Source of the DNA: a bacterium
Lineage (GTDB): Bacteria; UBA8248
Direction: 5' to 3'
DNA length: 64,000 nucleotides
NCBI GenBank assembly: GCA_965221165.1
Contig: CBDCRP010000002.1
Coordinates: 128,001 to 192,000 of the forward strand
Of the stretch, positions 1 to 64,000 are shown piece after piece. Every line of letters begins with the position of its first letter. The stretch's first letter is position 1. The notes under the pieces were generated by a model. It saw only the letters and a list, made by a program, of their open reading frames with translations, did no database searches and was not told where the DNA came from. The translations under genes and the position numbers were made by a program.

Positions 1-675
1 GCGGTTCGTGTTGCCGCTGTTGCGGCCTCCGACAACGACCATCAGATCGACATTGGGCGCTAGTTTTTTGACCTCTTCTTGACGAACTTCCGTCGCATCG
101 CAAATCGTATTAAACATTTGAGCTTGGGGATATTTCCGCAAAATGGCCTCTTCCACATCTTTCCATTCGCGCATGTTGATAGTTGTCTGTGCAACCACCA
201 CGACGGGGCGATCGCCGATATCAGGAAGATCGGATATATCTTCCATGCACGTGATCAAATGGCTGCCAGCTTCTGCATAACCTTTATGACCTTCCACCTC
301 CGGGTGGCTTTTTTCTCCAATGATCACCGTAAAAGCACCCATGCGGGAATGTTTTCTAATGACTCCGTGCACCTTGGCGACCAGAGGACATGTTGCATCT
401 CGAATCCCAGCGCCCGAATTTCTTAAACGATCGCGGACCTGCGGCGAGATGCCATGCGCCCGAATGACCACTAGGCTTGTACTATTCGGGGTTTTTTGAG
501 GATCTGAGGGGAAAACGCTTTTCTCCTCCAACAACTCAACTGTTTGTGGATTATGAATCAATGGCCCATGCGTTAGGACTTCACCGGATGTGTGATTCGC
601 TGTGTCCAAGGCAATATCGAGCGCTCTTTCGACTCCCCAGCAAAAACCAGCCGTCTTAGCTAGCTTGACTCTCAA
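1..675 (-). CDS. ispH: 4-hydroxy-3-methylbut-2-enyl diphosphate reductase (3' end runs off the window)
   Basis: Not in the ORF track. Manual translation from TTG at 675 (GGAGG RBS upstream) gives MRVKLAKTAGFCWGVERA...HNP...IRAHG...NTICDATEVRQ...MVVVGGRNSGNTNR, all IspH motifs. Confidence 0.95.
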   Translation of the reverse strand, partial: MRVKLAKTAGFCWGVERALDIALDTANHTSGEVLTHGPLIHNPQTVELLEEKSVFPSDPQKTPNSTSLVVIRAHGISPQVRDRLRNSGAGIRDATCPLVAKVHGVIRKHSRMGAFTVIIGEKSHPEVEGHKGYAEAGSHLITCMEDISDLPDIGDRPVVVVAQTTINMREWKDVEEAILRKYPQAQMFNTICDATEVRQEEVKKLAPNVDLMVVVGGRNSGNTNR

Positions 676-768
676 TGGTAATCCCTCCTGAGCGAAATAT
701 GGTCACTGCCCCGTTCACACCGATATAACATAGCTTTATTCCGACTCACATACAATATCTAATATAAA

Positions 769-1314
769 TCAGCTTTTATTTGAAAGGAAAGGGGGATCAA
801 ACCAAGATTCAATAATGGGAGGCGAATTTTCGATTCGGTCGAGATCGAAGATACGAAACCACCCCCCGGCACCATCTAGAACTATCTCGCCGACAGCCCT
901 CGGGAGATCGAATCGCTTCGGGCCACAACTACCGGGATTAAAAAACACAGTCCTATCAATCATTCTGCAAAGCGGTCGATGTGTATGACCGAATACCACC
1001 AAATCCACTTCGTCTTGTGCAAGAAGCGCTTTTAATTCCCGAGACGGTCCTTCTCGCTGCCAGACAATGTGCTGAATCATTATGCGCCAACCCGCCATAA
1101 TGGTTTTCGACTTCATTGGTGCCAAACCAGGTACATCCATATTCCCTGAAACACAAGTAACGGGAGCGATACATTCGAGTTCCGGCAATATGAAATCAGA
1201 ACAAACATCGCCAGCATGAATGATATGGTCCGCAGTTTGGCAAAACCCAACTACTTCCGAAGGAAGACGCCCATGCGTATCCGACAGCACGCATAACCTG
1301 ACACTCGAAGTCAT
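769..1314 (-). CDS. YfcE/MJ0936-type metallophosphoesterase
   Basis: Motifs SDTHG, HAGD, GNMD, FGHTH, NPGS. Confidence 0.9.
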   Translation of the reverse strand: MTSSVRLCVLSDTHGRLPSEVVGFCQTADHIIHAGDVCSDFILPELECIAPVTCVSGNMDVPGLAPMKSKTIMAGWRIMIQHIVWQREGPSRELKALLAQDEVDLVVFGHTHRPLCRMIDRTVFFNPGSCGPKRFDLPRAVGEIVLDGAGGWFRIFDLDRIENSPPIIESWFDPPFLSNKS

Positions 1315-1514
1315 TATATATCGCCCCACATGGTTCTTCAGCGCAAGATGCTAGATAGAACTCTCGTTTCCGCAAGATGAATCAGAGGTGCATGCCCCTC
1401 AAGTAGGATAATCGCAATTTGCGTTCTTACCCATAAAACCCTCGAGACCCTCATGTCCCATTGTTCCCACCATTTAAGAAGCCAATCAATACATATCCAA
1501 AACACAAGAAAATG

Positions 1515-2375
1515 TTAACTTTTCGACCTTCCTCCCAACACGATACCGATTAAAATGCTCGTACAAGCGAGGAGGCGACTGAGCGTAGGAACTTCATGGA
1601 GCAACCACCATGCTAATGCCGTGGCCACTAGCGGCTCCCCAACAACGGCAAGCGCCACTTTCCCCGGATACAGATGCCCTAACGCATAATTGATGGATGT
1701 GTGCCCTACCAATGTCGGACCGAGTATCATGGCGACCAAGAGTAGCCAGGTATTTTGCGAATATCCGCCAAGAGGATGCTCCAGAATTAAGGCAGCGCCC
1801 AAAAGCAAGACGCCGCTAAAACCATAACAACCCGTCACATACGTCGCTACGGCAATTTTCTTTCTCAGCTTTCGTCCACATAACATATAGGCAGAGGCCA
1901 TGACAGCTGCGGACAACGCAAGAGAATTTCCCCAAAAGCTGCCTTCCCAGCCCACAAAGTCGGAATAAGCCAACATTGCGCTGCCCCCGATCGCCATTAG
2001 CACACCCAACCAAAAATTCCGTCCCTCTTTCTCACCCAATAGAAAGATTCCGCCGATACCTGCAAATATGGGGTTGGTCGTCGCAAGCACGACGGAGCTC
2101 GCTACAGATGTATGTGACAGCGATTCTATCCAAAGCGCAAAATGAAACGCCAAAAATATACCGGAACCCGCCCAAATGATCTTTTCTTTACTCGACAAGG
2201 CTTTCCATGCGTCGATAGTGCTCTGTACCGTAAACGGCAACAACATTAAAGCGCCACCACACATGCGATATGTCGCTATCGCTAAAGGTTCGGCATCCGC
2301 CAATCGTATGAGAATCGCAGAACAACCAAGGGCAATGACCCCTACGAACAAATAGAAATAAACGGGAATTTTCAT
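1515..2375 (-). CDS. DMT/EamA family transporter
   Basis: About 10 hydrophobic segments; motifs LSHTSVASSVVL and GEPLVATALAW. Confidence 0.85.
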   Translation of the reverse strand: MKIPVYFYLFVGVIALGCSAILIRLADAEPLAIATYRMCGGALMLLPFTVQSTIDAWKALSSKEKIIWAGSGIFLAFHFALWIESLSHTSVASSVVLATTNPIFAGIGGIFLLGEKEGRNFWLGVLMAIGGSAMLAYSDFVGWEGSFWGNSLALSAAVMASAYMLCGRKLRKKIAVATYVTGCYGFSGVLLLGAALILEHPLGGYSQNTWLLLVAMILGPTLVGHTSINYALGHLYPGKVALAVVGEPLVATALAWWLLHEVPTLSRLLACTSILIGIVLGGRSKS

Positions 2376-2425
2376 GGTTCTAAAAACCAGATTGCGATGG
2401 AGTGATACCCAGCCACGGAAATTGC

Positions 2426-3208
2426 CTAAAAATCATCCATGAACTTCGAGATAAGACCCCCTACTATTTCTGCCTGCTCCAACATTACCATGTGACCAGA
2501 TTGTGGGATAATAGATAATTTCGCATTCTGAATCTTGGCGGACATAAACTGCGAGTATTTCGGAGGCGTTAACAAGTCATCTTCTCCACATAGGATCAAA
2601 GCGGGCGTGGTGATGGATTCCAACTCGGAGAGCACATCAAACTGATTGCACGCAATGAAATCACCGTGCAAAGTATCCACTTGGCATTTCAACAAACTAC
2701 GAGCGCCCTCCCGGACTAGAGATGGATCCGCTGTTGGGGAAAAAGCATAACCAATAATTTCATCCACGGCTGCTTCGAAATCGCTTTTGACACCCTCTAA
2801 AATTGAATCTTTCACCCTCAGCTTCGCGCCGGAGCCAATGAGAATAACACCTCTAAATATTTTAGAATCCAGCAAAACACTTGCAAGAACTATGGCACCC
2901 CCCATTGAATGACCGGCTAGATAAACTGATTTCAATTTCTTGGCTTTTAAGAATTCAAGAACAATTCGGCTGTATTCTTCGATATCCGAGATTTGGGCTA
3001 CATCAGATTCACCGTGGCCGGGCAATTCCAGGGCCAGGCAGTTCACACCCTCTCCCGCCAATCTCCGCATCAAGGGAATCCAGCTTTCTCGATTCCCCCC
3101 GGCCCCATGAATGCACACAACAACATTACTTGAAACCTGGGGACCGGCCTCACAATAGGCGAGCCTGTAATCAGATAAACTCAGGGTACCTTGACGCAAC
3201 CAAGACAA
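2426..3208 (-). CDS. alpha/beta fold hydrolase
   Basis: HGAGG, nucleophile elbow GHSMGG, and GHMVMLE with the catalytic His. Confidence 0.9.
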   Translation of the reverse strand: MSWLRQGTLSLSDYRLAYCEAGPQVSSNVVVCIHGAGGNRESWIPLMRRLAGEGVNCLALELPGHGESDVAQISDIEEYSRIVLEFLKAKKLKSVYLAGHSMGGAIVLASVLLDSKIFRGVILIGSGAKLRVKDSILEGVKSDFEAAVDEIIGYAFSPTADPSLVREGARSLLKCQVDTLHGDFIACNQFDVLSELESITTPALILCGEDDLLTPPKYSQFMSAKIQNAKLSIIPQSGHMVMLEQAEIVGGLISKFMDDF

Positions 3209-3251
3209 GAAAAGAGCATCCTAAACTGTCGGCGAACTATGGATTAGAGAC

Positions 3252-3578
3252 TTAAAGGGCGCGATCGATAGCGGCCTTCAAATCGGCTTTGGATTTCACT
3301 CCTACTACCTGCTCTACAACCTCACCCCCTTTGAACAACATCAATGTTGGGATGCCGCGAATGCCGAATCTCGAGGGAACCGATGGATTCTCATCAATAT
3401 TCAACTTTCCGATACGCACTTTTCCTTCGTATTCTTGGGCAAGCGCTTCAACCGTAGGCGCAATCATTTTGCAAGGAGCGCACCATTCCGCCCAAAAATC
3501 GACCAATGTGGGCGTATCGGAACCGATTACGTCCGTCTCGAAGTTCTGGTCCGTAAACTCGAAAACACCTTCCGCCAT
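3252..3578 (-). CDS. trxA: thioredoxin
   Basis: DFWAEWCAPCK and GIPTL; GGAGG RBS. Confidence 0.95.
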   Translation of the reverse strand: MAEGVFEFTDQNFETDVIGSDTPTLVDFWAEWCAPCKMIAPTVEALAQEYEGKVRIGKLNIDENPSVPSRFGIRGIPTLMLFKGGEVVEQVVGVKSKADLKAAIDRAL

Positions 3579-3847
3579 TTCCTTTCCTCCGGGATCCGAA
3601 ATTCATCAGGCTAGAAAAAATCGGTAACCCTTCGACAAGTATCGAAAAAAACATGTCAAATGTCTTTCATCACGGACGGACATGACTTTTCGACAAGTGA
3701 AACGTGGAGCATCATTCCTTATCGGCTATTCGGCGTCAACTCCACCTACCCAACTACATATCGGGTTTTCTTGGATTCGCGACCCCGGATCGGCTTGCCG
3801 CACAATTAAGGAAACGCCAACGGGTAAAACGAGGCGCATGCAAAAAT

Positions 3848-6829
3848 TCAGGATGTCTCCACCGGCTCTTCACCTGGAATCTCACTTACCAAAACCTGTC
3901 TTCTCTTCACTCCATCCGCCGGGCCGATGATTCCCTCTTGCTCCATGCGCTCAATCATGCGCGCCGCCCTATTATAACCGATCCGCAAATGTCTCTGAAT
4001 GAGAGAAATAGATGCTTCACGTGTCCTGGAGACGAGAGCGATTGCATCATCATACCTTTCATCATACCCTTCACCGCTATTAGATTCATTTGGAGATATA
4101 CTCTCCTCCTCTACGAACCAATCTTCCTGGAATATCGCTTCCCCCTGAGATTTCCAATGTGCGACCAATTGAAAAATCTCATTATCCGAAACATACGCCC
4201 CATGAATACGAACAGGAGTGCTGGACCCTGGCGGCACGAAAAGCATATCCCCCTTGCCCAACAGGCGTTCCGCCCCATTCGAATCCAGGATAGTTCGCGA
4301 GTCTGTACGAGTAGCGACGCGGAGCGCCATTCTGGACGGGAAATTCGCTTTGATCAGACCCGTGAGAACATCCACAGAAGGACGTTGGGTAGCTACAAGC
4401 AAATGGATTCCGGAAGCGCGGGCCATCTGGGCCAAGCGCGTCATCGACTCTTCCACTTCGCGTGGCGCGACCATCATCAGATCCGCCAATTCATCAATCA
4501 CCACAACGATATAAGGAAGGAAATCAAGGGAGGTATCGTCTTCGGACAGAGGTTCCTTCCATCTTCTATTCGCCTCTCGCTCACCCAATTGCTGCGCCAC
4601 AGAGTCATTGTAGCTTTGGATGTTCCTCACCCCCGCCTCACTCATCATCTTATAGCGTCGTTCCATCTCCGCTAGGACACCCCTTAGGCCTGCCGAGGCT
4701 TTCTTTGGATCTGTCACCACAGGCACGAGTTGATGAGGGATGCCTTCATATATCGACAACTCCAGCATTTTGGGGTCGATCATCAAAAAACGAACCTCTC
4801 TTGGCGTACACCTGGCCAAAAGACTACAAATCATCATGTTCAGAGCAACGCTTTTCCCTGCGCCGGTCGTACCCGCAATTAATAAATGCGGAATTTTAGC
4901 CAAATCGGTAAACGCCGTTCTGCCTAAAATATCTTTGCCCAAGCCCATCGTAAGTTTATCTTCGGCCTGCCTGAATTCCCCTGAGGAGAGCACTTCCTTT
5001 GCAAATACGGCATCGCGCTTGATGTTGGGAACTTCAATGCCTACAACCGATTTTCCAGGTATCGGAGCAACGATGCGGACACTCAGCGCGGATAAGGCTC
5101 GTGCGAGATCGTCTGCGAGGCCGGTAATTTTAGAAACCTTGATTCCCGGAGCAGGGTCATACTCGAAACTCGTAATGACCGGACCTGTTTTTACTTCCCT
5201 GACTTTTCCGACGACGCCAAATTCTTTCAGTGTTTGTTCGAGAAGCAAAGATTTCTCGCGTATGCCCGCTTCGTCTACTATCAGTCCGCCAGAGGGCGGA
5301 TCCGCAAAAATATCCATCGAGGGAAGAGCATATTCTTTCTTCGGCTCGGAGATTCGTTTAGCCCTTTGCTGATTTTCCGTCTGCGCATTGGAGCGGACCA
5401 GAGAATGGTCTTGAATCCGAACAACATCCGACTCGCCAACAGTTCCCGCGTGTCGGACTTTTACATCCGCTTGCAATTCTCCGCTTTCTGTTGAATCTTC
5501 AACACTAGTTGAAAGTTCATCGGGAAGCGCATCAGGTAATTCGCCAGGATCGAGAACCTCTCCCAACGTTGCGGGCGATATCTCGTTATCGCCATCAAGA
5601 TTTTTCCTCCGCTTAATCCGCAGACCGCCGGTCACCGATTTTCTTTCAGTTTTTACCTGTTTTACTCCATCATCGATATCCTCACCTGCCTTTGGCGTCT
5701 GCTCGTCCGTCACATTCGGAGGCAAGCCATTACGCGCTCCATCGCCGTCCGGGAGTAGATCATTATCATTCTGGAGAAGCGTTTCCAACACCGAGCCAGG
5801 CACTGCTTCATCGAAAAGACTCTTTGGGTTTTCGGTGAGTTCCAATTCCTCCTCGTTTGCCGCCGGGCCGCGTAGCGCCGGCAACTCCGGCTCTGGAAAT
5901 TTCTCTCCTCCAAACAACGAAGGGCCATTTTGCGGCGATAATCCAGAAACACGTCTGCTATTTTTTTGATTTGACGAGTAAGGGCTATTCGGTTCCAAAA
6001 TCAATTCGTCAATATCTTTTTTCGGGAGGTTTGGCGGCGGTTCTTTGCCATCTGGGCTATCCTGCCCGAAATATCCCGCCTCTGCACCCTCACCGTCGGC
6101 TATCGGCTCGGCATATCCGGCACATGATTCCTTCACGCGTAGAGATGCAGGGAAACCTAAGACTGCAGAAAACAGTTTTCGGGTTGCGAATACAGCGCCC
6201 CCGGCGATTGCGAGCACCATCCATTTGAATACCATAAAAATGCGCGATAAAAACCACCAATGCGCAATCGCCAATCCTGAAATCATTTTCTTGAATGAAA
6301 AACCCGTCATGCCGACAAACGAGGCCAGAAATACGGAACCAAGCAAAACCCAACTACCCGCACTGCCTAAATAGTCGCCCAGCAACTTCACGACGCCATA
6401 GCCGACAACTCCACCGGCTAACGTCGGCGCCCCAAAAAGAGGATCGACTTCAGATGCCTTGTAAAATAACCCCGAGGCGCTCAAAAGAAAGAACAAACCA
6501 ACCAGTTCACGCCAACCCGGCCGCCATGAGCGCAATCCCGCAAAGGCGGTTACGCCCCAAAAAAGGAATCCGATGGGCAGCAGAACCGAGAATGAGCCGA
6601 CCACATGAACCATTGCGCCGGCGACATTTGCACCTACGGCTCCCCCATAGTTTCGAATCTGCCATTTTTGATTGACGGATGAACCCCAAGACGGATCGCC
6701 AGAATGAAAAGTCCAAAGCGATATCGCCAGAAAAACCGCGAAACCAACCAAGGACAAACCTACGATTTCATTGGTTCTTTCGGGAAACGGGGATGGCTTA
6801 GCTTGGATACCCGAGCGACGAGTAGGCAT
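3848..6829 (-). CDS. ftsK: DNA translocase FtsK (start uncertain; ORF is open to 6928)
   Basis: N-terminal TM domain, acidic linker, Walker A GTTGAGKS, IDELADLMM, ATQRPSVDV, gamma domain LRIGYNRAAR. Confidence 0.97.
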   Translation of the reverse strand: MPTRRSGIQAKPSPFPERTNEIVGLSLVGFAVFLAISLWTFHSGDPSWGSSVNQKWQIRNYGGAVGANVAGAMVHVVGSFSVLLPIGFLFWGVTAFAGLRSWRPGWRELVGLFFLLSASGLFYKASEVDPLFGAPTLAGGVVGYGVVKLLGDYLGSAGSWVLLGSVFLASFVGMTGFSFKKMISGLAIAHWWFLSRIFMVFKWMVLAIAGGAVFATRKLFSAVLGFPASLRVKESCAGYAEPIADGEGAEAGYFGQDSPDGKEPPPNLPKKDIDELILEPNSPYSSNQKNSRRVSGLSPQNGPSLFGGEKFPEPELPALRGPAANEEELELTENPKSLFDEAVPGSVLETLLQNDNDLLPDGDGARNGLPPNVTDEQTPKAGEDIDDGVKQVKTERKSVTGGLRIKRRKNLDGDNEISPATLGEVLDPGELPDALPDELSTSVEDSTESGELQADVKVRHAGTVGESDVVRIQDHSLVRSNAQTENQQRAKRISEPKKEYALPSMDIFADPPSGGLIVDEAGIREKSLLLEQTLKEFGVVGKVREVKTGPVITSFEYDPAPGIKVSKITGLADDLARALSALSVRIVAPIPGKSVVGIEVPNIKRDAVFAKEVLSSGEFRQAEDKLTMGLGKDILGRTAFTDLAKIPHLLIAGTTGAGKSVALNMMICSLLARCTPREVRFLMIDPKMLELSIYEGIPHQLVPVVTDPKKASAGLRGVLAEMERRYKMMSEAGVRNIQSYNDSVAQQLGEREANRRWKEPLSEDDTSLDFLPYIVVVIDELADLMMVAPREVEESMTRLAQMARASGIHLLVATQRPSVDVLTGLIKANFPSRMALRVATRTDSRTILDSNGAERLLGKGDMLFVPPGSSTPVRIHGAYVSDNEIFQLVAHWKSQGEAIFQEDWFVEEESISPNESNSGEGYDERYDDAIALVSRTREASISLIQRHLRIGYNRAARMIERMEQEGIIGPADGVKRRQVLVSEIPGEEPVETS

Positions 6830-6963
6830 ACACTGAATCCTATGATCCCACCCACACATAGAATGGGATATGCGTCCTCGGGCAGAGGAAAACCTCGAAA
6901 CGTTATCAAATTTAAGTGGGAAATGCAAGAAAAGTCTTAAGTTAATGAGTTTTGGTCCAGCAA

Positions 6964-7668
6964 TTAGTAACCGAGTTCTTTATCTATCACATTTTTCAGC
7001 GGAAGACCGTTCATGCGATTTTCATATTATTCGACAAAAATACGACATACATTTGGGATAAAGTCTCGAATCAAACCTGCAATGTGGGGAGTGATAATGA
7101 TGTATTTCGCCTTCCATAGTCGATTGTCATCAAGCAAAGGTTCATGCGAGAAAACATCTAAAAGCGGCTCCTGCTAAATGGTCATTGTTCAATGAACAAA
7201 TCAAATCCTTCTCGACTACAACTTCGCCTCGCGCCACATTGATGAGATAAGCGCTGGGCTTCATGGAGGCTATCGCATTCTCGTTTATTAAGTATTTCGT
7301 TTTCGGGGGATAGGGAATGGCTACAACAATGTAATCCGCACCTCGAAGAGCGCCCTTCATTCTTTTTTCTGTGAAGTGTGAATCCAAATCATCAATGCTC
7401 ACCTGATTTGAACGGCTCACACCAAGCACACACATGCCAAAGCGTTTGGCCTGACGGGTGATTTCACGCCCGATTGCCCCCATCGCAATTTGACACAGCG
7501 TTTTTCTTTCCAAAGCTCTCCAGCCCCATTTCTTCCATCTTCTTTCCCTTTGAAGGAGCACCCTCCACACCTGCCACACCCGGCTACGAAAATACCCGGC
7601 ACCTGTCGATTCAACTCTTCCACATATTGTTGATTATAAAGGCTTACCACCAAGACACCGTGCATCAA
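6964..7668 (-). pseudogene. D-2-hydroxyacid dehydrogenase remnant
   Basis: MGAIGREI...INVARGEVV...GAA, then a frameshift near 7160 into LDVFSHEPL...ITPHIAG. There is a further internal TAA, the N-terminus is in another frame and the middle is missing. Confidence 0.8.
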
Positions 7669-7689
7669 AAGAGGAATCTCCTCACCACG

Positions 7690-10600
7690 TTACTTGACGC
7701 CGAATAAGCCACGGAGCCCTCTTTCCAGGGTTTTTTCGAGTTTCTTTCCCAGTCTCTTGAGCTGGTGTCCCTCTTCGCCGGGTTCTTTTCCGGAATCTTT
7801 TTCTGGCGGTCTTCCACCACTCTCCGGCTTCGGCACTATTTTTTGCACTCCCTTAATCGCAGTACCAAGAATATCTGTTATGATATCTTTCACATTCTCT
7901 CCCAAGTTCTCCACCTTCTCAAACAAACTCACGAAAATTGGCTCTACTATGGCATCCAGAAAATGGAACTCTGGGTCATCCAAACGCCCTTCTACCCGAA
8001 CATTCAGTGAAATCGTATTGTTCCGCCCTTCGAGAAGGCGGAATACGGACGCTCGGAGCAGTTTCAGGACCAGATCGGCCAACGGAGACTTTTCATCCGG
8101 TTTTAATCGTAATCCGGTAATTTTAGCGCGCCCATCCAATTTTAGTTGCTTATTCCTTAATGAATAGGTGGAGGTGAAATCCAACTTTCCTCCTGTAATC
8201 TCGGTCCCTCGCATCAACAAAGCATTTACAGTCTCTCCTTGGATATCACGGGCATAGGGAGATATTTTACGCAGATCAAAACGCGAGAGATTGAAGGAGC
8301 CATCTACATCCGGGGGCACCAAGCCGGGATTCAGAGTCGCTTCAGCAAAAATCGAAGGCGATTCTCCGAACGTTTTGAACTCCAAGTGTGTTTCTCGCAG
8401 GTTTGGGACCATAGCCGTATCCAAGTTCGTCATCAAGAGCCTGGCATCTTTAACTCTCAAAACAACCGGGGGTTTATCTGAAGCTATAAAATCCTCAAAA
8501 TGAAATTCCATTTTTTCAATTTCGAATTTTGCAATTTTGAGGATCGGTAACAGTGGCTTTTTTGCTTTTTTCTGGGCATTTTGGCGTTTCCGCGACGCTG
8601 TCTTTGTTTTTGAATACAAGGGAGGAGTTGGGAGTTTCTCACCCGACACAGTTTTTCCCTTACCGTCACTTCTTATTTGCTGGGCTCGTTTAGCATCCCC
8701 TTTTGATTTCTCCAATAAAGATTCAAAATTACTTTTTCTTTTTGCATGACGCATATAACGAACTTTCAATGTTTTCATCCGAATGTTTGGGGAACGTATC
8801 TCTCCTCGCATAAGAGATGAACGATCCAATAGTGCTCTCAAATCTTGCAGAATAACGTCGGGCTCCGCATTCGGTCTGCTGAAATCGTTTATCTTTAGCT
8901 CAGGAGCCCAAATTTCTATTACATTATTACTCAACTGTCCCGAAATATTGCCTGACACATTCAAATTCGGATAATCGACATGAGCAAGCGATTTCAGATT
9001 CGCCGCGACCGACCATTTGCTTGAAATCGACCGTGTTTTTTGTCTGTCCCTCGAAATTTCAATCAAACCTTCGGCGCTACCCGCCATCAATAATTTCGAT
9101 ACCTGCTCTCCTAAAATACTCCCGACCAATGAAGTCACATCCCTAAGACTCGATATCGTCCATTGAAATTGGACTAAATCCATCCCGTGCATATTCCAAT
9201 CAGCAGGTTTCAGCATTTGAATACGCCCGAATGGCATAACCAAGTTCAGGGTTTGCACCCTTGCAGATTGATTTAGGAAATCATAAGAACCAGCGGCTTG
9301 AATGTTAATCTTTCCTGCACGCAGCGTTTTCCATCTTTGGCTTATCAGCCCAAGGAATTCTCCACCCAAGTCATCACTCCTGAGGCCTAGGCTCCAACTT
9401 ACCTTCTTTCTCGGAGAATAGTAAAAATCTATTTTCCCGCCAATCTCTCCGACCGGATCACGAAAAGCAGGAGGAAGACTTACAAATTTCACCAAAGGGG
9501 ATATATGGACAGGATCGAAGGATGCGGAACCTTTATAGGAAAACCCAGGACCATTTTTCCTGTTTCTCGTACCTGATAGTAAAATTTTCAGTTCTTCACC
9601 CTTGGGTCCCCATTTAACGGGATGCCCCATCAATTTTCCTAGCCAGACCTCGGCAGCACTCAAATCCGTTACGTTAAGCGTCAGCGAAAACCCATCCCGC
9701 CTTCTTTGGTTCCATAAGGCTGCATGATTCAAATATGCCCTTGCGAAGGGCAATTCAAGATCTAATGTTTGTATTTCAGAAGAACCATTCAACGGTAGGT
9801 AAGAACCTTGGGATTGGAGGCTAATAGATTCCAAGAAGACATCACGCCACTTTTCATTTGAAATTGTCTTAGCCCTAATATCGACCTTTTGCCCGGCAAT
9901 ATCCATATTCCAACGAACAACACCATCGTGAGCTAAAGATAATTGCAATTCACCACTCACACGGCCTGTGGCTTTTTGCACGTGCCAAGGCAATAGGACT
10001 AAATCCGCGAATGGCGCAATTGGCAAAGAGTCAAACTGCGCGTTCGTATCTATTTTGAAGGCCAAGGAATTTTTTCGATTTCGCGACACGGTAGTACTAA
10101 AACGTATTTTCGCACCTTTGGAAACATCTTCAGGAGATACCAACCCGAGCCTCTCCAGCAAATTGGATGCAGATGACAAGTCATTCACTTCAATGGATAA
10201 AGCCGCTTCATCATCACCAGAGACATTCCATTTCGCGGGCTTTGCGAGTCGCGCTGTGGCAAACGGCAACTTAATTTCGAAGATGCTAATTCGTGCAGAT
10301 GTATTCTTAATATCAAAGCTTCCTCTCGAGCGGATAAGAGATTCCCCTACCTGTACGACCTCCCATCGTTTTCTCTTGTCCAGCCTCACGCTGGCACCTA
10401 CATCTCGTACTTTCAAAGCAACATCCCACTGCACCCGCTCACCAGAAACAAAAACCACATGCGCTTTTCCGCCCATATTTCCTTTGATTTTCGAGACATT
10501 ATCAAAAAGAGGAATGAATACATTGAATTGAGCTAAATCTATTGGATCAAAATGAGACGTCACCTCTATTTGAACAACATCATCTGGTATTTTTCGATCT

Positions 10601-11844
10601 CTTCTCGCCGATATCGCAATTTTAGCTGCCGTGCTTTTTTTGAATCCTCGAATGGGGGTATCCGTGATTCGAGAAATCCAGCTACCCGCCCCACCCATAT
10701 CGTGGACATTCGCTTCCAAATGAATTTCATCTTTCGTTGAGACATTCCAAAATGAAGGCTTTGTCAGATTTACGTTTACAAAAGGCGTCTCAAGAAAGAA
10801 AGAGCCTATACGAGCGGAATTTTCGAACAGGTCGTATTGACCTTTTGTCTTCAATTTTAATCTAGGTAATATGAATTTCCGCCATTTTGCTTGTCGATTC
10901 ACTTTGAAATCCGCTTGAATGGTCTCTCCTTTCAAGTCGAGGTTCCAAGCAATTGATCTTCCAGCAAAATAGTCAAATTTCAAATTCCCCGTGAAAATTC
11001 CTTTCCACAAACGGTAACCCTCTGTTATCGGCAACATCGCAGCCATCAAAGATAAGTCAAACAGAGGCATTTCGAGCGATGCGCGATAACTTCGCCCATT
11101 AGTATCGATGTGCACACCACCTTTTAGCTGGATGAGTAGTCGCTCATCCGGTTTCTGGCACTTCCCGTCGAGAAAAACATCCAATGGCTCACCCGGTTTT
11201 ATTTTGTCGACTTCTATGTGTGCAAAAGAACATGAGGCATCAAAAGCCGGCATGACATCACCGGCACCAAATCGAAATTCGCTTGTTACGTCATGGAAGT
11301 CTAATTCGTGAATCGTCAGACCAAACCCTGGTTCAACGCTTTGCGCACCGCTCTCCGCAGCTTCGGCGGATGGGGTGAATGAAAAAGGAATTTTTATGTT
11401 TTTCGCCCGCGCTGGATTCGTCTTTTTTTTCCGTCGATTCAGATTATCGATGATATCCTGGAAATTGAATCTTCCATTCGCATCCCTACTTACATGGGCA
11501 AAGACACCTTTTATGGTGAGTTGAAGTATGCTGATGTGCTTGTAAATCAAGGTCGATGGATTCAGTAATACCTCAACATCACTGAACCGGGCGAAGGGTT
11601 TGCCCTTTGCTCCGACTTTTTCTCTTTTCTCGTCTATGACAACTCCACTGGCTTTGATCTTGAATAACCCTACATCCAGTCGCTCAATGGAGACTTTCCT
11701 CCCCAGCAATTCTTGCCCTTCCCTCTCCGCAATTTTGATAACCTCATCCGAGGAAAGAAAAATTTGCACGGCAATAATTCCAACAATGATGAAAAAGAAA
11801 AATATGCCGGCAATCCAAACTACCCATCTCAGAAATCGATACAT
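7690..11844 (-). CDS. AsmA-like/DUF748 large envelope protein with four internal ~172-aa repeats
   Basis: N-terminal TM anchor, AsmA-like GRKVSI...GRFNFQDII, beta-rich body, C-terminal DUF748-like LNVRVEGRLDDPEF. Confidence 0.75.
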   Translation of the reverse strand: MYRFLRWVVWIAGIFFFFIIVGIIAVQIFLSSDEVIKIAEREGQELLGRKVSIERLDVGLFKIKASGVVIDEKREKVGAKGKPFARFSDVEVLLNPSTLIYKHISILQLTIKGVFAHVSRDANGRFNFQDIIDNLNRRKKKTNPARAKNIKIPFSFTPSAEAAESGAQSVEPGFGLTIHELDFHDVTSEFRFGAGDVMPAFDASCSFAHIEVDKIKPGEPLDVFLDGKCQKPDERLLIQLKGGVHIDTNGRSYRASLEMPLFDLSLMAAMLPITEGYRLWKGIFTGNLKFDYFAGRSIAWNLDLKGETIQADFKVNRQAKWRKFILPRLKLKTKGQYDLFENSARIGSFFLETPFVNVNLTKPSFWNVSTKDEIHLEANVHDMGGAGSWISRITDTPIRGFKKSTAAKIAISARRDRKIPDDVVQIEVTSHFDPIDLAQFNVFIPLFDNVSKIKGNMGGKAHVVFVSGERVQWDVALKVRDVGASVRLDKRKRWEVVQVGESLIRSRGSFDIKNTSARISIFEIKLPFATARLAKPAKWNVSGDDEAALSIEVNDLSSASNLLERLGLVSPEDVSKGAKIRFSTTVSRNRKNSLAFKIDTNAQFDSLPIAPFADLVLLPWHVQKATGRVSGELQLSLAHDGVVRWNMDIAGQKVDIRAKTISNEKWRDVFLESISLQSQGSYLPLNGSSEIQTLDLELPFARAYLNHAALWNQRRRDGFSLTLNVTDLSAAEVWLGKLMGHPVKWGPKGEELKILLSGTRNRKNGPGFSYKGSASFDPVHISPLVKFVSLPPAFRDPVGEIGGKIDFYYSPRKKVSWSLGLRSDDLGGEFLGLISQRWKTLRAGKINIQAAGSYDFLNQSARVQTLNLVMPFGRIQMLKPADWNMHGMDLVQFQWTISSLRDVTSLVGSILGEQVSKLLMAGSAEGLIEISRDRQKTRSISSKWSVAANLKSLAHVDYPNLNVSGNISGQLSNNVIEIWAPELKINDFSRPNAEPDVILQDLRALLDRSSLMRGEIRSPNIRMKTLKVRYMRHAKRKSNFESLLEKSKGDAKRAQQIRSDGKGKTVSGEKLPTPPLYSKTKTASRKRQNAQKKAKKPLLPILKIAKFEIEKMEFHFEDFIASDKPPVVLRVKDARLLMTNLDTAMVPNLRETHLEFKTFGESPSIFAEATLNPGLVPPDVDGSFNLSRFDLRKISPYARDIQGETVNALLMRGTEITGGKLDFTSTYSLRNKQLKLDGRAKITGLRLKPDEKSPLADLVLKLLRASVFRLLEGRNNTISLNVRVEGRLDDPEFHFLDAIVEPIFVSLFEKVENLGENVKDIITDILGTAIKGVQKIVPKPESGGRPPEKDSGKEPGEEGHQLKRLGKKLEKTLERGLRGLFGVK

Positions 11845-12006
11845 AAGTGACTCATATAGGGAGACCCACTAGCGGCTCATGGGTCATAAAAATATACACG
11901 GATTTTACGCCACTGCCTTATAAGGTATATTAACAAAATCCAAAGTTTTTTTATTTCTTCTCATATTTGCAATGGAGTCATTCTTCATTCTAATTCAGGT
12001 ATCCAT

Positions 12007-13302
12007 ATGAAAAAAAATAACGATATTCCAAGCCTAAGCTCCAACAACCTGAAACCGAATCAAAGCCGAGAAGTTTTCTCCTGGTGCATGTACGACTTCG
12101 CAAACTCCGCTTTTCCAACACTAATCGTTACGGTTGCGTATAGCGTCTATTTCAAGAAAATCGTAGCCGGCGGCGGTGGAAATGCAGACTTTCTGTGGGG
12201 AATATCACTCTCTATAGCCATGATTTTAAGCGTGACCATCACCCCGCCTTTGAGCGCAATTGCCGACAGACGAAGCGCCCGTAAACGTTTCTTAATCCTT
12301 TACGCCTATATTTGCGTATTGGCCACCGCCCTTTTGTCAAATGTAACTACTGGCATGATCTTTGCCGGAATGGCGCTTTTCATCATCGCCACAGCTGCGT
12401 TCGAAAGCTCTCTCATCTTTTACAATTCTTTTTTGCCCGACATCTCTTCCCCGAAAACTGTCGGAAAAATTAGTGGCTGGGGCTGGGGACTAGGTTATCT
12501 GGGCGGTCTGCTTTGTCTTTTTTTAGTCAAACCTTTTTTGGCCGGGGGGTTCTCGCAAGAAAATCTTCCCTTGTTCCGTATGAGCTTCGTTGCGGTCGCC
12601 GTGTTTTACGGCCTGTTCACGCTTCCGTTAATTTTTTGGCTCCGCGAGACTAAACCCAAATCCATAAAACCACCCGAAAAAGGCGCTTTCGCCGAACTAT
12701 GGAAAACACTACGGGACATGAGAAAAACCCCGGGCGCACTCAAATTCTTGCTGGCCTTTTTCCTCTACAACGACGGGATTGTCACCGTCATCTCCTTCAG
12801 TTCGATCTATGCGGTCTCTACACTGAAATTCACCATGGGTGAAGTGTTAAGTCTTTTTATAATGGTTCAAGTCTCGGCAGGCGTCGGCGCGTTTGCACTC
12901 GGGTATTTGACGGATTCCTGGGGGCCGCGAAAGACAATTCTGCTGACTCTGGCGAATTGGTGCGTGGTCGTCATCGTGGCCTATTTCACAGAAACGAAAT
13001 ATGTCTTCTTGGGTGTCTCACTGTTGGCGGGGCTTTCCCTTGGTTCCAGCCAATCAGCAAGCCGTGCTCTGATGGCAAGCTATATTCCTGAAAAAAGATC
13101 CGCGCAATCATTTTCGTTTTACGGCATTTGCGGCAAAATGAGTTCGGTTCTCGGCCCACTAGTTTTCGGGGGTGTTTCCGCACTTACGGGAGAGCAAAGA
13201 ACAGCAATATTATCCGTGCTCGTCTTTTTCCTGGTGGGGGGCACCTTACTGTGGCTAACGCCGGAAACCAGGAAATCGGTTCTGCATAGCCAGGGGACAT
13301 GA
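12007..13302 (+). CDS. MFS transporter (UMF1/Atg22-like)
   Basis: WCMYDFANSAF, GWGWGLGYLGG, FFLYNDG, QSASRA. Confidence 0.9.
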   Translation: MKKNNDIPSLSSNNLKPNQSREVFSWCMYDFANSAFPTLIVTVAYSVYFKKIVAGGGGNADFLWGISLSIAMILSVTITPPLSAIADRRSARKRFLILYAYICVLATALLSNVTTGMIFAGMALFIIATAAFESSLIFYNSFLPDISSPKTVGKISGWGWGLGYLGGLLCLFLVKPFLAGGFSQENLPLFRMSFVAVAVFYGLFTLPLIFWLRETKPKSIKPPEKGAFAELWKTLRDMRKTPGALKFLLAFFLYNDGIVTVISFSSIYAVSTLKFTMGEVLSLFIMVQVSAGVGAFALGYLTDSWGPRKTILLTLANWCVVVIVAYFTETKYVFLGVSLLAGLSLGSSQSASRALMASYIPEKRSAQSFSFYGICGKMSSVLGPLVFGGVSALTGEQRTAILSVLVFFLVGGTLLWLTPETRKSVLHSQGT

Positions 13303-13376
13303 TGTGTTCGCCCGCTCTCGCTGAAAGCACAACATGTTGAACATACCTTTTGTCATGCCCATCTTACGGAGTTGAT

Positions 13377-13742
13377 TTGGATTTTCGTGAACAGATTTAC
13401 CAAAGACTAATGTTTCATCTTGGTGAAGTAGATGTTTCGCGAGAAACCGTAGAGGCCTTCGCGTCGAATATCGTTCACATTCTCGATCGCATTACGCAAG
13501 ACAGAGTATACGAGGCGAGTTTGCGCCAAATTCTTCAACGCTACGCCAATGAGTGGGCGGAGCAATCTTCTCGTAGAATTTTAGATGTCAAAAATGATGA
13601 GGCCACGGAAATCGTCTACGAGATGGTTGATCGTCAAGCGCGAAACCGCGCCATCCGAGCACTCAGGAAAGTCTTGCTGGACACGCTGCAAGACCAGAAA
13701 AAACCACTGGATGATCTTGATTTTTTTGACGAAACCGAATGA
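13377..13742 (+). CDS. hypothetical protein
   Basis: ORF between two + strand genes with GGAG upstream of a TTG start; helical and charged; no motif recognised. Confidence 0.55.
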   Translation: MDFREQIYQRLMFHLGEVDVSRETVEAFASNIVHILDRITQDRVYEASLRQILQRYANEWAEQSSRRILDVKNDEATEIVYEMVDRQARNRAIRALRKVLLDTLQDQKKPLDDLDFFDETE

Positions 13743-13763
13743 TTCCGAACATAGGGGTTCACT

Positions 13764-14157
13764 ATGCCAGAAAAAGAATTAGCCGACGAAATCGCCAAAC
13801 GCAGAGGGCGCAGATACCCGGCTCATGAATTCATTGCCGCAAAATTTCCCGACTACATGGAAGCGCTTTTGCATCTCGACGAGATCATCCGTGCGAAAGA
13901 GAGAAGATTCAATGAACCAATGCATGAACTATTTCATATTCTGGCCCTCGCTGTTGAAGGATCAAACCCACATAACCAGCCGCATCTCAAACAGCATCTG
14001 AAAAAAGGTCAAACTAGGCCTACACCCCGAGGAAATCGCAGAGGCGCTTATGGTCTGCGTAAACCCTGCGGGCTCTAAAGTGTTGACTTATGGGGTCACC
14101 TGCATGCTCGAAGCAATGGATGAACTCAAAGACGAGGGGTGGACATACCCCGACTAG
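13764..14157 (+). pseudogene. carboxymuconolactone decarboxylase-like protein, frameshifted
   Basis: HELFHILALAV...HLKQHLKK continues in the +1 frame as VKLGLHPEEIAEALMVCV...WTYPD* (TAG at 14155-14157). Confidence 0.65.
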
Positions 14158-14188
14158 AAGATTCTTCTATACTTCATGCCTACGATAT

Positions 14189-14518
14189 TTACGCTTCTGC
14201 TCGAATCGCTTCCTCGCGTAAAGGAGAATATATGCCAATATATGTAATGGGCGTTGGCGCATCCAGCCGATGCGGCACCCCCTTGGGTATATGAACCACC
14301 TGACCCGCTTTGACTTTGCGCGTTTCCCCAGCAACAGTAAATCTGGCTTCCCCCTTCATGAGATATACGAGTTGTTCTACATCATGACTATGGTCCTGCT
14401 CCGTCCCCCCCTCTCTTTCAATATGCAACATCATGACATTCTCACCGACAACAAGTCTGCGCTCTCTGCCCGGCATCTTTTGCGGTTCAATTTCCGCCAG
14501 ATCGTAGAAATACTGCAT
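14189..14518 (-). CDS. cupin domain protein
   Basis: HSHDVEQLVYLMKG...IPKGVPH cupin metal motifs; GGAGGAG RBS before the ATG at 14518. Confidence 0.85.
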   Translation of the reverse strand: MQYFYDLAEIEPQKMPGRERRLVVGENVMMLHIEREGGTEQDHSHDVEQLVYLMKGEARFTVAGETRKVKAGQVVHIPKGVPHRLDAPTPITYIGIYSPLREEAIRAEA

Positions 14519-14688
14519 CTGTATGCTCCTCCTGGGTTTCGTTCCGAATTGATTTTCCGATTGTTGACTTTTCAAGTATCGTTCGCAAGGTCATCACAAT
14601 ATCCGTCTTGCAATCACACACCCATCATCCCTAGAATCCTCCCCTGTTGTGTCGAACCTCCCATAGTTTGATAGAGGATAAACTCTCG

Positions 14689-16098
14689 ATGAACGCTGAC
14701 ATCCGAGTTCGCTTTGCTCCATCCAACACGGGCTACCTCCATATCGGCGGTGCACGCACCGCGCTGTTTAATTGGTTTTTTGCGAGACATCACACAGGCG
14801 CAGCTATCCTGAGAATCGAAGACACCGACCGACAACGTTCTACAGAAGAATATTACGACGCGATACTGAAAGCATTCGATTGGCTGGGACTTGAATGGGA
14901 CGAAGGCCCATATCGGCAATCTCAACGTATGGGTTTGTACCAAGAAGCGGCCGACAAACTCCTATCCTCCGGCGCCGCCTATCGATGCACATGTACACCT
15001 GAGAATGTGAACGCCATGCGCGACCGGGCCCGCGCCGAGGGAAAAACACCGAAATATGACGGCGCCTGCCGGGATCGCTACGACAAGGACCCGGATGTCC
15101 CGTTTTGTCTCCGTCTCCGAGTGCCTGATATTGGAGAGACAATTGTTGCCGACGTCCTTGCCGGAGATGTCGTATTCGAGAACTCGCAGTTGGACGACAT
15201 GGTCATCGTTCGCACCGATGGGGCGCCTACATACAATTTTTGCGTAGCCATCGATGACATCGACATGAAGATCACCCATGTGATACGCGGCAACGACCAT
15301 CTCTCAAATACACCCAAACAAGTCCTCGTCTACCAAGCCCTAAATAAAGCAACGCCAAAATTCGCGCACATATCGATGATATTAGGCCCCGATAAGAAAA
15401 GACTATCCAAGCGCCATGGCGCAGATTCGGTATTGGAATATAAAAATCGAGGTTTTCTTCCTGATGCGTTAATCAACTATCTAGTGCGGCTCGGATGGAG
15501 CCATGGAGATCAAGAGATATTCTCCAAAGAGGAGATTATCGGAAATTTTTCTTTGGAAAACCTGAATAGATCTGCCGCGATCTTCAATCCGGAGAAATTA
15601 TTATGGGTGAATAAAGAATATATCAAATCAGCCGATAGTCATTTCCTGGTGGAATCACTCGATGCGGGTCTTAAAGAACGGGGCTTATCACCAAACCTGC
15701 TAACGCACGGAACACGCAGGGGCATTGTGGATGAACTCAGAACGCGCTCGGAAACTCTAACGAACATGATAGAGGGGGCTCGTTTTTTCTTTGAAAATGA
15801 AGTCGAGCTGGACGAGAAGGCCGCGTCAAAATTCCTGAAACCGGAAATCTCGGGTCCAATCATGAAATTGCGGGATGAATTAACCAAAATCGATACGTTT
15901 TCAACTGAAAACGTGAAATCGGCCTTTCATCACGTCCTGGAAGAAGAGGCCTTAAAGCTCGGCAAACTGGCCCAACCCGTGCGCGTCGCCATTACGGGCG
16001 GAACCATCAGTCCCGGTATTTTCGAGACGCTCAGTCTTCTCGGCAAAGACAGAACCATCCACCGCCTCAATGCTGCGTTAGCTAAAATCAATCGATAA
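14689..16098 (+). CDS. gltX: glutamate--tRNA ligase
   Basis: RFAPSNTGYLHIGG (HIGH motif), RIEDTD, RGNDH, KRLSKR (KMSKS motif). Confidence 0.97.
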   Translation: MNADIRVRFAPSNTGYLHIGGARTALFNWFFARHHTGAAILRIEDTDRQRSTEEYYDAILKAFDWLGLEWDEGPYRQSQRMGLYQEAADKLLSSGAAYRCTCTPENVNAMRDRARAEGKTPKYDGACRDRYDKDPDVPFCLRLRVPDIGETIVADVLAGDVVFENSQLDDMVIVRTDGAPTYNFCVAIDDIDMKITHVIRGNDHLSNTPKQVLVYQALNKATPKFAHISMILGPDKKRLSKRHGADSVLEYKNRGFLPDALINYLVRLGWSHGDQEIFSKEEIIGNFSLENLNRSAAIFNPEKLLWVNKEYIKSADSHFLVESLDAGLKERGLSPNLLTHGTRRGIVDELRTRSETLTNMIEGARFFFENEVELDEKAASKFLKPEISGPIMKLRDELTKIDTFSTENVKSAFHHVLEEEALKLGKLAQPVRVAITGGTISPGIFETLSLLGKDRTIHRLNAALAKINR

Positions 16099-16159
16099 AT
16101 GATTTCGCCATCGTCCTTGACGAATAAAGATCTCATACATATAAACATCTAGGCCTTTC

Positions 16160-16233
16160 TGGGGGATCGTCTAGCGGCAGGACACCAGACTCTGGATCTG
16201 GGTACGGAGGTTCGAATCCTCCTCCCCCAGCCA
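16160..16233 (+). tRNA. tRNA-Gln(CTG)
   Basis: TGGGGGA acceptor stem, anticodon arm ccaga-ctCTGga-tctgg, GTTCGAATC, 3' CCA. Confidence 0.95.
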
Positions 16234-16645
16234 CTCAATAAGACGAACTTCTATGTGGGCCATCTAAATCTATGTGGCCCACCTCAATCCGTGATTTTCC
16301 GCGTCCTCCCCATGCCTTATCAGCCCAAGGGTCATTTGACCTGGATTTTTTGTCCACCTCCACTTACAGAGTGAACCTATCCATGCTAACAGGCGGTGTT
16401 TTCCGAACCGGATACGCAGAAGTTTTCATACTCGTTTGAGGAGAAAGTAGCCCCACAACCTCATTTTATTCAACACGCCCGCCGCTTCCGCGGATTCCTG
16501 GGCGAGCGCTGTTTTTCCAATCAACTGACAGCCGTTCGGAAATTGCGTCGGGTGGCGCTATCGTCTATACTCCATCTCGTGCTTTGCACATATGCCAAAA
16601 TGGTGAATACATAGTGAAATCGGTCTAAAATATCTTATTGAGGGA

Positions 16646-17308
16646 ATGATCATGACTCTAAGAATCAATGATGAAGCACCAGATTTTTCCGCCGACACGA
16701 CCCAAGGTCCTATCAATTTTCACGAGTGGATTGGAGATGGCTGGGCCATCATATTTTCGCACCCGAAGGACTTTACACCAGTCTGCACCACAGAACTCGG
16801 GACTATGGCTGGACTCAAGTCGGAATTCGACAAAAGAAACTGTAAGGTGATCGGCATCAGCGTCGATGGAGTTGCCGATCATGAAAAATGGTCCAAAGAT
16901 ATTGAAAGCTCTCAAGGCCATGCCGTGAACTATCCTCTGATTGGCGACCCCGAACTCAAAATAGTCAAATCCTATGACATGCTCCCGGCTGATGCGGGTG
17001 ACATGTCAGAGGGTCGAACGGCCGCTCACAATGCGACAGCCCGGTCGGTGTTCGTTATCGGGCCGGACAAGAAGATCAAGGCGACGCTCACATATCCGAT
17101 GAGCACCGGCCGGAATTTTAGTGAAATCCTCAGACTATTGGACTCCTGCCAACTGACAGCCAGTGAACAAGTAGCGACTCCGGCGAACTGGCAACAGGGT
17201 GAAGACGTGATTATCCTGCCGGCTGTTTCGGATGAGGATGCGAAGAAGAGATATCCTGGTGGATGGGAGACGCCGCTTCCATATATTCGGGTCGTAAAAC
17301 AACCATGA
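16646..17308 (+). CDS. 1-Cys peroxiredoxin (Prx6)
   Basis: FSHPKDFTPVCTTE, YPMSTGRNF, ATPANW. Confidence 0.95.
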   Translation: MIMTLRINDEAPDFSADTTQGPINFHEWIGDGWAIIFSHPKDFTPVCTTELGTMAGLKSEFDKRNCKVIGISVDGVADHEKWSKDIESSQGHAVNYPLIGDPELKIVKSYDMLPADAGDMSEGRTAAHNATARSVFVIGPDKKIKATLTYPMSTGRNFSEILRLLDSCQLTASEQVATPANWQQGEDVIILPAVSDEDAKKRYPGGWETPLPYIRVVKQP

Positions 17309-17377
17309 GTATCGACATCGCGTCTGCCGATGGACGCGACTAAGGAGGGGAATTACAAGCTTCTTGTTTAGGGAAAG

Positions 17378-17413
17378 AAAGAGCCGCGGCTAAATTGCTA
17401 GCCGCGGCTCTTT
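17378..17413. terminator. bidirectional intrinsic terminator
   Basis: aaagagccgcggcta-aattgc-tagccgcggctcttt between convergent genes. Confidence 0.8.
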
Positions 17414-17432
17414 ATGTTTTCCAATGAGAGGG

Positions 17433-18428
17433 CTAGTTTTTCCAACCCTCGGCTGCCATGGCCTTTTTCACCATGCTCAAGTCCATGCCTTCCTTGCGAA
17501 GATCGACCACGCGCTTCGCTTTGCGTTTTTTCAGAAGAACCTTGCCCATGTAATCAAACCACTTATAATCCGTCTCTGCTGGGAGAAGCCCAAAAGTCAG
17601 ATCGTTCACAGAGGCTTTCACTATTTTAAGCTTGATTTTTGAGCCTTTCGATTGCAAGTGGTTCAAGTATACGCGCGCAAACTTATCGCGATTATCTCTG
17701 TGCAATTTCATACCACGAATGAATCCTCTCAAAAACTTGGTATACACATCTTTGTCTTTTTTCAGCGTTTTTCCATTGGCCATTAAAATCCACAGGTTGT
17801 TTGCATATTTGCAAAAAGTTTCCACTATGCGGGCATATCCCCTGTCGATGGCAATGGCAGCTTGCGGGTTATTCAAAGCTATCATATCCACCGTCCGGGA
17901 TTTGAGCGCCGCCATGCGGGTATCGTTGTTCATGTTCACGGTCGTGAAGTCTTTCACGGCTAAGCCATATTTCGGCAGGATGAAGGTTGTGAGCGTGAAA
18001 TATGTACCCGTAGCTTTACCTACTCCAAGTCTTTTGCCCTTCAAGTCATGCAAGGTTTTAATGGGTGATTTGGGAGACGTCAGAATTTTATTCGCTTTGC
18101 ACCAGTAGTTGGCATTGGCGATGCCAGGCGCGTTTGCGCCTTTTGATATAGCTGAATAAAAAGCACGGTCGGCAGCACCACCAATATCAAGAGAGTTCGC
18201 CAAAATCGCCTGGCGCATCAATTTGCCCTGCGGGAATTGTTTAATGGTATATTTTCCCTTGCCGATGGTCTGATTATAGTAGCCCATCTTATGAGCAACG
18301 ATGGTGACCGCTCCCATAACAGAGCGGTGGTGGCCGATGCGGAACGGCGCTGCACTGGCAGGAAATGCAGTCAATACAACTCCTGCGATGGACATGGTGA
18401 CAACAAGACACATACCTCTCCGATTCAT
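17433..18428 (-). CDS. ABC transporter substrate-binding protein (SsuA/TauA/NMT1-like)
   Basis: Signal peptide; SPIKTLHDLKGKRLGV; AAGGAGG RBS before the ATG at 18428. Confidence 0.8.
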   Translation of the reverse strand: MNRRGMCLVVTMSIAGVVLTAFPASAAPFRIGHHRSVMGAVTIVAHKMGYYNQTIGKGKYTIKQFPQGKLMRQAILANSLDIGGAADRAFYSAISKGANAPGIANANYWCKANKILTSPKSPIKTLHDLKGKRLGVGKATGTYFTLTTFILPKYGLAVKDFTTVNMNNDTRMAALKSRTVDMIALNNPQAAIAIDRGYARIVETFCKYANNLWILMANGKTLKKDKDVYTKFLRGFIRGMKLHRDNRDKFARVYLNHLQSKGSKIKLKIVKASVNDLTFGLLPAETDYKWFDYMGKVLLKKRKAKRVVDLRKEGMDLSMVKKAMAAEGWKN

Positions 18429-18656
18429 TACAAAATCCTCCTTGAGATTCATTGGCCCGAAGGCATCCATAGATGAAACCGTAAAACTGGCAAGCCGCGA
18501 CCGGGAAGCTATTTCTAATGTCGAAATTCCCATCATTTCTATGTGTGAGAGAAAGATATCATACCTTGAGGTATAATTGCATCTCGCTATGTTCCAGGTA
18601 ACCATCCGCCATTTTCCATCCCAAGAAAATATCCAACCCACCTCGACTCGCTTTCA

Positions 18657-19868
18657 TCAGGCGGTCGATTCAGGCGCAGGGCTTCGCCTTTGCAGTAACA
18701 AAGCCAAAACAAAGCCTACGAGCAAGACGATGGGAATCGTCCAAAAAGCATTCAACATTCCAATTCTTTCCCCCAGCAAAGAAAGGGGAATCGCCGTTAA
18801 TCCGGCCAATATCCAGCCTCCACCCAGCATTAATGAACTCGCGAACCCTCGGTGCTCGGGCAAATACTCCTGTGCCAATGCGACGGATACCCCCATCGGC
18901 ACGAAAACCCCTGCGCCGATAACGGCCAGAGATATGTACGCCCACTCCAGGGAAGACAACTGAAACGCCAACATACCGGCCAAAGCGCATCCAACGCCGA
19001 TGGTAATCACTCTGGGCTTTCCGTATTTATCCCCCATAATGCCGCCGAGCATCACACCAATGGCTCCCGAGAAAAAAATGACCGTGTTGGCCATTCCGCC
19101 ACGCCAAAGGCCCAAACCCTTCTCTACAAATATCGTGGGTAAAAATCCTCCTAAATTCGCTAAAGTTGTCCCTCTGACAATGGCGATGCCGAAAAGGAGA
19201 ATTAAGGGTCCACGAACATGTTTCAGTGACGCCAACAATCCATCCCGCTCGCTCGCCTCTTCATCTTTAATCTTTCTCTGGGGCGGGGCAGGCATGCCCA
19301 GTTTCACCCCCGCCATGGCGAGCACCGCCACGAGGATGAACACCCACAAATGTTCCATACCCATGGTTTCCGCGATGAAGATGGCGATTAATGGACCAAT
19401 CGCAAAACCCAGCCTTCCTCCCGTTACGAATAGGCTGACAATAAAACCGGCATGTTCGGGACTCAATCTACCAGCGCGCGCGGCCATATCCGGATGACAT
19501 AGGCCAAAAAGAATGCCACCCATGATTAGTGCGGCGGCCAAGCCATATACGCTCGTCACCCATCCAATTGCCGTAAAAGCAACGGAACTTCCAATCAGGC
19601 CTACCGCGAGCCAGGGCAACCAAGGCCACCTATCGATGACGACACCGGTGATGGGTTGTGTGATAGAGCCGCTTACTGCCTGAAATGAAATCAAAAACCC
19701 AATCGTCGTGATGCTGAGTCCCAATTTTTCTTTTAACAATGGGACAAGGGCGGCAAAGAAATTCGCTTGGCTATCGACCACAAAATGCGCAAAGAAAATG
19801 AGGCCTGTCCCCGTCCAAGGTAAAGTATTGAAAGATGGCTTTGTAGTGTTCGCAGGATTTCGGTTCAT
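18657..19868 (-). CDS. MFS transporter (FSR-like)
   Basis: HFVVD, QPITG, HP and GFAIGP; about 12 TM segments. Confidence 0.85.
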   Translation of the reverse strand: MNRNPANTTKPSFNTLPWTGTGLIFFAHFVVDSQANFFAALVPLLKEKLGLSITTIGFLISFQAVSGSITQPITGVVIDRWPWLPWLAVGLIGSSVAFTAIGWVTSVYGLAAALIMGGILFGLCHPDMAARAGRLSPEHAGFIVSLFVTGGRLGFAIGPLIAIFIAETMGMEHLWVFILVAVLAMAGVKLGMPAPPQRKIKDEEASERDGLLASLKHVRGPLILLFGIAIVRGTTLANLGGFLPTIFVEKGLGLWRGGMANTVIFFSGAIGVMLGGIMGDKYGKPRVITIGVGCALAGMLAFQLSSLEWAYISLAVIGAGVFVPMGVSVALAQEYLPEHRGFASSLMLGGGWILAGLTAIPLSLLGERIGMLNAFWTIPIVLLVGFVLALLLQRRSPAPESTA

Positions 19869-19870
19869 GT

Positions 19871-20869
19871 TTACCTCGGGGCCAGGGCCTTTAGGGTGCG
19901 TTCGACTGCTTCTTGATAACTTTCACCGGCCAACACGGGGTCAATCATCAAAGCCGACATGTCTACTCCAGCATCTCGAAAGGCGGCCATGCGTTCTCTA
20001 CACCTCTCCGGTGGGCCCACAAGGCAAAATTCATCAATAATAGCGTCGGTAATCCCATCTCTCAAAGCTTTCTGATCTCCGTGTTCGAAGGCTGTTTTTA
20101 TGCGTTCCGCCTCTTCATCATAACCACTTTCCCGAATCGAATTGTTATATGCTGGAAGCCCTAGCCAATATGTCAGAGTTTGACGGGCGGCTTCCCTGGC
20201 GCACACGAGGTCATCACATAAAAAAGTGTGTATTCCGAGGTCAATTTCTACATCCTGGGGGTTTCTGCCTGCCCGTATTGCTCCAGCATCTCTCGCTTCT
20301 ACATAAGCACTCATCCTTGATAGCGGAACCATATATGGCAATAATCCATCGGCAATTTCTCCACCAAGCGTCGTCATTTGGGGGCCGACAGCAGCTATGT
20401 ATACCCGAACCGGGTACTTTGAACGCCTAAATTTCAACTCTTCTCCCTGATAAGTTTGGACAGGCAGCGGATATACAGGCTCACCCTCTAATACGCCTTT
20501 AACCTCACCAACATATGTACGCATATCCTCAAGAGGGTTTCCCGGTTCTATCCCCATCGCTTTGATGCGGGGCGGATGCCCAAGCCCGAGGCCCAAAATA
20601 TAGCGCCCGCCAGAGATTTCGTTAATCGCCACAGCACCTTGAGCAGCCATAGAAGCATGGCGCAAATAAATGATGGCGACCGAACTACCAATCTCAATCT
20701 TCGATGTATATGTCGCCATAAGTTGATTGATAGCCAACGTATCTGTGAGGGATTCTGTAGTATAAACGCGATCATACCCTAATTCTTCACCAAGCCTTGC
20801 AACCTCCCCCATCCCGTTGAATGAAATGTCTGTGAACGTAAGAAGCCAAAACCCGAGGCGATGCGTCAT
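19871..20869 (-). CDS. LLM-class flavin-dependent oxidoreductase (possibly F420-dependent)
   Basis: EELGYD, ISGGRYILGLGLG, AAVGPQM...GEIADG, VGPPERC. Confidence 0.85.
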   Translation of the reverse strand: MTHRLGFWLLTFTDISFNGMGEVARLGEELGYDRVYTTESLTDTLAINQLMATYTSKIEIGSSVAIIYLRHASMAAQGAVAINEISGGRYILGLGLGHPPRIKAMGIEPGNPLEDMRTYVGEVKGVLEGEPVYPLPVQTYQGEELKFRRSKYPVRVYIAAVGPQMTTLGGEIADGLLPYMVPLSRMSAYVEARDAGAIRAGRNPQDVEIDLGIHTFLCDDLVCAREAARQTLTYWLGLPAYNNSIRESGYDEEAERIKTAFEHGDQKALRDGITDAIIDEFCLVGPPERCRERMAAFRDAGVDMSALMIDPVLAGESYQEAVERTLKALAPR

Positions 20870-20906
20870 TTGAATCCTTTCCCGAATAGTAAACTCTCCA
20901 TCATGG

Positions 20907-21677
20907 TTATTGGCATAATCGGCCCCCGTCAACCACAATGACAGACCCATTCATGTATGATGCTTCATCAGACGCCAGAAAAACGGCGCAATCGGCAATT
21001 TCTTCCGGAGTTGCAAAACGTCCCAGTGGTATGTTGCTCACCAGCCTTTCTCGTCGGCCCGCCTCCGTCTCCACACGATGCTTCGTACCCTCGCTTAAAG
21101 TCGTCCCTGGAGCTATCGCATTCACTCGAATTCCTTTAGGCCCGAGTTCGGCCGCATGTGCCTTCGTCATCAAATGCATGGCCCCTTTCGTCGCGCAATA
21201 GAGCGAATTATTAGGCACTCCAGCCTCACCAGATGTAGAACCAATATTTATAATCTGGCCCCCAGACCTGGGGATCATATGCTCGGCCGCCAATCCACTC
21301 AGAATAAACGAAGCCATCGCATTGACTTGAAACAGTGAAACCACCTCTTCGTGCGTCACCTCCTCCACAGGCTTGTTACAACGAATTCCAGCGCAGTTCA
21401 CTAAAATATCGAGATCGCCCAGATGCGTCAGAGCGCGACTCATCAAAGGAGCCACATTCGCCAGGTTCGACAGGTTAATCCCCTCGCCGGCAACCGACAT
21501 GGCTTGGGTCTTGCAATATTCGAGTGTTGACGCCAAAGCGCCTATGTTTCTGCCACCTGCCAGATATAGCGAGCAACCCTCCTCAGCAAAACGCCTTGCA
21601 ATGGCGGAGCCAATTCCCACAGAGGCTCCCGTGATGAATGCTTTCTTTCCTCGTAATCGCATGTCGAATTGTTCCAT
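20907..21677 (-). CDS. short-chain dehydrogenase/reductase
   Basis: TGASVGIG, NCAG, YCATK, IRVNAIAPG. Confidence 0.92.
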   Translation of the reverse strand: MEQFDMRLRGKKAFITGASVGIGSAIARRFAEEGCSLYLAGGRNIGALASTLEYCKTQAMSVAGEGINLSNLANVAPLMSRALTHLGDLDILVNCAGIRCNKPVEEVTHEEVVSLFQVNAMASFILSGLAAEHMIPRSGGQIINIGSTSGEAGVPNNSLYCATKGAMHLMTKAHAAELGPKGIRVNAIAPGTTLSEGTKHRVETEAGRRERLVSNIPLGRFATPEEIADCAVFLASDEASYMNGSVIVVDGGRLCQ

Positions 21678-22231
21678 TACTTTAAGGGAGGCTCTTCTCC
21701 TTCTGGCACTTGTAGTTCAAATGCGTTGAGTGTCATGGAAACTGTCGTGTAATGCCCGATGATACCAACTAACTCCACCAATCCACGTTCCCCGAAATGC
21801 TCGAACATATTTTGATACACTTCATCACTCACAGAGTGCTTTTCGTGTAATGCAGTACAAAAGTCATAGACTGCCTCCTCATCGGCGGCCATTTGAGCAG
21901 GTCGCCTATTCTCTTGAACCGCCTTGATTATTTCGGGAGATAATCCCGCCTTCCTGGCTAAAGGCTCATGGGCGTACCATTCATATTGCGAACACCAGAA
22001 CCGGGCGGTAATCAAAATCGCAAACTCGCTCAGCCGTGGTTCAAATAGGGAGTCATAACGCAAATAACGCCCTGTCTCTTCTAATTTTTCGAGATAAGCC
22101 GGACTTTTGAGCCATGCCAGAAACGGGCCTCGCACGCCTCCTCTGGGGCCAGAGGCGATTTTCTCATAGAGTTTTCTTTGCGCATCTGTCATCTGTTCTA
22201 TTGGCGTTTCTATCAAACGGGGCATCGTCAT
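21677..22231 (-). CDS. carboxymuconolactone decarboxylase family protein
   Basis: GPRGGVRGPF, EFAILITAR, YEWYAH. Confidence 0.85.
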   Translation of the reverse strand: MTMPRLIETPIEQMTDAQRKLYEKIASGPRGGVRGPFLAWLKSPAYLEKLEETGRYLRYDSLFEPRLSEFAILITARFWCSQYEWYAHEPLARKAGLSPEIIKAVQENRRPAQMAADEEAVYDFCTALHEKHSVSDEVYQNMFEHFGERGLVELVGIIGHYTTVSMTLNAFELQVPEGEEPPLK

Positions 22232-22443
22232 CAATTCTCCTATTCCTTGGGTATGCACGATCATTGGACTTTCACCTGCTACATAAGAATTCCGTAGGTT
22301 GCAAGGCGGTGCTTAGTTTGATAATCAATTAATAAGGCTGCGGTCGGCGCGGCCAAATTGAGTTTTCTGGAAATGTACTTGGAGTGAAAGGCCCCCACCT
22401 GATTCATTTCTACCCATTTCCAAAATATGCAGGAGATGCGCAA

Positions 22444-22659
22444 GTGCCAGAAGGAACAGTGAAGTGGTTCAATGACGCAAAGGGCTATGGTTTCATTTCA
22501 CAAACGGATGGTGACGATGTCTTCGTTCACTTCTCCGCCATCCAGGGAGACGGCTTCAAAACCCTGGAGGAAGGACAAAACGTCAACTTCGAAATTGTTC
22601 AGGGCCCGAAAGGGCTTCAGGCGGCCAATGTCACAAAAGGGGGTGACTCCGGAGAATAA
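22444..22659 (+). CDS. cold-shock protein (CspA family)
   Basis: GTG start after AGGAG; [15 protein letters not shown] and DVFVHFSAI. Confidence 0.97.
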
Positions 22660-22682
22660 CCCCCTTTTATGGATAATAACTA

Positions 22683-22715
22683 AAACGACGGCTCACCCGA
22701 GCCGTCGTTTTTTTT
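22683..22715 (+). terminator. intrinsic terminator
   Basis: aaaacgacggctc-accc-gagccgtcgttt followed by a T run. Confidence 0.85.
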
Positions 22716-22818
22716 GTCCGCCGATATCCTCCCTGCTGCTTGCGGGAGGGTGAAGCCTCCATGTTATAACCCCACCTGTAAGGCCATCCAACAGATCGAT
22801 AAAACGGAAAGGCACTTC

Positions 22819-23922
22819 ATGCGGGACGTTATCGTCATCGGTGGCGGCATCATGGGTCTCCTGGTAGCGAGAGAACTGCGCAAGGCGGGCAGAAACGTCG
22901 CCATCATCGATAAGGGCAGGCCGGGCGCAGGCGCCACCTGGGCTTCCGCGGGCATCATCTCCGCCCACGGCACGAGCGGCTCGGCCGACATCGCGGGTAT
23001 TCCGGGCCTCAAGCTCCGAACCGCCTCTTATGAAGAATGGCCCCTTCTTGCAGAAGCCATTCTCGAGGAAAGCGGAACGGACATCGAATACCGCCTCACG
23101 GGCGTTCTGCTGATCGCCCTGGATGAGGAGGAAGCCGAAGGCATTCAGAAAAAAGCCCGCGCGCGCGAGTGGGGCGAGGCCGAGTGGATGGCGCCCGACG
23201 CGCTGAGGAGCGAAGAGCCCTGCCTCTCCGGTGAGCTTGCCGGTGCGCTGCTCGTCGAAGGTGGAAACCTCGAAGTCAGGAAGCTGGGACCCGCCATCGA
23301 GCTATCCTGCCGGCGCCTCGGGGTGGAGATCATCACAGGGCACGTGGCGGAGGAGGTCCTGAGCGATGGCGGGAAAGTCACCGGGGTCCGCACGGATGCT
23401 GGAATCCTTGAAGCGCCCGCCGTCTTCATCTGCGCAGGCATCGGCAGCCGCAGCCTGCCCGGCTCCGCCCCGAGAGCGCCCATCACGCCCCAGCGCGGGC
23501 AGATGCTCTCCATGGACGCCCGCGCGTTGGACCTCAGGCGCGTGGTGCTGACCGTGAACGACCCCTATCTCGTGCCCCGCGCGGATGGCCGCGTTCTGCT
23601 GGGCGCGACGAGGGAGTTCGCGGGCGAGGACCCGAGGCTCACCGTGGGGGGCCTCTCCTGGCTGCTTGGAGAGGGGGCGCACATCTCCCCGGCAATCGCT
23701 TCGTGCGCCATCGAGGAGACCTGGAGCGGCTTCAGGCCCACTTCTTCAGACTACCTGCCCCTCATCGGCCGGGGCGCTATCGAGGGCCTCTATTTCTGCA
23801 CCGGGCACGGGCCTTCGGGCATCGGGCCTGCGCCCGCGAGCGTGAAGCTGGCCACCGCGCTCTATCTCGGCGACGCCCCCCCGCTCGACCCGGCGCCCTA
23901 TGACCCCATGCGCTTCGCGTAG
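22819..23922 (+). CDS. FAD-dependent oxidoreductase, glycine oxidase (ThiO/DadA) family
   Basis: IGGGIMG, ATWASAG, RGQM, YLVPRADG, WSGFRP, TGHG. Confidence 0.88.
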   Translation: MRDVIVIGGGIMGLLVARELRKAGRNVAIIDKGRPGAGATWASAGIISAHGTSGSADIAGIPGLKLRTASYEEWPLLAEAILEESGTDIEYRLTGVLLIALDEEEAEGIQKKARAREWGEAEWMAPDALRSEEPCLSGELAGALLVEGGNLEVRKLGPAIELSCRRLGVEIITGHVAEEVLSDGGKVTGVRTDAGILEAPAVFICAGIGSRSLPGSAPRAPITPQRGQMLSMDARALDLRRVVLTVNDPYLVPRADGRVLLGATREFAGEDPRLTVGGLSWLLGEGAHISPAIASCAIEETWSGFRPTSSDYLPLIGRGAIEGLYFCTGHGPSGIGPAPASVKLATALYLGDAPPLDPAPYDPMRFA

Positions 23923-24040
23923 CAAATGCGGGGAAATGCGCGGGCTCGAAAAAAAAATTTTATGGTGAAAATCAGGGGATATTCTTTCTTTTCTACTTTA
24001 GATATACGGCATAATTACTTGATAATAAATCGAATAGACA

Positions 24041-24120
24041 TTTTCAATTTTTGAGATAAATTTTCAGATATTTTCAGATGTTTTCGCCTATTTTCAGATA
24101 TTTTCACCATTTCAGAATTT
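24041..24120. repeat. 10-bp-period tandem array of TTTTCAGATA variants
   Basis: ttttcagata ttttcagatg ttttcgccta ttttcagata ttttcaccat at 24061-24110. Confidence 0.8.
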
Positions 24121-24328
24121 GAAGTATTCATTCCGATATTCCGGGATTTCGGCACTTCAGATACTCTCCATATACGAAACAGAATACGATACAATCGACA
24201 CCTCCTCTCGATCGGCCCGTATGAAGGGGCGGTTGGAAAATAGCGCATGCGGGGTGTGAAAAGATACGCGCAATTGCGGGGAATTGCGGGATTCCTTTAT
24301 CCTCGCTGGCAGATGATGTCTGGTCCTC

Positions 24329-24650
24329 GTCATTCCGGTGTCATTTCCGGCCGAGGAGGAAGGGTTTGCGGACAACCACGGGAACAATGAAGTCGTAGGG
24401 GCGGACCTGTGTGTCCGCCCGCCTTTAGCCTTTTGTTGTCATTCTGGCGAAAGCCAGAATCCAGGCTGACGAGAAAACGCATCGGCTCTAGATTCCGGCA
24501 TGCGCCGGAATGACGACTTTTGTTGTCAATCTCGCCCTGTGAGGGAAAATGCGACCGATGGGAAAGAGGAATTATACCTTCGTAGGGGTGTCGAACTTTC
24601 CTGAGGAAGGGAAGATCGTGTGTGTCCGCCCGCAATAGGGAAGATCACCC
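24329..24650. repeat. REP-like palindrome cluster 1
   Basis: GTAGGGGCGGAC-ctgtgt-GTCCGCCC; attctggc-gaaa-gccagaat; attccggc-atgc-gccggaat; nested module at 24581. Confidence 0.85.
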
Positions 24651-24722
24651 ATCTTGAGATCGTCGCACAATTGCACGACCTCGTGTCAGGCTCTCCAAGA
24701 AGGTTTTATTGTCATGTTGCCC

Positions 24723-25355
24723 TTACTCAGAGAGCTCTCTTCCCTCGGTAGGAAACCATTTGTTCAGAACACCTTTGAATTCCAGAAAGGCCGTATCCGT
24801 GCATCGACGAAGGGAAACCTTTTCCGCAATCTGCAGATATAGGGATGCGCTACGAGGTTTTTGCGCTTCCCGCAAGGCTGCTTCGAAAGCCTCTTTAGGC
24901 CGCATAGGCTTGACTTCACCTTCTTGCAAATAGTTTTGCTCGACTAACCAGCGACGAAGGCCGGGCTCCCGGCCTTTCCATCCCGCCACCTCGTCGACAT
25001 GCGGAGAGTCGCTCCAAATCCACACCTCCAGTTCAGGAGAAAGCACGATAGCCTTGGCCCGTTCGCCCCAAGCCGATCTGGCAAATGCCTCGTTGAGGCT
25101 TTCTTGCAACGCCAAGGACGCCATTTCCTCCTTTCCACTTCCTTCATAATCAAACATGAGCAAACCGTGGCGATACTGTTGTGAAAAATGGGAAGTGAAT
25201 TCAACGCCGCGTAGTGCGCATGCAGGATCGTGTTGCGGATGGGGGTAGATATCCGCTTCGATGGCTCGGCCACCCAGCGCATCCGGCCTTGAAAGCAATC
25301 CCTTCAGTGTGTATTCCAAGTCTTTGTCGGCAACGATAATGACAAGGTCTTTCAA
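24723..25355 (-). CDS. MAD4-like protein, partner of the upstream ATPase
   Basis: TTG start overlaps the ATPase stop. KDLVIIVADKD, HPQHDP, FDYEG, PELEVWIW and PKEAFE resemble MADS Mad4 from memory. Confidence 0.65.
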   Translation of the reverse strand: MKDLVIIVADKDLEYTLKGLLSRPDALGGRAIEADIYPHPQHDPACALRGVEFTSHFSQQYRHGLLMFDYEGSGKEEMASLALQESLNEAFARSAWGERAKAIVLSPELEVWIWSDSPHVDEVAGWKGREPGLRRWLVEQNYLQEGEVKPMRPKEAFEAALREAQKPRSASLYLQIAEKVSLRRCTDTAFLEFKGVLNKWFPTEGRELSE

Positions 25356-26614
25356 CCCAAAACTCCTGACGCGAGCAACGTTCCAAGATCGGCTTCTCCA
25401 TGCCACTCCTGTAGTTTGGGATGTTTGGAACCGAGAACAATATCCGTTGCTCCCGTATCATCCTTGGCAAAGCACAACACGTCGTCCATCTTGGCCGCGC
25501 TCAAGACCACCGGTGAATGAGTCGCCAGCAGGACCTGGGCCGAATACACCGAGGAGAGAGAGTCATAAACGGTCGCCACGGCGCGTGGATGGATACCGTT
25601 CTCCGGCTCTTCGATCAGATAGATCCCTTTGAGATCGTCAAGATAAGCCGGCAAGGTCAGTGCCGTCAGTCGGAGTGTACCATCGGACACCATCCAGGAA
25701 GGCACTTTCAGGCCACCTTTATACTCGTAGACCATGTAGCAATGTTTGTCCTCCGGACGCTCAATGGTCGTGATATCTACGAGATCGTCGAGCGCCGTCC
25801 GAAGATGTGCGAGCCAGGCACGATACCTTTTTCCGTTCTCTTTCCGCAGACGGGCAACAACCCAGGGCAAATTTGATCCGTTGGGCAAAAAACCTCTAAC
25901 TCGGGTCGGCCGACTAGGTCGTCTGATCGCAAGGCTGTTAAGAACAAACTTCTGTACACCGGTACTTAGATATTCTCGAAACCATGTGGCCACTGGAAAG
26001 GACTTTGCATCCGCTGGAAGATTGCCGAGGGCCGACTTTTGCGGCCCAAGCTTGAACGAGGGGGTCCAGCCCTTTCCCCCCTGAGGGTAGGTTTCGCTGT
26101 AGAAATTGTCATTCCCTTCCAGCACTTTATGGACCACGGTCTTGTAGTTGCGTTTACCTTTAGGGGTCAGCAGCGACGCCGGCGCGTTGGGAGGCATGGG
26201 GAATAGCGAACGCTGAGGTGATTCTATGGCCTGGGTTTTCTTTAGCAAGAACTTCTCGGCCTTAAACTCGAACTGGCGCTTTGTTTCGTCGAAACCGATG
26301 GCCACCTCGTACCGCGCCGTGCCCATCTCTGGTTTCGCCGTCTGCTTGCGCAACTCATCGGGAATACGGGCCTCGATGGCCAGTTCTAACTTGTCTCCTT
26401 GACGTCGAAAGAGGAGTTCTTCTGGATTTGTGGTTCGGCCAAAGAACGCCTCATCTAATACTCCCTCGGATACCAGATCTCTCAGAAAGCCTACGACATC
26501 GAGAAAGGTCGTCTTGCCGCTGGCGTTCGGCCCGACTAGAACGTGAAGCGGCCCGAGGGGTCTCGACACGTACCGCAAGCATCGATAATTCAGGGCTTCA
26601 ACCAGTGTAATCAT
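25352..26614 (-). CDS. AAA_21/ABC-type ATPase, MAD3-like
   Basis: Walker A GPNASGKT, SDGTLR signature, IEEPENGIHP, ATHSP. Confidence 0.85.
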   Translation of the reverse strand: MITLVEALNYRCLRYVSRPLGPLHVLVGPNASGKTTFLDVVGFLRDLVSEGVLDEAFFGRTTNPEELLFRRQGDKLELAIEARIPDELRKQTAKPEMGTARYEVAIGFDETKRQFEFKAEKFLLKKTQAIESPQRSLFPMPPNAPASLLTPKGKRNYKTVVHKVLEGNDNFYSETYPQGGKGWTPSFKLGPQKSALGNLPADAKSFPVATWFREYLSTGVQKFVLNSLAIRRPSRPTRVRGFLPNGSNLPWVVARLRKENGKRYRAWLAHLRTALDDLVDITTIERPEDKHCYMVYEYKGGLKVPSWMVSDGTLRLTALTLPAYLDDLKGIYLIEEPENGIHPRAVATVYDSLSSVYSAQVLLATHSPVVLSAAKMDDVLCFAKDDTGATDIVLGSKHPKLQEWHGEADLGTLLASGVLG

Positions 26615-26779
26615 CCATCCGCTCCATCTCGAATTTCTGGGCGCGGCGTTCCCTTGGCGTTTTACATACGCGGGGCAAAGGAATCAAAAACCTCGGACAT
26701 TTACATCAGGATGCGTCAATATCGCGCGATGCCCCTTTTCTCAGACTCTACTCCCCCACCTTCCCCGCCCGCATGAACC

Positions 26780-27091
26780 CTACGCCGTCGCTTCCTCGCG
26801 CAGGGGTTTCGTATACGCGATGGCGGCCACGTCGAAATATTCGAGGCTCGCGTTGTTGGCTCTCCTGAAGCTGCGCTGCTTCTCGGAGTTGAACCAGGCG
26901 TCGGCTGTGGCCTTGTCCTCGAAGTGATAGACCGAGGCCATGCGGCCCGCCTCCTCGTTCATGCCCCACGTCTTGTCGATGAGGCCGGGCACTTCGTTCT
27001 CGAAGAAGGGTGCGGATTTTTCCTTGTCCTCACTCACTTCGGCGAGCGTGGGCGCAACGGCGGGATAGTGTAGAATAACCATCATCATCAT
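26780..27091 (-). CDS. YdhR-like putative monooxygenase (dimeric alpha-beta barrel)
   Basis: AGGAGG RBS before ATG; VPGLIDKTW...SVYHFEDKATADAW. Confidence 0.65.
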   Translation of the reverse strand: MMMMVILHYPAVAPTLAEVSEDKEKSAPFFENEVPGLIDKTWGMNEEAGRMASVYHFEDKATADAWFNSEKQRSFRRANNASLEYFDVAAIAYTKPLREEATA

Positions 27092-27265
27092 AAAGTCCTC
27101 CTGGGTGTCTGGATTGGCTTTGGCTGTCATCGTCCTTTTCATGTTTTGCCGGAAATGATAGCCCAGGGGAGCGAATCCGCCAAACGCCCGAAAATAGCGG
27201 GTAGGCGCGCGAAAACCAAAAAATGAGGCGCGCGAGAAAATTTTACACGAGAAGGGAGAAAAAAC

Positions 27266-28213
27266 ATGACCGAGGCTGCCTACCGGGAGATCTACGAGCG
27301 GGCGCGTAAAAACCTCGAAGGAGCCGAGACGGCGAATCCATACGACATCCTGGGGCCCGACCTGCCCGGCACCGAGACGGCGCTGGCCGGGTATGAGCGA
27401 TTCGGCTTGAGAATGCGCCTGATGATGACGGATGCGGCGGACACCGAGTTCGACTTCATGGGCAAGAAGCTCAGATGCCCCGTCATGACCGGTTCGATGA
27501 GCGCGAACACTCTGGCCGCCCACTGGGCGGATGGTTTTTTGCAGGTCGCCGAGGGCGCTGCGCGTTTCGGGACGCAATACTGGATAGGCGACTGTGAGGA
27601 TGATACCTGGAGGGAGGCCGCCGCAGCCTCGCCCTCGGCCATCCGGGTCGTGAAACCCTGGCGGGAGAAGCAGCGCACGCTCACCTCATTAAAACTCGCG
27701 GAAGACACCGGCGCTTTCGCCGTAGGCATGGATTTCGAATCCGGCTTTTATAACCCCGAATGCGAACCCCAGAGAGCGGATGCGCTCGAAGGCTACGTAA
27801 AGGCCACGGGTCTTCCCTTCGTCTTCAAGGCGGTGGGCTCGGTCGAGACCGCGCGCATCGCGCGAGACGCAGGCGTTGCGGCCATCATCGTCACCACGCA
27901 CGGGGGAGCGCACGGGCCTTCGTGGGGGCATCCCATGGAAATCCTGCCCGAGATCGTGGACGCGGTGGGGGACGACGTACTCGTGCTGGCCGAATCCGGC
28001 GTCCGTAGAGGAGACGACGTCCTGAAACTCCTCGCCCGGGGAGCGAAGGGCGTGACGTCCGGGCGGGGCCTGGTGCTCGGCCTGTTCGCGGGCGGGCCTG
28101 CGGGCGTAGCCGAGATGCTCGAGCTATTGGAGGAGGAACTCAAAAAGTCCATGGTCCTGGCGGGTTGTAAAGACCTCGCCTCGATCTCGGGGGATATATT
28201 GATATCAAGATAG
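27266..28213 (+). CDS. FMN-dependent alpha-hydroxy-acid oxidase family protein
   Basis: LPFVFK, HGG, ESGVRRGDDVLKLLARGA, EELKKSMVLAG. Confidence 0.8.
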   Translation: MTEAAYREIYERARKNLEGAETANPYDILGPDLPGTETALAGYERFGLRMRLMMTDAADTEFDFMGKKLRCPVMTGSMSANTLAAHWADGFLQVAEGAARFGTQYWIGDCEDDTWREAAAASPSAIRVVKPWREKQRTLTSLKLAEDTGAFAVGMDFESGFYNPECEPQRADALEGYVKATGLPFVFKAVGSVETARIARDAGVAAIIVTTHGGAHGPSWGHPMEILPEIVDAVGDDVLVLAESGVRRGDDVLKLLARGAKGVTSGRGLVLGLFAGGPAGVAEMLELLEEELKKSMVLAGCKDLASISGDILISR

Positions 28214-28230
28214 GGCCTGGCGTCATATGC

Positions 28231-28490
28231 CGTAGGGGCGGTTCGCGAACCGCCCCTACCAACGAGACGACGGCGATGGAAAATCACAAGATGGCGTAGG
28301 GGTGTCGATCTTCCCCGAGGAGGGGAAGATCGTGTGTGTCCGCCCGCAATGCGCCGGGTCGCATATATGCGGCCCCTACACCAAATCCGTGAGCGTGATG
28401 GGTCCGTAGGTCGGACATATATGTCCGCCACACATATATGCGTCCCGTGTTAAGAAAGAGCAGGGCCGCAAATATGCGGCCCCTACACAG
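28231..28490. repeat. REP-like palindrome cluster 2
   Basis: Perfect palindrome GTAGGGGCGGTT-cgcg-AACCGCCCCTAC; gggtcgcatatatgcggcccctac; copy of the 24581 module. Confidence 0.88.
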
Positions 28491-28559
28491 GCATTCACCA
28501 AAGCCTGCCCGTATCAAACGGCTGCGAGGGATTTATTTACTCCACCGGGTCCGCCCATG

Positions 28560-29648
28560 TTAAACCGTCTCGGGCAGGAGGGGCAGGAGGTATTTCCCGA
28601 AGTTGCGGGCCTCTTCGTCATGCGGCCAGCCGGAGAGGATGAACGTGGTGGCGCCCAGGTCGATGTATTCGCGCATGGCGCCAGCCACCACCTCGGGGCT
28701 GCCCACGAGCATGGTGCCCGCCCCCTGGCGCACGAGATTTATTCCTGAGAAAAGCGCAGGGCCGTGCCAGAGCTTTCCCTCCGCCGTCATGGCGTTCATG
28801 CGCTGCTGGGAGACGGATTCCACCTGCCCCGCGACCTCGCCGGTGACGGATGAGGTTTCCCCGTAAGAGGCCGTGCCCGCGATGATGGCCTCGGCCTCTT
28901 CCTTGGCCTGCGCGTCGTCCTCGCGCACGAGGATGTGGAAGCGCACGCCGAGTCTTAACTCGCGGCCATGTTCCTCAAGCGCCATTTTTTTGACCTCCTC
29001 AAATTCCTCGGCTATCTGCCAGGGGGGTTCCCCCCACTTGAGAAACACGTCGGCGTGCTTGGCGATGACTTTCTTGGCCGCGGGCGAGCTTCCCCCGAAA
29101 TAAAGCGGAGGCCCTCCCTTTCTCGCGGGTCCGGGGAAGACGAAGCCGTCCTCCACCCGGTAGTGCGCGCCCTCGTAGTTCACCCGCTCCCCATCGCCCC
29201 AGAACGCGCGCACGATGTCCAGAAACTCATCGGCCCGCGCATAGCGTCCGTCATGATCCGCCCAGTCGCCGTAGCGCCTCGCGTCCACCGAGGAGCCGCC
29301 GGGCACGACGTTTACCGTCAGCCTCCCGCCCGAGATGAAATCGAGCGTGTTCGCCTGCTGCACGGCGAAGCTCGGCGTGGTGAGGCCGGGCCGGATGGCG
29401 ACGCAGAATTTTATGCTTTTCGTCTCTCGCGCGATCGCGGAGGCGAGAAGCCAGCCGTCCGAACAGGAGGTGTTGCACGGAATGAGCATGTTCGTGAGGC
29501 CGCTCGCCTCCGCCGTCTTCGCCACGTGGACGAGATAGTCGATCTCGGGCGGTATTTCCACCTCGCCGGTGCCGAGCCTCGTGGCGTCCCCCCTTTTGTT
29601 CGAGGGCAGATACCAGGCGTATTCGATGGGTTGTTTCTTGGTGGTCAT
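28560..29648 (-). CDS. LLM-class flavin monooxygenase (SsuD-like)
   Basis: AIRPG, ISGGRLTVNVV, HDGRYARADEF, YFGGSS, LVGSPE, FILSGWPH. Confidence 0.88.
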   Translation of the reverse strand: MTTKKQPIEYAWYLPSNKRGDATRLGTGEVEIPPEIDYLVHVAKTAEASGLTNMLIPCNTSCSDGWLLASAIARETKSIKFCVAIRPGLTTPSFAVQQANTLDFISGGRLTVNVVPGGSSVDARRYGDWADHDGRYARADEFLDIVRAFWGDGERVNYEGAHYRVEDGFVFPGPARKGGPPLYFGGSSPAAKKVIAKHADVFLKWGEPPWQIAEEFEEVKKMALEEHGRELRLGVRFHILVREDDAQAKEEAEAIIAGTASYGETSSVTGEVAGQVESVSQQRMNAMTAEGKLWHGPALFSGINLVRQGAGTMLVGSPEVVAGAMREYIDLGATTFILSGWPHDEEARNFGKYLLPLLPETV

Positions 29649-29725
29649 TGCGTGTGCGTCCTTTAATGCTGTGTTTCATGAACTCCAGAAATCAAGTGCT
29701 TGTTTCTACCGTCCGCCAGTTTGCG

Positions 29726-29759
29726 AAAAAAAACGCCCCGCCCGCAAGGGGGCGAGGCG
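29726..29759 (-). terminator. intrinsic terminator
   Basis: A run followed by the hairpin cgccccgccc-gcaagg-gggcgaggcg; the U-tail is on the minus strand. Confidence 0.6.
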
Positions 29760-29806
29760 ATTTAATACTGCGCGTTCAGCGTGGCGCGGCAGTACCCAAG
29801 AAGCGC

Positions 29807-30025
29807 TCAGCCGATCGTGCCGCCGTCGTCGCGGGTGATGGCGCCTGCACTCATGACGAACGCCGCCGCGGCGAACGCTGCGCCCCGGCTCAGGAATCCC
29901 CGCCGGGAGATCATCTCCTCGGGGAGCTTTTCGAAATCGGTCGCTTGCGGCCGCGGGTAGTGGATCTCGTCGAACTCATCCGGCGAAATCTCCTCCGTCG
30001 CGTCGCGCGTTCGGTCTTCGCGCAT
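29807..30025 (-). pseudogene. N-terminal fragment of a Tat-exported PhoX-type phosphatase
   Basis: DEFDEIHYPRP..TDFE...ISRRGFL followed by a hydrophobic segment, then a stop. Only the leader remains. Confidence 0.6.
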
Positions 30026-30179
30026 CTCTCATCCCCCACGTTGTGAGATTCGGGTTTGGCGATCGGCGCGCAGAAAAGCGCACCCGAACGAAGCGATCCT
30101 CTTATCTGCGCGGATTATAGCGGCCCCTCATCACGCGCGCGTTACAAAATCGTGGAAACTTCATGAAAAACGGGCGACG

Positions 30180-30436
30180 GTGGGGGTCAAACCCGACCGG
30201 GGAGGGAGGGTTTGCGTCTCTCGTAGGGGTGTCGATCTTCCCTGAGGAGGGGAAGATCGTGTGTGTCCGCCCGTAAAATGGCGGGTCGCATATATCCGAC
30301 CCCTGTAACAAAACATTGGGCAATAATGGTTCCGTAGGTCGGACATATACGTCCGCCACGCATACATGCGGCCCGGGGGCTCGTGTATGAGAAATGGTGG
30401 TTTTTTTCGTCACTCCGGCATGCGCCGGAATAACGT
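30180..30436. repeat. REP-like palindrome cluster 3
   Basis: Same module order as 28295-28447, plus a ctccggc-atgc-gccggaa hairpin. Confidence 0.85.
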
Positions 30437-30563
30437 GCAAAGGCCACACTCACCTGCATCAATCCCGCCCGCGCTTTCCAAGCGGGTGCGCAGGCTGTAG
30501 ATTGTGAGTCGCCTGATTTGCGGCGCGAGTCGTACCGAGAAGCCCTACTGCCCCGAGAACCGG

Positions 30564-31448
30564 ATGAACCCCCAGCTCATCGCCGCATCCTACGCCATGT
30601 CCACCGCGGTGGTTTTCGCCACCTTCAGCGTGTTCATCAGGAAGGGCAGCGAGCACGCCAACGCGCTCACGGGCGTTTTCATCGGCATGTTCACCTCCCT
30701 GCCCGTGATGATCGCCATCACCTGGTACTACTGGGATCCCGAGTGGTGGAACCCCCCTGCGTTTTTCTTCTTCGCGCTGGCGGGCCTCGCGGGGCCTGCA
30801 ATGTCGCGCGTGTTTCTTTACTTGAGCATTTCCTATCTGGGCGTCGCGCGCGCGATGCCGTTCGTCTCGCTGACACCCCTTTTCTCCACCTCGCTCGCCA
30901 TCATGTTCATCGGTGAAAGGCCGGGCGCGCTCATCCTGGCGGGCACGATTTTTATCGTGCTGGGCAGCATCACGCTCAGCTACAAGAAGCCCGAGGACAC
31001 CTCCTGGCAGCGAAAACACCTCTGGCTCGCGTTTGGGAGCGCCGTCACCGCCGCGTTCTCGTTTCTTTTCCGAAAACTCGCCTTCGCATACGTGGCGGCC
31101 CCCATCATGGGCGCTACCCTCACGACGCTGGCGGGATTCGTCTTCCTCCTCACCTTCATCCCGCTCATTCCAAAGGATCAAACACCCGACCAGTTCAACC
31201 GCCCCAAGGCCTGGCTCATCTATGGGCTGTGCGGACTGCTGAACGCTTTGGGGTTTTTCCTGCACTTCACGGCCATCAGCATAGGCGACCTCTCGGTCGT
31301 GGCCCCCCTCACCTCGACGGCCCCCATCTTCAGCCTCACCATGAGCTTTTTTCTGCTCAGGCGCATGGAGCGCATCACGCCCGCCATCATCATCGGCACG
31401 GCCTGCATGGTGGTCGGCGCCGCTCTCATCGGCTGGCGCATCCGCTAG
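30564..31448 (+). CDS. DMT/EamA family transporter
   Basis: LGVARAMP...FIGERP and GDLSVVAPL...ERIT, a two-repeat EamA pattern. Confidence 0.85.
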   Translation: MNPQLIAASYAMSTAVVFATFSVFIRKGSEHANALTGVFIGMFTSLPVMIAITWYYWDPEWWNPPAFFFFALAGLAGPAMSRVFLYLSISYLGVARAMPFVSLTPLFSTSLAIMFIGERPGALILAGTIFIVLGSITLSYKKPEDTSWQRKHLWLAFGSAVTAAFSFLFRKLAFAYVAAPIMGATLTTLAGFVFLLTFIPLIPKDQTPDQFNRPKAWLIYGLCGLLNALGFFLHFTAISIGDLSVVAPLTSTAPIFSLTMSFFLLRRMERITPAIIIGTACMVVGAALIGWRIR

Positions 31449-31613
31449 AGCCTCCAGTCAAGAGGCATCGTGTCAACCCATAAAATTTCCGCTACAATGG
31501 TTCCTGCGCGCTGTGCGCCAATGAGGATTTGAGGCGCGCAGAGCACCTCTCGTTCCAGCTCCCTTGCGCGAGATACGGGCGAGACCGAAATTTAGGGAAG
31601 GAGGGGTCATCTG

Positions 31614-32843
31614 ATGATGTTTCGATTCTCTTTATACGGCTTTCTCAAGAACCAGACCTATTTCGAACCCTTCCTCATCCTCGCCTTTTTGGAAAAAGAC
31701 CTCTCCTTCTTTCAGATAGGCATCCTCATCGGCTTCCGCGAGGTGTGCATCAACATCTTTGAAATCCCCAGCGGCGCGGTGGCCGATTTGTACGGCAGAA
31801 GACGCTCGATGATTTTCTCGTTCCTCGCCTACATCGCCTCGTTCCTCGTCTTCGCCTATTCGACTTCTTTCGCCGCCCTGTTCCTCGCCATGTTCGCCTT
31901 CGCTCTGGGCGATTCGTTCCGCACCGGAACGCACAAGGCGATGATCTTCGAGTGGCTCAGGATTCAGGGCAGAGAGGACGAGCGCACCCGCGTCTACGGG
32001 TTCACGCGCTCCTGGTCGAAGATGGGCTCGGCGATTTCGGTCGTGGTCGCGAGCGCGTTCATCTTCACCGGCGCGCGCTACAGCGACATATTTCTGCTCG
32101 CCGTCATCCCCTACGCGATGAACATCGTGAACTTCATGAGCTATCCCAAAGAACTCGAAGGCTCGCGCGCGGCGGATACGAAAATCCCCGGCGTGTGGAG
32201 TCATCTGAAAGACTCCATGCGCATGGCGTTCACCGACAAGCCGCTGCGCGGCATCCTCGTGGAATCGATGAGCTACGAGGGCACCTATAAAGTGGCGAAA
32301 GACTATATTCAGCCCGTCATCCAGCAGGCCGCCCTCGGCCTGGCCCTGCTCGCCACCTGGCAGCAGCAACAGCGCGTGGCCATTCTGGTGGGCGCGGTTT
32401 ATTTCGTCTTACACCTGCTCTCAAGCTTCGCCTCGCGCGGGGGACACCGCCTCGTCGCCTCCACGGGTTCCGAGGAAGCCGCCGCGAAATCGCTTTGGGG
32501 CGCCACCGCCCTCATCTACGCCGCTCTCGCCTGGGGGCTCTGGACGGGCTGGGAATCCGCCGTCATCGCAGGCTTCGTCGCCCTGGCCGTGCTGCAGAAT
32601 TTCTGGCGGCCCGTGCTCATCAGCCGCATCGACGCCCACAGCACGCCCGAGGCCGGCGCGACGATATTGTCCGTGGAAGCGCAGAGCAAATCTGTCCTCG
32701 CCATGGGCCTCGCTCCCCTCATCGGCCTTTGCGTGGACCTGTTCGGCCTCGTCGGGATGGGCGTCATTGCGGCGCTGATCACCGCGCCCTTCGCCCTCAC
32801 GAGCCTCGGCGGCACGCGCGAGAGGGCGGTTCACCATCCATAG
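31614..32843 (+). CDS. MFS transporter
   Basis: EIPSGAVADLYGRRRS (MFS motif A) and FRTGTHKAMI. Confidence 0.88.
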   Translation: MMFRFSLYGFLKNQTYFEPFLILAFLEKDLSFFQIGILIGFREVCINIFEIPSGAVADLYGRRRSMIFSFLAYIASFLVFAYSTSFAALFLAMFAFALGDSFRTGTHKAMIFEWLRIQGREDERTRVYGFTRSWSKMGSAISVVVASAFIFTGARYSDIFLLAVIPYAMNIVNFMSYPKELEGSRAADTKIPGVWSHLKDSMRMAFTDKPLRGILVESMSYEGTYKVAKDYIQPVIQQAALGLALLATWQQQQRVAILVGAVYFVLHLLSSFASRGGHRLVASTGSEEAAAKSLWGATALIYAALAWGLWTGWESAVIAGFVALAVLQNFWRPVLISRIDAHSTPEAGATILSVEAQSKSVLAMGLAPLIGLCVDLFGLVGMGVIAALITAPFALTSLGGTRERAVHHP

Positions 32844-32943
32844 ATAGACAAATCCTCCCGAACGTCTGGATTCGCCCATAATAAAATGATAGAGCAGATG
32901 CAGTGTTGCGCCTTTAGAGTCTTTATCGGGGAGAGATATACGC

Positions 32944-33678
32944 ATGGCCAATATATTCGATGATACCGAAAGCATGGAGGACATAGGAGCGATATACGAC
33001 AGGTTGGAGGCCAACTGCCCCGCTCCCTCCTCCACATCCAAAAAACTTTGGAAACGGCGTCATGCATGCGACATTTCTGATCGTAACAAGTCGTCTGAAA
33101 AAATACTCGAAAAAGCCGTAGCCATGCTGGCGCACAATGGGTACATGTGTGGATGGTTCAACCAGTGTCCGGCCGCCTCGGGGATTGGCGACTCATCCAG
33201 GAACAGACACCGCGACGTCGACCTCGTTTATTGGGACGAAGCAAATAGGCACGCCCGCTTGGTCGAGTTGAAAACCGGGAGCGACACTCCGCTTTATGCG
33301 CTGCGGGAGATTCTGCGTTACGGCGCGGCATACGTGTTTTGTCGAATCCACAAGGATAAACTGCTCCTACAGGATCGGCCCTTGATGGAGGCACGACACG
33401 TCTCACTCGAAGTCGCCGCCCCCGCCTTTTATTATCAAGACCATCACGACCTTGCGGGAGCGCTCGCACGGATGCGTAAATTTCTTGACGAATTTGACGC
33501 TGGCTCCAGAATCAATGGATTGACGATGTCCCTGGACGCGCTCGCCTTTCCGGAATACTTCAGCGAGTTGCCGTTCGGGAACGGGGAAGAAGTGAAGCAG
33601 AAATGTGATACCCAGCACTTGACCGCCGAAGGCCGGATAATCTGCGATGCGTTCAAAAATCTGACTTCGATTGTGTGA
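32944..33678 (+). CDS. hypothetical protein with a PD-(D/E)xK nuclease-like motif
   Basis: NQCP..SG...DVDLV...LVELK...PLYALREILRYG; codon usage is less GC-rich than neighbouring genes. Confidence 0.55.
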   Translation: MANIFDDTESMEDIGAIYDRLEANCPAPSSTSKKLWKRRHACDISDRNKSSEKILEKAVAMLAHNGYMCGWFNQCPAASGIGDSSRNRHRDVDLVYWDEANRHARLVELKTGSDTPLYALREILRYGAAYVFCRIHKDKLLLQDRPLMEARHVSLEVAAPAFYYQDHHDLAGALARMRKFLDEFDAGSRINGLTMSLDALAFPEYFSELPFGNGEEVKQKCDTQHLTAEGRIICDAFKNLTSIV

Positions 33679-34865
33679 GAAAGATGAGAGAAATAACAGA
33701 CCGATTACCGCGCGACACAGGGAAGCGAGAAGACTTGGACATCACCCTCGGGGTGGAGGAGGAGTTCTTTCTCGTCGATCCCGAATCGCGCGATCTCCTC
33801 GTCGACCCCGACTCCGCCATCTTCGAAGCCTGCGAGGCCGGAATCGGGCCGCACAAGGTCACGCGGGAGGTGCTTCGCCCCCAGATCGAGACGAACACCC
33901 GGGTGTGCAAGTCAGTGGCCGAGGCGCGCGAGGCGCTGCGCGAGACCCGGCGGATCGTCATCGAGGCGGCGGAGGCGCACGGAGCCGGGGTGCTGGGCTC
34001 CTCCACCCATCCCTTCGCGCAGTGGAGGGATCTGACGGTCACGCCGAAGGAGCGCTACACGCGCTTCCTGTTGACGTTCCAGGAGACCATGCGCCGCATG
34101 GTCGTCGGCGGAATGCACATCCACGCGGGCTTCGGCGACCCGGAATCGCGCATCCGGGTCATGACGGCCATCCGCCGCTACCTGCCGGCGCTCCATGCGC
34201 TCTCCACCTCCTCGCCCTTCAACGGCGGACGCGATACGGGCTATAAATCCTATCGCCTGAATCTCATCGGCAACCTTCCGCGCACCAATCTGCCCGGCCC
34301 GCTGCGCTCCCGGGCGGAGTACGAGGAAATCGTCGCCGAATACCAAAGAATGAAGTTCATCGAAAACGGCAGTGAAATATGGTGGGACGTCCGCCCCGCC
34401 CACGCCTTCCCGACGCTGGAACTTCGCATCTGCGACATCTGCCCCAGGCTCGAGGACGCCGTGAGCATCACGGCGCTCTATGCTTCATTGTTGCGGTGGC
34501 TGATGCGCCAGGACGAGGAGGGCGCGCTGCCGCCCGAGCCGCTCACCGAGATCATCGCGGAGAACCGCTGGGTCGCCCACCGCTATGGAACGCTCGCCTT
34601 CTTCGGCGATACGGCCAGCGAGAGCGGACGGGTGGACATCGACGACTTCATGCACGAACTCGTCGAGAAACTCGCCCCCGACGCCAGCGCGCTTGGGTGC
34701 GAGATGGAGCTGCGCCACACGCTCACCATCATCCGCCAAGGCAGCGGGGCGGATCGCCAGGCCGACCTCTACCGCCTGCGCCGCCTGGAGGGCGACACGG
34801 ACGAGGAGGCCCTGCGCCGAGTCGTGGACATGGTGCTCGCCGAAACCAGGGAAGGTGTTTTCTGA
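33675..34865 (+). CDS. carboxylate-amine ligase (YbdK/GCS2 family)
   Basis: TLGVEEEFFLVD, GMHIHAG, SSPF..DTGYKSYR, WWDVRP, TLELRICD. Confidence 0.92.
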   Translation: MRKMREITDRLPRDTGKREDLDITLGVEEEFFLVDPESRDLLVDPDSAIFEACEAGIGPHKVTREVLRPQIETNTRVCKSVAEAREALRETRRIVIEAAEAHGAGVLGSSTHPFAQWRDLTVTPKERYTRFLLTFQETMRRMVVGGMHIHAGFGDPESRIRVMTAIRRYLPALHALSTSSPFNGGRDTGYKSYRLNLIGNLPRTNLPGPLRSRAEYEEIVAEYQRMKFIENGSEIWWDVRPAHAFPTLELRICDICPRLEDAVSITALYASLLRWLMRQDEEGALPPEPLTEIIAENRWVAHRYGTLAFFGDTASESGRVDIDDFMHELVEKLAPDASALGCEMELRHTLTIIRQGSGADRQADLYRLRRLEGDTDEEALRRVVDMVLAETREGVF

Positions 34866-34954
34866 GCGTCTGGCGAGAGAGCGAGGCTCAAATGATAGCT
34901 CCCCGGCGCTTTCGCCATTCGATCATGCCCCCATTCGACAACCCCCCTTTCGGT

Positions 34955-34983
34955 TTGACCCCCCAAGTGAAACAAACTAGACT
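34955..34983 (+). promoter_or_regulatory. putative sigma70 promoter of the TRAP operon
   Basis: TTGACC-17 nt-TAGACT. Confidence 0.5.
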
Positions 34984-35015
34984 TTATTCATCCAACAGAT
35001 AAAGTAAGGCCTGCG

Positions 35016-35543
35016 GTGACATTCCCCGCGCAAGATGGGAAGCCAAACGTGCGAAACATCGAACGAAATCTCTCATGGTTACTTCTGCTCGCGCTCACCT
35101 TGATGCTCACGGCCCAGATCATCGCGCGCTACGTTTTCTACACCTCCATCAACTGGATAGAAGAGTTTTCGCGCATCGTTTTCGTCTGGTTCATCTATCT
35201 TTCGATCAGTTGGATCATCATTCAGGGCCGGCACATACGCGTCACCGCGCTCGACATGATCCTGCCGGATTTATGGAAGTCGTCGTTCTCCATCTTCGCC
35301 GACCTCCTCTGGCTCTGCTTCAATATCGTCATGACCTACTACGGATTTCTTTTCGTCTGGAGTGAAATCGAGCATTATTCGGAAACCGACGTTCTCGAAA
35401 TTCCGGAAGCGATCGTTCACGGCATCATCCCCATCGGCTTCGCTCTCATGACGATCCGCCTCGCCTTCCACATGTACCGGGTCTACATTCTGGGCGGCCC
35501 CGAGGTTCTCTACCAAACGGAAAAACTGGACGAAGAAGTATGA
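35016..35543 (+). CDS. dctQ: TRAP transporter small permease
   Basis: QIIARY...WIEEFSR...HIRV; 4 TM segments. Confidence 0.9.
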   Translation: MTFPAQDGKPNVRNIERNLSWLLLLALTLMLTAQIIARYVFYTSINWIEEFSRIVFVWFIYLSISWIIIQGRHIRVTALDMILPDLWKSSFSIFADLLWLCFNIVMTYYGFLFVWSEIEHYSETDVLEIPEAIVHGIIPIGFALMTIRLAFHMYRVYILGGPEVLYQTEKLDEEV

Positions 35544-36826
35544 ACATGCCCCTCGTTCTGCTCGGTTCGCTGGCCATCTTCCTGGCATTGCGCGTACCCA
35601 TCGGCGTCGCCCTCGGCACCGCGTCGGTCCTGGTTTACTGGCTGACGGACTTGCCGCTGGAGAGTCTCGCTCTCTCTTACTACGACGGGCTGGACAAGTT
35701 CCCCTTCATCGCCGTGCCCATGTTCCTCCTGGCGGGCGCGCTCATGGAAAAAGGGGGCATCAGCAAAAGGCTGATCTCGGTGGCCGACTGCCTGGTGGGA
35801 AACGTCCGGGGCGGCCTCGCCCATGTCACCATACTCGCGTGCATGCTTTTCTCGGCCATCTCGGGCTCCGGCCCCGCCACGACGGCCGCCGTGGGGGGAA
35901 TCATGATCCCCACCATGCTCCGCCGCCATTACGACAGAAATTACTCGGGGGCAGTATCGGCATGCGGCGGCACGCTGGGAATCCTGATTCCTCCGAGCGG
36001 AGCCCTCATCGTATACGGCGTGAGCGCGGACGAGTCCGTCACGCGCTTGTTCGTTGCGGGTTTTCTGCCCGGCATCTTGCTGGGCTGCATGCTGATGATC
36101 TGCGCCTCCTTCATGGCGCGCCACAAAACGCCGAACGAACCGGGCGAGCCATTCCACCTCACCCGCACGCTGCGCACGGTATGGGACTCCCGCTGGGCGC
36201 TGATGGCGCCGGTCGTGATTCTCGGCGGCATCTACGGCGGCTTTGTGACGCCGACGGAGAGCGCCGTCATCGCCGTGCTCTACGGCTATGCGATCGGCGC
36301 TTTCGTGTACAAGGAACTGAACTGGAAGACGACGCAGGATTGCCTGGAGGTCGCTTCACTCATCACCGGAACCATCGCTATCATCTGGGGGGCGTCGCTG
36401 GCGTATGGGGAGTTGATCACCATCCACCAGATTCCCCAGATGGTCACCGCGTTTATCAAAACCATGACGACGTCGCCCTTCCTCATCCTCATCTTGATCA
36501 GCCTCTTTCTCACTTTCGTGGGGATGTGGCTCAACACGATGGCGCAGATCATCATTCTGACGCCGCTGTTCCTCCCCGTCGTCAAGTCCGTGGGGATAGA
36601 CCCCATACACTTCGGCATCGTTTTCGTGGTGAATTGCGAGATCGGCTATCTCACGCCGCCCCTGGGCACGAGCCTGTTCGTCGCCTTAGGGATCGCGGAC
36701 ACGACGCTGGGCGCCATCGCCAAGGCCGTCCTGCCCTTCATCGCGACGATGTTCTTAGCCGTTCTCATTTTCTCGTATTTCCCCAGCATCTCCCTCATCC
36801 TGCCGAATCTGCTCTTCGGCAGATGA
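35540..36826 (+). CDS. dctM: TRAP transporter large permease
   Basis: AVPMFLLAG, ISGSGPA, LIPPS, TPTESA, GIDPIHFG, TPPLG. Confidence 0.95.
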   Translation: MNMPLVLLGSLAIFLALRVPIGVALGTASVLVYWLTDLPLESLALSYYDGLDKFPFIAVPMFLLAGALMEKGGISKRLISVADCLVGNVRGGLAHVTILACMLFSAISGSGPATTAAVGGIMIPTMLRRHYDRNYSGAVSACGGTLGILIPPSGALIVYGVSADESVTRLFVAGFLPGILLGCMLMICASFMARHKTPNEPGEPFHLTRTLRTVWDSRWALMAPVVILGGIYGGFVTPTESAVIAVLYGYAIGAFVYKELNWKTTQDCLEVASLITGTIAIIWGASLAYGELITIHQIPQMVTAFIKTMTTSPFLILILISLFLTFVGMWLNTMAQIIILTPLFLPVVKSVGIDPIHFGIVFVVNCEIGYLTPPLGTSLFVALGIADTTLGAIAKAVLPFIATMFLAVLIFSYFPSISLILPNLLFGR

Positions 36827-36851
36827 GGAGCAAACCCAAAGGAGGCAAGAC

Positions 36852-37862
36852 ATGCGACATCTGAAAAAAGGTTTCACCATGATCATGGGCGTCATTCTCA
36901 TCGCGGGTCTGGTCGGCATCGCCACTCCCCGGGCAGAGGCCGCCAAGTACGTCATGAAGTTCGCCCACAACAGCCCCCCGAAACCCGACATGCTCTACAC
37001 GGCAGCCGCCACGACCTTTCAGAACTACCTGCGCATCTACACCGCTGGGGAAGCCGACGTCCAGATATTCCCCTCCTCCCAACTCGGGAAGGACAGCATC
37101 GCCGCGAAGAAGGTCCAACTCGGATCGGTGCAGATGCAGACGGTCGTGACGAACAACATCTCCCGTTTCGACCGCCGGATAGACGTCTACACGCTTCCCT
37201 TCCTTTTCAAGAACTTCAGGAGCGCCGCCAAGGTGTTGAACAGCGACATCGGCATGAAGATCGCCGAGGACTACAGGAAGAAATCCGGCATCCGCATCCT
37301 GAGTTCCTGGCCGTGCTCATTCCGAAAAATGGCGAACAGCAAGCACCCCATCCTGAAGCCGTCCGACCTGGGCGACCTCCGCATGCGCATCGCCAAGAAC
37401 CCGGTCATGGTCGAGACCTACAAATCATTCGGCGGGAGCACCATCGGCATGGCGCCGACCGAGGTCTTCAGCGCCCTCGCCCAGAAGGTCGTCGACGGCC
37501 AGGACGGCGGGACGACCTGGCAGTGGTCGATGAAGTTCTACGAGGTGCAGAAGTACATGTCGGTCACCAACCATCAATTGACGGTGTGCGTGATCATCAT
37601 CAACGACAAGTACTTCAACGGACTTCCCAAGGATATCCAGAAAGGCGTCCAGAAGGCTGCGACCGACAGCACGGCATGGCTGACCGGCTATTCCGAGACT
37701 CTCGATAAAGAGCTGGTCGGCAAGTTCGAAGCCAAGGGCCTCAAAATCGATCGTCCCGACCTCAAGCCCTTCGTGGCGGCCGTGAAGCCGGTCTACAAGA
37801 AATTCGGCAAGAAGCTCGGCGGCATGACCCTCATCAACAAGATCCTCGACATGCAAAAATAG
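36852..37862 (+). CDS. dctP: TRAP transporter substrate-binding protein
   Basis: Signal peptide; FPSSQLG; DLGDLRMR; EVFSALAQKVVDG; FYEVQKY. Confidence 0.93.
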   Translation: MRHLKKGFTMIMGVILIAGLVGIATPRAEAAKYVMKFAHNSPPKPDMLYTAAATTFQNYLRIYTAGEADVQIFPSSQLGKDSIAAKKVQLGSVQMQTVVTNNISRFDRRIDVYTLPFLFKNFRSAAKVLNSDIGMKIAEDYRKKSGIRILSSWPCSFRKMANSKHPILKPSDLGDLRMRIAKNPVMVETYKSFGGSTIGMAPTEVFSALAQKVVDGQDGGTTWQWSMKFYEVQKYMSVTNHQLTVCVIIINDKYFNGLPKDIQKGVQKAATDSTAWLTGYSETLDKELVGKFEAKGLKIDRPDLKPFVAAVKPVYKKFGKKLGGMTLINKILDMQK

Positions 37863-37876
37863 CGGGAACCCCTGCG

Positions 37877-37912
37877 GCGCGCGGCGGCCCGGTGTCGCCG
37901 CGCGCTTTTTTT
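37877..37912 (+). terminator. intrinsic terminator
   Basis: gcgcgcggcggc-ccggt-gtcgccgcgcgc followed by seven T. Confidence 0.8.
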
Positions 37913-37938
37913 CTCAAGAAAAGAAAAGGATAAGCGCA

Positions 37939-38694
37939 ATGAGCGGTTTCGAGGGGCAAAGCGCCATCGTCACGGGCGCGGCAACGGGCATCGGCGAATC
38001 CACGGCGAGAATCCTCGCCCAAAGGGGGGCTGCGGTCACCGTCATGGATTTCGACGCAGCAGGCGCCGAGGCCGTCACGAAATCCATCAACGAAAGCGGC
38101 GGCAACGCCCACCTCGCCGTGGTCGACCTCACCGATTGGGAGGCGACCCGTACCTCGGTGAACGAGGTTCACAACCGGGCAGGCGGTATTGACGTTCTCG
38201 TGCACAGCGCGGGCGGCTTTCCCAAGTACGTGGGCCTGCTCGAATGTCCCGTAGAGGCCTGGGACGGCGTGGTGGACTCGAACCTGAAATCGATGTTCTA
38301 TCTCTTGAAAGCCGTCGCCCCCCTCATGGTGGCGGCGAATTACGGGCGCTTCGTCACGCTCTCGAGCATGGCGGCGCGCAGCGGCGTGAACCCCAATCCG
38401 CCGCATTACACCGCCGCCAAGGCGGGTGTGCTCGGCCTCACCCGTCAGGCGGCGCTCGAGCTCGGCCCCCACGGCGTCACCGTGAACGCGGTCGCTCCCG
38501 CGAACGTAAATAGCCCGCGAGGCCTCGCAAACCGGACACAGGAGCGCATCGCGCATATCAAGAAATCATCGCCCATGGGCAGACTCTCAGAACCCCACGA
38601 GATAGCGGAAGCCGTGGTTTTTCTTTGCAGCAGGGAGGCGGCCTACATCACCGGCGTCACGCTCGACGTGAACGGCGGCGCCACGATGGTGTGA
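37939..38694 (+). CDS. short-chain dehydrogenase/reductase
   Basis: TGAATGIG, YTAAK, VNAVAP, LDVNGG. Confidence 0.92.
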   Translation: MSGFEGQSAIVTGAATGIGESTARILAQRGAAVTVMDFDAAGAEAVTKSINESGGNAHLAVVDLTDWEATRTSVNEVHNRAGGIDVLVHSAGGFPKYVGLLECPVEAWDGVVDSNLKSMFYLLKAVAPLMVAANYGRFVTLSSMAARSGVNPNPPHYTAAKAGVLGLTRQAALELGPHGVTVNAVAPANVNSPRGLANRTQERIAHIKKSSPMGRLSEPHEIAEAVVFLCSREAAYITGVTLDVNGGATMV

Positions 38695-38727
38695 GGGCGC
38701 CTTGGAAGAAAACTTGGAAAACCGCGG

Positions 38728-38915
38728 GGGCAGGACAACCCAAAAGGGTTGTCCCTACGAAACCTATGGATCGTTCAATATACATGCGATTATTTCACCT
38801 GTAGGGGCCGCATACATGCGGCCCTTCCGCTCCCCTGCAAAAGGCGGGTCGCATATATACGTGGGGCAGCCCCGAGGAGTCGGTTCCGACCGGAGAGGGA
38901 GGGACTGCCACCTAC
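38728..38915. repeat. REP-like palindrome cluster 4
   Basis: ggacaaccc-aaaa-gggttgtccCTAC; GTAGGGGCCGCAT-ac-ATGCGGCCC; an interrupted inverted copy at 38846-38915. Confidence 0.82.
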
Positions 38916-38965
38916 AGAAGGATTTACGCTTTTCGTGGATTTCCAGGGGCTTCGGGAATGCGTTT

Positions 38966-39865
38966 CTAGGTTTGTTCGAGCGCTTGTTTAACGAGGGGTA
39001 CGATTTCCGAGAATCGCTCCGCGACGAGGACGCCGGCATCTCTCAGCAGTCTTTTCTTGCCCGATGGCGCGCCCCGGCCCCGCTCGATGAGCGCGCCGGT
39101 GTGGCTCACGCTCGCGGGCGTGGGCGAGGTCTCCCAGAATTCACCGGGAATCATCGCCACCACGGGTTTCGTGAACCCGCCCGAGGCGATGAAGCGCGCC
39201 GCTTCTTCTTCCCTGTCCGTGCCCGGTTCGCCGAACATGACGACGGCGCGGGTCTCGGGGTCATCCTCGAACAGGGCGAGCATCTCCACGAATGCCGATC
39301 CGATCAGCAAATCACCGCCTAGAGCCACGTAGGTACTCTGGCCGATACCCGCCCGCGTCAGGAAAAGGCATATCTCAGCCCCCATGCCGCCGCTTCTGCT
39401 CACCACGCCCACGGGCCCGGGGCGGAACATGAGGTCGGGCACCTCGCCGCCCGTGCCGCCGAGCTTCGCCTTGCCGGGGCTCACCATGCCCTGGCTGTTG
39501 GGGCCGATGACGAACGTTCCCATCTCCGCCGCGCGCGTCAAAAGCGCGCAGGCGTCGTGGTGCGGCACGCCCTCTGCGAGAACGTGCACGGTGGGCACGC
39601 CCGCCTCGATGGCTTCCAGAGCCGCCTCGCGCACGAAGCGCGCGGGCACGAACAGCACGGAAAGATCCACCTCATGGTTCTTCAGGGCGTCGGCCACGGC
39701 GCCATAGACCGGCACGCCGCCCACCGACTCGCCCCCTTTACCGGGGGATACGCCCGCCACCACGCGGGTGCCGTAGTCCGTCATGGTGGGCAAAAGACGC
39801 CTCGCCTCGGCCCCCGTGGCTCCCTGCACGAGCACCCGGGTTTCTGAATCCAGCAAAATGCTCAA
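38966..39865 (-). CDS. CoA ligase alpha subunit (SucD/ACL-like)
   Basis: VLVQGATG, YGTRVVAGVSPGKGG, IGPNSQG, VSRSGG, phospho-His in SHTGA. Confidence 0.85.
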   Translation of the reverse strand: MSILLDSETRVLVQGATGAEARRLLPTMTDYGTRVVAGVSPGKGGESVGGVPVYGAVADALKNHEVDLSVLFVPARFVREAALEAIEAGVPTVHVLAEGVPHHDACALLTRAAEMGTFVIGPNSQGMVSPGKAKLGGTGGEVPDLMFRPGPVGVVSRSGGMGAEICLFLTRAGIGQSTYVALGGDLLIGSAFVEMLALFEDDPETRAVVMFGEPGTDREEEAARFIASGGFTKPVVAMIPGEFWETSPTPASVSHTGALIERGRGAPSGKKRLLRDAGVLVAERFSEIVPLVKQALEQT

Positions 39866-41076
39866 CTTTCATCGCTCCCGTAAACGCGCGCCACGATCCT
39901 CTTGGCCAGGTCTTCTATCGACGCCTCATCCTCGTGCCATTCCACGCCCGGAACCTCGGCGATGAGTCTTCTGGCCTCCTCCACTCCCGGACCTGCGTAG
40001 CGGATGATGACGGGAAATTTATCGTAATCTAAGTCCGCTTCCTTGAGGGCGCGCACCACGCCCGCCACTTTAATATCCACGCGCGTGAAATTGCTCACGT
40101 TCCCCGCCAGAAGCAATCCCTTGATGCCGGGTTTTGAGAGCACCGCCTTCACCGCCTGGCGCATTTTCTCCTCGTAGCGTCCGGGCGTGATGTCGAACGT
40201 GGTGGCCGGCTTGCCGCCTGAGTCCAAAAGGGCTTCGAGGCTCGAAAGTCCGTAGCCGCCTCCGGTGACCATGAAGCCGATGTCGCCGTCGAGTTCGCTG
40301 AAGCGAATCGCGCCCACGTGGGGGTCGATGGCGTCTATCTCGCGCATTCTCATTTCTAACAGGGTGAAGGGCCGCCAGCCGTTTCCGCCCTCCACGCCCA
40401 GCTTGGCCTCAAGCTCCGGGTGGCGGAAAAGCGCCTGCGCGTCGAGCTGCACCACGCCCGCGGCCGCCGCCACGCGGCCATCGGCCAGCTCCGCCAGCGG
40501 GTTCACCTCTATCATCTCGCAGTCATGGGCGCAGAAGACTCCGTACATCGCGCACACCGCGCGGCCGACCTGGCTTGCCAGATCACCCGAAAGACCTGCG
40601 CGACCCACCAGTTCGAGAGCGTCTTCGACCGTAAATCCCTCCAAGATGTTCACGGGCCATTCGAGCAGTTTGTCGGGGTGATGTTCTGCCAATTCTTCGA
40701 CGTCCACGCCGCCCTCTGCGCTGAAGAGAATGAGCGGGCATTTTCTCTTCGCATCGAAGGAGATGGAGCAGAAGATTTCGCGCTTGATGTCGAGCGCTTC
40801 CATCACGATGAATTTTTTGACGGGAAAGCGCCGCACTTCCATCCCGAGAATCGCTTCGGCGTGTTCGCGGGCCTCTGACGCCTGCGCGGCGAATTTCACC
40901 GCGCCCGCCTTGCCTCGTTTGCCGACAGGCACGAGCGCCTTGATGACGGCGCGCCCGCCCAGGCGATCGAGGGCGCGGGCGGCTTCTTCCGCCTCCGTGC
41001 AAACCTCGAAACGAGGAACGAGGAGGCCGCCTTCGCCCAGCAGCGTCAGGGAATCGTTTTCCAGAAGGCGGGACAA
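39862..41076 (-). CDS. CoA ligase beta subunit (ATP-grasp; SucC/citryl-CoA synthetase-like)
   Basis: TTG start after GGAGG; KRGKAGAVK, EGGVDVEE, EVNPL, ALFRHP, GNVSNFTRVD. Confidence 0.85.
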   Translation of the reverse strand: MSRLLENDSLTLLGEGGLLVPRFEVCTEAEEAARALDRLGGRAVIKALVPVGKRGKAGAVKFAAQASEAREHAEAILGMEVRRFPVKKFIVMEALDIKREIFCSISFDAKRKCPLILFSAEGGVDVEELAEHHPDKLLEWPVNILEGFTVEDALELVGRAGLSGDLASQVGRAVCAMYGVFCAHDCEMIEVNPLAELADGRVAAAAGVVQLDAQALFRHPELEAKLGVEGGNGWRPFTLLEMRMREIDAIDPHVGAIRFSELDGDIGFMVTGGGYGLSSLEALLDSGGKPATTFDITPGRYEEKMRQAVKAVLSKPGIKGLLLAGNVSNFTRVDIKVAGVVRALKEADLDYDKFPVIIRYAGPGVEEARRLIAEVPGVEWHEDEASIEDLAKRIVARVYGSDES

Positions 41077-41280
41077 GTGCGGCCTCCATCCGAGGAGCGT
41101 TCGTTTTTGCGCGAAAACCTGCAAGGCGAACAATTGCTAGCATCTAGGGCTTTTGGCGTCAAGATTTGCGGGGAAAAAGCGCGAATTGGCGGATACACCG
41201 CTTGCGAAAGTATCCTGATCCGCTAGAATCATCCCATAGGTAAAACTTGTTTCTCTGTCATTTCAACGGAGGGGGATTTT

Positions 41281-42276
41281 ATGCGCATCCACAAAAAACT
41301 GATCGTAGCAACTGCCGTTTTCGCCGTGGCCGGCTTCGTCGCCTCTTTGGCGAGCGCCGCCACCAACATCACCATCGTCGGAGCGGGCAAGGGCGCGGGC
41401 GCGTTCCGCATGGCGGCGGGTCTCGCCGAGGCCGTGAACAAGACGAGCAAGACCGTCAACGTCACCAACCGCGAGTCGAAGGGCTTCGTCGCCAACACCC
41501 GCCTCGTCGCCAGCGGCCGCTCCGAGATCGGGATGACGAACGGGATTTTCGTCGACTTCATCCAGCGCAAACAAAAACCCTTCCACAAGGGCAAGGCGAT
41601 GAAGACCATCCGGGGGATCGGCCCCGTGTCGACCTCCTGGTTCCAGGTGACGACGTTCCACAAGTCCGGCATCAAGAGCTACAACGATCTCGCCGGCAAG
41701 CGCGTGAACATGGGACCAAGGGGAAGTTCCACGCTGTTCATGATGAAGTTCATCACCGACAACCTCGGGATCACCGACAAGATCCGCAAGGACTACATGG
41801 GCTGGGCCGCCGCCGCCACCAACATGATCGACGGCAAGCTCGACGCCTTCGGCATCCCGAACCCGGTTCCCTCGCCCTCGATTCTGCGCGCCTCGCGCAG
41901 CGGCCCGCTCCGCATCCTGAGCATTCCCGACAAGGTGCGCGACAAGTTCGTCGCCCTGAGTTCGGGCTACTACAAGGACAACAAGGACGCCAGCCCCTAC
42001 CAGGGGATGAAGGGCAAGAAGTTCAAGACGGTCGCCTACACCATCTTCGCCGTGGCGAACGAAAAGGTTCCCAACGACGTCATCTACGAGGTGACGCGGC
42101 GGGTGTATGACAAGGCGAACCGCGACTTCCTGATCAACGTCTTCAAGGGCTGGAAGATCGGGCTGGACTTCGCCGCCAAATCGGATGAGTTCATCAAGCA
42201 GATGGGCAGCTTCAAATTGAAGGTCCACCCCGGCGCCGCACGCTACTGGAAGGCGAAGGGTTATATGGTCAACTAG
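41281..42276 (+). CDS. TAXI family TRAP solute-binding protein
   Basis: Signal peptide; ESKGFVAN; DLAGKRVNMGPRGS; HPGAARY. Confidence 0.9.
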   Translation: MRIHKKLIVATAVFAVAGFVASLASAATNITIVGAGKGAGAFRMAAGLAEAVNKTSKTVNVTNRESKGFVANTRLVASGRSEIGMTNGIFVDFIQRKQKPFHKGKAMKTIRGIGPVSTSWFQVTTFHKSGIKSYNDLAGKRVNMGPRGSSTLFMMKFITDNLGITDKIRKDYMGWAAAATNMIDGKLDAFGIPNPVPSPSILRASRSGPLRILSIPDKVRDKFVALSSGYYKDNKDASPYQGMKGKKFKTVAYTIFAVANEKVPNDVIYEVTRRVYDKANRDFLINVFKGWKIGLDFAAKSDEFIKQMGSFKLKVHPGAARYWKAKGYMVN

Positions 42277-42366
42277 GCGTTTCCCGGATTCGTAGATTCC
42301 CCCGGAGGGCGACCGCCTTCCGGGGGGTCTGGTTGAAGCGTCACAATCGAAATCGGGTGAGAAAGG

Positions 42367-44979
42367 GTGGCGATGGGGAAGTTTTTCGATTTTCTCTGGG
42401 GGTGGATGCGGTTCATCTTCGCCCCGGAGTCGGCCATCCGCCGGGATATCGAGCCCGGCCTCCAGAAAAAAAACATACCCGTCTGTGTGTTTCTCTCCTG
42501 TCTTCTTCTCGCTTACATCCTTTTCTTCGCCGGAAGAACGTACAATCTCTACCTCCCTTATGAGATAGCCTGGGAGTGGCAGGAGGTCGAATTCCCCGCT
42601 CTCGAGTTCTGGCTCTACGCCCTCATTTGGCTCTACGTGTCGGGCCTGTGCATTCTGCCGAGGGCGGCAATCCTGCTCTCCTCGTTCGTGTTCGCCGCCT
42701 ATTTTCTCTATGGCGCCGCGAACAGGGCCCCGGTGGATTTCGGCCTGGGCTTCGGCGAGGTCATCGTCTACGTCCTCTCCCCGCTCCTCACGGCAGGGAT
42801 GGAGAAATCCCTTTCGGCGATATGGGAGACGCTCCACTTCCCGGGGCTGGCCATCTATGCGTTTCATTTCTATCTGCCCCTGTACGTGATCTTCACCGCC
42901 ATCCTGACGTTCATCTTTTATCCCGCGCGGGCGGGCGCTCCGACGAGGCGGCCCTCCGCCGTGGACCTCCTGCTGTGCGCGGGCGTGGTCGTCTTCACGG
43001 TGGAATACATCATGAACTTCGCCGACAGGGGAGACCGGGCGGGTCTCGTCCTTTGGACGGACGTCGCCATGGGAACCATCGCCGTCATCGTCTCGATCGA
43101 AATGTGCCGCCGGGTGCTGGGCTGGGTGCTACCGCTGCTGGGTCTCTTTTTCTTCTACTACGCCATGTACGGCAACTATTTCCCGGGCAGGCTACTGCAC
43201 AAGGGGTTTTCCTATAACGAGGTCGTGAACTTCATATACGGGACGTCCGGCATCTTCGGCGTCATCGCCAACGTGTATGCGAGTTATGTGTTCCTGTTCA
43301 TCCTGTTCGGCGTCTTTCTCGAAAAGACGAAAGTCGGCGACGTGTTCATCGACCTCTCCTACGCTCTGGTGGGCCGTCTGCGCGGAGGAGCCGCCAAGGC
43401 GTCGGTCGTGTCGAGCGGCTTGGTGGGCTCGGTGGTGGGAAGCGGGGCGGCGAACATCGTCATCACCGGAACTTTTACGATTCCGCTCATGAAGCGCGCG
43501 GGCTACAAACCCCACTACGCGGCTGCGGTCGAGGCGGTCTCCTCGATAGGCGGCCACCTGCTTCCGCCCATCATGGGCTCGGCGGCCTTTCTCGTGGCGG
43601 CGTTCACCGAGACGGACTACGGGTGGATAGCGCTCATATCGCTCGTGCCCGCGCTGATGTACTACTTCTCGGTCTACATGTCGGTTCACTTCCGCTCGGG
43701 GCTGGACGGCATCCACGGCCTCTCGAAAGAAGAACTGCCCGAACTGCTGCCCCTGCTGAAAAAAGACGGCTACCTGCTGCTGCCGGTGGCGCTGCTCATC
43801 TGCCGACTCATCATCGGGCGCTCGCCCTTCGACGCCGCGCTGTGGTCCATCATCCTGGCGATGGTTCTGGGATTTTTCCGCGAGGACACCCGCCTGCTGG
43901 CCCTGCCGCCCGTTCTCGCGCGCCTCATTGGCCGGCCCGGGTGGAGCACCCGCAACGACAGGCTCGAATACCAGGCCACGAATCACCTTAAAAAACTCAT
44001 GGTGTCGGGCAAGAGCCTGGAAGATGCCGACTCCGAGGCGGCCGCCTACCTGGAAGCGGCGAAGGCCGAACCCGACGGTAACCCGCTGATGGAGAACTGG
44101 CCGCTGCTCGCCGGGCTGGGGCTTTTGATCGTTCTCCCGATGGCGGGGCATACCATATTCGAGGCGGTTTTCTGGGCGGTGCTCGCGGCGGCGATGCTCT
44201 CTTCCCCGCGCGTTCTCGACGGGCTCGAAAGAGGGGCCGTCAACTCGCTCATCATCGGCGTGACGGCGGGCGTCATGGGTATCGTGCTCGCAGGCGTGTC
44301 GATGCCCGGCCTCGGCATCAAGTTCTCCTCGATCATCCTGGGCTACGCGTCCTTCCTCGACAACGCCTTCGGCATCACCGGAACCGCGCTTCCGGTGGCG
44401 ATTCTGCTGTGCACCGTCGCCAGCTACATCATGGGGATGGGCATGACGATCACGGCGAGCTACGTGCTACTCTCGATTCTCGCCGTGCCGGCGCTGGTGG
44501 AACTCGGCGTCCCGCTGCTGAGCGCGCACCTGATGATCCTGTGGCTGAGCCAGGACGCCTCGCTCACGCCGCCCTTCGCCCTGGGCGCGTTCATCGCAGC
44601 GGGCGTGGCGGGCGCAGACCCGATGCGCACCGGCTTCGCCTCGCTCAAGCTCGGCAAGGCGCTCTATATCGTCCCCTTCATGATGGCTTACACCCCGATC
44701 AACATGACGCCGGGCTCGGAGTGGTTCGACATCCTCGTCGTATGGGGAACCGGCTTCATGGGCTTTTTCTGCACCTCGGCGTCGCTCGAGGGCTACATGC
44801 GGAGAAAGCTGGAAATTTGGGAGCGAATCGTCTTCGCCCTGGCGGGTGGTCTGCTGTTCTTCTACGTGGCCTGGATGAAGATAACGGGCGCGCTCATCAT
44901 GGCCGTCATGATCGCCATCCAATACATGGACCCGAAGGACGAGAAGAAACTTTCCGCAAGCCCCGTGGCGTCCTCCTGA
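42367..44979 (+). CDS. TRAP (TAXI) fused 4TM/12TM permease
   Basis: RGGAAK, ANIVITGTFTIPLMKR, PPIMGSAAF, GMGM, TPP, AGADPMRT. Confidence 0.92.
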   Translation: MAMGKFFDFLWGWMRFIFAPESAIRRDIEPGLQKKNIPVCVFLSCLLLAYILFFAGRTYNLYLPYEIAWEWQEVEFPALEFWLYALIWLYVSGLCILPRAAILLSSFVFAAYFLYGAANRAPVDFGLGFGEVIVYVLSPLLTAGMEKSLSAIWETLHFPGLAIYAFHFYLPLYVIFTAILTFIFYPARAGAPTRRPSAVDLLLCAGVVVFTVEYIMNFADRGDRAGLVLWTDVAMGTIAVIVSIEMCRRVLGWVLPLLGLFFFYYAMYGNYFPGRLLHKGFSYNEVVNFIYGTSGIFGVIANVYASYVFLFILFGVFLEKTKVGDVFIDLSYALVGRLRGGAAKASVVSSGLVGSVVGSGAANIVITGTFTIPLMKRAGYKPHYAAAVEAVSSIGGHLLPPIMGSAAFLVAAFTETDYGWIALISLVPALMYYFSVYMSVHFRSGLDGIHGLSKEELPELLPLLKKDGYLLLPVALLICRLIIGRSPFDAALWSIILAMVLGFFREDTRLLALPPVLARLIGRPGWSTRNDRLEYQATNHLKKLMVSGKSLEDADSEAAAYLEAAKAEPDGNPLMENWPLLAGLGLLIVLPMAGHTIFEAVFWAVLAAAMLSSPRVLDGLERGAVNSLIIGVTAGVMGIVLAGVSMPGLGIKFSSIILGYASFLDNAFGITGTALPVAILLCTVASYIMGMGMTITASYVLLSILAVPALVELGVPLLSAHLMILWLSQDASLTPPFALGAFIAAGVAGADPMRTGFASLKLGKALYIVPFMMAYTPINMTPGSEWFDILVVWGTGFMGFFCTSASLEGYMRRKLEIWERIVFALAGGLLFFYVAWMKITGALIMAVMIAIQYMDPKDEKKLSASPVASS

Positions 44980-45035
44980 CGTCGACAATACGTCGAAACA
45001 GCTTTAAGAAACATACTTATCTAACTGAAAGAACT

Positions 45036-45974
45036 TTAGTTCGTAAAATAACGATTGAGATATTCCTTCAGCGCGCCGCCGCAGTAGGAACAAGCGAAAT
45101 CCTCCCCGTGCGCGGCGCTCAGGCGCTCTGCGAAGCCTCCTATCCCCCAGACGCCCCTGAATTCATCGAACAGACGCCTTCCGTCGGGATCGGGCCGGTT
45201 GATGCCCGCAAAGTCGCTGCCCAGCACCACCTGATGGGCGGCGACTTCGGCCAGAAACTCTATTTCCTCCATATGACGCTCGAACGCGCCCACGAACCCC
45301 GGGTGCGGCGTGAGGCCGATGAGCGCGCCCGTCTCGAGGAGCCTCCTGGCCATATCTCGCGGAAGCCCCCGCTCGCCGTAAAAAGATGAAACCGGATCGT
45401 CCAGATACCCGTGTGAGTAGTGCATCTCCTGTCCGGTGACGAGGGCCAGATCGATCATGTCCGATTTCGTCCGGTGGTTCGCGTGCGCGCAATCCACCAT
45501 GAAACCCATCCGCCAGGCCTGCATCAAGAAAGCGCGGCCCAGGGGGGTGAGGCCGCGCGCGGGGTCTCCCTTGGCCCCGCCGCCCAGCGCGTTGTCCTCG
45601 TTGTAAAGCGGCGCGACGCTCCGCACGCCCTCCGCCCACAACCATTCGAGGTGTTTCAGATCACTTTCGCTCTCGATGAAATAGACGCCTTCCGCGTGTA
45701 TCAACTGCCTCCCCACGCCTTCCAGGTCCTTTCGTGTGAGGACGACGCTTAGACCCTCCGATTCCCGAATCAGCCCCAAATCACGCTCAAGCGCATCGAA
45801 TTGCGCCTCTTGCGGCGCATCAGCCAGCCTGCCCAGGGCCGAGAACACCCCGCCCAGTTTCCCAGCCGTGGGGATGTCTATCTGCTCGGTGATGTAGGCG
45901 TCTTCAACGGACGAATCGGCCAGAAAGCGCAAATCGGTGTGAAAATCCCAAACGTCCTTGAACTCTATCGGCAT
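45036..45974 (-). CDS. membrane dipeptidase (M19)-like amidohydrolase
   Basis: DFHTD, EG, GLTPLG, VDCAH, YSHG, LGSDF. Confidence 0.8.
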   Translation of the reverse strand: MPIEFKDVWDFHTDLRFLADSSVEDAYITEQIDIPTAGKLGGVFSALGRLADAPQEAQFDALERDLGLIRESEGLSVVLTRKDLEGVGRQLIHAEGVYFIESESDLKHLEWLWAEGVRSVAPLYNEDNALGGGAKGDPARGLTPLGRAFLMQAWRMGFMVDCAHANHRTKSDMIDLALVTGQEMHYSHGYLDDPVSSFYGERGLPRDMARRLLETGALIGLTPHPGFVGAFERHMEEIEFLAEVAAHQVVLGSDFAGINRPDPDGRRLFDEFRGVWGIGGFAERLSAAHGEDFACSYCGGALKEYLNRYFTN

Positions 45975-46114
45975 CCGCGTCTTCTCCCGGAATCAGGGTC
46001 GGGGCATTTTTCCGGCTCAAAACGTCATCATAACATGCGGGAGTCGGGGTCCGCCTTTGCGCTCTCACCGAAGCTCGCATAGGCTGTCGGCTTTATTTTC
46101 AGGGAGGATGTTTC

Positions 46115-46903
46115 ATGTCGACGAGGAAACCTTTGGTGCTGGTCGAGCGCGACGGCCCGCTCGCCACGCTCACGCTCAACCGCCCTGAAAAAAGAAACGC
46201 CATCAATACGGAGATGACAGACCAGGCGAAATCGGCGATGGCCGAGCTTGCGGGAGTGGATGATTTGCGCGTCCTGATAATAGAGGGCGCGGGCAGCGTA
46301 TTCTCCGCCGGGGCCGACGTGGTCGAAATGGGCGCGTTGAGCGAAGAAACCGCACGCGCCTTCATCTCGAACCTGCATTCCCTCATCATCAGCGTGCGCA
46401 AATTCCCGCATCCGGTCGTCTGCAAGTGCCGGGGATACGTTCTGGGCGGCGCGCTGGAGTTGATACTCGGCTGTGATTTCCGGGTCGCCGCGAACGATAC
46501 GAAATTTGGTATGCCCGAGGTGAGGGTCGGCGTGCCCTCCGTCATCGAAGCGGCGCTGTTCCTGCCCTTTTGCGGTCTGGGTGCCGCGCAGGACATTCTC
46601 CTGACCGGCAGGACGTTCGACGCGCGCGAAGCGCATCGTCTGGGAATCATTCAGAGGATATGCCCGCCGGCAGACCTGGAAGAAACGACGCGAAAGGCCG
46701 TCGCGGAACTTCTCCAGGCCGCTCCTGGTGCTCTCAGCGCCCAGAAAGAGCTCTTGAGGCGATGGATGAAAAACTATCTCGATGCCGCGGTTCCGCCTTC
46801 CATCGACGCCTTCGAGGCTTCATTTCGAACCGGCGAACCACAAGAGGGCATGGCCGCGGCGCATGAGAAGCGTCCCCCCGCCTGGGCGCCCGGGGAAGGA
46901 TAA
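46115..46903 (+). CDS. enoyl-CoA hydratase/isomerase family protein
   Basis: LNRPEKRNA, FSAGAD, GGALEL..CD, FGMPEV. Confidence 0.92.
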   Translation: MSTRKPLVLVERDGPLATLTLNRPEKRNAINTEMTDQAKSAMAELAGVDDLRVLIIEGAGSVFSAGADVVEMGALSEETARAFISNLHSLIISVRKFPHPVVCKCRGYVLGGALELILGCDFRVAANDTKFGMPEVRVGVPSVIEAALFLPFCGLGAAQDILLTGRTFDAREAHRLGIIQRICPPADLEETTRKAVAELLQAAPGALSAQKELLRRWMKNYLDAAVPPSIDAFEASFRTGEPQEGMAAAHEKRPPAWAPGEG

Positions 46904-47048
46904 GACTCGAGAGAAAACGCACCCTCGTCCCTGCGGTGGCGTTCGCTCATTCCTTGTGGCATCTTCAATCCTCTCGTTGGACACTGATGCGGCGTATGGC
47001 GTATCGCTTCCAGGCGCCACACGAGAACCGCTGGGGTGAGACAGGAGA

Positions 47049-47384
47049 ATGAAGGTGACGGAAGACGAGGCGCTGATCGAGCGGATACGCCCGATTCTCA
47101 AACGCCGCAAGGGATTTTCCGAAAAGCGGATGTTCGGCGGCGTGTGCTTCATGATCAACGGCAACATGTGCGCCGGCACGTGGAAGGGCGCGCTCATCGT
47201 TCGGCTCGCCAGGGAGAATCACGAGGCGACGCTCGCAGAACCGCACACGAAGCCGGCCGACATGGCGGGCCGCGTGATGAAGGGCTGGGCGCTGGTCGAA
47301 CCGGCGGGGATTGCGACCGAAGACGCCCTCAAGGCCTGGGTGCGCCGGGCGGCGAAGTTCGCCGGCTCGCTTCCGCCCAAGTGA
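47049..47384 (+). CDS. TfoX/Sxy N-terminal domain protein
   Basis: EKRMFGGVCFMINGNM...MKGW...SLPPK. Confidence 0.88.
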   Translation: MKVTEDEALIERIRPILKRRKGFSEKRMFGGVCFMINGNMCAGTWKGALIVRLARENHEATLAEPHTKPADMAGRVMKGWALVEPAGIATEDALKAWVRRAAKFAGSLPPK

Positions 47385-47452
47385 GGTATGGCATAGCGCC
47401 TCTTGTACGCTTGTTTCATGGCGCATGGATTCACTCTCATGAAGGATGAGGA

Positions 47453-48448
47453 ATGAAAGCAATAACCGTACAGGGAGACGCCGGAATCGAAGGACTGGTA
47501 TACGGCGAGGTGCCCACGCCCGAACCGGGAGAGGGCGAAGTGCGCGTGAAACTCCTGGCCTCGGGCATCAACCACATCGACGTCTACCAGTGCACCCCCG
47601 CCATGGTGCGCCACGAAAAGCCTCACACCATGGGGGCGGACGGCGCGGGCGTCGTGGATAAGGCGGGACCGGGAGCGCGCTTAAAGCCGGGCAATGAAGT
47701 CATCCTCGACCCCAACCTGGGCGACCCCACCCAGCCTGGCTACGGCCTCGTGGGCGCGCAATGTGCGGGCACGCATGCGGAGTTCATCGTGTTGCCGGAG
47801 AAGAATTTCTTCCCGAAGCCTGAGAATTTGACGTTCGAGGAAGCGGCGGCGCTTCCCCTGGCCCTATGCACGGCCTATCGCCAGCTCATCCGCCGCGCGC
47901 GGCTTACAGCGGGCGAGAGCGTGCTCATACACGGGGTGGGAGGCGGCGTCATGCTCTATTGCCTGCAACTAGCGGCGCAAGCGGGGGCTTTTTCCATCGT
48001 CACCTCATCGAGTGAGGAAAAGCTCAAGACCGCCAAAGGCCTGGGCGCCGACGTCTGCATCAACTACAAGACGACCGACGTCGCCCGGGCCGTGATGGAA
48101 GCCACCGGGGGCCGGGGAGCCGACGTGGTGGTCGACAACGTGGGCGCGCCCACCTTCGCGCTGAGTGCCAAATGCGTCGCGCTGAACGGGCGCATCACCA
48201 TCGTGGGCGGGGCCGCGCATCACGTGATCCCGGAGGTGAACCTGCGCGATCTGTTCTTAAAGCAGATCGACATCCACACCTCCACAATGGCGACCCCCGA
48301 TGAATTCAAGGAGGCGATGGCCCTCGCCGCCGAGGGTAAGGTGAAGGCGCACATCGACTCCACATACCCCCTCTCCCGGTTCCGCGAGGCCATCGGGCGC
48401 GTGGCGGAGGGCCGGCAATTCGGGAAAGTGGTGATTACAAGAGATTAG
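47453..48448 (+). CDS. MDR-family (quinone oxidoreductase-like) dehydrogenase
   Basis: GINHID, GADGAGVV, HGVGGGV, QFGKVV. Confidence 0.9.
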   Translation: MKAITVQGDAGIEGLVYGEVPTPEPGEGEVRVKLLASGINHIDVYQCTPAMVRHEKPHTMGADGAGVVDKAGPGARLKPGNEVILDPNLGDPTQPGYGLVGAQCAGTHAEFIVLPEKNFFPKPENLTFEEAAALPLALCTAYRQLIRRARLTAGESVLIHGVGGGVMLYCLQLAAQAGAFSIVTSSSEEKLKTAKGLGADVCINYKTTDVARAVMEATGGRGADVVVDNVGAPTFALSAKCVALNGRITIVGGAAHHVIPEVNLRDLFLKQIDIHTSTMATPDEFKEAMALAAEGKVKAHIDSTYPLSRFREAIGRVAEGRQFGKVVITRD

Positions 48449-48512
48449 GGGCGAGGCGTTTGCGCCTCTCGTTACTTCGCCGATAATTCATCTTTGGAGA
48501 AAGTATAAAAAC

Positions 48513-49661
48513 ATGAAAAGACACATCGCCAGAACCGTCGCCGCGACCTCGGGCGGAGAGCGCGCCGGCTACATGACGGCCAAAAAGCCGCCGGGCATGG
48601 TGCCTCTCGATTCGGGAACGCCCAACTTCCCCACTCCCGGGCACATCACGAATGCCGCCAAGGAAGCGCTCGACCAGGGCCTCACGGGCTATGCGCCGGG
48701 CCAGGGGGACCCGGAGTTTCTCGCAGCCGTATGCGAACACATCGAGCGCGAGGCGAATGCGAAATATGCGCCCGATTCCATCATCGCGACGAACGGCGCC
48801 AGTTCGGGCATCTACGCCGTCATGACGACGTTCCTGGACCCGGGGGATGAAGCCATCCTGATGGACCCCACGTTTTCACTCTACGCCCACGTCGCGCTAC
48901 AGTTAGGAGCCGTCCCCGTCCATGTGCCGCATGATGCGGATTATCAAATCGACGTCGAGGCCGTTCGCCGCGCCGTCACCCCGCGCACGCGCCTGATTTT
49001 CATCAACAACCCGAACAACCCCACGGGCGTGGTCTATCGGCGCGCCGATCTGAAGGCCCTGGTAGAACTCGCCGAGTCGCATGATCTCATGGTCGTATCG
49101 GATGAGGCGTATGCGAAAATCCTGCAGCCCGGCTTCGAGCACGTGCCCCTGCTTTCGTTCACCGAACACAGGGATCGCCTCATCCTTCTCGACACCTTCT
49201 CCAAGACCTATTCGATGACCGGCTGGCGTCTGGGCTTCATGGTAGTTCCGGAGGATTTGCCCCGGACGATGTTCAGCGTGCATCGCTCCATCAACGGGCC
49301 GATCAACACCTTCGTCCAGCGCGCGGGGGCGGCGGCGCTCAGAAACTCCCAGGAATGCGTGGAGGAAATGGCGCGTGAATACCACAAACGGGGCCGCCTG
49401 ATTCATGAAATGGCGCAAGCCATTCCCGGCCTCATTCCCATCCAGCCCCAGGGCGGTTTCTATCAATACTGCCGGTATGAGTACCCTCTTCCCTCGGTCG
49501 AGGTGAGAAAGCGCGTCTGGGAGGCGGGGGCGTCGATTCGCAGCGGTTCGGAGTTCGGCGAGGCGGGGGAAAACCACCTGCGCTTCACCTATTCGGTGGA
49601 TGAAAAAGTGATTGAAAAGGGCATGAAGATCGTGGGCGAGGTATTCCGCCACCTCGGTTGA
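48513..49661 (+). CDS. class I/II PLP-dependent aminotransferase
   Basis: NNPNNPTG, SDEAY, FSKTYSMTGWRLG. Confidence 0.93.
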   Translation: MKRHIARTVAATSGGERAGYMTAKKPPGMVPLDSGTPNFPTPGHITNAAKEALDQGLTGYAPGQGDPEFLAAVCEHIEREANAKYAPDSIIATNGASSGIYAVMTTFLDPGDEAILMDPTFSLYAHVALQLGAVPVHVPHDADYQIDVEAVRRAVTPRTRLIFINNPNNPTGVVYRRADLKALVELAESHDLMVVSDEAYAKILQPGFEHVPLLSFTEHRDRLILLDTFSKTYSMTGWRLGFMVVPEDLPRTMFSVHRSINGPINTFVQRAGAAALRNSQECVEEMAREYHKRGRLIHEMAQAIPGLIPIQPQGGFYQYCRYEYPLPSVEVRKRVWEAGASIRSGSEFGEAGENHLRFTYSVDEKVIEKGMKIVGEVFRHLG

Positions 49662-49694
49662 TCCGCCCACATTTCCAGGGGAAAGGAAATCTCT

Positions 49695-49922
49695 ATGGTG
49701 TACGGAAAATCATCGCTCCTGCTGTCGGGTCTGCTCCTGATGGGCCTCTTTTTCCTCGGGGGATGTTCCGAGGAGGAGAAAAAACCAGAAGTTTCGGCAA
49801 ACCTTTGCCTCACGCTGCCCAACGAGATGGTTCTCGGCCCATACGACACGAAAGAAGCCTGCCAGACGGCGCGCGAGAACATGCCCGATGGCGTATGCGC
49901 TCCGTGTGAGCAGAAAAAATAA
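49695..49922 (+). CDS. small putative lipoprotein
   Basis: AAGGA RBS; hydrophobic leader with lipobox LGGC; four further Cys. Confidence 0.6.
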   Translation: MVYGKSSLLLSGLLLMGLFFLGGCSEEEKKPEVSANLCLTLPNEMVLGPYDTKEACQTARENMPDGVCAPCEQKK

Positions 49923-49959
49923 AAAAGGGCCGCCTCCATGGCAAGGAGCGGCCCTTTCC
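49921..49959. terminator. bidirectional terminator
   Basis: aaagggccgc...gcggcccttt between convergent genes. Confidence 0.65.
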
Positions 49960-49966
49960 GGCTTCA

Positions 49967-50905
49967 TCAATAGACCGGCAGAATATCCTTCTCGTACGTC
50001 TCATCGACGCCCCGGGCGGCGGCGTAGAATATTTCTTGCAGCCTGCGCGTGATTTTCCCGGGTTTTCCGTCTCCCACATCGATGCGATCGAGAGAGAGCA
50101 CAGGCGCAACCTCGGCGGCCGAGCCGCATATCATCGCCTCATCGGCCACATAGATTTCCGTGCGATCCATGGGTCGCTCCACGGGTTCGGGGCCGATGTG
50201 CCTCCCGAACATCTCGAGCACGCTGTCGCGCGTGATGCTCTCTAAAATAGAGTCCGTCACCGGCGGTGTGATGAGCTTGCCCTCGCGCATGATCATCACG
50301 CACGTGCCCGTGCCCTCGGCCACCGTGCCCCTCTGGTTCAGCAAGATGGCGTCGTCGTACCCGTTCACCCGGGCCTCCACGCCTGCGAGCCTGCCGTTCT
50401 GGTAGTTGGCAGACGCTTTCACGCGCGGCGGCACGGAATCGTCCGAAATGCGCCTCCAACTGCTCACGCACAGGTTCACGCCCTGCTCTTGACGCTTGCG
50501 GTTGCTGTTCAGCCCGCCGCTGATGAAGACGCACGTGTCCACCTCATCCGCCGCATAGCCCTTCATGTCCAAAGGCCCCGAATCGTCAAAGTACACGTTC
50601 AAGCGGAAGTGGAGGTCATCCTTGAACTCGTTCGCCCGTATCCACTCGATGACGGCGCCCTTGAACTCTTCCGCCGTATAGGGCGGCGTCATCCGCATCA
50701 CCCGCATCGAGTCGAACAGCCGCCTGATGTGCGGATCGATCTTCCAGAGGAAGAGATTGTTTCTCTCCTCGCTCCAATAGGCGCGAACTCCCTCGTACAC
50801 GCTCGAGCCCCTCAGAACCGCCTGGCTGAAAACGCTGATCTTGGCGTCCTCGGGCGGAACCACCTCTCCGTTGAGCCATACTTTCGCATGATCGTAGCTG
50901 GGCAC
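49967..50905 (-). CDS. branched-chain amino acid aminotransferase family (class IV PLP, IlvE-like)
   Basis: YEGVRAY, RVKASANY, AEGTG, ILESITR, GSAAEV. Confidence 0.9.
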   Translation of the reverse strand: MPSYDHAKVWLNGEVVPPEDAKISVFSQAVLRGSSVYEGVRAYWSEERNNLFLWKIDPHIRRLFDSMRVMRMTPPYTAEEFKGAVIEWIRANEFKDDLHFRLNVYFDDSGPLDMKGYAADEVDTCVFISGGLNSNRKRQEQGVNLCVSSWRRISDDSVPPRVKASANYQNGRLAGVEARVNGYDDAILLNQRGTVAEGTGTCVMIMREGKLITPPVTDSILESITRDSVLEMFGRHIGPEPVERPMDRTEIYVADEAMICGSAAEVAPVLSLDRIDVGDGKPGKITRRLQEIFYAAARGVDETYEKDILPVY

Positions 50906-51053
50906 GTGAATCTCCTCTTTGGAAGCGAATCATCGATCCGGAAATGAAAACGGGGTATCATGGACAATAAAAGAGTGGTTTGACAAGAGGCGGCAACACT
51001 GCAAGTGTGCAAATAAAGACCGGAATCATTCACAAAAAATGGCGGGAACTCGC

Positions 51054-51791
<738 letters not shown>

Positions 51792-51837
51792 TCTCAGGCT
51801 CGAACAATCTCGGCTAGGCGCGCGCAGGATAGAAAAT

Positions 51838-52524
51838 TCAGACGGCCGTCGTATCCTCGATGGCCTGCTGGCCCTTCAGTCGGCCCAGCCGGTTCCCGTA
51901 CTGCGACAGCGTGAAACAGCAGACGAAATAGACGGCCGCGATGAAGGTGAACACGGCGAAGGACGCGTTTTCACGCCCGTTGACGATGGTCCCCGAGCGG
52001 AAAAATTCGATGACGCCGATTACGAAGGCGAGCGACGTATTTTTGAAGAGCGCCACCGTTCTGTTCATGATGGCGGGAGCCATGTTGCGCAGCGCCTGGG
52101 GCAGCACGATGTAGCGCATCGCCTGGATATAGCCCAGCCCGGTGGAGTACGCCGCCGCCATCTGCCCCCTGGGGACGGAGTCGAGCCCCGCGCGGATGAT
52201 TTCCGCCGCATACGAGCCATTGTGGAGCATGAGCGCCCAGACGGCCGCCCAGAACGGGCTCAGCGAAAACCCCACCAGCGGCCTGCTCAAAAAATACACC
52301 CAGACGACGAACATCAGGCCGGGCGTTCCGCGTATGACTTCCACCACGGCAGCGGCCGGCAGCCTGAGCCACCAGAGTTTCGAGTGCCGCATGGCGCCGA
52401 AGACGACGGCGAACGTCCAGCAGCCCACCCAGCTGATGGCGAAAATCTCGATGGTCAGCTGAAACGCCTGGGCGAAAAATCCGAAGTTCTCCGGAATGAC
52501 GTGCCACTTCCAAAAAGATTCCAA
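51838..52524 (-). CDS. amino acid ABC transporter permease
   Basis: EVIRGTP, AEIIRAG, LPQA, KNTSL. Confidence 0.92.
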   Translation of the reverse strand: MESFWKWHVIPENFGFFAQAFQLTIEIFAISWVGCWTFAVVFGAMRHSKLWWLRLPAAAVVEVIRGTPGLMFVVWVYFLSRPLVGFSLSPFWAAVWALMLHNGSYAAEIIRAGLDSVPRGQMAAAYSTGLGYIQAMRYIVLPQALRNMAPAIMNRTVALFKNTSLAFVIGVIEFFRSGTIVNGRENASFAVFTFIAAVYFVCCFTLSQYGNRLGRLKGQQAIEDTTAV

Positions 52525-52552
52525 CGAAAATTCCCCTTCCGCGATCCGGTCG

Positions 52553-53449
52553 CTATGTGCCCGAGCGAACTTTCAGGCCGAAGTAAGACTGGACCCCGTA
52601 AATTACGCTCACCGTCATCAGGGTGAGCAGCAGGAACAACAAAGTCCCCGTACTGTACGCCTCGAAACCGGCGAAGGTTTCCTCTTCTATCTTTTGCGAG
52701 AAATACATGAGATCGGTGATGGCTATGGTCATCGCCACGGCCGAGTTTTTGATGATGTTCAAAACCTGGCTCGACATCGGCGGTATGACGATGACGAGCG
52801 CCTGGGGGAGGATGATGTAGCGCCAGGTTCGGGCGCGGGACAATCCCGTGGAGGCGGCGGCCTCCCACTGGCCTTTCGGAATCGAGCGGATGCCCGAGCG
52901 GACCACCTCGCCCATGTAGGCCCCCGTGTAGAGGGAGAGGGCAATAACGCAGGCGAAGGTGCTGGGCACGAGAATCAGAATCCCCAGGGGCTCGTTGATG
53001 ACCGCATTCAACACTTCCTGCAAGCCGAAATACGCCCACCACATCTGCACCAGCAGGGGGATGTTCCTGAACACCTCGACGTATGCGGTCGAGAACGCGC
53101 GTATCCACCGAATTTCCGTCGTCCTGCCGATCCCGCAAAAAACGCCGAGCACCAGGCTGATCACGAGCGACCACGCAAAGATATACATCGTCATGCCCAC
53201 GCCTCGGAGCAGGAACATCCGGTAATCCCAGATCACGCCCCAGCGCCATTGGTAGCTGAATTCCGTCTCGAAATCGATGGGCCACAAATCGAAGATGAAG
53301 TACCAGACGGCGAATAGCGCGACGCTCCCCCAGGTGAGGAAAAACGCATTTCTCTCCCGAGGACTCTCAAAGAGCTTCCACTTCCATTTCTTCGCGCTTC
53401 GAATCACGCTTGCGCCTGACGCATCGCCAACCATCCACACTCCCGCCAA
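52553..53449 (-). CDS. amino acid ABC transporter permease
   Basis: YVEVFRNIP, EVVRSGI, GQWEAA, KNSAV. Confidence 0.92.
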   Translation of the reverse strand: MAGVWMVGDASGASVIRSAKKWKWKLFESPRERNAFFLTWGSVALFAVWYFIFDLWPIDFETEFSYQWRWGVIWDYRMFLLRGVGMTMYIFAWSLVISLVLGVFCGIGRTTEIRWIRAFSTAYVEVFRNIPLLVQMWWAYFGLQEVLNAVINEPLGILILVPSTFACVIALSLYTGAYMGEVVRSGIRSIPKGQWEAAASTGLSRARTWRYIILPQALVIVIPPMSSQVLNIIKNSAVAMTIAITDLMYFSQKIEEETFAGFEAYSTGTLLFLLLTLMTVSVIYGVQSYFGLKVRSGT

Positions 53450-53528
53450 GCGAAAGCGGCCACCCGGAGCCGGGCGGCCGCATCCGCCTTAAATGAACAT
53501 TAAAGGCTCTCGCTCGGATAATTCCCCT

Positions 53529-54326
53529 TTATTTCGGGAACCACGGCAAGGTGAAATCCGGATTCTTGCCGAACCATTTTCTCCAGATGGCGTGGTATCT
53601 CTTCGTCTCCCAAAGCTCCAGGATGACGTTGTTGATGTAATCGCGCCAATCCGAGTCGTTTTCCCGAAGGCCCATGCCGTATGGCTCGATGGTGTAGAGT
53701 TTGCCCGGAACGACGAGACCCGGGTTATTCGCCGCCAACCACTGGAGGAGAATATCGTCCGTCACCATGGCGTCCACCTTCTTTTGCTTGAGCGCAAGGA
53801 GGTTCTCCGTGTGCTCCTGGAAGGGAACGATGATGGCCTTGGGCTGAACCTTGAGGAGGTTGGGGCCGGAGTTTCCGCCCTGAACGGAGGCGACGCGCTT
53901 CCCGGCCAACTGAGAGATGTGCTTGATGCCGGTGTCCTTGCGGGTGATGAAGCGCTGCCCCGTGATGAGGTAGTGCATGGAGAAGTCGATGACCTTATCC
54001 CGCGCGCGCTTGTGCGTCATCGTGGCCGCGATCAAATCCACGTTGCCGTTCACGATCAAGGGAATACGCGTCTTTGAAAGCGCCTGGACGAACTTCACCT
54101 TCACGCCCAGTTTCTTGGCGATCTCCCTGACGAGGTCCACGTCGAAACCATCCGGTTTCCCCGTTTTCTTGTTGATGAAGCCCATCGGAGGAAAGTCGAA
54201 TTTCACCCCGGCAACGAGGGTTCCCCGCTTCTTCACTTTCTCCAGTAGCGATTCGGCCGATTCCCCGCTCACGCCCAGAGACAGCGCGAATACGAACAAG
54301 ACCAATCCGAGAAACAATCGTCTCAT
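53529..54326 (-). CDS. amino acid ABC transporter substrate-binding protein
   Basis: Signal peptide; GFDVDL; RIPLI..G.VD; IDFS; EPYGMG. Confidence 0.92.
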   Translation of the reverse strand: MRRLFLGLVLFVFALSLGVSGESAESLLEKVKKRGTLVAGVKFDFPPMGFINKKTGKPDGFDVDLVREIAKKLGVKVKFVQALSKTRIPLIVNGNVDLIAATMTHKRARDKVIDFSMHYLITGQRFITRKDTGIKHISQLAGKRVASVQGGNSGPNLLKVQPKAIIVPFQEHTENLLALKQKKVDAMVTDDILLQWLAANNPGLVVPGKLYTIEPYGMGLRENDSDWRDYINNVILELWETKRYHAIWRKWFGKNPDFTLPWFPK

Positions 54327-54597
54327 TTATTCTCCCTCCCTTATCTGCCGAAAAAAATGATTCCAGGCGGCCCTCACAGCCGTCCGGCCAACCGAAACCC
54401 TCAGGCAAGCAACTCATCCATATATTTTTGCTGACCCCATAGGCACACTATGAAAGAGGCTCCAAGCCGTGTCAAACGATCAAAAATCACTCTTTTTCGC
54501 GGAGGCGCTTCGGCCTTCCCGCCTTGACGCTCGGGCGCGCTTGGGCGTAGCGTTATCCCCAACAGATTTTCAAAATCCCACCCTTCTGGAGATTTTC

Positions 54598-55968
54598 ATG
54601 CAGCAGCCCACGGACACTCCCAAACTCGCGGACGCTTATGCCGAATCCCTGCCCGCTTCGCGCGCCCTCTACGATCGGGCGAAGGAAATTTTCCCCGACG
54701 GGGTGACGCACGACACCCGCAGGATGCAGCCCTTCCCCATCTACGTCGAGCGCGCCGAGGGCGCGTACAAGTGGGACGTGGACGGCAACCGCTACATCGA
54801 CTACTGGATGGGCCACGGAGCTCTCTTGTTCGGGCACAACCCGCCCCACATCCGCGACGCCGTGAGTAAGGCCGTACTCCAGGGCTCGCACTACGGGGCT
54901 GGCCACAGGCGGGAGGTGGAATGGGGCGAATGGGTGAGCCGTCTGGTGCCCTGCGCCGAGCGGGTGCGCTTCACCGCCTCGGGCACCGAGGCCACGCACA
55001 TGGCGCTCAGACTCGCGCGCGCTTACACGGGCAGAAAACGCGTGGTCAAGTTCGCGGGCCACTTCCACGGCTGGCACGAGGGGCTCGAGATCGGCGTGCG
55101 CGCGCCCTACACGAACGAACCCGAGGCGGGACAACTCGAAGAAGTCACCGATCTGGTCACCGTATGTCCGCCGGATAATCTGGAAGCCGTCCGGGGCGCG
55201 CTCGCCTCGGGAGAGGTCGCCGCACTCATCCTCGAGCCGACGGGCGGGCACTTCGGCACCATCCCGATGAAGGGGGATTTCGTGGCCGCGCTCAGGGAAG
55301 AGACCCACAAGGTGGGAACCCTCCTTATTTTCGATGAAGTGGTGAGCGGCTTTCGCGTATCGCCGGGCGGGGCGCAGGCGCATCTCGGCGTGACGCCGGA
55401 CTTAACGAGCCTCGCCAAGATACTCGCGGGGGGCCTGCCGGGCGGGGCCGTCGTCGGTCGGGCGGACGTGCTCGAATACCTCGCCACCAAGCCGGACCCC
55501 GAGGTGAACCGCCGCACGAAAATCGCCCACCACGGCACCTTCAACGCGAACCCCATCTCCTCTGCCGCAGGCGTCGCCATGCTCTCCTCGCTGGCCGACG
55601 GCCGGACGACGGAAGAGGTGAACGCGCAGGCGCAAAAGCTGAGATACGGGATGAACGAGATTCTCGCGCAAGAGGCGGTGGCCTGGAAGCTCTATGGCGA
55701 ATACAGCGACTGGAAAATTTTCTTTGACGCCGACGCCCCGCCGCTTGATGGGGCGGATCAGGACGTAAGCGGAATCGAATGGCGGCGGCTCGATTCCAAA
55801 AACGCGCAGAAAAGCCGCGCCTTACGCCAAGCCCTGATCCTCCACGGGGTGGATTTCAACGGCGCCCGCGCCCTCGTGGGCGCGTGCCACACGGACGACG
55901 TGATTGACAAGACGCTCGCCGCCTTCCGGGCTGGGGTGCAGACCATGAAGGAAGAAGGCATCGCCTAG
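54598..55968 (+). CDS. class III aminotransferase, glutamate-1-semialdehyde aminomutase-like
   Basis: WDVDGNRYID, SGTEA, FDEVVSGFR, LAKILAGGLP, GTFNANP. Confidence 0.88.
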   Translation: MQQPTDTPKLADAYAESLPASRALYDRAKEIFPDGVTHDTRRMQPFPIYVERAEGAYKWDVDGNRYIDYWMGHGALLFGHNPPHIRDAVSKAVLQGSHYGAGHRREVEWGEWVSRLVPCAERVRFTASGTEATHMALRLARAYTGRKRVVKFAGHFHGWHEGLEIGVRAPYTNEPEAGQLEEVTDLVTVCPPDNLEAVRGALASGEVAALILEPTGGHFGTIPMKGDFVAALREETHKVGTLLIFDEVVSGFRVSPGGAQAHLGVTPDLTSLAKILAGGLPGGAVVGRADVLEYLATKPDPEVNRRTKIAHHGTFNANPISSAAGVAMLSSLADGRTTEEVNAQAQKLRYGMNEILAQEAVAWKLYGEYSDWKIFFDADAPPLDGADQDVSGIEWRRLDSKNAQKSRALRQALILHGVDFNGARALVGACHTDDVIDKTLAAFRAGVQTMKEEGIA

Positions 55969-56021
55969 AATTTCGGGCATTGCTGCCCGCCACCGGGAAT
56001 GATTATTGAGGAGAACCAACC

Positions 56022-57272
56022 TTGCACAGCGCGCTGAAAGGCCATTTGAGCCTCGATTCCGGACGTATCGTGGACGACATGGAACACCCCTTCACCTGCC
56101 CCGATACGGGCGGGAATTTACAGGGCAGCTACGACCTCGAGTGGATAAGGGCGCATGTGGACAGGGACGAGGTCGCCCGCAGACCCCGGGGCATCTGGCG
56201 CTGGCGCGAACTCCTGCCCGTGCGGGATGAGCGAAACGTGGTCTCGCTCGTCGAGGGCGACACCCCCCTCATCCACGCCGAGAGGCTCGGGGAATCGCTC
56301 GGGTACGGCAACCTCTACATCCTGGATGAATCGAGAAACCCCACGGGCTCGTTCAAGGACAGGGGCGGTTCGGTCACCATAAGCAAGTGCAAGGAAGTGG
56401 GGGTCGACCGCATCGTGCTGCCTTCTTCGGGCAACGCGGCGGCTTGTTTCAGCGCGTATTGCGCGCGGGGCGGAATCGAATTCATCGGCTTCGTGCGCGA
56501 CGACAGTTCGGCCGTTCATTGCTTGCAAGTAGGGGCCTACGGGGCGTTTGCGCTCATCATCGAGGGCGATCAGGGCGTGGGCGGGCGCTTCGCCGAAGAA
56601 GTGTCGAAAGAACTGGGCTGCCTGCACGCCACCCTGCCCCGCAACCTCTACAGAATCGAGGGAAAAAAGACGGCTGCCTATGAGATATCCGAAAAACTCG
56701 GCTGGCGCGCGCCCGATCGCGTCGTCTGCCCCACGGCGGGCGGCACGATGGCGCTCGCGATGGACCAGGGATTCCGCGAACTGCTGGCCCTGGGCTGGAT
56801 AGACAAGATGCCGGCGATCGACATCGTGCAACCCGATGGCTGCGCGCCCATCGTCAAAGCCCTCCACACGGGCGGAAAGGTCGAGCCCTGGGGCGAGGTG
56901 AGCACGAAATCGGCCGGCCTCACGAGCCCCTTCCCCGGTGCGGGCGAGCGTGTGGCCGCGGTGGTGCGGCGTTCGGAGGGCCACGGCGTGCTCGTGAGCG
57001 ATGCGATGAACCTGGAAGCCGAATTCCAGATCGCCGGACGCGAGGGGCTGTTCTTACAACCGGCTTCTGCGGCGTCCGTGGCAAGCCTGATGGAGGGCGC
57101 CGAGCGGCCCGGGAAGCCGGAAGCCGACGAGATAATCGTCTGCATCGGCACGGGCACGGGCAAGAACGCGGCGGAGGTGGCGGGCGAGGCCCTCGGCAGG
57201 CCGGGACGCATTCCGCCCGATATCGAGGCCTTCAAAAAAGCGCGCGCATCCTGGCGAGGAAACGGCTCCTGA
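56022..57272 (+). CDS. threonine synthase-like PLP enzyme
   Basis: IWRWRELLP, EGDTPL, NPTGSFKDRG, SSGNA, EGKKT. Confidence 0.88.
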   Translation: MHSALKGHLSLDSGRIVDDMEHPFTCPDTGGNLQGSYDLEWIRAHVDRDEVARRPRGIWRWRELLPVRDERNVVSLVEGDTPLIHAERLGESLGYGNLYILDESRNPTGSFKDRGGSVTISKCKEVGVDRIVLPSSGNAAACFSAYCARGGIEFIGFVRDDSSAVHCLQVGAYGAFALIIEGDQGVGGRFAEEVSKELGCLHATLPRNLYRIEGKKTAAYEISEKLGWRAPDRVVCPTAGGTMALAMDQGFRELLALGWIDKMPAIDIVQPDGCAPIVKALHTGGKVEPWGEVSTKSAGLTSPFPGAGERVAAVVRRSEGHGVLVSDAMNLEAEFQIAGREGLFLQPASAASVASLMEGAERPGKPEADEIIVCIGTGTGKNAAEVAGEALGRPGRIPPDIEAFKKARASWRGNGS

Positions 57273-57499
57273 GTCACTGGATAAACGCATGTAATTCTCT
57301 GGAGCTAGCGCTTATAACACCCCCAAAAAGCGAAGAAAAACTCCCCTCCTCTTTTATTTTCATGATCTTCTACTTCAACACTATCCGATAAGTAACTATA
57401 GTTAAATATATTATAGGTTTGTTAAAAAATGTATTTACTTTCGTTTTATTTTCGTATATGATTTTCTCCTTCACGTCAATCCACACAGGGAGAACAATC

Positions 57500-58747
57500 A
57501 TGGTGACGGAAAAAACCCTCCACAAACTTGCCATTCTCGGCGGACAATCCTTTGACGACAGGGAGGGCCCGCCCGGCATGAGAAAACGTCCAAAAGACCG
57601 GCGCAAATTCCTGGCCTCGGACACGCCGGCGATATTTCCGGTGCCCTTCTCGGGCGGGCGCATCATGCCGCTTCTCTCCACCATGATGACCAACGCCTGC
57701 AGCTATGATTGCCGCTACTGCCCCATGCGGGCTTCGCGCAACATGCCGCGCTACTCCTTCAGCCCAGAGGAGTTGGCCGACACCTTCATGGCGCTCAGGA
57801 AGAGAAACCGCGCCGAGGGGCTTTTTCTCACCAGCGGGATTCCGGGCAGCGGCGTCACCGGGGTGGACAGGATGATAGCCACGGCGGAAATCCTGCGCTT
57901 CAAGCATCGTTTTAACGGCTACATCCACCTCAAGATGCTGCCGGGCGTGGAGGACTCCCAGCTCGGCCGCGCCGCCCAGATAGCCACGAGGCTCTCCGTG
58001 AACTTAGAAGCCGCCACGCAGAGGGGTCTTCAGACCATGGCGCCCGAGAAAAATCTGGAATCCGACCTGAAACCCGCCCTTCGGTATGTGGGGAAAATGG
58101 CGCGCGAGTCGTTTTTCGAAAGAACGGGCCTCATCACCGGCGGCGTGACGACGCAGTTCATCGTGGGCGCCAGCGGGGAGAGCGATATGGACGTGCTATC
58201 GGCCTCCCACTCGCTCCAGAAGAAGGGTCTTTTGCGCCACACCCATTTCAGCGCCTTCAAGCCGGTGGAGGACACGCCGATGGACGGCGTTCCCTCGGTC
58301 TCCAAAACACGCGAGCACAGGCTGTATCAGGCGGAACACCTCTTGCGCGAGTATGAGTTCGGGCTCGATGAGATTCCCGCCTCGGAGGGCAATCTGGCCC
58401 TCGATGAAGACCCGAAAACGACGTGGGCCAGGCGAAACCTCTCCAAATTTCCGGTGGAGATCATGACCGCAGACCCCCGGACGCTGATGCGCGTGCCGGG
58501 CATCGGCCCCACGTGGGCGAAGCGCCTGGTCCAAGTCAGGAGAAAGGCGCACATTCGCGATTTCAGGGACTTGGCACGCCTGGGACGAATCCGCAAATCG
58601 GCGGCGGGCTGGCTCATGCTGCGCGGCAAACGTCTGGGGCCGGAGCCCGTGCTCGCCACGCAGTTGAGCCTCGAACTGCAATACAAGCGCAAAAAAAGGC
58701 GCGTTCATCCCTCGAGAAACATGCTGCCGCCGTGTTCTTTTCGCTGA
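57500..58747 (+). CDS. putative DNA modification/repair radical SAM protein with HhH motif (TIGR03916-like)
   Basis: CSYDCRYC, GLFLTSG, GYIHLK, REHRLYQA, LMRVPGIG. Confidence 0.88.
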   Translation: MVTEKTLHKLAILGGQSFDDREGPPGMRKRPKDRRKFLASDTPAIFPVPFSGGRIMPLLSTMMTNACSYDCRYCPMRASRNMPRYSFSPEELADTFMALRKRNRAEGLFLTSGIPGSGVTGVDRMIATAEILRFKHRFNGYIHLKMLPGVEDSQLGRAAQIATRLSVNLEAATQRGLQTMAPEKNLESDLKPALRYVGKMARESFFERTGLITGGVTTQFIVGASGESDMDVLSASHSLQKKGLLRHTHFSAFKPVEDTPMDGVPSVSKTREHRLYQAEHLLREYEFGLDEIPASEGNLALDEDPKTTWARRNLSKFPVEIMTADPRTLMRVPGIGPTWAKRLVQVRRKAHIRDFRDLARLGRIRKSAAGWLMLRGKRLGPEPVLATQLSLELQYKRKKRRVHPSRNMLPPCSFR

Positions 58748-58780
58748 TGAGGGAATGATGGATGGATTGCGCGCGCCCGC

Positions 58781-58809
58781 TTGACGCGAAAAACCGATGG
58801 GACTACCCT
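58781..58809 (+). promoter_or_regulatory. putative sigma70 promoter of tRNA-Glu
   Basis: TTGACG-17 nt-TACCCT. Confidence 0.45.
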
Positions 58810-58872
58810 TCCGTCTCTCGCATCACGCCGTTTCATACCGAACGCGCGCGATGCGGGCGGACACCGCTTCAT

Positions 58873-58947
58873 GGCCCCTTCGTCTAGCGGTCAGGACACC
58901 GGCCTCTCACGCCGGTAACAGGGGTTCGAGTCCCCTAGGGGTCACCA
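58873..58947 (+). tRNA. tRNA-Glu(CTC)
   Basis: GGCCCCT acceptor stem, anticodon arm ccggc-ctCTCac-gccgg, GTTCGAGTC, 3' CCA. Confidence 0.95.
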
Positions 58948-59060
58948 AAACATACGAAACTCTTCGGTGAAATTTCATACGTCATTGCATCAGCGCCAGC
59001 CCGGCGTATGACATGGGGCTTAATAAACCAAGGGCCTGCGGTCGCTCGGCGAAACGATCC

Positions 59061-59705
59061 TCACCCCCAGGTGTTCATGTGCACGATTTCATCGAGCGGG
59101 CGCCTCGTGGCGGGTCTGAAATTCGTCCCCAGCGTGTAGGCCACCGGAATGAGCGCCACCTGCATGAAATCATCCGGCACGCCGAGGAGTTCCGCCGCCT
59201 CCGCCTCGCAGCGCAGGTGCAGCGTGGTGAAAACAGAACCCAGTCCACGCGATCTGAGTGCTAATTGAAAACTCCACACCGCCGGAATAATGGAGCCCAA
59301 AAGGCCCGCCCACATGAACCTCGGCGGACTCTCGGGCAGAAAATTCTCGATGCAGGGAATCACGTGCACGGGTGCGCGCTCTAAATTCTCGGCCAGGTAC
59401 ATGGCGGAATCGAAGACCCGCTCGTTTTGCGCGGACCCGCTTTCTCGCGCCTGCGCCATGCCTTGCTCCAGGTAGTCTCCGGTTCCTTTGCGATAAAGCC
59501 GCCCGAGTTCACGGCGTATGCCCTCATCCGTCACCACCAGCCAGCGCCAGCCCTGGCGGTTCGAACCCGTGGGGGCCTGAAGGCCGAGTTCGAGACATTC
59601 CCTCACGACTTCGAGCGGCACTTCGCGCTCGAAATCGAGGCGCTTGCGCACGGAGCGCGTCGTGGAGAGGAGTTTATCGGTCATTTCCAGGTCAAAATCC
59701 GCCAT
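59061..59705 (-). CDS. nitroreductase family protein
   Basis: TTRSVRKRLD, QAPTGSNRQ, QLALRSRGLGS. Confidence 0.92.
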   Translation of the reverse strand: MADFDLEMTDKLLSTTRSVRKRLDFEREVPLEVVRECLELGLQAPTGSNRQGWRWLVVTDEGIRRELGRLYRKGTGDYLEQGMAQARESGSAQNERVFDSAMYLAENLERAPVHVIPCIENFLPESPPRFMWAGLLGSIIPAVWSFQLALRSRGLGSVFTTLHLRCEAEAAELLGVPDDFMQVALIPVAYTLGTNFRPATRRPLDEIVHMNTWG

Positions 59706-59869
59706 GCGGTGCTCCTTTCAGATGCGTGTTCCGGTGGTTTTTCGGTCGAGATGGCGCATGTTACCAAAACGGCGAGCCCAGCGTAACGCGCAGCACTCTC
59801 AGGTTCCCAACCGAGTGGAGGTTCCTCTATAATCCCCCAAAAATTCCTACAACGAAAATGAGGGAAACC

Positions 59870-60553
59870 ATGTCAGACCAGGCAATCCAAGGGAGCAAAA
59901 TTCCACTCTTAGACCCCGCGGACGCCACGGGCGATACGGCGCGGTACTTTGAAGCCACGCGCGAGTTTCTGGGCCGCATCCCCAATTCCGCACTCGCGAT
60001 GGCGAACACGCCCTACATCGCGCGGCTCTATCTCCCCTTCAACGCCACGCTCCAGCGCGAGGGCATGGGCGGGCTTCTGACGTGCAGGATAAAAGAGATC
60101 GTGGTTCTCAAGACGAGCTTCGTGAACGCCTGCGCCTACTGAATCGCGCACAACACGGCGCTTGGTCAAGCGACGGGAATCACGGAGGCGCAAATCGAGG
60201 CCATCGCCTCGGACGATTACATGACATCTCCGGCTTTGAATCCGCGCGAGCGCGCCGCCTGCCTGTGGGCGGAGCATTTCACGAGAAACACCGCGCGCGA
60301 GAACCCGGGCGTGCTCGAAGAGGTCAAGCGGCGCTTCACCGACGGGGAGATTGTCGAGATGTCCCTCATGAGCGGCAAGCAGGGGATGATGAACCGCTTC
60401 ATGGATTCGTTCGCCATTCCGATAGAGAATGAGGGCGAGGTGAACAAGATCAGGAAATCCGTGCGCGGCAACCCCGACAAGATGAAGGCCTACCTGCAAT
60501 CGCTCATCGACAACTGGCCCGAGGATTTCCCCGAACCCAACCCGGATGAGTAG
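59870..60553 (+). CDS. AhpD/carboxymuconolactone decarboxylase family selenoprotein (227 aa; Sec at TGA 60140-60142)
   Basis: Read-through gives KEIVVLKTSFVNA-C-A-Y-U-IAHN..G...GIT, the AhpD CxxC-x-x-H motif. The downstream ORF 60221-60553 is in the same frame. Confidence 0.85.
60143..60176 (+). promoter_or_regulatory. putative bacterial SECIS element
   Basis: Hairpin cg-g-CGCTT-GGTC-AAGCG-a-cg; the G-starting apical loop begins 21 nt after the TGA. Confidence 0.7.
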
Positions 60554-60624
60554 GAACACCCGAGGCGGTCGGCGGGTTAGCCAATTTCACCGACTCCTCC
60601 ATCCTGCCCTGGCGTCGAAATGGG

Positions 60625-60862
60625 TGTAGGGGACGCATATATGCGTCCCTGCTTTTTCGCCGCCACGATATGGGTCGCATGTATGCGACCCCTACAAACC
60701 CCCCGTGGTTGTCTTTCGCCAGGGCGGGCGCAATAAAACGGGCGGACACGGGGGTCCGCCCCTACAATCCCCGAATCGAAGGATTCCGGCATTTCCCCCC
60801 TCCTCAGCCGGAATTGAGGTCGGAATGACGGGTTTCGGCATCCCTCCCCGCGTGGGGATGTT
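60625..60862. repeat. REP-like palindrome cluster 5
   Basis: GTAGGGGACGCAT-at-ATGCGTCCC, inverted gggtcgcatgtatgcgacccCTAC, gggcggac...gtccgcccCTAC, and an interrupted attccggc...cggaatgac. Confidence 0.85.
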
Positions 60863-60874
60863 ACGATCTCACCA

Positions 60875-61091
60875 TTACAAATACTCCCCCACCTCCACCG
60901 TCCTGCCCAGGCGCGAGTTCGCGTCCGCCGCGTATACGACGGCGAGGTTCTCGCGCGCGGCGCGGCCGTCGACTTCGGGCGTGCGGCTGAAACACGAGAC
61001 GAGCCTCACCTTGCCTCCGCGCAGCGGCGGCGAGCACGCCTGCCCGGCGTCCCAGGCCCATCGAGGCGGCGCGCACGGGTTCTAACGACAT
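60875..61091 (-). pseudogene. Gfo/Idh/MocA oxidoreductase remnant with a large internal deletion
   Basis: N-terminus VRAASMGLGRRAGVLA, a frameshift, then KVRLVSCFSRTPE fused directly to the C-terminal VDGRAARENLAVVYAA...GRTVEVGEYL*. Confidence 0.65.
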
Positions 61092-61211
61092 GTCTTCCCT
61101 GCTTGAAAAATGAAAAATCCCGATGATTGCTGAAATCCGGTAACCACGAGGGCGGCAGGAAACCCGGGGAGCACGCCGTAATTCCCCGGAATTCTTCCCC
61201 TTGGCGTATGG

Positions 61212-61670
61212 CTATATGCTCACCTGGAAGTTCGGCAGGCGGACGCCGTCTTTGTCGCCCGTCGGCGGCGCGCTCAACTCCTCCAGCGTGGTTTCGCGTA
61301 GCGTCTTGTCTATCGCGTTTTCGAGTTTTTTCCATAAAACCCGGCTTCCGCACACCGGGATGTTCGGGCACGGCGAGGAAGGCGGCGTCTCCCCGCAATC
61401 CACGGGCTGAATCGTCTCCCCCACGGCGGAGAGAACGTCGCGCATGTTGATTCGAGAGGGCGGCAGCGCGAGGATGTAGCCGCCTCCCGGCCCCCTCGTG
61501 CTGCTCACCAGAGAGGCCCTGCGCATCTTCACGAACAACTGCTCGAGGTAGTGCTGGCTGATTTCCAGATTGCCGGCTATCTGTGGCAAGGGAACCGGGT
61601 GCGTCTGCGAATGCCTGGCCAGCTCTATCATGGCGAGCACGGCGTATCGTCCCTTGGTCGATATCTTCAT
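61212..61670 (-). CDS. Rrf2 family transcriptional regulator (IscR/CymR-like, three Cys)
   Basis: MKISTKGRYA, YLEQLF, STRGPGGGY, Cys triad in VDC...C...C. Confidence 0.92.
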   Translation of the reverse strand: MKISTKGRYAVLAMIELARHSQTHPVPLPQIAGNLEISQHYLEQLFVKMRRASLVSSTRGPGGGYILALPPSRINMRDVLSAVGETIQPVDCGETPPSSPCPNIPVCGSRVLWKKLENAIDKTLRETTLEELSAPPTGDKDGVRLPNFQVSI

Positions 61671-61708
61671 CGGCGAAATCCTCTCATCGGGTGTTTCGGC
61701 CTCATCCG

Positions 61709-62527
61709 CTAAACGAGCGACCCCTGTCCTTCGGGGGTTCCCGGGGTCTTGGCTCGACTGCGCCCGGCGAGCGCGCAAACCGGACAATCCGGGTCCTGCT
61801 CCACGGGCAAGCCTCCAAAGGCGTTGTTCCAGAAATCGGCCGTCATCAGTCTGTTCGACCAGGCGGGCTCAAGCCTCTCGAGAACCCGGAGCGCATCGGC
61901 GGCCTGCGCCATGCCCACGAAGCCCGCCACGGCGCCTAAAACGCCCGCATCCCCACAGTCGAGGCCACGCGCATTTGCGCCCTCCTCTCCCACCAGGCAG
62001 CGCAGACACGCGCTCTCACCCGGCAGAATCGTCATCACCTGGCCGAAAAAGCGCAAAACGCCCCCCATAATCCACGGCTTGCCCGATAGCGCGCATGCGT
62101 CGTTCAAGGTGAGCTTCGTGGCCAGATTATCGCTTCCATCGAGAATGACGTCATAAGGCGCGATGATCCGGGCGGCGTTCTCGCGCGTGAGCTTCAGTGG
62201 AATCTTATCGACCGCCACTTTGGCGGAGAGCCTGAATATGGAATCTGCGCCCGAGTCCACCTTCAGGCGACCCATATCTTCGGCTCTGTGCAGAATCTGG
62301 CGCGCGAGGTTGTCGAGCGTCACCGTGTCGTGATCCGCCAGGCCGATGCGCCCCACGCCCGACGCCGCAAGGGCGAGTGCTGCGGACGAACCCAGGCCGC
62401 CTGCTCCTACGATGAGGGCGGATGAGGCCGCCGGAGCGTTTTCATCCCCCAAGCGGCCCTTGGATGCGCCTGGGGAGGCCACCGGATTTTTTGGTGAGGA
62501 ACCCACGTGCGCCTTATGAAAATTCAC
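61709..62527 (-). CDS. HesA/MoeB/ThiF family adenylyltransferase
   Basis: GAGGLG, NLARQILH, DGSDN, CLRC, CGDAGVLG, DCPVC. Confidence 0.92.
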   Translation of the reverse strand: MNFHKAHVGSSPKNPVASPGASKGRLGDENAPAASSALIVGAGGLGSSAALALAASGVGRIGLADHDTVTLDNLARQILHRAEDMGRLKVDSGADSIFRLSAKVAVDKIPLKLTRENAARIIAPYDVILDGSDNLATKLTLNDACALSGKPWIMGGVLRFFGQVMTILPGESACLRCLVGEEGANARGLDCGDAGVLGAVAGFVGMAQAADALRVLERLEPAWSNRLMTADFWNNAFGGLPVEQDPDCPVCALAGRSRAKTPGTPEGQGSLV

Positions 62528-63018
62528 GCGCCCGCCTCCTCCAGTATCTCCAGATTGCTCTCGACGAAAATTTTTCCCGCCGCTTCCCAGGAAAACACCT
62601 TTTGGCCGAGAACCACGCCATCGCGAACGCTCATGACGACGTGCTCCGCATCCGGGAACGCGGGAATATCCCCGAAAGGAACCGCCGCATCCACGTCTTC
62701 CTGTGAAAAATAGGCGTCCTCATCCGGGTGGCTGTGAAATATGCCGCGAACCACTTCGCCCGCCTCCTCCGCTTTTTTTACGATGCGCTCGAACTCGAAG
62801 GGATCGATCAAAAAAGCGCGCCGCGCCGTTCGGGGATATATTTCCGGGTCTTTCTCGTGCATCTCGTTTTGCACGTTTCTACAGGGCAGCAGAGCGAGAG
62901 CCTCTTCTTTCTCTCCCACTGCGCGCGGCGGGCCGATAATCAACCCGCAACACTCATCGGGATAAGCCGCGCGCGCATGGCGGTGCATCGCCTCCACCTG
63001 TTCACGATTCAAGCGCAC
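62524..63018 (-). CDS. JAMM/MPN+ (M67, Mec-like) metallopeptidase
   Basis: YPDECCG and FHSHPD...FSQED. Confidence 0.92.
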   Translation of the reverse strand: MRLNREQVEAMHRHARAAYPDECCGLIIGPPRAVGEKEEALALLPCRNVQNEMHEKDPEIYPRTARRAFLIDPFEFERIVKKAEEAGEVVRGIFHSHPDEDAYFSQEDVDAAVPFGDIPAFPDAEHVVMSVRDGVVLGQKVFSWEAAGKIFVESNLEILEEAGA

Positions 63019-63029
63019 ATCAAACCTCC

Positions 63030-63968
63030 CTAGCGCGCCTCGCTCAAGTACCTGTCCCCCCCGTCGGGGAACAGGGTGACGATGACGCCCTTGCCTATCC
63101 GTTTCGCCACCTCACGGACGCCGACGAGCGCGGCGCCTGCGGAGTGACCGATGAAAAGGCCCTCTTCTTTCGCTATTTTCTCGGCCAGGTCGTAGCTCTC
63201 CTCGGTGCTCGCCGGAATCAGGTGATCGTGCACGCTCTCATCGTAAATACCCGGGCGAATGGCCGTGGGTATGTGTTTCATTCCCTCCAGGCCGTGAAAC
63301 GATTCCGAGGGCATGACGGCATGGACCACGACGCCCGGCTTCCTCGCCTTGAGGCCCCGCCCCGTGCCCACCAGCGTGCCCGTCGTGCCGAGACCGGCCA
63401 CGAAATACTCCACGCGCCCCTCGGTCTGCTCCAGAATCTCGACCGCCGTGGTCTCGACGTGGGCGAGCGGGTTGGCCGGGTTGTCGTACTGGCACGGCAG
63501 GAAATATTTTTCCGGCTCATCGCGATACATCTTCGCCGCGAGGCGCTGCGCCCCGTCCGAGCCTTCCAAAGGGTCCGAGAGAACGATATCGGCCCCATAG
63601 CTCTTCAACGTCGCCTTGCGCTCATCGCTCGCATTCGCAGGCAGGACGAGGCGGACGGGAACCCCAAGCGCCGCTCCGATCATGGCGTAGGCGATGCCGG
63701 TGTTCCCGCTCGTGGAATCGAGAAGAATCTTGCCCGGCCGCAACTGCCCCGACTCCAGGCCGTCCTTTACCATGAAGAGCGCCGGCCTGTCCTTGACCGA
63801 GCCGCCCGGGTTGAACCACTCCGCCTTGGCGTACACCTCCACTTCCGGGAACTCGCCCTCGAACAACTTGATTTCGAGCAAGGGGGTGTTGCCGATACAC
63901 TTGATGATTGCGGAATCCTCTAAATTTCTGAATGCGCTTGTGGGATTCTCCACCGTCGATTCGACCAT
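63030..63968 (-). CDS. cysM: cysteine synthase B-like PLP enzyme
   Basis: IGNTPL, NPGGSVKDR, TSGNTG, GLGTTGT, FPDGGDRYLS. Confidence 0.88.
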   Translation of the reverse strand: MVESTVENPTSAFRNLEDSAIIKCIGNTPLLEIKLFEGEFPEVEVYAKAEWFNPGGSVKDRPALFMVKDGLESGQLRPGKILLDSTSGNTGIAYAMIGAALGVPVRLVLPANASDERKATLKSYGADIVLSDPLEGSDGAQRLAAKMYRDEPEKYFLPCQYDNPANPLAHVETTAVEILEQTEGRVEYFVAGLGTTGTLVGTGRGLKARKPGVVVHAVMPSESFHGLEGMKHIPTAIRPGIYDESVHDHLIPASTEESYDLAEKIAKEEGLFIGHSAGAALVGVREVAKRIGKGVIVTLFPDGGDRYLSEAR

Positions 63969-64000
63969 TGATATGGCCCTCGTGCTTGATCCTGAAAGTT

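Follow-up and report, generated by a model that had tools for sequence, protein, structure and literature searches.

A very probable AhpD-like selenoprotein with a SECIS-like hairpin in its coding sequence in a UBA8248 bacterium

AhpD-like selenoproteins with a CxxU motif were described from the Sargasso Sea, where 27 sequences were assigned to COG2128 (PMC1088965, 2005), and the GOS study of 2008 counted 299 'AhpD-like 1' and 70 'AhpD-like 2' sequences, among its most abundant families (PMC2398784). A 2026 review tabulates CxxU selenoproteins, among them AhpD-like (TIGR01926), CMD-like (PF02627) and NF041238 (PMC13188914). In the portions of these sources available to us, members of the family have a CMD/AhpD domain in which selenocysteine (Sec) replaces the second Cys of CxxC; Cys homologues are widespread, and a bacterial SECIS follows the UGA directly. 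An earlier note on the DNA studied here, made from its letters, had mentioned AhpD-like selenoproteins from marine metagenomes, and the same portions of the 2005 and 2008 papers agree.

The lineage itself is also on record. In the available part of the BSepDB paper, the top-10 table lists three Nitrospinota-named MAGs (GTDB phylum UBA8248) with 54, 50 and 48 selenoprotein genes (PMC13326102, 2026); a full-text search without supplements found this to be the only paper joining 'Nitrospin' names with selenoproteins. The relatives of our source genome are likewise MAGs titled Nitrospinota or Nitrospinaceae, and relatives of these Nitrospinota-named bacteria occur in sponge metagenomes.

Here we analyzed a window of 64,000 nucleotides, i.e., the whole stretch from position 128,001 to 192,000 of contig CBDCRP010000002.1 (assembly GCA_965221165.1), from a genome of 3 contigs, 3.69 Mb and 58.7% G+C. 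From comparisons of sequence, we consider it very likely that the UGA at 60140-60142 is a genuine selenocysteine codon and that 59870-60553 encodes a Sec-containing, AhpD-like protein.

Reading frame, TGA column and decoding machinery

The frame 59870-60553 is open except for a single in-frame TGA, which lies in the context TGC GCC TAC TGA ATC GCG CAC (C-A-Y-*-I-A-H; Table 1). A table-11 ORF listing cuts the gene at this codon and leaves the 3' piece as ORF 60221-60553. As the earlier note had seen, the frame runs on across the split, giving a read-through product of 227 aa in which the TGA occupies the second Cys of CxxCxxH. A mechanical listing of single-TGA read-through candidates in the window returned 78, eight of them with a Pfam match at E ≤ 1e-5, and the AhpD-like gene was the only one of the 78 with a domain spanning its TGA. 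Fourteen orthologues, exactly 227 aa each, begin at the equivalent of 59870; an alternative in-frame ATG lies at 59858.

The upstream promoter candidate agrees with the consensus at 10 of 12 positions and is a consensus match alone; the search found 1 such site, and 0.4 were to be expected from shuffles. Downstream, the terminator-like palindrome (60629-60650) consists of a 9-pair stem followed by GCTTTTTCGC, and it belongs to a REP-like family of repeats; allowing up to 3 mismatches, we counted 7 copies within the window and 72 genome-wide. The selenoprotein gene appears to be monocistronic. A 372-nt contig from an RNA library (X23) overlaps 60131-60183 with 6 differences; it is probably from a relative or a paralogue, and hence is no evidence for transcription of 59870-60553.

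Table 1. Features of the putative selenoprotein locus (window coordinates)
Feature	Position	Strand	Remarks
AhpD-like selenoprotein CDS (putative), 227 aa	59870..60553	+	ATG 59870, stop TAG 60551-60553
Redox motif C88-A-Y-U91-I-A-H94 (predicted)	60131..60151	+	second position of C-x-x-C = U91
UGA selenocysteine codon (U91; very likely)	60140..60142	+	TGA in 72/76 aligned copies, which are kin
SECIS-like hairpin	60156..60175	+	8-pair stem, one G.A mismatch, GGUC loop 60164-60167; within T-A-L-G-Q-A-T codons
Shine-Dalgarno-like GAGGGA	59860..59865	+	4 nt ahead of ATG 59870
Sigma-70-like promoter candidate TTCCCA-18 nt-TATAAT	59804..59833	+	37 nt upstream of start codon
Terminator-like palindrome and T tract, member of REP-like repeat	60629..60660	+	second unit 60672-60691
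Nitroreductase-family gene, divergent	59061..59705	-	PF00881, 75 bits; neighbour

Of 61 genomes searched in six frames, 47 gave matches, among them every one of the 36 that belong to the same family. Orthologues from the same genus were found in 22 of 22 genomes at 81-93% identity, each with exactly one TGA, and the one in genome G022 is seemingly split by a frameshift. Most paralogous matches (35-57% identity) likewise hold one TGA. The column was examined in 71 loci, which yielded 76 covering HSPs: the codon was TGA in 72, TGT, TGC and GGA in one each, and the last was an off-frame duplicate HSP, counts that are not independent events since the aligned copies are kin. The TGT and TGC copies have also lost the first Cys (S-x-x-C) and the subsequent H-N, and the GGA copy also bears a TAG. 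A database of 5.8 billion proteins held 16 homologues, with Cys at the column in 10, Trp in 2 (P0002 and P0007), Leu in 1 and Ser in 1. The other two begin just past the column, which is what gene callers yield on stopping at a UGA: P0008 (140 aa, 'carboxymuconolactone decarboxylase family protein [Nitrospinota bacterium]') and P0010 (124 aa, 'hypothetical protein'). Cys or TGA is thus the prevailing state of the column among homologues, the pattern that the earlier note had proposed to look for.

Measured against the 14 equal-length orthologues, dN/dS was 0.12-0.19 upstream of the TGA and 0.05-0.16 downstream, indicating that the 3' part is translated and constrained. In contigs from three other public runs (85-95% alike), no variant at 60140-60142 appeared among the 40 of 82 matches listed, a comparison of assembled contigs in which the best-matching run may be the source sample.

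The genome encodes the machinery that had been predicted to lie elsewhere in it: selA (564 bits; cut-off 268), selB (384; cut-off 242), selD (330; cut-off 125) and tRNA-Sec (75.9; cut-off 47), the last called by ARAGORN as tRNA-SeC with anticodon TCA. The selD gene itself holds one in-frame TGA (...VKAGG*GSKLGPEDL...), at what we take to be the canonical active-site Cys/Sec position of SelD, and a hairpin whose GGA loop occupies +21 to +23 stands after its UGA. TGA is also the commonest ordinary stop in the genome, ending 1258 of the 2839 stop-to-stop frames that span 300 codons or more, and the adjoining SDR, DctM, aminotransferase and nitroreductase genes end in TGA just past their Pfam domains. 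These observations exclude codes 4 and 25, and an alternative code with UGA as Trp or Gly was accordingly ruled out.

It is extremely unlikely that the locus encodes no selenoprotein, i.e., that it is a pseudogene, two small genes, a gene in which TGA is a sequencing error for TGC or TGT, or one in which UGA is read as Trp or Gly. Such a reading could draw on the splitting of the gene by standard gene calling, the truncated annotation of its database relatives P0008 and P0010, the Trp at the column in P0002 and P0007, and the frameshifted appearance of the G022 orthologue and of one paralogue (C3:1727720-1728363). However, the TGA is shared at one column across many genomes, purifying selection continues downstream of it, a single domain and a single predicted fold run across it, the Sec machinery is complete, and TGA elsewhere serves as the commonest stop. 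In particular, a sequencing error, which the earlier note had named as a possible refutation, does not account for a TGA that recurs in all 22 same-genus genomes and in diverged contigs from other runs. On these comparisons, readings as a sequencing error, a pseudogene or a split gene are untenable, and none of the three refutations named in the earlier note came about.

The SECIS-like hairpin

A hairpin had been placed 21 nt past the TGA. The hairpin itself stands; its spacing needs correction, as the stem begins 16 nt past the TGA and the figure of 21 nt belongs to the loop. The core, CGCTT-GGTC-AAGCG, spans 60159-60172 and extends to 60156-60175 once a G.A mismatch is allowed. Numbered from the U of UGA (position 1), the stem is formed by 17-24 with 29-36 (60156-60163 with 60168-60175) and the loop starts at 25; the local fold has an energy of -7.0 kcal/mol.

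We examined this element in a gap-free alignment of 68 unique copies. The apical loop was GGUC in 55, GGCC in 5, GGAA in 3, GGGC in 3, GGAC in 1 and GGCA in 1, so that a GG-first loop occupied a fixed register in 68 of 68. The loop-closing pair showed compensatory exchange, being U-A in 50 copies, C-G in 17 and unpaired in 1, and the three apical pairs formed in 66-67 of the 68 (66 for each of the two below the closing pair). The lower stem was looser, with positions paired in 45-56 copies and one position mismatched in 49. Across the alignment, 76.7% of stem cells were paired; shuffles gave 70.1%, and slid registers no more than 60.8%. The covariation score was 0.246 against 0.147 in shuffles; 0 of 500 shuffles reached either value, although the copies are related and the control therefore overstates the significance of the hairpin. 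Folding of the 61 nt after the UGA was no better than in shuffles (z 0.54), RNAalifold predicted no consensus structure from the 68-row alignment, and no SECIS family of Rfam was matched at gathering thresholds; a permissive Rfam scan of 60100-60260 gave a noise match to snoR117 (E 2.2) alone.

Since the hairpin lies inside conserved A-L-G-Q/R-A codons, part of its conservation is at the protein level. The synonymous third base of the Leu/Val/Phe codon nevertheless tracks the residue two codons on: CUU and GUU occur with Gln CAA, and CUC, GUC and UUC with Arg CGA or CGG, as seen in several paralogue groups. The Q/R position holds Met, Glu or Leu in five full-length Cys-type database homologues, a hint, from five proteins compared at the protein level, that the SECIS dictates the residue. 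With 68 unique copies, the locus is a well-documented case in which a coding-embedded SECIS would co-constrain codon and residue (Leu-CUU with Gln-CAA, Leu-CUC with Arg-CGA).

Judged by its sequence, the hairpin at 60156-60175 is likely a SECIS, its apical part being well supported. Like the bacterial SECIS of the E. coli fdhF type, it stands directly 3' of the UGA, within coding sequence, and has a G in the apical loop. The loop of the fdhF element also reads GGUC and begins about 22 nt after the U of UGA, compared with 25 here. During translation, the hairpin would recruit SelB with Sec-tRNA(Sec), and Sec would be inserted at position 91.

Paralogues and the nitroreductase neighbour

The genome holds 8 TGA-bearing copies of the gene, every one with its TGA at query position 91. 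As read from their sequences, all 8 carry the UGA at one column together with a hairpin of one type. One of them (C2:914791-915312) is without a normal N-terminus, and C3:1727720-1728363 looks frameshifted, as mentioned. Identities among the paralogues are 24-52%, and their metabolic neighbourhoods are unrelated; the 7 other copies stand near HipA/HTH, SOD, SDR/ABM, molybdo-hydroxylase, GFO/IDH/MocA, TTT transporter and ABC transporter genes. Among the 79 ORFs of the seven 9.5-kb paralogue neighbourhoods, no peroxiredoxin, thioredoxin or flavoenzyme recurred as a partner. Nor was a peroxiredoxin or thioredoxin gene found beside 59870-60553, so that the genetic link to ahpC expected of AhpD sensu stricto is not seen at the locus. 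Among these Nitrospinota-named bacteria, there are about 8 predicted Sec-containing copies per genome, and one relative has up to 19 matches.

Standard gene calling ends this gene at the UGA, as it does the 7 paralogues and the orthologues of every related genome, and public databases therefore hold fragments such as P0008 and P0010. The practical consequence of our analysis is a correction of these annotations, whose fragmentation conceals a sizeable share of the organism's redox enzymes.

The divergent nitroreductase-family gene to which the earlier note had drawn attention is real (Table 1). We consider it highly unlikely that the two genes form a functional pair in which the flavoenzyme recycles the selenoprotein or shares its substrate. 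Such a pair would fit the divergent layout, with its shared intergenic region of 164 bp, and the adjacency of the two genes in 22 of 22 genus-level loci. However, these loci are syntenic throughout, with a radical-SAM-like gene, the nitroreductase, the selenoprotein gene and often Rrf2, ThiF and JAB genes, and so the pairing carries no independent weight. Outside the genus, the nitroreductase accompanied the selenoprotein gene in 0 of 8 loci, a sample in which L048 is without an upstream flank, the flanks of L047-L054 are 1.5 kb, and L047 does not differ from L075 in the 72 nt around the TGA. Furthermore, the genome holds a single copy of this nitroreductase, which is thus absent at all 7 other paralogues, and no nitroreductase was found within ~4.5 kb of any of them. 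The 'undescribed flavin/selenol redox module' of the earlier note is therefore unsupported, being a matter of synteny within one genus, and was rejected.

Fold, redox role and relation to described proteins

The Pfam CMD domain (PF02627) matched residues 67-135, across U91, with 31.2 bits (gathering threshold 23). Against the curated models of NCBIfam, the protein scored below every cut-off, with 53 bits for TIGR01926 (81.8 required), 45.7 for NF053654 (310) and 23.3 for NF041238 (175). In the family alignment of 49 rows (44 read-through Sec forms and 5 Cys forms), matches at E ≤ 0.001 were obtained by 49 of 49 members for TIGR01926 (best 1.7e-23), 49 of 49 for NF053654 and 47 of 49 for NF041238. 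Residues P48, T82, U/C91, H94, N95, G99, G103 and W133 are invariant in this alignment and C88 is kept in 90% of rows or more. Conservation extends to the C-terminus, which ends in W-P-x-x-F-P-E-P within an extension of ~40 aa. Scores below every NCBIfam cut-off, this extension and an H-N directly after CxxU would mark the subfamily.

AlphaFold2, run on the 49-row alignment, predicted one all-helical domain (pLDDT 95.2, pTM 0.91). In DSSP of the model, C88 lies immediately ahead of the helix 89-101, and U91 in the first turn of that helix. The top Foldseek match was the AhpD of D. radiodurans (6k40; E 5e-7, target TM 0.82, 188 columns), then the 'peroxidase-related' structures 2prr, 3c1l, 2pfx and 2oyo, and then Bmp8 (6ohi) and PA0269. 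Target TM values of 0.79-0.84 to 6k40, 2prr, 3c1l, 2pfx and 2gmy place the model within the AhpD-like fold; the matched folds do not include the final ~40 residues (helices 188-197 and 202-214). A profile search of the PDB placed PA0269 closest (E 7e-23), with AhpD at 2.6e-13 and Bmp8 at 4.5e-13, and the CxxC of both PA0269 and the 'peroxidase-related' structures lines up with our motif. The conserved His of 2pfx stands one residue further from CxxC than H94 does.

Conservation, decoding machinery and fold all support the claim of the earlier note that this is one Sec-containing, CxxU protein of the AhpD/CMD family. We regard with high confidence the whole account, in which 59870-60553 would encode a single 227-aa selenoprotein of the 'peroxidase-related', COG2128 type, with hairpin-directed Sec insertion and a redox role. 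C88 would pair with U91 as a selenenylsulfide/selenol-thiol redox couple, close to the invariant H94 and N95. By analogy with proteins of the AhpD type, the most likely role would be that of a thiol- or selenol-dependent hydroperoxide reductase, or of a reductant for a peroxiredoxin-type partner, in defence against oxidative stress.

The same selenoprotein might instead carry out other chemistry, as a reductive dehalogenase of the Bmp8 type or a small-molecule reductase, with each paralogue acting on a substrate of its own. Bmp8 is a debrominase that uses catalytic cysteines in a mechanism resembling that of deiodinases. By profile E-value, Bmp8 (6ohi/6ohj) is as close to our protein as bona fide AhpD, and Foldseek matched it at E 5e-6 with a target TM of 0.77. 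The 8 divergent paralogues per genome, in unrelated metabolic surroundings, would also suit such a spread of substrates, as would the finding of a ~93% identical relative (545 nt) in a run labelled sponge metagenome (X16). However, none of the copies was seen to lie near a bmp-type gene cluster or a halogenase, and the likeness to Bmp8 is no greater than that to many uncharacterised 'peroxidase-related' structures. We consider this alternative decidedly improbable and retain the peroxide-related role as the preferred reading.

With respect to novelty, the selenocysteine call is right and the kind of protein ordinary, AhpD-like selenoproteins with CxxU having been described from 2005 onwards. 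The family, the motif and the lineage's richness in selenium are already published, and no new question is opened. Mildly new are the distance from curated models, the C-terminal extension and the 8 copies per genome sharing a likely coding-embedded SECIS; supplements of published work may list the subfamily. A bolder view, that of a distinct, lineage-specific subfamily whose copies have diversified into small-molecule selenol reductases (e.g., Bmp8-like dehalogenases) outside peroxide defence, appears highly improbable. If it were true, retention of L/V/F-G-Q/R at that place would be imposed on the protein by the SECIS that all copies carry in their coding sequence.

Compared with the AhpD-like CxxU family, as far as its published descriptions are available, the 227-aa protein falls below the TIGR01926 cut-off and adds the extension. 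With the AhpD of D. radiodurans (6k40), it shares the all-helical AhpD fold and a CxxC-type centre at a helix N-terminus at ~21% identity, while the AhpD of M. tuberculosis (1gu9) was matched weakly by Foldseek (E 0.55). In AhpD, it is the second Cys that attacks; in contrast to both AhpDs, our protein would have Sec in place of Cys, and it has no ahpC-type neighbour. The best match in sequence among solved structures is PA0269 of P. aeruginosa (2o4d, 2ijc and 7xw1; 30-31% identity), an AhpD-like protein of the CMD family whose N-x-C-A-Y-C aligns exactly on N-A-C-A-Y-U; however, PA0269 has 145-165 aa, lacks 40-70 residues at the N-terminus as well as the C-terminal extension, and carries Cys for Sec. 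Lastly, NF053654 ('GroundWater_YciW, YciW-related (seleno)protein') and NF041238 ('AhpD_rel_CFYUT') are curated NCBI models of proteins of the AhpD/YciW type that occur as selenoproteins. Since it scores far below their equivalog cut-offs, the 227-aa protein is, by its sequence, a sister subfamily of these two and a member of neither.

Apparent domain fusions and variants at the Sec column

Two loci of one compared genome (G035), L086 and L087, encode read-through ORFs in which a CxxU (Sec-type) AhpD-like domain is followed, with no intervening stop, by a second AhpD-like domain. These ORFs appear to be fusions of the two domains. In the second one, Cys occupies the Sec column (the alignment column of U91 in the studied protein), the first Cys of the motif is replaced by Ser (S-x-x-C), and H-N is missing. 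Among the protein-database homologues, P0004 (NCBI, 361 aa) looks like this same architecture truncated at the UGA, and its second domain contains no Cys at all.

In the alignment of these homologues with the studied protein, we found Trp at the U91 column in two full-length ENA entries, P0002 and P0007 (C-A-Y-W and C-D-Y-W at the protein level), where the family has Sec or Cys. Either this Trp is a real TGG, or it is a TGA translated under another table. A paralogue in the genome carrying the window (L083) and the orthologue in the relative G022 (L050/L076) are each broken into two frames; these splits could reflect a decaying copy or an assembly indel error.

Location of features inside and outside the window
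Feature	Location	Strand	Remark
Apparently fused ORF, L086	G035:C19:2150-4600, 877-2280	minus	read-through, 468 aa
Apparently fused ORF, L087	G035:C61:16400-18150, 151-1578	minus	read-through, 476 aa
Paralogue, L083	G000:C3:1727720-1728363		split near aa 133-143
Orthologue, L050/L076	G022:C1:2932737-2933416		split near aa 133-143
selD, L011	G000:C2:975065-976027	minus	in-frame TGA in ...VKAGG*GSK...
cspA thermoregulator match	window 22352-22713	plus	Rfam
Palindromes (n=3)	window 28356-28482
Palindrome	window 30283-30302
Palindrome	window 38805-38824
Palindrome	window 60630-60649		3' of studied gene
Palindrome	window 60672-60691
Rrf2-like regulator ORF	window 61212-61787	minus	named from translation
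ThiF/MoeB-like ORF	window 61709-62527	minus	named from translation
JAB/MPN-like ORF	window 62524-63018	minus	named from translation

Contig depth and a repeated palindrome

When assembled contigs were placed on the window, depth was maximal over the UGA and hairpin segment (60124-60177) in all four runs, reaching 338-531 in X16, a public run labelled sponge metagenome, versus ~78 elsewhere. This peak fits a segment that is the most DNA-conserved part common to many paralogues and relatives.

A 20-nt palindrome of the type GGG-N-CGCATATATGCG-N-CCC occurs seven times in the window, against an expectation of 0, and 72 times genome-wide at ≤3 mismatches. These copies resemble REP-like intergenic elements, and the one 3' of the studied gene is at once its terminator-like hairpin.

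selD and other features of the window

The selD of the genome is itself a selenoprotein gene, and 3' of its UGA lies a hairpin whose GGA triloop occupies positions +21 to +23. Separately, the cspA thermoregulator match scored 87.8 bits (gathering score, 78) and is unusual for the lineage of this genome. Downstream of the studied gene, the Rrf2-like, ThiF/MoeB-like and JAB/MPN-like ORFs are syntenic in many relatives. No in-frame TGA is present in the ThiF/MoeB-like ORF; MoeB is a selenoprotein family known elsewhere.
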